Shown here: piece by piece, positions 1-17,878 of the stretch
How the letters are laid out: every line of letters begins with the position of its first letter
How positions within the stretch are numbered: position 1 is the first letter of the stretch
IMG/VR virus record: IMGVR_UViG_2531839195_000006
Source: a virus
Taxonomy: Duplodnaviria > Heunggongvirae > Uroviricota > Caudoviricetes
DNA length: 17,878 nucleotides
Reading direction: 5' to 3' (one strand)
Program-made: the position numbers and the translations under genes
Notes under the pieces: model-generated
Seen by the model: only the letters and a program-made list of their open reading frames with translations
Database searches by the model: none
Told to the model about the DNA's origin: nothing

Positions 1-68
1 TTTATTCCATAACTGCAGAGCATTTTTCTGATTGTTCCATCTGATTTCGGGGGGTATTCCGGGCAAGG

Positions 69-2993
69 TTGTTCAGTAAGGCATTCCTTCGTAAAATCAG
101 CATGTTTTTTGCACGACGGAAACCGGCAGCCATGAAAATCTGTCTTTATCATACTCTGAATCCTGACACGATCCCGGGTTATAAAAAATTTGCACAGGCT
201 ATTGCCACCGATAACTTTGTTCAGGCTGATGTTCGTAAAATTGACACCAATCTTTACCGCGCCCGGCTCAGTATCCGGGACCGATTACTGTTTTCGCTGT
301 ATCGCTACCACGGTGAAACTATCTGCCTTGTTCTGGAATATATTCGCAATCATGCCTATAACACTTCACGTTTTCTTCGCAGAAACGTGGTGATTGATGA
401 AGGGCGCTTACAACAACAACCAGTGCCGGATCCTGTTGATATCGCGACTGAAGCGCTGACGTATATCAATCCGTCTCATGGGCGTTTCCACCGCCTGGAT
501 AAAATGCTGTCCTTTGATGATGATCAGCAGGCACTGTACGAACACCCGCTACCGCTGGTGATTGTTGGCTCGGCGGGAAGTGGTAAGACGGCGCTGGTAC
601 TGGAAAAAATGAAGCAGGCTGCTGGTGATATACTGTATCTCAGCCTTTCCTCATTTCTGGTGGAAAAAGCGCGTACTCTCTATGACGCTTCAGGGGAAGG
701 GAGTGAGGTACAGAATATTGACTTTCTTTCGCTGACGGAATTTCTGGAAACTCTGCGCATTCCGGAAGGCAGGGAGGTGACTTTCAGTGCGTTCAGCGAC
801 TGGCTGCCCCGCAACAGGGCTATCGCCGCACTGGGGGCTGCCCATACCCTGTATGAGGAGTTCAGGGGCGTGATCGGTGCGGTTGCCTCCGGGAATGGGC
901 CGCTGTCCCGGGAGGCGTATCTGTCACTGGGGATACGGCAGTCGCTCTATGGCATGGAGGACCGCCCGACGGTCTATGTCCTGTTTGAACGTTATATCGC
1001 ATGGCTGAAACAGTCGCATCAGTATGACAGTAATCTGCTCAGTCATCAGTATCTTTCGTTGGCAACTCCCCGTTATGATGTCATTTTTGTTGATGAAGTT
1101 CAGGATATGACGCCTGTTCAACTGCAACTGGTACTGAAAACGCTACGTCATCCCGGTCAGTTTTTACTCTGTGGTGATGCCAATCAGATAGTTCATCCGA
1201 GCTTTTTCTCATGGAGTTCGCTCAAAAGTCTCTTTTTCCGGCAGCAACAGGGAAACGACACAACCGTTAATATCCTGCAGGCGAATTACCGTAACGGGCA
1301 CCACGTCACTGCACTGGCTAACCGGTTGCTGAGACTCAAACAGGTCCGCTTTAGTGCTATTGATCGGGAAAGTCACCATTTTGTCAGAAGCTGCGGTCAG
1401 GCAGAAGGGACCATCCGGTTGCTGGACGATAGGGAAGAGACAAAGCAGGAACTGAATGCCAAAACCTCACTTTCGAATCGTGTAGCGGTCATTGTGATGC
1501 ATCCGGAACAGAAAGCACAGGCGCGATGCTGGTTCAGTACGCCGCTGGTCTTTTCGGTTCAGGAGGTTAAGGGGCTGGAATACGAAACGGTGATCCTTTA
1601 CAATATAGTAAGCGCTGCCCGGCAGGCATTTGATGATATTTGCGAGGGTCTTACACCGGCTGATCTTGAGGGCGAGGCCCGTTATTCCCGTCCGCGGGAC
1701 AGGCAGGATCGTTCAGCGGAAATCTATAAATTTTTTACCAACGCGCTGTATGTTGCGCTCACCCGTGCTAAACACAATGTGTATCTTGTTGAACAGCAGG
1801 TGGAGCATCCTCTGTGGAGTCTGCTTGCGCTCACGCATCAGGAAGAGCCTCTGAATCTGCAGGAAGAGATTTCCAGCCGTGATGAGTGGCAGAAAACCGC
1901 ACATCTGCTTGAAAAACAGGGGAAGCAGGAGCAGGCGGACACCATCCGTAGCCGGATCCTGCAGACATCTGAGATGCCATGGCAGATTATCACCGCAGAG
2001 GATGCACGACAGTGGAAACAGCATATCCTCGCAGGTACAGCCGATAAAACCATACAACTGCAGGCGCTGGAGTACAGTCTGATTTATTCCCTGTTCCCGC
2101 TGTATAATGCACTGTACCGGGAAGATTTTAAGCCCACAAGGCAGCCCAGAACGAAGACTCTGCAGTTACTGGAGCTGAAGTATTTCCGGCCATACTCAAT
2201 GAATAACCCGGTTGCCGTGTTGCGGGATATTGAACGTTATGGTGTTGATCACCGTTCGCCGTTTAATCTTACTCCGCTGATGTCAGCAGCCCGGGCAGGT
2301 AATATTGCACTGGTTCAGTTACTGCTGGAGCGTGGTGCAGATCCCTTGCTGACCGGTAATGACGGGCTGGCGGCTTATCATCAAGTTCTGTCAGCGGCGG
2401 TCAGTACGCCCCGTTATGCGCAACAGAAAAGTGCGCAGTTGTATACCCTGCTGAAACCTGAAAGTCTGTCACTGCAGGTGGAAGGACGCCTCATCAAACT
2501 GGACAACCGGCAGATGGCAATGTTTCTGGTGATCCTGATGCAGGCGCTGTTCCACACGCATCTGGGAAGTGCTCTGTTTTTTTCGGAAGCCTTCAGTGCG
2601 GCACGACTGGCAGAGTGTGTGGTTCATCTTCCTGAAGCGTTGCTGCCGGAACGCCGCAAACGAAGGAGTTATATCAGCAGCCAGCTCTCTCAACATGAAG
2701 TTAACAGCAAAAATCCTTATGGAAAAAAGCTTTTTCTGAGGCTGAACCACGGACAGTATATTCTTAACCCGGGGCTTAAAATAAGGAAGGGTGATGTGTG
2801 GCGCGCGGTTTATGAGTTGCAGTCACCGGAAGATCTGGGGCATGATTTGCAGACTTATCTGCAGGATATGTCACCGGAATTAGTGGATATGCTGGGAGGG
2901 AAGAAGGGTTTTTACGAACGCAGTGAAAAGTCTGTCGGATACTGGGTGGGGGGATCCGTCGTGCCGCTCAAAAAGCGTGAGGTTCCGTGCTGA
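69..2993 (+). CDS. SF1 UvrD-like helicase / P-loop NTPase with C-terminal ankyrin repeats (974 aa as the maximal ORF)
   Basis: Walker A GSAGSGKT at aa 167-174 (nt 567-590), matching UvrD motif I. Motif [11 protein letters not shown] near aa 340. UvrD C-terminal motif [10 protein letters not shown] near aa 565. Ankyrin-type repeats ([41 protein letters not shown]) near aa 735-775. Start is uncertain: the ORF opens after a TGA at 42-44, and the candidates are TTG 69, ATG 102 and ATG 132, none with a strong RBS. Confidence 0.75.
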
Positions 2994-3008
2994 CAGGATG
3001 TAACCGAA

Positions 3009-3337
3009 CTTCATCTGTACGTAAGTACGTGATGTCTCCCGCCCACTTCTGGTTCGGACCACTGGCGTAAAAATCCTGCTCCAGCAGATTTTCTGACACG
3101 GGCAGGCCATGTGCGCGGTAACTGACCGGGCTGAACTTCCGGGAGGCCTTTGCCCTCAGCCCCTGACGGCGCAGGCTTGCCGCCACGGTTTTTACGTTAA
3201 AGTGGTAACCCTGAGCACGCAGTTCATCCGTCAGGCGTGGTGCACCGCAACGCTGTTTTGACCGGGTAAAGAACGCTGTCGCAGTGCTGACGGAACTGCT
3301 GACGAGGGCTTATCCCTGTCCGCCGCTGACACCACGT
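3009..3337 (-). pseudogene. Internal fragment of an IS3-like (IS3 family) transposase orfB N-terminal region, with no IS ends
   Basis: Minus-strand translation gives [19 protein letters not shown] ... [75 protein letters not shown], which matches the IS3 InsF N-terminal region as I remember it. The frame is broken by an internal indel and stop codons, and no terminal inverted repeats are present. Boundaries are approximate. Confidence 0.55.
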
Positions 3338-3526
3338 TCAACAGTTTGTGGACTGTTCGCTCGCTTCCGGAAATCAGGGCTTTCATGGCCTTTGCCTGCA
3401 GGTATGTCGGAGCAGGAGCTTGATGCCCTTCTTTACGGAAGTGCCTCCACAGTACCTGTCGTACTTACTGAAAGCACCGTTATGCCCAAACTCCCGGTGG
3501 TAAAAAACGTCCCCGGCGGCCTTAAT

Positions 3527-3560
3527 GCCAGTCAGTTAAGCAACTGACTGGCTCTTTTTC
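3527..3560 (+). terminator. Candidate rho-independent terminator
   Basis: Perfect 11-bp stem GCCAGTCAGTT / AACTGACTGGC (3527-3537 and 3542-3552) around a 4-nt loop AAGC, followed by TCTTTTTC on the plus strand. Confidence 0.4.
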
Positions 3561-3614
3561 GGGGCTGTGGGGTATTTCCAGGGCCTCTCCTTTACCACTC
3601 TCGGGAAGGCCCTT

Positions 3615-3641
3615 TGAACCGCCCCGGGTTTCCTGGAGAGT
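3615..3641. repeat. IS629-like terminal inverted repeat (orfB-distal end)
   Basis: TGAACCGCCCCGGGTTTCCTGGAGAGT; its partner at 7160-7186 reads TGAACCGCCCCGGGAATCCTGGAGACT on the opposite strand. Confidence 0.8.
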
Positions 3642-3656
3642 GTTTTATCTGTGAAC

Positions 3657-4178
<522 letters not shown>

Positions 4179-4180
4179 CC

Positions 4181-4214
4181 GAACCGGACGTGCACCTTTC
4201 AGCGCATCCGGCTC
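4181..4214 (-). ncRNA. Group II intron domain V (catalytic hairpin)
   Basis: Minus strand GAGCCGGATGCGCTGAAAGGTGCACGTCCGGTTC: 34 nt with the AGC triad, a GAAA loop and the GGTTC closing motif. Confidence 0.85.
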
Positions 4215-4219
4215 TCCAT

Positions 4220-5743
4220 TTAAATGCTGGCGAACGCCATTGCCACTTCTGTAAAGCGCGATGTATACGTGTTTCTGGTCTCCGTCCTCAGATAGGGATT
4301 ACCTTCGGGTAGCCGCCAGCGGAACAGCTTCTTGCCTTGCCCCACCAACCGGTACAGTATTTCGCCGCTGAGCTTGCCGTGATTGGTTTTACCAAATAAA
4401 ACCCACGTTTTGCTCTGACCCGGTTTCGGTGATTTACACCACCACCTCATCAGGGAAGCGATACCTGTACGGTATTTGCGGGCCAGCCAGTGAGCCAGCT
4501 TCCAGAACACGACACGGTCGATATAACTGAAGACTTTGGCCTTAAAATCAACGAACTGATAGAACATGGCCCAGCCTTTCAGTTTTCGGTTGAGTTGTTC
4601 AGCCATATCGACTTTGCTTTCACTGTAGTTGCCTGATAACAGTGCTGTCAGCGATGCGGCGAAGTTTCTGGCTTTCTCCTGCGGGATCGTTGAGACCACT
4701 CGCATCTCGCCATAACGACTGCGTTTGCGAATGATCCTGTGCCCCAGAAAGATAAAGCCGTCATTAACATGGGTGATTTTAGTCTTATCCATGTTCAGCC
4801 TGAGTTTCAGACTGCCTTCGAGCACACCCCGACACTCCTCCCTGATGGCTTCCGCCTGTGCTTTGGTGCCTTTGACGATGAGGACAAAATCATCGGCATA
4901 GCGGCAGTACGCCACCGCGGGTTTCCACTGCCAGTTTTCTCTGACCGCCGTACTTCGGCCCCGTTGGATACTGTTATTCCAGTACCACCGATCTTTTCTG
5001 GCTTTCCCGCTCAGGTAGCGCTCATGCAGGTATTGATCGAACTCATTCAGCATGATGTTCGATAATAGCGGCGATATAACACCGCCCTGTGGCACACCTT
5101 CACTGGCCGCCCGAAAGAGACCGACATCGATATGTCCCGCCTTGATGGTTTTCCACAGCAGAGTCATGAAACGTGCGTCACTGATCCTGCGGCGTACAGC
5201 CTTCATCAGCAGTCGATGATGTACGGTGTCGAAGTAACTGGACAGGTCGCCTTCAATCACCCAGCGTCCCCGGGTTTCACCACAGTCTGTGAGCTGTAAT
5301 TTCACCGTGCGGATCGCGTGGTGGACACTGCGCTCAGGCCGGAAGCCATATGAGAGCGTATGAAAATCACTCTCCCATATCGGCTCCATCGCCATCAGCA
5401 TGGCCCGCTGAACAATACGATCCCGCAACGCGGGGATACCCAGTGGTCGCAGTTTGCCGTTGCTTTTAGGGATGTAAACCCGTCTGGCGGGCAAGGGCTG
5501 GTAGTGGCCTGAGAGTAATTCATCCCTGAGGATTTGCAGCTCAACAGCCAGTCTGGCCTGTAGCATTGTTTTGCTCACGCCATCAGCGCCGGGGGTATGG
5601 GCCCCCTTTGATGAAAGCGTGATCCGCGCCGCTTCAGCCAGCCATTCTGGTTGTGTTATCAGACGCAGCAGCCGTTGAATCCGTAGGGACGGATCGGTGG
5701 CTGCCCATGTGGCAAGCTTGCGTTGCATTTCGCTGATTATCAA
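4220..5743 (-). CDS. Group II intron-encoded reverse transcriptase/maturase (507 aa, no HNH endonuclease domain seen)
   Basis: RT motifs RRVYIPKSNGKLRPLGIPALRDRIVQRAM, SYGFRPERSVHHA and YCRYADDFVLIV, followed by a maturase (X) domain. The C-terminus has no cysteine/histidine HNH signature. Confidence 0.9.
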   Translation of the reverse strand: MIISEMQRKLATWAATDPSLRIQRLLRLITQPEWLAEAARITLSSKGAHTPGADGVSKTMLQARLAVELQILRDELLSGHYQPLPARRVYIPKSNGKLRPLGIPALRDRIVQRAMLMAMEPIWESDFHTLSYGFRPERSVHHAIRTVKLQLTDCGETRGRWVIEGDLSSYFDTVHHRLLMKAVRRRISDARFMTLLWKTIKAGHIDVGLFRAASEGVPQGGVISPLLSNIMLNEFDQYLHERYLSGKARKDRWYWNNSIQRGRSTAVRENWQWKPAVAYCRYADDFVLIVKGTKAQAEAIREECRGVLEGSLKLRLNMDKTKITHVNDGFIFLGHRIIRKRSRYGEMRVVSTIPQEKARNFAASLTALLSGNYSESKVDMAEQLNRKLKGWAMFYQFVDFKAKVFSYIDRVVFWKLAHWLARKYRTGIASLMRWWCKSPKPGQSKTWVLFGKTNHGKLSGEILYRLVGQGKKLFRWRLPEGNPYLRTETRNTYTSRFTEVAMAFASI

Positions 5744-6385
5744 AGGTCTTCACCTCGTTAGGTCAGTTAATTCACGTCGCAAACACATTCAAACTGCTTC
5801 CCTTCGCCATGTAATGGGCTTTCCCCATCGCGGACTACTACGGAAGCTCCGCCAGCCAGCGCGTCATCGGAGCCATGCCCCCTTAACATCCGTCGCTGAC
5901 CTTCCCCGGTTTACCTGCCTGGACTCAGGCATACTGAGGAGGCTGCCCGTCGCACTCTTTATCCTTGCTTGCCGCAAGTTGGCAGAAGTCAGCAACGCAA
6001 GTGTGATAGACGCTGCTGCCCCGGTGTTTCGCATACATGTCAAAACACCTTCGACCGGCAGTGCTTACGTATCACTGCCAGTTCCTCCTGCACGGCCTGT
6101 CAGATCACGTAGGCCGTGGTGACGTTTTCAACCCACAGAGGCGGATTAACGGGTTCATGTTCTTCAGCCTTTCAGTACTTAACCTTGAGGATCATCTCGG
6201 CTTAGTGATCTCGCCTCAATCCCCGTTGTCAGCGGGTTACATCACCCTGCGGGCATGCCGCAGGTCACTGCCGCTCAGGTTCTCCACCGTCACACCCGGT
6301 GGGATTGTTGGGTTTCTCATCGTGAGTTACCGGTTCAATATTCCAGACAGACTCGCGGTTCATTTAAGCATCCATGCCCGCCCCG

Positions 6386-6809
6386 CATGTGCTGACGTAA
6401 GTAAAGTCAGCCACCCACAGCTGGTCAGGTCGTTCTGCCACGAACTGACGGTTTACGCGGTCGCCTGCGGCAACGGCTTTCCGGCTGATGGTCGTACGGA
6501 CCTTTTTACCCCGGAGAACACCGGCAAGTCCCATAACCGCCATGAGACGTGCCACAGTGCATCTGGCCACTCTGATACATTCCCGTAACAACTGACGCCA
6601 GACTTTACACCGTATACCTTGTGATTTTCATCGTATACGCGCTGTATCTCTTTCTTCAGCCAGTCATCGCGCTGCGCACGGGCACTGCGTTTATCCGGAT
6701 GATGTCGCTGTTGCTGACAGTGGTAATACGTTGACGGGGCAATATGCAGTTCGCTGCATAGCGGTCCGCCCCCGTACTGCTCACGCAGCTTATCCAGCAG
6801 TGGCATCAT
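6386..6809 (-). pseudogene. IS629 orfB, 5' portion (exon 1), frameshifted
   Basis: [68 protein letters not shown] continues in another frame as ...LRECIRVARCTVARLMAVMGLAGVLRGKKVRTTISRKAVAAGDRVNRQFVAERPDQLWVADFTYVST. The frame change is near 6598-6612. Confidence 0.75.
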
Positions 6810-6814
6810 TTTTT
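6806..6814 (-). promoter_or_regulatory. Programmed -1 ribosomal frameshift window of IS629 (A6 run overlapping orfA stop and orfB ATG)
   Basis: Minus strand reads TGG AAA AAA TGA TGC; the orfA stop TGA (6808-6806) overlaps the orfB ATG (6809-6807). This is the usual IS3-family OrfAB fusion arrangement. Confidence 0.6.
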
Positions 6815-7132
6815 CCAGAGGCGGTCGAACTCCGCCTTCGCAAAATAAGCGGAAGCCTGGCGAAGGATATCGTTACTGCGGCGCAGTTCACGATTTTCAC
6901 GCTCCAGCTCTTTCAGACGCTGACGTTCAGCGGTGGTGAGCCCTCCATCACCGCCCCCGGTATCCCGCTCATGCTGGCGACCCCAGACACGCAGAGTCTC
7001 CGGCGTACAGCCAATCTTTGGGGCAATGGAACAAATTGTCGCCCATTGTGAGTCATATTCGCCCTGACTTTCCAGAACCATACGGACTGCCCGTTGACGG
7101 ACTTCGGGGGAAAAACGAGTATTTTTAGTCAT
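6806..7132 (-). CDS. IS629 OrfA (IS3-family transposase N-terminal DNA-binding protein, 108 aa)
   Basis: [50 protein letters not shown]...[39 protein letters not shown] at 7132 is preceded by GAGAAAGAGG. Ends ...TGG AAA AAA TGA. Confidence 0.85.
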
Positions 7133-7159
7133 CCTGTTTACCTCTTTCTCAGGAAGTTT

Positions 7160-7186
7160 AGTCTCCAGGATTCCCGGGGCGGTTCA
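7160..7186. repeat. IS629-like terminal inverted repeat (orfA-proximal end)
   Basis: Reverse complement is TGAACCGCCCCGGGAATCCTGGAGACT, about 50 bp upstream of the orfA ATG at 7132. Confidence 0.8.
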
Positions 7187-7257
7187 CGTTGGGTTTTTCT
7201 GCTCATTATTAGCTCCTTCTGATGCCATTCTATTTCAGGAAGGAGTGTCCGTTAAAC

Positions 7258-8988
7258 TCAGGCTACCTCAACTCTCTTTTCAATAGGGTCAAGGTTTTTC
7301 ATCCCGCCAAGATCTTCTGCCACCTGTTTGAGCATTGACCTTGTTGATGGCGCATCAATTTTTGCACCTGCAGGCATCGCCTTTTCAACATTGCGATAAA
7401 GCTGGTCGCTTCGTTTCATCAGCGCAGACATTCTTCCATTGACCGTATCAATAAACTTGTCGCTCATACCAAGAGCATCTTTTGCACCGGAAACGCGATC
7501 AATTATCTCACCCGCGCCCTGTGCTAGCTGCCTGATTGCTTCATTTTCCTGCACCTGTAGAGCAGAACCCGCACGGGACTTGATTGCTTGCTCAACTGCC
7601 TTGTATTGCTCGTTCCCGGAAAAGTGTGAAGGGAGTAATGAATCAACATTAAGCCTTTCAGCAGACTCCAGAACTTCAGCCTGAGGATTGATATCTAGTT
7701 CATCAAGCGATGAAGCGAGATTTGGCCTTTTTTGTGCTGCTACTGTGCGAACGACTTCCTCTGGGTTCTTCGTCGCAGGCGTCATTGGTACACCTTGTGC
7801 TACTCTTGCCTCTGCGGCATGAACCGCAGGATTTGTTGCTGCAGCGGCATCACCGGAGAATGGTGATGTTTCTGTTGGCGCAGTGGTCGCTCTCTGTGCA
7901 GATGTTTTATTGCCACTAATTATATTTGATGCACCACGAACACCACGGGTAACGCCATTTATCAGGCCATGCGTAGCAATGCTAAGTCCGGCATTAATAG
8001 CGGCATTTTCGGCAAAATCACCCCGTTGATTCGCCGCGTCAGCGAGAGAACCAATGACCATGTTTCCAGCTACACCTGCTCCAGGAACAAGATAACCGCC
8101 TATTGACTCTCCAGCTTGCGCGTAGGGGTCTGTCGGTCTGTCTACTGGACGATAAACATCATCCAATACTTTTGGCCCCCCAAGCCCCTGACTGATTGCA
8201 TTAATCAGACTTGCGCCACCCTGCAATACGTCAAATGGTATGTTTACCAGACCACGACCAGCCTGTTCTGCAATTTGCCCTGCACTTTGACCACCAGTGA
8301 GCCAATCGCCAGCTTGTTGCATCAATGATGGTTCTTCCCGTGTTGGTGCATTATTGGCCTGATTAACTGTTTGTTGCTGAACAGGTTTCGGTGCGACAGA
8401 ACTTACGGGTTGAGGTGGCTGCTGACTGGCTGCCTGCTGCTCAATCTGAGCAAATGGATTATTTGGGTCTGACTGCACACCTGATGCCGATACTTGTTCG
8501 GATGACTGTACTTCCAGTTGTGCAAACGGGTTGTTAGGGTCTTGCTGAGGATGTACCTTTGCAGAGGTGGCGCGCTGTTCGACTGTTGAGTCTGTCACCG
8601 GGTCACCAGCCCATTGAGCAAAGCGATCATCAACGTAACCGCGGCCTTCAGGTCCTGGCGTATATTCACCACGCTTTGCCTTCATAACGTTGCCGGGACC
8701 GTCGTGATAAGCCTGAAGAGAGTCACGCCAGTTACCAAACTGCTGGTACATCTTTGCCAGATAGCGCGCGCCAGCGTCAGCCTGATATTCGGGGTTTTGC
8801 ATTTGCTCATCGGTATAACCCATATCACGCCATGTCCCAGGCATGACCTGAGTCAATCCTACAGCCCCGGCGGAGCTTACTGCGGCAGGGTTGTAAGAAG
8901 ACTCCTTGGCACCCAGTGCAGTCATCAACCCTTCTGGCACACCGTAACGTGCGCCAGCCTGCTCTAACAAATCACGGTAATTAGCCAT
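7258..8988 (-). CDS. Prophage ejection/internal virion protein at the gp16 position, with N-terminal lytic transglycosylase (SLT) domain (576 aa)
   Basis: N-terminus [28 protein letters not shown]...AGARYL is an SLT signature. It is followed by a Q/P/A-rich linker with a tandem DPNNPFAQ(L/I)E repeat. The ATG directly follows the upstream stop. Confidence 0.75.

Positions 8989-17878: not shown

Follow-up and report, generated by a model that had tools for sequence, protein, structure and literature searches.

CP0234 of the Shigella virulence plasmid encodes a UvrD-like helicase core joined to a predicted RelE-fold domain, an ankyrin module and a conserved C-terminal domain

The CP0234 locus

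The window, by which we mean the whole 17,878-nucleotide stretch of DNA that was analysed, contains an open reading frame on the plus strand at 69..2993, comprising 974 codons when counted from a TTG; the gene that an earlier note had placed there is real, and its frame is undisrupted. It was identified as CP0234 (WP_011114777) of the Shigella virulence plasmid pINV. GenBank and RefSeq annotation start the gene at the upstream TTG at 69; the likely product, however, is a protein of 953 aa translated from 132, because a methionine codon at that position (MKICLYH...) forms the N-terminus across homologues of many taxa. Literature searches found no published work on CP0234/WP_011114777 or its architecture (a UvrD paper dealt with another gene, and a HEPN paper left this family out), and neither PADLOC, NCBIfam nor the literature offered a name. 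The CP0234 family is uncharacterised, and few other large genes on the virulence plasmid are, like this one, intact, unnamed and conserved across all Shigella species and EIEC.

A full-length AF2 model of the 953-aa protein (pLDDT 85, pTM 0.84), together with profile searches, revealed a four-module architecture: a RelE/YoeB fold, a UvrD-like SF1 ATPase/translocase, an adaptor of TPR-like and ankyrin units, and a novel basic C-terminal domain. The features, all on the plus strand, are as follows.

132..2993, plus strand: CDS for the protein of 953 aa, including the stop codon; the start matches the N-termini of homologues
132..386, plus strand: RelE/YoeB/HigB-fold domain, aa 1-85
387..503, plus strand: linker, aa 86-124, less conserved (pLDDT 50-75; 38% identity to distant homologues)
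504..1841, plus strand: UvrD-like SF1 helicase core, aa ~125-570 (Pfam, Foldseek, motif positions, invariance)
513-530, plus strand: Q-motif of the helicase core
567-590, plus strand: Walker A, GSAGSGKT, aa 146-153, helicase core
1092-1106, plus strand: motif II, DEVQD, aa 321-325, helicase core
1170-1187, plus strand: motif III, CGDANQ, helicase core
1566-1583, plus strand: motif V, VKGLEY, helicase core
1743-1772, plus strand: motif VI (VALTRA), aa 538-547, helicase core
1842..2201, plus strand: conserved helical region with TPR-like hairpins, aa 571-690 (AF2 secondary structure, conservation)
2202..2456, plus strand: ankyrin module, aa 691-775 (Pfam Ank, Ank_5, Ank_3, Ank_2; AF2 model)
2265-2345, plus strand: single canonical ankyrin repeat, aa 712-738, flanked by degenerate helical hairpins
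2457..2837, plus strand: arginine-rich alpha/beta C-terminal domain, aa 776-902 (pLDDT 90-96; 20 invariant columns)
2838..2990, plus strand: variable C-terminal tail, aa 903-953, of low conservation

The window allele differs from that of pCP301 in a poly-G tract at 2948-2953, which holds six G residues here and seven in pCP301, such that the last 11 residues differ and the proteins are 953 and 949 aa long, respectively; this frameshift is confined to the non-conserved tail. Records with the window's allele carry no CDS annotation of the gene. Downstream lie IS3-family remnants and a group II intron, and beyond the IS3 remnants a block of open reading frames that strongly match P22-type structural proteins. 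Because these frames look intact and are cut off at an IS end, the prophage block is truncated rather than decayed; the IS elements that the earlier note described beside the gene are present, whereas its decayed prophage is not borne out.

Domains of the CP0234 protein

The predicted N-domain, which the earlier note had overlooked, displays the RelE-type alpha/beta fold (an N-terminal strand, helices and a 4-stranded antiparallel sheet), although one helix precedes the sheet where RelE/ParE toxins have two. It is the most conserved module, with 59% identity to distant members; when 48 homologues were aligned, K36, R51, E69, H74 and Y76 were invariant and Y42, R43, R45 and R80 nearly so, and an NHAY motif is encoded at 348-359. 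Such a set of Lys, Arg, Glu, His and Tyr is the residue chemistry of RelE/YoeB catalysis, and the invariant residues were set against E46/R65/H83/Y84 of YoeB by strand order rather than by a residue-level structural alignment.

At the sequence level, no Pfam model, whether of the RelE, ParE, YoeB or HigB families or any other, matched the N-domain at E<=10 among 15 members, a PDB profile search with the N-domain returned no sequence match, and hhalign gave a probability of <1% against YoeB, both for the single E. coli sequence and for a 20-sequence profile, the latter shallow in that its homologue set held only sequences >=82% identical. An N-domain profile retrieved the CP0234 family alone, as 624 clusters among 1.84 billion representatives. 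Stand-alone N-domain toxins were rejected: the one short match that was checked proved to be a piece of a full-length gene broken by a frameshift, and the remaining short matches were assumed to be gene fragments as well. Nor was an antitoxin gene apparent, in that no conserved open reading frame of >=30 aa lay within 500 nt of the gene in ~90 loci. The N-domain thus differs from RelE/ParE toxins (RelE, YoeB, HigB, YafQ, ParE) in lacking detectable sequence similarity and an antitoxin gene, in being fused to an 870-residue protein, and in that its RNase activity is putative. Because a sequence link to RelE, ParE or YoeB is absent, catalytic equivalence to RelE/YoeB, if it holds, draws its whole support from fold, residue chemistry and strand-order mapping. 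The RelE fold of CP0234 is invisible to sequence models, and is therefore missed by current toxin and defence annotation pipelines.

The complete set of SF1 helicase motifs claimed by the earlier note was present, and motifs Q, I, II, III, V and VI were invariant or nearly so in the 48 homologues; the Walker lysine is K152, which had been K173 in the TTG-based numbering used previously. Curated Pfam cut-offs were passed by Viral_helicase1 (39.4 against 21), UvrD-helicase (37.2 against 23), UvrD_C_2 (35.6 against 27.4) and AAA_19 (29.8 against 25.1). In Foldseek the core matched UvrD, PcrA, Rep, FBH1, AdnB and HelD at E about 1e-11 and 10-15% identity, and its two RecA-like domains have the UvrD/PcrA/Rep topology (UvrD, PcrA, Rep and FBH1 at E 2e-11 to 1e-10, probability 1.00); when viral structures were searched with the full model, matches were confined to the helicase core. 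With UvrD/Rep/PcrA-type SF1A helicases it shares the RecA-like 1A/2A core and motifs Q, I, II (DExx), III (GDxxQ), V and VI, but it departs from them, as from FBH1, AdnB and HelD, in its low identity and in a core of ~445 aa with much reduced accessory 1B/2B regions; the RelE-fold, ankyrin and C-terminal domains are moreover foreign to UvrD/Rep/PcrA-type helicases. Among NCBIfam helicase equivalogs the best score was 35.6 bits for recB, against a cut-off of 696, and all others scored lower, including the HelD/HelR models at 21-25 bits against cut-offs of 419-750. With scores so far under the cut-offs, identity with HelD, HelR, RecB, PcrA or Rep was rejected. Neither the NCBIfam equivalogs nor Foldseek revealed a characterised housekeeping helicase of close identity, the finding against which the earlier note had set its proposal.

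The fusion of a large UvrD-like helicase to an ankyrin module was likewise confirmed, and the ankyrin signal is real, although the module is small, with one canonical repeat and degenerate neighbours. On the stretch aa ~705-753 Pfam scored Ank at 26.1 against 21.1 and Ank_5 at 28.4 against 27, and the match of the family profile to PDB ankyrins was confined to aa 705-753. In the AF2 model, the helical hairpins flanking the canonical repeat resemble degenerate repeats, and relatives of CP0234 reach Ank_2, that is, two repeats. The preceding helical region (aa 571-690) matched no Pfam family and contains invariant S581, W586, G597, K598, P616 and W617.

Residues 776-902, also overlooked previously, carry the motifs PERRKR..YISS..NE and LF.RL..G.Y..NP...W. 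A Pfam search with this domain gave no match, and its sole match in a PDB sequence search was a weak one to the engrailed homeodomain (E=0.0035), which we take as a hint only. As judged from these searches, it is a conserved domain without known relative, and appears to be novel.

Distribution and genomic context of the family

The family comprises about 624 clusters at 50% identity and occurs in at least 572 species among the matches listed; identity to distant members is 45-55% end to end. Members with an unchanged architecture occur widely among free-living marine and sulfur/methane-oxidising bacteria, and the family tree mostly tracks taxonomy. Enterobacterales copies are rare cargo of pINV and of integrase-bounded islands (CP4-57-like or P4-integrase), so that the mobile setting suggested earlier holds within this order. 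On pINV of S. flexneri, sonnei, boydii, dysenteriae and EIEC, the copies are mostly full length and >=99% identical, with a few truncated or fragmented; the frame is intact over at least 941 residues in nearly all of them in the four Shigella species. The pINV copy is a passenger, acquired with island-type DNA and kept intact in all four Shigella species.

Throughout the family the gene is solitary, having neither antitoxin nor partner in ~90 loci; within +-4 genes no neighbour, and within 500 nt no small open reading frame, recurred outside a single genus. On these grounds an operon or partner-gene model was rejected, and the single-gene unit that had been proposed was upheld. Members outside Enterobacterales are flanked mainly by housekeeping genes; in 72 non-redundant loci, mostly from environmental Proteobacteria, the 150 open reading frames within +-2 positions belonged mostly to housekeeping Pfam families, and ~10 matched PADLOC models at 1e-10, counts that carry no background control. 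One copy, in Nitrococcus, sits amid toxin-antitoxin genes. Fusions to DUF1186 plus a SEC-C metal-binding motif occur in the family but are rare.

Candidate functions of the CP0234 protein

Our leading reading, a tentative one, casts the CP0234 protein as a RelE-type RNase or binding module that is controlled in cis, coupled to a helicase and directed at a conserved cellular target. The SF1 motor would track along nucleic acid, and the ankyrin and C-terminal domains would tether the protein to a conserved partner, which may be the translating ribosome, RNA polymerase or a nucleic-acid structure; we infer such a partner because the ankyrin (53% identity to distant members) and C-terminal (50%) domains are uniformly conserved and the family tree tracks taxonomy. 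The RelE-fold domain would act as the output, either as an endoribonuclease or as an A-site/RNA-binding probe, and, in a step that we purely infer, would be restrained in cis by the remaining protein, which would take the place of an antitoxin. The whole would amount to a switch for stress or conflict that cleaves RNA and arrests translation in dependence on ATP and on a trigger, of which phage infection may be one. Against an RNase stand the missing sequence-level link to the RelE, ParE and YoeB families; the ParE-type proteins, which share the RelE fold yet are not RNases; and an apparent mismatch in substrate logic, in that UvrD-like helicases usually work on DNA whereas the substrate of RelE is ribosome-bound mRNA. 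A precedent for a RelE domain as regulated effector is Cami1, a CARF-RelE ancillary RNase of type III CRISPR systems, although there regulation falls to a CARF domain that binds cyclic oligoadenylate and in CP0234 would fall to the SF1 ATPase with the ankyrin and C-terminal domains, and the CP0234 loci lack a CRISPR context.

The earlier note had inferred a defence role while matching no named system, and the latter point stands: PADLOC-DB 2.0 returned no specific full-length model, and its generic partial GajB/UvrD matches reached at most 44 bits over ~100-135 residues, the GajB models covering aa ~305-425 or 473-553 alone. In Nhi and Gabija, SF1 helicases are paired with nucleases, which serves as a further precedent for the leading reading. 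CP0234 resembles Nhi, Gabija GajB and AbiO in having an SF1 helicase as motor, the common segment to which the weak PADLOC matches fall, and resembles Nhi in being a one-gene unit. It differs from all three in that no PADLOC model exceeded these lengths or scores, that Pfam recognised no nuclease domain, and that no defence-island association was seen outside Enterobacterales, as far as neighbour counts without a background control can be read; and it differs from Gabija in that no GajA-type partner lies beside its homologues. Membership of Gabija, Nhi or AbiO was rejected on the partial helicase-segment matches and, for Gabija, the missing GajA neighbour.

A dedicated single-gene anti-phage (abortive-infection) system, in which the ankyrin/C-terminal domains or the helicase would sense a phage component and the RelE-fold domain or the motor would block infection, nonetheless deserves weight as a minority candidate, given a toxin-fold effector without antitoxin, the recurrence of UvrD-like SF1 motors in defence systems, the weak GajB, Nhi and AbiO matches, a rare and patchy presence in E. 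coli (99 of 5426 genomes), the carriage of Enterobacterales copies on pINV and integrase-bounded islands, and the Nitrococcus neighbourhood. Set against it are PADLOC matches limited to generic helicase segments, the housekeeping neighbours of the 72 loci with only a handful matching defence models, a tree that follows taxonomy, and the lack of any homologue in 50,697 phage genomes; a fast-evolving sensor is also missing, because all domains but the last ~50 residues are evenly conserved. Anti-phage defence is possible but unsupported, and context and conservation point to a conserved cellular partner more readily than to a gene typical of defence islands.

That the protein is an accessory DNA-metabolism helicase, engaged in repair, replication-transcription conflict, R-loop removal or island/plasmid maintenance, with the RelE-fold and ankyrin domains as non-catalytic adaptors, seems rather unlikely. 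Its closest folds are DNA helicases (UvrD, PcrA, Rep, FBH1, AdnB), its chromosomal housekeeping neighbourhoods and vertical-like inheritance would suit such a role, as would a basic C-terminal domain with a weak homeodomain-like match, and ParE-type relatives of the fold target DNA gyrase. Yet every NCBIfam helicase equivalog fell far short, the 1B/2B regions are much reduced on a core of about 445 aa, the family is too patchy for core repair, and the invariant His/Tyr/Arg/Lys/Glu set is hard to square with a mere adaptor. Still more doubtful is a HelD/HelR-like motor that rescues or recycles stalled ribosomes or RNA polymerase, its RelE-fold domain probing the ribosomal A site or the RNA polymerase channel and its ATPase driving remodelling, with RNA cutting not required. 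The RelE fold is known to bind the ribosomal A site, HelD-RNA polymerase structures were among the Foldseek matches, and the modules are uniformly conserved in a gene that lies mostly outside mobile elements; the DUF1186 and SEC-C fusions offer a further lead, no more than that, in that the SEC-C domain of SecA binds ribosomes. The HelD/HelR scores, however, argue against it, SEC-C association is rare (by raw count, SEC-C frames lie near the gene in three loci), ribosomal or translation genes were not consistently nearby in ~90 loci, and analogy is its footing. Very improbable, finally, is a eukaryote-directed Shigella virulence effector with the ankyrin unit as host-mimicking module, or a decaying, functionless passenger gene: ankyrin repeats commonly mark secreted effectors, pINV carries ospG and ipaH9.8 within a few kb of the gene, and the window allele has a frameshifted tail and unannotated records, but the same architecture recurs widely among free-living marine and sulfur/methane-oxidising bacteria, nearly all pINV copies in four Shigella species are intact over at least 941 residues, and the frameshift affects the non-conserved tail alone.

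If the RelE-type reading is right, the family represents a widespread toxin-fold RNase-helicase fusion that needs no antitoxin; the Cami1 principle of regulating a RelE effector in cis would then reach beyond cyclic-nucleotide control to control by an ATP motor, and a large, intact, unnamed virulence-plasmid gene of all Shigella species and EIEC would gain a function. Were the defence reading confirmed, one more single-gene system would be added. A further conception, which we consider improbable though a little less so than the HelD/HelR-like motor, is a largely vertically inherited surveillance motor of Proteobacteria, in which the RelE-fold domain would serve as A-site probe or RNase, the UvrD-like ATPase would provide the drive and the ankyrin/C-terminal domains would dock on the ribosome or RNA polymerase, the Shigella copy having arrived via mobile DNA; it would be a new way to rescue stalled translation or transcription, to exert quality control over them, or to protect against inhibitors, and, if confirmed, would establish RNA or translation quality-control factors of a new class.

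Reading frame and domain architecture of CP0234

The open reading frame placed at 69-2993 by the earlier note was borne out (974 codons, plus strand). Because homologues from many taxa begin at a common methionine at nt 132 (MKI/MRV...), the product is probably 953 aa. All three of the quoted SF1 motifs were found, together with a Q-motif, motif III (CGDANQ) and motif V (VKGLEY); every helicase motif is invariant or near-invariant in a 48-sequence alignment, and the Pfam models Viral_helicase1, UvrD-helicase, UvrD_C_2 and AAA_19 were matched above their curated cut-offs. The N-terminal domain occupies aa 1-85; listed below are the motif positions and, beyond the helicase core, the layout in a confident full-length AlphaFold2 model built from the same alignment (pLDDT 85, pTM 0.84).

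aa 146-153: Walker A, GSAGSGKT; the Walker lysine K152 is K173 when numbered from the TTG at nt 69
aa 321-325: motif II, DEVQD
aa 538-547: third motif quoted in the earlier note
aa 571-690: conserved helical region with TPR-like hairpins
aa 691-775: ankyrin module
aa 776-902: arginine-rich alpha/beta C-terminal domain, pLDDT 90-96, 20 invariant positions

The helicase core (aa ~125-570) matched UvrD, PcrA, Rep, FBH1, AdnB and HelD at E ~1e-11 with only 10-15% identity; motifs, Pfam and fold all place the protein in the SF1 UvrD-like superfamily. The named helicase families were rejected, every NCBIfam helicase equivalog scoring far under its cut-off, and the close identity to a housekeeping helicase that the earlier note had considered was not found.

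The N-terminal domain, which has a RelE/YoeB/HigB fold, is the best-conserved module (59% identity to distant members), with K36, R51, E69, H74 and Y76 invariant and Y42, R43, R45 and R80 nearly so. By strand alternation, R43, R45, R51 and E69 should lie on the exposed face of the sheet, which H74 and Y76, directly past the last strand, should adjoin; the RelE/YoeB active site is arranged in this way, with an exposed Arg/Glu sheet face beside His and Tyr. We infer this residue mapping from strand alternation rather than from a computed alignment, and hhalign of the domain against YoeB gave no support. A profile search retrieved only 624 clusters among 1.84 billion representatives; the lengths of the 150 matches listed fit full-length family members or fragments thereof, and the single short match checked was a fragment of a frameshifted full-length gene. 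Judged from these matches, the domain appears to be restricted to this architecture.

The ankyrin signal described earlier is real, if small: one canonical repeat (aa ~705-753) exceeded the Ank and Ank_5 cut-offs, and it is through this segment only that the family profile matched PDB ankyrins, but what flanks it on both sides in the structure model is degenerate hairpins. For the C-terminal domain, Pfam and PDB sequence searches gave no relative except a weak engrailed homeodomain match. The last ~50 residues form the sole variable part (7% identity); purifying selection is uniform over all modules.

Some family members carry additions. The long proteins P0340 and P0346 end, past a low-complexity linker, in DUF1186 and a SEC-C metal-binding motif, and separate SEC-C ORFs lie 0.3-4.5 kb 3' of the helicase in Endozoicomonas species and one Methylococcaceae genome; the association is very rare, and a functional link is possible.

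L009 (homologue locus), ~13876-14019: SEC-C ORF
L015 (homologue locus), ~13001-13066: SEC-C ORF
L057 (homologue locus), ~17181-17246: SEC-C ORF

Three other members (P0270, P0358, P0380) have C-terminal extensions in which an unannotated unit of ~75 residues, without a Pfam match, occurs once or twice (RLV..D..G.L......G.......LP...L..L..WQ..G.V..L......LR.AGF).

Composition of the window

DNA of the Shigella virulence plasmid (pINV) makes up nucleotides 1..~7276, of which the first 3300 are identical to several S. flexneri plasmids and one G short of pCP301. The slip swaps the last 11 residues, within the non-conserved tail only, giving 953 aa here versus 949 aa. No CDS is given at the gene in plasmid records that have the G6 allele, probably because annotation flags a frameshift; CP0234 (WP_011114777) bears only the labels 'hypothetical' or 'UvrD-helicase domain-containing protein'. 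On pINV the gene is divergent from the shf-rfbU-virK-msbB2 cluster; an IS3 remnant starts a few bases past its stop, followed by an IS3-family element with a group II intron and, farther off, ospG and ipaH9.8.

2948..2953: poly-G tract, G6 here versus G7 in pCP301
4130..5743 (-): group II intron within the IS3-family element
4220..5743 (-): intron RT/maturase ORF
4130..4216 (-): Rfam Intron_gpII match
6735..6851 (-): ALIL programmed-frameshift pseudoknot, retained by the IS
~7277..17878 (-): P22-like module (gp20, gp16, gp7, gp14, tail needle, gp10, gp4, coat, scaffold, portal)

The stacked IS elements reported beside the gene were recovered as IS3-family sequences, but the prophage is truncated rather than decayed, since its ORFs, all on the minus strand and matching P22-type structural proteins, look intact and the block is cut at the IS end. 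The window is a composite, and since the IS/prophage junction occurred in none of the plasmid or E. coli records searched, it is either an IS-mediated rearrangement or an assembly join.

Distribution, neighbours and family tree

Almost every matching pINV record (S. flexneri, S. sonnei, S. boydii, S. dysenteriae and EIEC) has a full-length copy of at least 99% identity; truncated or fragmented copies are few. pINV accounted for 116 of the 131 plasmid matches, the remainder being Piscirickettsia, Methylosinus, Deinococcus, Thermus and Polymorphobacter replicons. Of 5426 complete E. coli genomes, only 99 contained most of the gene. The copies on E. coli, Enterobacter and Salmonella chromosomes sit within integrase-bounded islands of the CP4-57 type (YfjJ/'inovirus Gp2', AlpA, antirestriction, RadC, CbtA/CbeA) or the P4-integrase type. 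In E. coli islands, YagK/YfjJ ('inovirus-type Gp2') and AlpA-like HTH genes lie directly 5' of the helicase on the same strand; pINV has neither there, and divergent shf takes their place.

L003 (E. coli island), 9454-10017: upstream genes
L004 (E. coli island), 2992-3447: upstream genes
L005 (E. coli island), 9425-9961: upstream genes

No homologue was found in 50,697 phage genomes. More than 4500 proteins matched at E<=1e-5; full-length relatives of 45-55% identity occur across Gammaproteobacteria, with others in Zetaproteobacteria, some Beta-, Alpha- and Deltaproteobacteria, Nitrospirota, Chloroflexi and Lentisphaeria, and at least 572 GTDB species representatives carry the family.

When ORFs within four genes on either side of ~90 loci were clustered by all-against-all BLASTP, no neighbour family was common beyond one genus, and the same comparison of ORFs of at least 30 aa within 500 nt of either gene end revealed no small partner, for instance an antitoxin, that is conserved; the gene is solitary. 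A Pfam scan of 150 ORFs within two genes at 72 non-redundant loci returned chiefly housekeeping-type families (most commonly MFS transporters, LysR regulators, glutamine synthetase, TldD and thioredoxin), and integrases or transposases were nearly absent. Only ~10 neighbours matched PADLOC at 1e-10, several of them generic enzyme families; this count, which carries no background rate, gives no hint that the gene resides in defence islands outside Enterobacterales.

In a neighbour-joining tree, the 56 members included grouped along taxonomic lines (Zetaproteobacteria, Methylococcales, Thiothrix, Chromatiaceae, Oceanospirillales/Cellvibrionales, Alteromonadales, Enterobacterales). Two betaproteobacterial Nitrosomonas loci (L043, L058) nest inside the Methylococcales clade and alphaproteobacterial Roseospira (L012) with Halomonas/Halorhodospira; these are clear cases of horizontal transfer in a tree that otherwise follows taxonomy.

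Relation to known systems and proposed function

PADLOC gave only partial segment matches to GajB, DRT-helicase, AbiO and Nhi (44 bits at most), so that Gabija, Nhi, AbiO and every other PADLOC 2.0 system were rejected and the earlier failure to match a named system was upheld; a literature search found no description of the protein or its architecture. The N-terminal domain shares its fold with RelE/ParE toxins, but it fails sequence membership and has no antitoxin gene; it is therefore at most a RelE-type module, and not part of a type II toxin-antitoxin system.

We rate the protein as a helicase fused to a toxin-fold effector. Its SF1 motor is intact, its RelE-fold domain bears a conserved polar/basic site, and it contains protein-interaction repeats and lacks a partner gene. 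Tentatively, we propose that the motor would travel along nucleic acid while the ankyrin and C-terminal domains grip a conserved cellular partner; the RelE-fold domain may be the output, as an RNase or an RNA/A-site binder, restrained by the remaining protein in an antitoxin's stead. Precedents are Cami1, in which a RelE effector is under regulation in cis, and Nhi and Gabija, in which immunity pairs a helicase with a nuclease.

Classical anti-phage defence, the role put forward in the earlier note, is favoured by the resemblance of one module to a toxin and, in Enterobacterales, by the gene's mobile context; housekeeping neighbourhoods, a tree that follows taxonomy and the lack of a fast-evolving sensor weaken it, and we consider it rather unlikely. 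A DNA-metabolism helicase with non-catalytic adaptors is an improbable reading, and a HelD-like motor rescuing ribosomes or RNAP a distinctly improbable one. That the gene encodes a eukaryote-directed effector, or is a dead passenger, is scarcely credible, given the same architecture in free-living marine bacteria and an ORF intact in nearly all pINV copies from four Shigella species.

The original observation is confirmed and extended: the virulence plasmid of a major pathogen encodes a large multi-domain protein, conserved and unnamed, in which one domain has a cryptic toxin fold.

What the first reader, a model, noticed from the sequence alone, without database searches (positions are those of the whole stretch)
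132..560. Uncharacterised ~130-aa N-terminal domain ahead of the helicase core
Residues upstream of the Walker A motif ([29 protein letters not shown]...[15 protein letters not shown]) carry no motif I can recognise. In defence helicases an N-terminal module is often the sensor or effector, so this is where any new function would lie. The true start codon is also unresolved (TTG 69, ATG 102 or ATG 132).
Basis: seen in the sequence. Interest (0 to 1): 0.5.

Follow-up and report, generated by a model that had tools for sequence, protein, structure and literature searches.

The report
RelE-like toxin domain on a helicase
The unannotated front end of this Shigella-plasmid helicase is predicted to fold like the RelE/ParE family of bacterial toxins that cut messenger RNA on the ribosome, so the protein probably couples a DNA/RNA motor to a built-in toxin-type module, an arrangement found in hundreds of bacterial species but not yet studied.

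Summary
Nt 132-560 encode 143 residues ahead of the Walker A motif, and they match nothing in Pfam, NCBIfam, PADLOC or PHROGs.

The region is not one 130-residue domain. Residues 1-82 (nt 132-377) form a compact domain. Residues 83-125 are a less conserved linker leading into the helicase Q motif.

The start codon is ATG 132, not TTG 69 or ATG 102.

The ~950-aa family (RelE-like domain, UvrD/Rep-type helicase, ankyrin repeats, C-terminal domain) occurs in at least 590 species genomes. It is always a solitary gene with no conserved neighbour or antitoxin.

Most likely the domain is a cis-controlled, RelE-type RNA- or ribosome-directed effector or targeting module. Nuclease activity and a defence role are inferred, not shown.

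I rate it a new variant of a known kind, of moderate interest.

The parts
69..131 (+). Leader, not coding. NCBI's PGAP annotation pipeline places a TTG-69 N-terminal extension (and the ATG 102 candidate) here.
   Evidence: Window against E. coli CM2: 1 synonymous and 10 non-synonymous codon changes in these 21 codons, against 20 and 7 in the next 84 codons. ATG 102 is CTG or GCG in other E. coli alleles. The Nitrococcus and Salmonella homologues have an in-frame stop 7 and 11 codons upstream of their ATG and no alternative start.
132..134 (+). True start codon (ATG).
   Evidence: At least 85 of about 105 full-length homologues begin M[KR][IV]xLY at this position. In 77 of 80 genome loci the match begins at M. 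PGAP itself uses this ATG in strain CM2, giving 949 aa.
132..377 (+). RelE/ParE-fold domain, residues 1-82: strand 2-6, helix 17-25, strands 34-38, 41-45, 51-59 and 62-71, then the H74-x-Y76 turn and the SRFL motif.
378..506 (+). Linker, residues 83-125, partly ordered, with conserved IDE (D89, E90) and YxNP...RFxLLDK motifs.
   Evidence: Lower pLDDT of 57-76 in the full-length model. Mean identity to the query is 37%. Conserved positions are listed.
507..536 (+). Helicase Q-motif region, [10 protein letters not shown] (residues 126-135).
   Evidence: D129 and Q132 are invariant; S127 and F128 are nearly invariant.
567..590 (+). Walker A motif, GSAGSGKT (residues 146-153).
   Evidence: Read from the sequence. 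G146, A148, G149, S150, G151, K152 and T153 are invariant.
507..1856 (+). UvrD/Rep-type SF1A helicase core (residues 126-575) with intact motifs: DEVQD at 321-325, GDxNQ at 348-352, TR at 544-545.
2202..2456 (+). Ankyrin-repeat region (residues 691-775).
   Evidence: Pfam Ank_5, Ank and Ank_3 score above their cut-offs. A profile search against PDB sequences returns ankyrins.
2457..2831 (+). Conserved C-terminal domain (residues 776-900) of unknown family.
   Evidence: Invariant R842, Y847, E856, F868, R870, G874, Y876, P880 and W890. pLDDT is 86-96. No Pfam hit.
132..2993 (+). Whole coding sequence: 953 aa in this window, 949 aa in the pINV reference allele.
   Evidence: The last 9 codons are shifted by a G6/G7 homopolymer difference near nt 2950.

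Best explanation
Residues 1-82 (nt 132-377), translated from ATG 132, form a RelE/ParE-superfamily (BECR-fold) toxin-like domain. A linker of about 40 residues joins it to a UvrD/Rep-type SF1A helicase, which is followed by ankyrin repeats and a conserved C-terminal domain.

The domain keeps a RelE/YoeB-like set of polar residues on its sheet and C-terminal turn: K36, R43, R/K45, R51, E69, H74 and Y76. It is therefore most likely a functional RNA-directed module. The likeliest role is an endoribonuclease that attacks mRNA, probably on the ribosome as RelE does. At minimum it would be a ribosome- or RNA-docking module.

The gene is solitary and has no antitoxin partner. The module must therefore be controlled in cis, presumably by the nucleotide- and nucleic-acid-bound state of the helicase and by the ankyrin and C-terminal domains. 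The motor would act as sensor or regulator and the RelE-like domain as the output.

Shown: the domain boundaries, the start codon, the fold assignment on predicted models, the residue conservation, the fixed N-terminal position on this helicase family, and the lack of partner genes. Inferred: nuclease activity, ribosome dependence, cis-autoinhibition, and any role in defence or abortive infection.

For: Sequence register. The domain shares the hexapeptide LYRARL with archaeal RelE. BLASTP gives E=0.007 for the single comparison. hhalign of the family profile against archaeal RelE gives E=0.002 over 46 columns, aligning ADVRKI with FDVIKL, NLYRARL with DLYRARL and RLLFSL with RVIYSV. This places R51 on the invariant (D/G)YR arginine of RelE toxins (E. 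coli RelE R61 in alignment A8).

Constraint. K36, R51, E69, H74 and Y76 are invariant in 150 full-length members, and also in members only 35-43% identical. The domain is as conserved as the helicase core, 59% against 55%.

Architecture. A profile search of 1.84 billion representatives found 638 hits. In the best 150 the domain is always N-terminal, and the short hits run on into the same linker and Walker A. Of 67 genome ORFs not cut by a contig end, 60 are 936-1065 aa.

Solitary gene. The largest cluster of neighbouring genes occurs in 5 of 51 loci, and the contexts vary.

Precedent. A RelE/colicin D-like 'RTL' domain sits just N-terminal of an SF1 helicase in CoCoNuT CnuH, and was likewise detected only by structure (PMC11090510).
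Against: No sequence profile detects the relationship. Pfam and NCBIfam give nothing. hmmsearch of the family profile against PDB sequences gives nothing. hhalign against E. coli YoeB, E. coli RelE and a YoeB family alignment gives nothing. A four-sequence RelE alignment gives only E=0.17, though in the same register.

The helicase core resembles DNA helicases (Rep, PcrA, UvrD) more than RNA helicases, which sits awkwardly with an mRNA- or ribosome-directed output.

About 50% identity between distant taxa, and housekeeping-like contexts such as in Halomonas, are not typical of fast-evolving defence genes. No experimental data on this protein turned up in the literature searches.
Confidence: 0.6

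Rival explanations
1. The domain has the RelE fold but is catalytically inert. It serves as a docking module that brings the helicase to a ribosome, an RNA or a protein partner, or acts as an intramolecular regulatory domain, with no nuclease chemistry.
For: There is no detectable profile similarity to active toxins. The analogous RTL domain of CnuH is also of uncertain activity. No antitoxin is present, which is easier to reconcile with a non-toxic module. The high conservation across distant taxa suits a fixed binding interface.
Against: Invariant K36, R43, R51, E69, H74 and Y76, including an acid/His/Tyr set like that of YoeB, are more than a hydrophobic docking surface would need. R51 falls on the catalytic arginine register of RelE.
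Confidence: 0.28
2. The domain is ParE-like and not RelE-like. It would bind or poison DNA gyrase (or another DNA-associated target), matching the DNA-helicase character of the core.
Against: RelE, YoeB, HigB and YafQ rank above every ParE in both searches. The domain retains the (x)R arginine, a C-terminal Tyr and a His/Glu pair. From published comparisons of ParE and RelE, recalled and not tested here, ParE toxins characteristically lack these RNase residues.
Confidence: 0.07
3. The fold assignment is an artefact. A small alpha/beta sheet predicted by AF2 could match small toxins by chance, and the region could be a family-specific helicase accessory domain unrelated to RelE/ParE.
Confidence: 0.05

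Closest known systems
Type II toxin-antitoxin toxins of the RelE/ParE superfamily (RelE, YoeB, HigB, YafQ; archaeal RelE PHS013, PDB 1wmi)
   Same: The predicted fold is the same: an N-terminal strand, a helical segment and a four-stranded antiparallel sheet of about 80-90 residues. The LYRARL...R-hydrophobic strand motif is shared with archaeal RelE. Conserved basic residues plus a C-terminal His/Tyr lie where RelE and YoeB carry catalytic residues.
   Different: The domain is not a free-standing ~90-aa protein but the N-terminus of a ~950-aa helicase. There is no adjacent antitoxin gene. It matches none of the Pfam toxin models. The helical hairpin is reduced to one short helix. Activity is untested.
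RTL (RNase toxin-like) domain of the CnuH helicase in Type II/III-A CoCoNuT systems (Bell et al., eLife 2024, PMC11090510)
   Same: A RelE/colicin D-fold domain lies immediately N-terminal of an SF1 helicase. It was recognised only by structure comparison of AF2 models, and its nuclease activity is uncertain.
Cami1 (CARF-RelE, type III CRISPR ancillary ribosome-dependent RNase; PDB 8phb/8phj)
   Different: The Cami1 sensor is a cyclic-oligoadenylate-binding CARF domain, and the RelE domain is C-terminal. Here the partner is an ATP-driven helicase, and no CRISPR association was seen.
Gabija GajB and other UvrD-like defence helicases
   Same: They share the UvrD-type SF1A core. PADLOC GajB models hit the motif II-IV region (E down to 3e-12, about 90 residues).
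   Different: There is no GajA partner or any other conserved neighbour. The GajB models do not cover the N-terminal domain. Full-length architecture differs.

Membership tests
RelE/ParE toxin superfamily (fold level) | Compact alpha/beta fold: an N-terminal strand, helices, then an antiparallel sheet of 3-4 strands, about 80-95 residues. | tested here: met
RelE/ParE toxin superfamily (sequence families PF05016, PF06769 and relatives) | A significant match to a curated sequence profile of the superfamily. | tested here: not met
   No Pfam or NCBIfam hit at E<=10. hmmsearch of the family profile against PDB sequences found nothing. hhalign against YoeB and E. coli RelE found nothing. Only archaeal RelE gives a weak, register-consistent alignment (E 0.002 for one comparison).
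RelE-type mRNA interferases | Catalytic constellation of basic residues on the sheet plus a C-terminal Arg/His/Tyr (E. coli RelE K52/K54/R61/R81/Y87; YoeB E46/R65/H83/Y84). | tested here: inconclusive
   K36, R43, R/K45, R51, E69, H74 and Y76 are invariant or nearly so. R51 aligns with archaeal RelE R65 and E. coli RelE R61. No 3D superposition was possible because no coordinates were available.
Type II toxin-antitoxin module | An adjacent, co-oriented antitoxin gene. | tested here: not met
   No neighbouring gene family is present in more than 5 of 51 loci. Four individually inspected contexts differ from one another.
RelE-type mRNA interferases | Ribosome-dependent cleavage of A-site mRNA. 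| not testable with these tools
   This needs in vitro translation and cleavage assays or a cryo-EM structure with 70S ribosomes.
UvrD/Rep (SF1A) helicases | Motifs Q, I, Ia, II (DExx), III, IV, V and VI, and a 1A/2A RecA-like core with 1B/2B insertions. | tested here: met
Gabija (GajA/GajB) | A GajB helicase encoded next to the OLD-family ATPase-nuclease GajA. | tested here: not met
   No conserved neighbour exists. The window and pINV have shf upstream on the other strand and IS remnants downstream. The GajB HMM hits are partial.
CoCoNuT CnuH | A UPF1-like helicase with SmpB-like and RTL domains, encoded in an operon with McrB/McrC-like CnuB and CnuC. | tested here: not met
   The core is closer to Rep, PcrA and UvrD than to Upf1. 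There are no McrBC-type neighbours.

The most novel reading that the evidence does not exclude
The family is a solitary, antitoxin-less system in which an ATP-driven UvrD/Rep-type motor directly gates a RelE-type ribosome-dependent RNase in cis. It would be a single-polypeptide sensor-plus-toxin that shuts down translation when the helicase meets a particular nucleic-acid structure, for example a phage or plasmid replication intermediate or a transcription-translation conflict. It is carried by the Shigella/EIEC virulence plasmid and by at least 590 bacterial species.
Probability: 0.3. Interest if true: 0.75.

Novelty: new variant of a known kind. Interest (0 to 1): 0.5.

Why it matters
RelE/ParE toxins are known almost entirely as small proteins neutralised by an antitoxin. 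The only cis-fused forms I can cite are CARF-RelE (Cami1), which has been characterised, and the predicted RTL domain of CoCoNuT helicases.

This family puts a RelE-fold module on a UvrD/Rep-type helicase with ankyrin repeats, as a solitary gene. It is conserved at about 50% identity across Gamma-, Alpha- and Zetaproteobacteria, Leptospiraceae and Chloroflexi. Its N-terminal 125 residues are 100% identical on the virulence plasmids of all four Shigella species.

If the module is active, the family would show a new way of regulating a translation toxin, by a motor protein instead of an antitoxin or a second messenger. It would also give a testable function to a gene annotated only as a 'UvrD-helicase' or 'ankyrin repeat' protein.

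Two practical results follow. The start codon annotated on the pINV and PapRG-04-4 records examined here (TTG 69, 970 aa) should be corrected to ATG 132 (949 aa). The domain also merits its own family model.

Tried and rejected
Profile libraries on residues 1-143 returned nothing usable: Pfam, NCBIfam, PADLOC and PHROGs.

Sequence-level links to solved toxins:
- hmmsearch of the family profile against all PDB sequences gave only a spurious repeat protein at E 0.9.
- hhalign against E. coli YoeB, E. coli RelE and a 20-sequence YoeB alignment gave no signal. The YoeB homologue search returned only relatives >=82% identical, so that profile was shallow.
- A four-sequence RelE alignment gave E 0.17 in the correct register.

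The AFDB50 fold library was unavailable.

Other architectures or free-standing copies of the domain were not found. In the best 150 of 638 profile hits and in 80 genome loci, the short hits are fragments or frameshifted pieces of the same helicase.

A conserved partner or antitoxin gene was not found. The ~185-aa gene upstream in Nitrococcus is unrelated to the ~187-aa 'inovirus Gp2-type' gene upstream in E. coli.

Phage-encoded copies were not found.

Six literature searches for this protein or architecture turned up only the CoCoNuT RTL precedent.

TTG 69 and ATG 102 were rejected as starts.

The promoter scan of nt 1-3300 found no sigma-70-like site. Rfam found nothing in the leader.

Interdomain contacts could not be examined because model coordinates and PAE are not exposed.

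Full report
**Observation.** The window carries one long ORF on the + strand, from TTG 69 or ATG 132 to 2993. From ATG 132 the product begins [29 protein letters not shown]... The Walker A motif GSAGSGKT is residues 146-153, so nt 132-560 do encode the 143 residues ahead of the P-loop. Scanned alone, those residues match nothing in Pfam or NCBIfam (E<=10) or in PADLOC or PHROGs (E<=1). The rest of the protein matches UvrD-helicase, UvrD_C_2, AAA_19, Viral_helicase1 and ankyrin models.

**Where the gene comes from.** Nt 1-3200 are 99.8-99.9% identical to the large virulence plasmid of enteroinvasive E. coli. There the gene is WP_010921718.1, 'UvrD-helicase domain-containing protein', and it lies next to the shf-capU-virK-lpxM operon and is followed by IS remnants. 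The N-terminal 125 residues are 100% identical on plasmids of S. flexneri, S. sonnei, S. boydii, S. dysenteriae and E. coli. Alleles 88-90% identical lie in E. coli chromosomal islands beside YfjI/YfjJ-type and 'inovirus Gp2-type' genes. Only 99 of 5,426 complete E. coli genomes hold the gene.

**Start codon.** ATG 132 is the start, on four lines of evidence.
- At least 85 of about 105 full-length homologues begin M[KR][IV]xLY at the aligned position, and so do 77 of 80 genome loci.
- In the Nitrococcus and Salmonella homologues an in-frame stop lies 7 and 11 codons upstream of that ATG, with no alternative start between.
- Between the window and E. coli CM2, the 21 codons from TTG 69 to 131 show 1 synonymous and 10 non-synonymous changes. 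The next 84 codons show 20 and 7.
- ATG 102 is CTG or GCG in other E. coli alleles.

NCBI's PGAP annotation pipeline is inconsistent here. It gives 970 aa from TTG on pINV and 949 aa from ATG in CM2.

**The family.** The full-length protein has thousands of relatives of about 940-970 aa, at around 50% identity. They occur in Gammaproteobacteria (Endozoicomonas, Halomonas, Chromatiales, Salmonella, Serratia, Enterobacter), Alpha- and Zetaproteobacteria, Leptospiraceae, Lentisphaeria and Chloroflexi MAGs. The N-terminal 82 residues are as conserved as the helicase core (59% against 55% mean identity to the query). Residues 83-125 are much less conserved, at 37%.

**Fold of the N-terminal region.** An AF2 model of residues 1-134, built with 45 homologues, has pLDDT 93-97 over residues 1-80. 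Its elements are strand 2-6, helix 17-25, and strands 34-38, 41-45, 51-59 and 62-71. The full-length model (pLDDT 84.6, pTM 0.84) reproduces these elements.

**Sequence-level evidence.** This is weak but consistent. Profile searches against PDB sequences and hhalign against YoeB or E. coli RelE find nothing. True RelE family members barely detect each other either: archaeal RelE against T. thermophilus RelE gives E 0.04.

Across 150 full-length members K36, L46, R51, E69, H74, Y76 and F81 are invariant. R43 is present in 145/150, position 45 is R or K in 150/150, and position 33 is D or E in 142/150. The same residues hold in members only 35-43% identical, including a Piscirickettsia plasmid copy. 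The E69/H74/Y76 set after the last strand recalls the Glu/His/Tyr of YoeB. That comparison comes from my knowledge of the YoeB literature and from strand position, not from a superposition.

**Distribution of the domain.** A profile of residues 1-88 searched against 1.84 billion representative proteins gives 638 hits at E<=1e-3 and 274 at E<=1e-10. In the best 150 the match always starts at or near residue 1. Thirty-six of them are proteins of 909-1272 aa. The short ones continue into the same linker, Q motif and Walker A, or are frameshifted, so they are fragments. In 80 genome loci, 60 of the 67 ORFs not cut by a contig end are 936-1065 aa. I found no free-standing copy and no other architecture, but hits beyond the best 150 could not be inspected.

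**Genomic context.** No neighbouring gene family is shared by more than 5 of 51 loci. Individually inspected contexts range from islands rich in mobile elements and toxin-antitoxin genes (Nitrococcus, Salmonella, E. coli) to ordinary-looking neighbourhoods (Halomonas, Roseospira). None of 50,697 phage records encodes the domain. The gene is thus a solitary unit with no antitoxin.

**Mechanism.** The best-supported reading is that the domain is a functional RelE-type module. The most likely role is an endoribonuclease acting on mRNA, possibly in the ribosomal A site. At minimum it is an RNA- or ribosome-docking module fused as the output of a helicase. Because no antitoxin exists, its activity must be restrained in cis, plausibly by the conformational state of the motor and by the ankyrin and C-terminal domains. 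Cami1 shows that a RelE domain can be controlled by a fused sensor.

My confidence by step:
- The fold assignment: about 0.85.
- That the domain is catalytically active: about 0.45.
- That the protein is an anti-phage or abortive-infection system: about 0.3.

The rivals are an inert docking domain (0.28), a ParE-like gyrase-directed domain (0.07) and a chance fold match (0.05).

**Comparison with known systems.** The nearest precedent is the 'RTL' RelE/colicin D-like domain just N-terminal of the UPF1-like helicase CnuH in Type II/III-A CoCoNuT systems. It too was found only by structure and is of uncertain activity (PMC11090510). This family differs in helicase class, in its accessory domains (ankyrin repeats instead of an SmpB-like OB fold) and in being a solitary gene instead of part of a McrBC-type operon. 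It is not a type II toxin-antitoxin module (no antitoxin), not Gabija (no GajA) and not Cami1 (no CARF). Six full-text searches found no description of this architecture. I therefore class it as a new variant of a known kind.

**Limits.** Everything structural rests on predicted models. I had no access to coordinates, so active-site geometry and interdomain contacts are untested. The AFDB50 library was unavailable. No experiment bears on activity or biological role.

Noticed in passing
window 2945-2952: A run of six G here is seven G in the pINV reference copy. This shifts the last 9 codons: the window allele ends ...[14 protein letters not shown] (953 aa) and the reference ends ...[10 protein letters not shown] (949 aa). 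It could be a sequencing error or a real homopolymer variant, and it affects only the poorly conserved tail.
   Followed up: partly
window 3000-17878: The window is a mosaic. The pINV-type helicase is followed by IS fragments and a group II intron: reverse transcriptase at 4220-5743 (-), Intron_gpII RNA at 4130-4216 (-), and an IS3-type ALIL frameshift pseudoknot at 6735-6851 (-). Next comes a P22/Sf6-like late operon at 7258-17878 (-): SLT ejection protein, injectosome translocase, gp7, tail needle, gp10, coat, scaffold and portal. No complete E. coli genome or PLSDB plasmid holds the whole arrangement.
   Followed up: partly
window 2457-2831 (residues 776-900): The same protein has a second conserved, confidently modelled region with no family assignment. 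It is a beta-rich domain after the ankyrin repeats, with invariant R842, Y847, E856, F868, R870, G874, Y876, P880 and W890 and an RRKRRxYISSxLSxNE motif.
   Followed up: no
window 69-131: The 63-nt leader upstream of ATG 132 differs at only 1 position from the PapRG-04-4 chromosomal allele, whereas the next 252 coding nt show 20 changed codons. A conserved 5' leader element is possible. No Rfam hit and no sigma-70-like promoter was found.
   Followed up: partly
L001 16069-18981; L002 8053-10965; L004 3559-6408: RefSeq/PGAP annotates the same gene with two different starts: TTG giving 970 aa in some records and ATG giving 949 aa in others. It also uses four different product names: UvrD-helicase domain-containing, ankyrin repeat domain-containing, DEAD/DEAH box helicase, and hypothetical.
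   Followed up: yes
window 378-506 (residues 83-125): In the model of residues 1-134 alone, residues 111-120 ([10 protein letters not shown], conserved as YxNP...RF) are placed with pLDDT about 87 although the helicase is absent. This suggests the linker segment packs onto the RelE-like domain, and it could be part of an intramolecular restraint.
   Followed up: no
L002 7454-8017; L003 5454-6017: In E. coli chromosomal islands the helicase gene sits directly downstream of a ~187-aa 'inovirus-type Gp2' (YagK/YfjJ-like) gene and an AlpA-like HTH gene, inside a YfjI/YfjJ-type integrative element. This upstream gene is absent from the pINV copy and is unrelated to the upstream gene in Nitrococcus.
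   Followed up: partly

What the first reader, a model, noticed from the sequence alone, without database searches (positions are those of the whole stretch)
7187..7257. Prophage late module is truncated by IS629 about 70 bp after the last ejection-protein gene
In P22/Sf6-like genomes the ejection genes are followed by superinfection-exclusion and immunity genes and the tailspike. Here the IS629 end lies 70 bp beyond the gp16-position stop, and the far side holds IS debris and the helicase. No 3-bp target duplication flanks IS629 (CTT versus CGT), which suggests an IS-mediated deletion rather than a simple insertion.
Basis: inference. Interest (0 to 1): 0.45.

Follow-up and report, generated by a model that had tools for sequence, protein, structure and literature searches.

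The report
IS600-cut prophage gene beside IS629
The 70-base "spacer" is the stump of a second insertion sequence (IS600) that cut the last phage ejection gene a third short of its end; this is ordinary decay of a Shigella flexneri prophage, seen here in a draft contig that also joins plasmid and chromosome DNA across IS629.

Summary
The coordinates hold. IS629 ends at 7186, the ORF stops at 7258-7260, and the flanks are CTT and CGT. The reading is only partly right.

- **The gene is not complete.** It matches residues 1-573 of a 911-residue protein that is intact in phages Sf101 and APC_JM3.2 and in an E. coli prophage.
- **The spacer is not phage DNA.** Bases 7187-7270 are the first 84 bp of IS600. 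It supplies the last three codons (EVA) and the stop. IS600 broke the phage, and IS629 then cut IS600.
- **The arrangement is widespread.** This gp16 stump, IS600 stump and IS629 join occurs across S. flexneri. The exact 576-aa protein is indexed in 1949 blocks of the assembly collection. In every complete chromosome read, psiF-phoA lies beyond IS629, with no tailspike or attachment site.
- **The left flank is plasmid.** Bases 1-3614 are pINV virulence-plasmid DNA. On pINV the same IS629 copy has a perfect CTT/CTT duplication. The chromosomal copy has GAT/CGT. So CTT/CGT is the left flank of one IS629 copy joined to the right flank of another.
- **The join may not be real.** The window is a whole 17.9-kb contig of the 2012 draft of strain K-404. 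It has homopolymer errors and a garbled intron boundary. I rate an assembly chimera at about 0.6 and a real pINV-chromosome cointegrate at about 0.3.

The finding is ordinary and of low interest.

The parts
7187..7270 (-). Terminal 84 bp of IS600: the left inverted repeat, the untranslated leader and the first 7 codons of orfA (MSRKTQR). The rest of the 1264-bp element is absent from the window. The finding's interval 7187-7257 lies wholly inside this stump.
   Evidence: It is 100% identical to intact IS600 copies in Stx2a phages. It is 98.8% identical to a copy annotated 'IS3-like element IS600 family transposase' in an EIEC pINV. Full copies are 1264 bp with a GTA duplication. No other IS600 sequence is in the window.
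7258..8988 (-). Truncated gp16-position ejection gene with an N-terminal SLT lytic transglycosylase domain. It has 573 native codons, then Glu-Val-Ala and a TGA stop read from the IS600 inverted repeat.
   Evidence: Pfam SLT hit, 9e-25. 566/573 residues identical to residues 1-573 of the 911-aa Sf101_0013. The tail reads ...EKRV-EVA*. 911-aa ORFs run through the breakpoint in Sf101, APC_JM3.2 and E. coli F1005.
7271..17878 (-). Chromosomal P22/Sf101-like (Lederbergvirus) prophage remnant. Gene order: portal (fragments), scaffold, coat, gp4, gp10, needle, gp14-like, gp7, gp20, truncated gp16-position gene.
   Evidence: Pfam hits. 98.3% identity to Sf101 over 7271-11479. 99.7-99.8% identity to S. 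flexneri chromosomes at about 238-260 kb.
6396..7186 (-). IS629 arm on the left-inverted-repeat side. It holds orfA (6806-7132), the frameshift pseudoknot and the start of orfB.
   Evidence: 98.7% identical to depositor-annotated IS629. Ends are identical. Rfam ALIL pseudoknot at 6735-6851, 116 bits. Alleles at 6579, 6902, 6906 and 7022 match the chromosomal psiF-side copy and none of five pWR100 copies.
4130..6395 (-). Group II intron of the kind that homes into IS629 (E.c.I4-type), with ltrA at 4220-5728. It sits at the same site in IS629 orfB as in other strains. Its 5' boundary at 6384-6395 is aberrant.
   Evidence: Pfam RVT_1 and GIIM. Rfam Intron_gpII at 4130-4216. Same insertion site as in pINV and chromosomal copies of other strains. 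E.c.I4 targets IS629 (PMC3522654).
3615..4129 (-). IS629 arm on the right-inverted-repeat side, holding the 3' part of orfB.
   Evidence: Ends verified against annotated IS629. Alleles at 4072 and 4117 are those of pINV copies, not of the chromosomal psiF-side copy.
1..3614 (+). Segment of the S. flexneri virulence plasmid pINV. It holds a UvrD-like helicase with ankyrin repeats (69-2993, C-terminus frameshifted by a 1-bp loss at 2947), an IS3-family transposase fragment (about 3011-3335) and an IS66 TnpA fragment (about 3333-3524). It ends with CTT at 3612-3614.
   Evidence: 99.8% identical and collinear with pWR100, pSFxv_1 and 61 pINV records, including the junction with IS629. On pINV this IS629 copy has CTT on both sides.

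Best explanation
The window shows nested insertion-sequence decay of a prophage, viewed through a draft contig.

1. **Shown.** A P22/Sf101-like prophage of the S. flexneri chromosome lost its distal end. IS600 sits inside the gp16-position ejection gene at codon 573 of 911.
2. **Shown.** Only the first 84 bp of that IS600 remain, because an IS629 abuts it at 7186/7187. The IS600 inverted repeat supplies three codons and a stop. That makes the stump look like a complete 576-codon gene followed by a 71-bp spacer.
3. **Structure shown, mechanism inferred.** In S. flexneri chromosomes this IS629 has psiF-phoA on its other side and unmatched flanks (GAT/CGT). So an old IS629-associated deletion, or recombination between two IS629 copies, removed several things: the rest of IS600, the gene's last 338 codons, the arc-like gene, the tailspike, the O-antigen modification genes and the attachment end. 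The arrangement is fixed in the lineage.
4. **Shown.** In this contig the other side of IS629 is not psiF. It is the pINV plasmid flank of a different IS629 copy, which on the plasmid has an intact CTT/CTT duplication. CTT/CGT therefore comes from an exchange between two IS629 copies.
5. **Inferred, about 0.6.** That exchange happened in the assembler, not in the cell. The composite of IS629 plus intron is 3.57 kb and is probably present in both replicons of strain K-404. The two unique flanks were joined through it.

The stump has no function. The prophage cannot make a tailspike or a full ejection protein.
For: **Truncation**
- Homology to all intact relatives stops at 7271.
- The ORF covers 573 of 911 residues at 99% identity.
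- 911-aa ORFs are present in three independent relatives.

**IS600 stump**
- 84 bp are identical to full 1264-bp copies annotated IS600.

**IS629**
- Its ends and sequence are verified.

**Fixed in the lineage**
- The exact 576-aa protein is indexed in 1949 blocks of the assembly collection.
- In the six chromosome-length contigs shown (18 similar places not shown), only chromosomal genes follow IS629. psiF-phoA was called in three of them. In the other three the gene calls were fragmentary, with ddlA, sbmA or phoA fragments.
- In E. coli the junction lies 8 nt past the psiF stop, with adrA-proC beyond it.

**Two-replicon origin**
- Bases 1-3614 plus the IS629 junction are native to 61 pINV records.
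- pINV flanks are CTT|IS629|CTT. Chromosomal flanks are GAT|IS629|CGT.

**Artefact reading**
- The window is a complete 17,878-bp contig (AKMZ01000035.1) of the S. flexneri K-404 draft.
- It carries window-specific 1-bp homopolymer indels that break the helicase, gp20, coat and portal genes.
- The intron's 5' boundary is replaced by sequence of intron-less IS629. This variant is in none of 72,556 plasmids, as expected if reads from other IS629 copies entered the consensus.
- Other strains carry the intron in the pINV copy or in the chromosomal copy. A strain with both would present a 3.57-kb two-copy repeat.
- None of the 25 contigs read for the truncated protein shows the pINV join.
Against: - No reads or mate pairs could be examined, so the artefact part is not proven.
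- The contig is continuous. Its two IS629 arms carry clean copy-specific alleles, pINV-like at 4072/4117 and chromosome-like at 6579, 6902, 6906 and 7022. A real single crossover would give the same pattern.
- pINV does integrate into the chromosome by recombination between IS copies (PMC5629016).
- Alleles in the left arm vary between strains, so they are weak markers.
- Whether the ancestral chromosomal event was a transposase-mediated adjacent deletion, an IS629 x IS629 deletion or an inversion cannot be told from these data.
Confidence: 0.6

Rival explanations
1. The anatomy is the same, but the join is real. In strain K-404 (or the sequenced culture) pINV, or part of it, is fused to the chromosome. 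The fusion arose by homologous recombination between the helicase-side IS629 copy on the plasmid and the chromosomal IS629 copy at the prophage stump. The window is one of the two cointegrate junctions.
For: - One uninterrupted contig has a pINV flank on one side and a chromosomal flank on the other.
- The two copies lie in the same orientation, as a single crossover needs.
- The arms are mosaic, pINV-like on the left and chromosome-like on the right.
- Reversible pINV integration through plasmid and chromosomal IS copies has been shown experimentally for IS1294 (PMC5629016).
Against: - Integration is rare without selection, and it was not seen in any of the 25 contigs read for this protein.
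- The contig comes from an error-prone draft.
- It has a consensus anomaly exactly at the intron/IS629 boundary.
- The reciprocal junction could not be looked for.
Confidence: 0.3
2. IS629 inserted next to an intact last ejection gene. Through a transposase-mediated adjacent deletion it removed the distal phage genes and brought the helicase region alongside.
For: There is no target duplication around IS629 in the window. The tailspike and the attachment end are absent.
Against: - The gene is cut at codon 573 of 911 by IS600, not by IS629.
- The left flank is pINV DNA whose IS629 junction is native to the plasmid, with an intact CTT/CTT duplication.
- The right junction pre-exists in S. flexneri chromosomes with psiF on the other side.
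- All S. flexneri IS629 copies examined carry a 4-bp deletion in orfB, and this copy also holds an intron, so recent transposase activity from it is unlikely.
Confidence: 0.03

Closest known systems
The P22-like prophage remnant of the S. flexneri chromosome (for example strain 2002017, CP001383, about 238-251 kb), compared with phage Sf101
   Same: The window matches from 3614 to 17878 at 99.7-99.8% identity. The breakpoint, the 84-bp IS600 stump and the IS629 junction are identical. One strain (CP058589) also has the intron in this IS629.
   Different: In those chromosomes psiF-phoA lies beyond IS629. Here pINV DNA does. K-404 also carries private 1-bp indels and an aberrant intron boundary.
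The helicase-adjacent IS629 copy of S. flexneri pINV (pWR100, pSFxv_1, pAUSMDU00010535_01)
   Same: Window 1-4129 is collinear at 99.8% identity with the same CTT junction. Three pINV records also carry the intron in this copy.
   Different: On pINV the right side is CTT followed by plasmid sequence leading to ospG. Here it is CGT, the IS600 stump and phage DNA.
[quoted passage not shown] 2017, PMC5629016)
   Same: A shared insertion sequence has a plasmid flank on one side and a chromosomal flank on the other.
   Different: The published cases use IS1294 and were confirmed by PacBio sequencing and plasmid gels. Here the element is IS629, the evidence is a single draft contig, and the reciprocal junction is unseen.
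Intact gp16-position SLT proteins of Lederbergvirus phages (Sf101_0013, APC_JM3.2 gene 29; 911 aa)
   Same: The N-terminal 573 residues are 99% identical. The upstream genes (gp20, gp7, gp14-like) are the same.
   Different: The C-terminal 338 residues are missing. So are all downstream genes: the arc-like gene, the tailspike, oac/gtr and integrase or the attachment end.

Membership tests
IS629 (IS3 family) | Characteristic terminal inverted repeats and about 1310 bp of IS629 sequence | tested here: met
   Both ends are identical to a depositor-annotated IS629. The arms are 98.7% identical. The arms total 1306 bp without the intron.
IS629 (IS3 family) | orfA/orfB with a programmed -1 frameshift signal | tested here: met
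   orfA has the HTH_Tnp_1 domain. The Rfam ALIL pseudoknot is at 6735-6851, 116 bits. orfB itself is broken by the intron and by a 4-bp deletion.
IS629 (IS3 family) | 3-4 bp direct target duplication, as for a simple insertion | tested here: not met
   The window has CTT and CGT. The pINV copy has CTT/CTT. The chromosomal copy has GAT/CGT.
IS600 (IS3 family) | Sequence identity to IS600, including its terminal inverted repeat | tested here: met
   84/84 bp match full copies. Copies annotated as the IS600 family are 1264 bp with a 3-bp duplication.
IS600 (IS3 family) | Complete element with both ends and a transposase | tested here: not met
   Only bases 1-84 are present. There is no further IS600 sequence in the window.
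P22-like (Lederbergvirus) prophage | Late gene order portal-scaffold-coat-gp4-gp10-needle-gp14-gp7-gp20-gp16 | tested here: met
   Pfam families and collinearity with Sf101.
P22-like (Lederbergvirus) prophage | Complete element with tailspike, integrase and attachment sites | tested here: not met
   Nothing phage-like lies left of 7271 in the window. In complete S. flexneri chromosomes only chromosomal genes (psiF-phoA where called) follow IS629. The upstream end of the prophage lies outside the window and was not examined.
pINV-chromosome cointegrate formed by IS x IS recombination | Shared IS with a plasmid flank on one side, a chromosomal flank on the other, and hybrid target-site halves | tested here: met
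pINV-chromosome cointegrate formed by IS x IS recombination | Reciprocal junction present, no free plasmid, and read-level support across the IS | not testable with these tools
   Only this one K-404 contig could be retrieved. No reads were available.
Group II intron (E.c.I4-type, homing into IS3-family transposase genes) | RT/maturase ORF and catalytic domain V/VI | tested here: met
   RVT_1 and GIIM. Rfam RF00029, 64.9 bits.
Group II intron (E.c.I4-type, homing into IS3-family transposase genes) | Canonical 5' end (GUGYG) at the exon junction | tested here: not met
   Reference copies begin GTGTGCCCGGAGTTCA. In the window these 16 nt are replaced by 12 nt resembling intron-less IS629.

The most novel reading that the evidence does not exclude
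The contig is correct. A clinical S. flexneri isolate from Bangladesh (K-404) carries its virulence plasmid, or a large part of it, integrated in the chromosome. Integration occurred by recombination between IS629 copies at the prophage stump next to psiF. This would be a natural instance, at a new site and through a different IS, of the reversible pINV integration so far shown in the laboratory with IS1294.
Probability: 0.3. Interest if true: 0.35.

Novelty: already known. Interest (0 to 1): 0.12.

Why it matters
It matters little for biology. IS-driven decay of prophages and IS-rich junctions are the norm in Shigella. This particular stump is present in a very large number of sequenced S. 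flexneri genomes.

There are three practical points.
- **A truncated gene can look complete.** An inverted repeat supplied an in-frame stop. Gene length has to be checked against intact relatives before a gene is called 'the last intact gene'.
- **The truncated protein seems to mislead annotation.** An intact 911-codon gene in E. coli F1005 is annotated as 'incomplete' at exactly 573 codons.
- **A missing target duplication in a draft contig has several possible causes.** It can be the signature of two IS copies joined together, in the cell or in the assembler, rather than of a deletion.

If the join were real, it would document natural integration of the virulence plasmid. In laboratory strains such integration lowers type III secretion gene expression.

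Tried and rejected
1. I searched the species-representative genomes for a window-specific 41-mer around the 1-bp deletion at 2947 and found no match. The second scan used the IS600/gp16 junction 40-mer. It found two chromosomes (E. coli ECMA0423 and S. flexneri SFBU1023). Both carry the intron-less IS629 next to the stump, and neither aligns to the window's pINV segment.
2. An exact look-up of the 974-aa helicase ORF found nothing on record, because the C-terminus is frameshifted in this draft.
The K-404 scaffold protein is private to this contig. So the upstream prophage end and the original attachment site were not examined.
4. I tried to use SNPs in the IS629 arms to decide whether the join is real or an artefact. 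The right arm is clearly the chromosomal copy. The left-arm alleles vary between strains and among seven pWR100 copies, so the test is not decisive.
5. I considered that the aberrant intron 5' end is a genuine 5'-truncated retrohoming product with a duplicated target. I think this less likely than a consensus artefact. The substituted bases are an imperfect copy of intron-less IS629, joined at a CAGGGC microhomology, and they are found nowhere else.
6. Rfam found nothing in 7187-7257.

Full report
**What is at the coordinates.** The phage genes lie on the minus strand. A 576-codon ORF (7258-8988) with an N-terminal SLT lytic transglycosylase domain follows homologues of P22 gp20, gp7, a DUF2824 (gp14-position) protein, an Sf6-type needle and gp10. 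Immediately to its left, 7186 is the last base of an IS3-family element. Both ends of that element (3615 and 7186) are base-for-base those of a depositor-annotated IS629, and its arms are 98.7% identical to it. The element holds orfA, the ALIL frameshift pseudoknot and a group II intron with an RT/maturase gene. The flanking triplets are CTT (3612-3614) and CGT (7187-7189).

**The gene is not complete and the gap is not phage DNA.**
- Searches of 5,426 complete E. coli genomes and 50,697 phage records gave many P22-like matches. All of them begin at window 7271, about four codons inside the ORF's 3' end.
- In phage Sf101 the homologous gene (Sf101_0013) has 911 codons. The window ORF is 566/573 identical to its residues 1-573 and then stops.
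- Phage APC_JM3.2 and a prophage of E. coli F1005 also have 911-codon ORFs that read straight through the breakpoint.
- Bases 7187-7270 are 100% identical to the outer 84 bp of an IS3-family element that is intact in Stx2a phages. The same element is annotated as 'IS600 family' in an EIEC invasion plasmid, where it is 1264 bp long with a GTA duplication.
- The stump holds the left inverted repeat and the first seven codons of IS600 orfA. Read on the phage gene's frame, the inverted repeat TGAGGTAGCCTGA supplies Glu-Val-Ala and a stop.
- The apparently intact gene with a 71-base spacer is therefore a 573-codon stump fused to an IS600 end. No other IS600 sequence is in the window. IS600 broke the phage, and IS629 later cut IS600 at its base 84.

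**What was lost.**
- In Sf101 the gene is followed by a small ORF, the tailspike, the O-acetyltransferase oacB and the integrase.
- In E. coli F1005 it is followed by an arc-family gene, the tailspike, gtrA-gtrB-gtr and then the chromosomal gene dacD.
- None of this is in the window.

**The arrangement is a lineage feature of S. flexneri.**
- The exact 576-residue protein, EVA tail included, is indexed in 1949 blocks of the assembly collection. Sixty-two of those blocks have contigs above 1 Mb.
- The six chromosome-length contigs shown include strain 2002017, CP001383. All carry gp16 stump, 84-bp IS600 and IS629, followed only by chromosomal genes. psiF, phoA, iraP and ddlA were called in three of them. 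In the other three the gene calls were fragmentary.
- One of them (CP058589) also has the intron in this IS629.
- The chromosomal copy has GAT on the psiF side and CGT on the IS600 side.
- In E. coli the psiF-side junction lies 8 nt after the psiF stop, with adrA and proC beyond it.
- The chromosomal copy therefore also joins two unrelated sequences without a duplication. An old IS629-associated deletion, or recombination between two IS629 copies, must have removed the rest of IS600 and the distal phage genes. Which of these it was cannot be told here.
- All S. flexneri IS629 copies I examined are 1306 bp, with a 4-bp deletion in orfB relative to the O157 reference. That argues for homologous recombination rather than fresh transposase activity in recent events.

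**The left side of the window is another replicon.**
- Bases 1-3575 match the invasion plasmids of EIEC.
- Bases 1-4129, including the junction with IS629, match 61 S. flexneri pINV records at 99.6-99.8%.
- The gene order on the plasmid is lpxM (msbB2)-virK-capU-deacetylase-helicase-IS3 fragment-IS66 TnpA fragment-IS629-...-ospG.
- On pWR100 and pSFxv_1 this IS629 copy has CTT on both sides, which is a normal 3-bp duplication.
- Three pINV records carry the intron in this very copy.
- The window's CTT/CGT is therefore the left flank of the plasmid copy and the right flank of the chromosomal copy, joined through IS629.
They are not the far edge of a deletion.

**Is the join real or made by the assembler?**
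- An exact look-up of the window's private LtrA variant identified the source. The window is the whole of contig AKMZ01000035.1 (17,878 bp) of GCA_000268025.1, which is S. flexneri K-404 from Bangladesh.
- The contig has window-specific single-base losses and gains in homopolymers: 2947, 3501, 10324, 14467, 15685 and 17244. These break the helicase C-terminus, gp20, coat and portal reading frames. That is the error profile of an older short-read draft.
- At the intron's 5' boundary the canonical first 16 nt (GTGTGCCCGGAGTTCA) are replaced. In their place are 12 nt that are an imperfect copy of intron-less IS629 across the homing site, joined at a CAGGGC microhomology. A further private base lies 11 nt away. 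No plasmid among 72,556 has this variant.
- I read this as reads from intron-less IS629 copies leaking into the consensus. That means the region was assembled as a collapsed repeat.
- Other strains carry the intron either in the plasmid copy or in the chromosomal copy. A strain with both would present a 3.57-kb two-copy repeat, longer than the reads. Walking in from the two unique flanks and merging inside the intron would give exactly this contig.
- The allele pattern fits that reading. It is pINV-like at 4072/4117 next to the intron. It is chromosome-like at 6579, 6902, 6906 and 7022, and unlike all five pWR100 right arms.
- A genuine single crossover would give the same pattern, however. 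pINV is known to integrate reversibly through IS copies shared with the chromosome, as shown for IS1294 (PMC5629016).
- Such integration is rare without selection. None of the 25 contigs read for this protein shows it.
- Overall I put the assembly chimera at about 0.6 and a real cointegrate at about 0.3.

**Comparison with what is known, and verdict.**
- Every component is a known element. These are IS629, IS600, an E.c.I4-type intron that homes into IS629 (PMC3522654), a Lederbergvirus prophage remnant and pINV.
- The nested arrangement itself is already present in public S. flexneri genomes.
But the break is inside the gene, IS600 made it, and the CTT/CGT mismatch has a different cause.
- Novelty is 'already known' and interest is low.
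- The only reading with some interest is a natural IS629-mediated integration of the virulence plasmid in K-404. Testing that needs reads or PCR.

Noticed in passing
window 6384-6406 (minus strand: 5' end of the group II intron): The intron lacks its canonical first 16 nt (GTGTGCCCGGAGTTCA). In their place are 12 nt resembling intron-less IS629 across the homing site, plus a private A-to-G change at 6406. The variant is absent from 72,556 plasmids. It is probably a consensus artefact. If it is real, the intron is 5'-truncated, cannot splice, and carries a duplicated target.
   Followed up: partly
window 2947, 3501, 10324, 14467, 15685, 17244: Window-specific 1-bp homopolymer indels relative to all reference copies. 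They frameshift the helicase C-terminus and shorten or split gp20, coat and portal. They are most likely sequencing errors of the 2012 draft, so these pseudogenes should not be trusted.
   Followed up: partly
window about 6606 (IS629 orfB); also every S. flexneri pINV and chromosomal IS629 copy examined: All S. flexneri IS629 copies examined are 1306 bp. They share a 4-bp deletion (ACGC on the window's plus strand) in orfB relative to the 1310-bp O157 reference. This should disrupt the OrfAB transposase, yet the element is present in many copies.
   Followed up: partly
L018 7000-8718 (E. coli F1005, NZ_OY754353.1): RefSeq annotates the gp16-position gene as 'incomplete; missing C-terminus' at exactly 573 codons, although an uninterrupted 911-codon ORF (L018 5983-8718) is present. 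The abundant truncated Shigella protein probably served as the annotation evidence.
   Followed up: partly
window 5574 and 5586 (ltrA): Two substitutions 12 nt apart (Val to Ala, Asn to Ser) make an LtrA variant found on no other contig in the collection. They could be real private changes or low-quality consensus, possibly where two half-assemblies met.
   Followed up: no
window 11480-12106 (needle gene 11479-12327): This stretch has no nucleotide match to Sf101, although both sides match at 98% and 89.5%. The window's needle carries an Sf6-type knob domain, whereas the Sf101 gene at this position is shorter. This is a mosaic module swap.
   Followed up: no
window 69-2993: The pINV gene encodes a protein of about 970 aa that combines a UvrD-like superfamily 1 helicase core with ankyrin repeats. 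It is conserved next to the lpxM(msbB2)-virK-capU-deacetylase gene cluster in S. flexneri and EIEC plasmids. Annotation gives it only a generic helicase-domain name.
   Followed up: no
window 3575/3576 versus L003 6617: The EIEC plasmid pCFSAN029787_01 has a complete IS600 (GTA duplication) exactly where its homology to the S. flexneri pINV segment ends. The S. flexneri plasmid continues for 39 bp and then has IS629. The same small IS66-derived region has been hit independently by different insertion sequences.
   Followed up: partly
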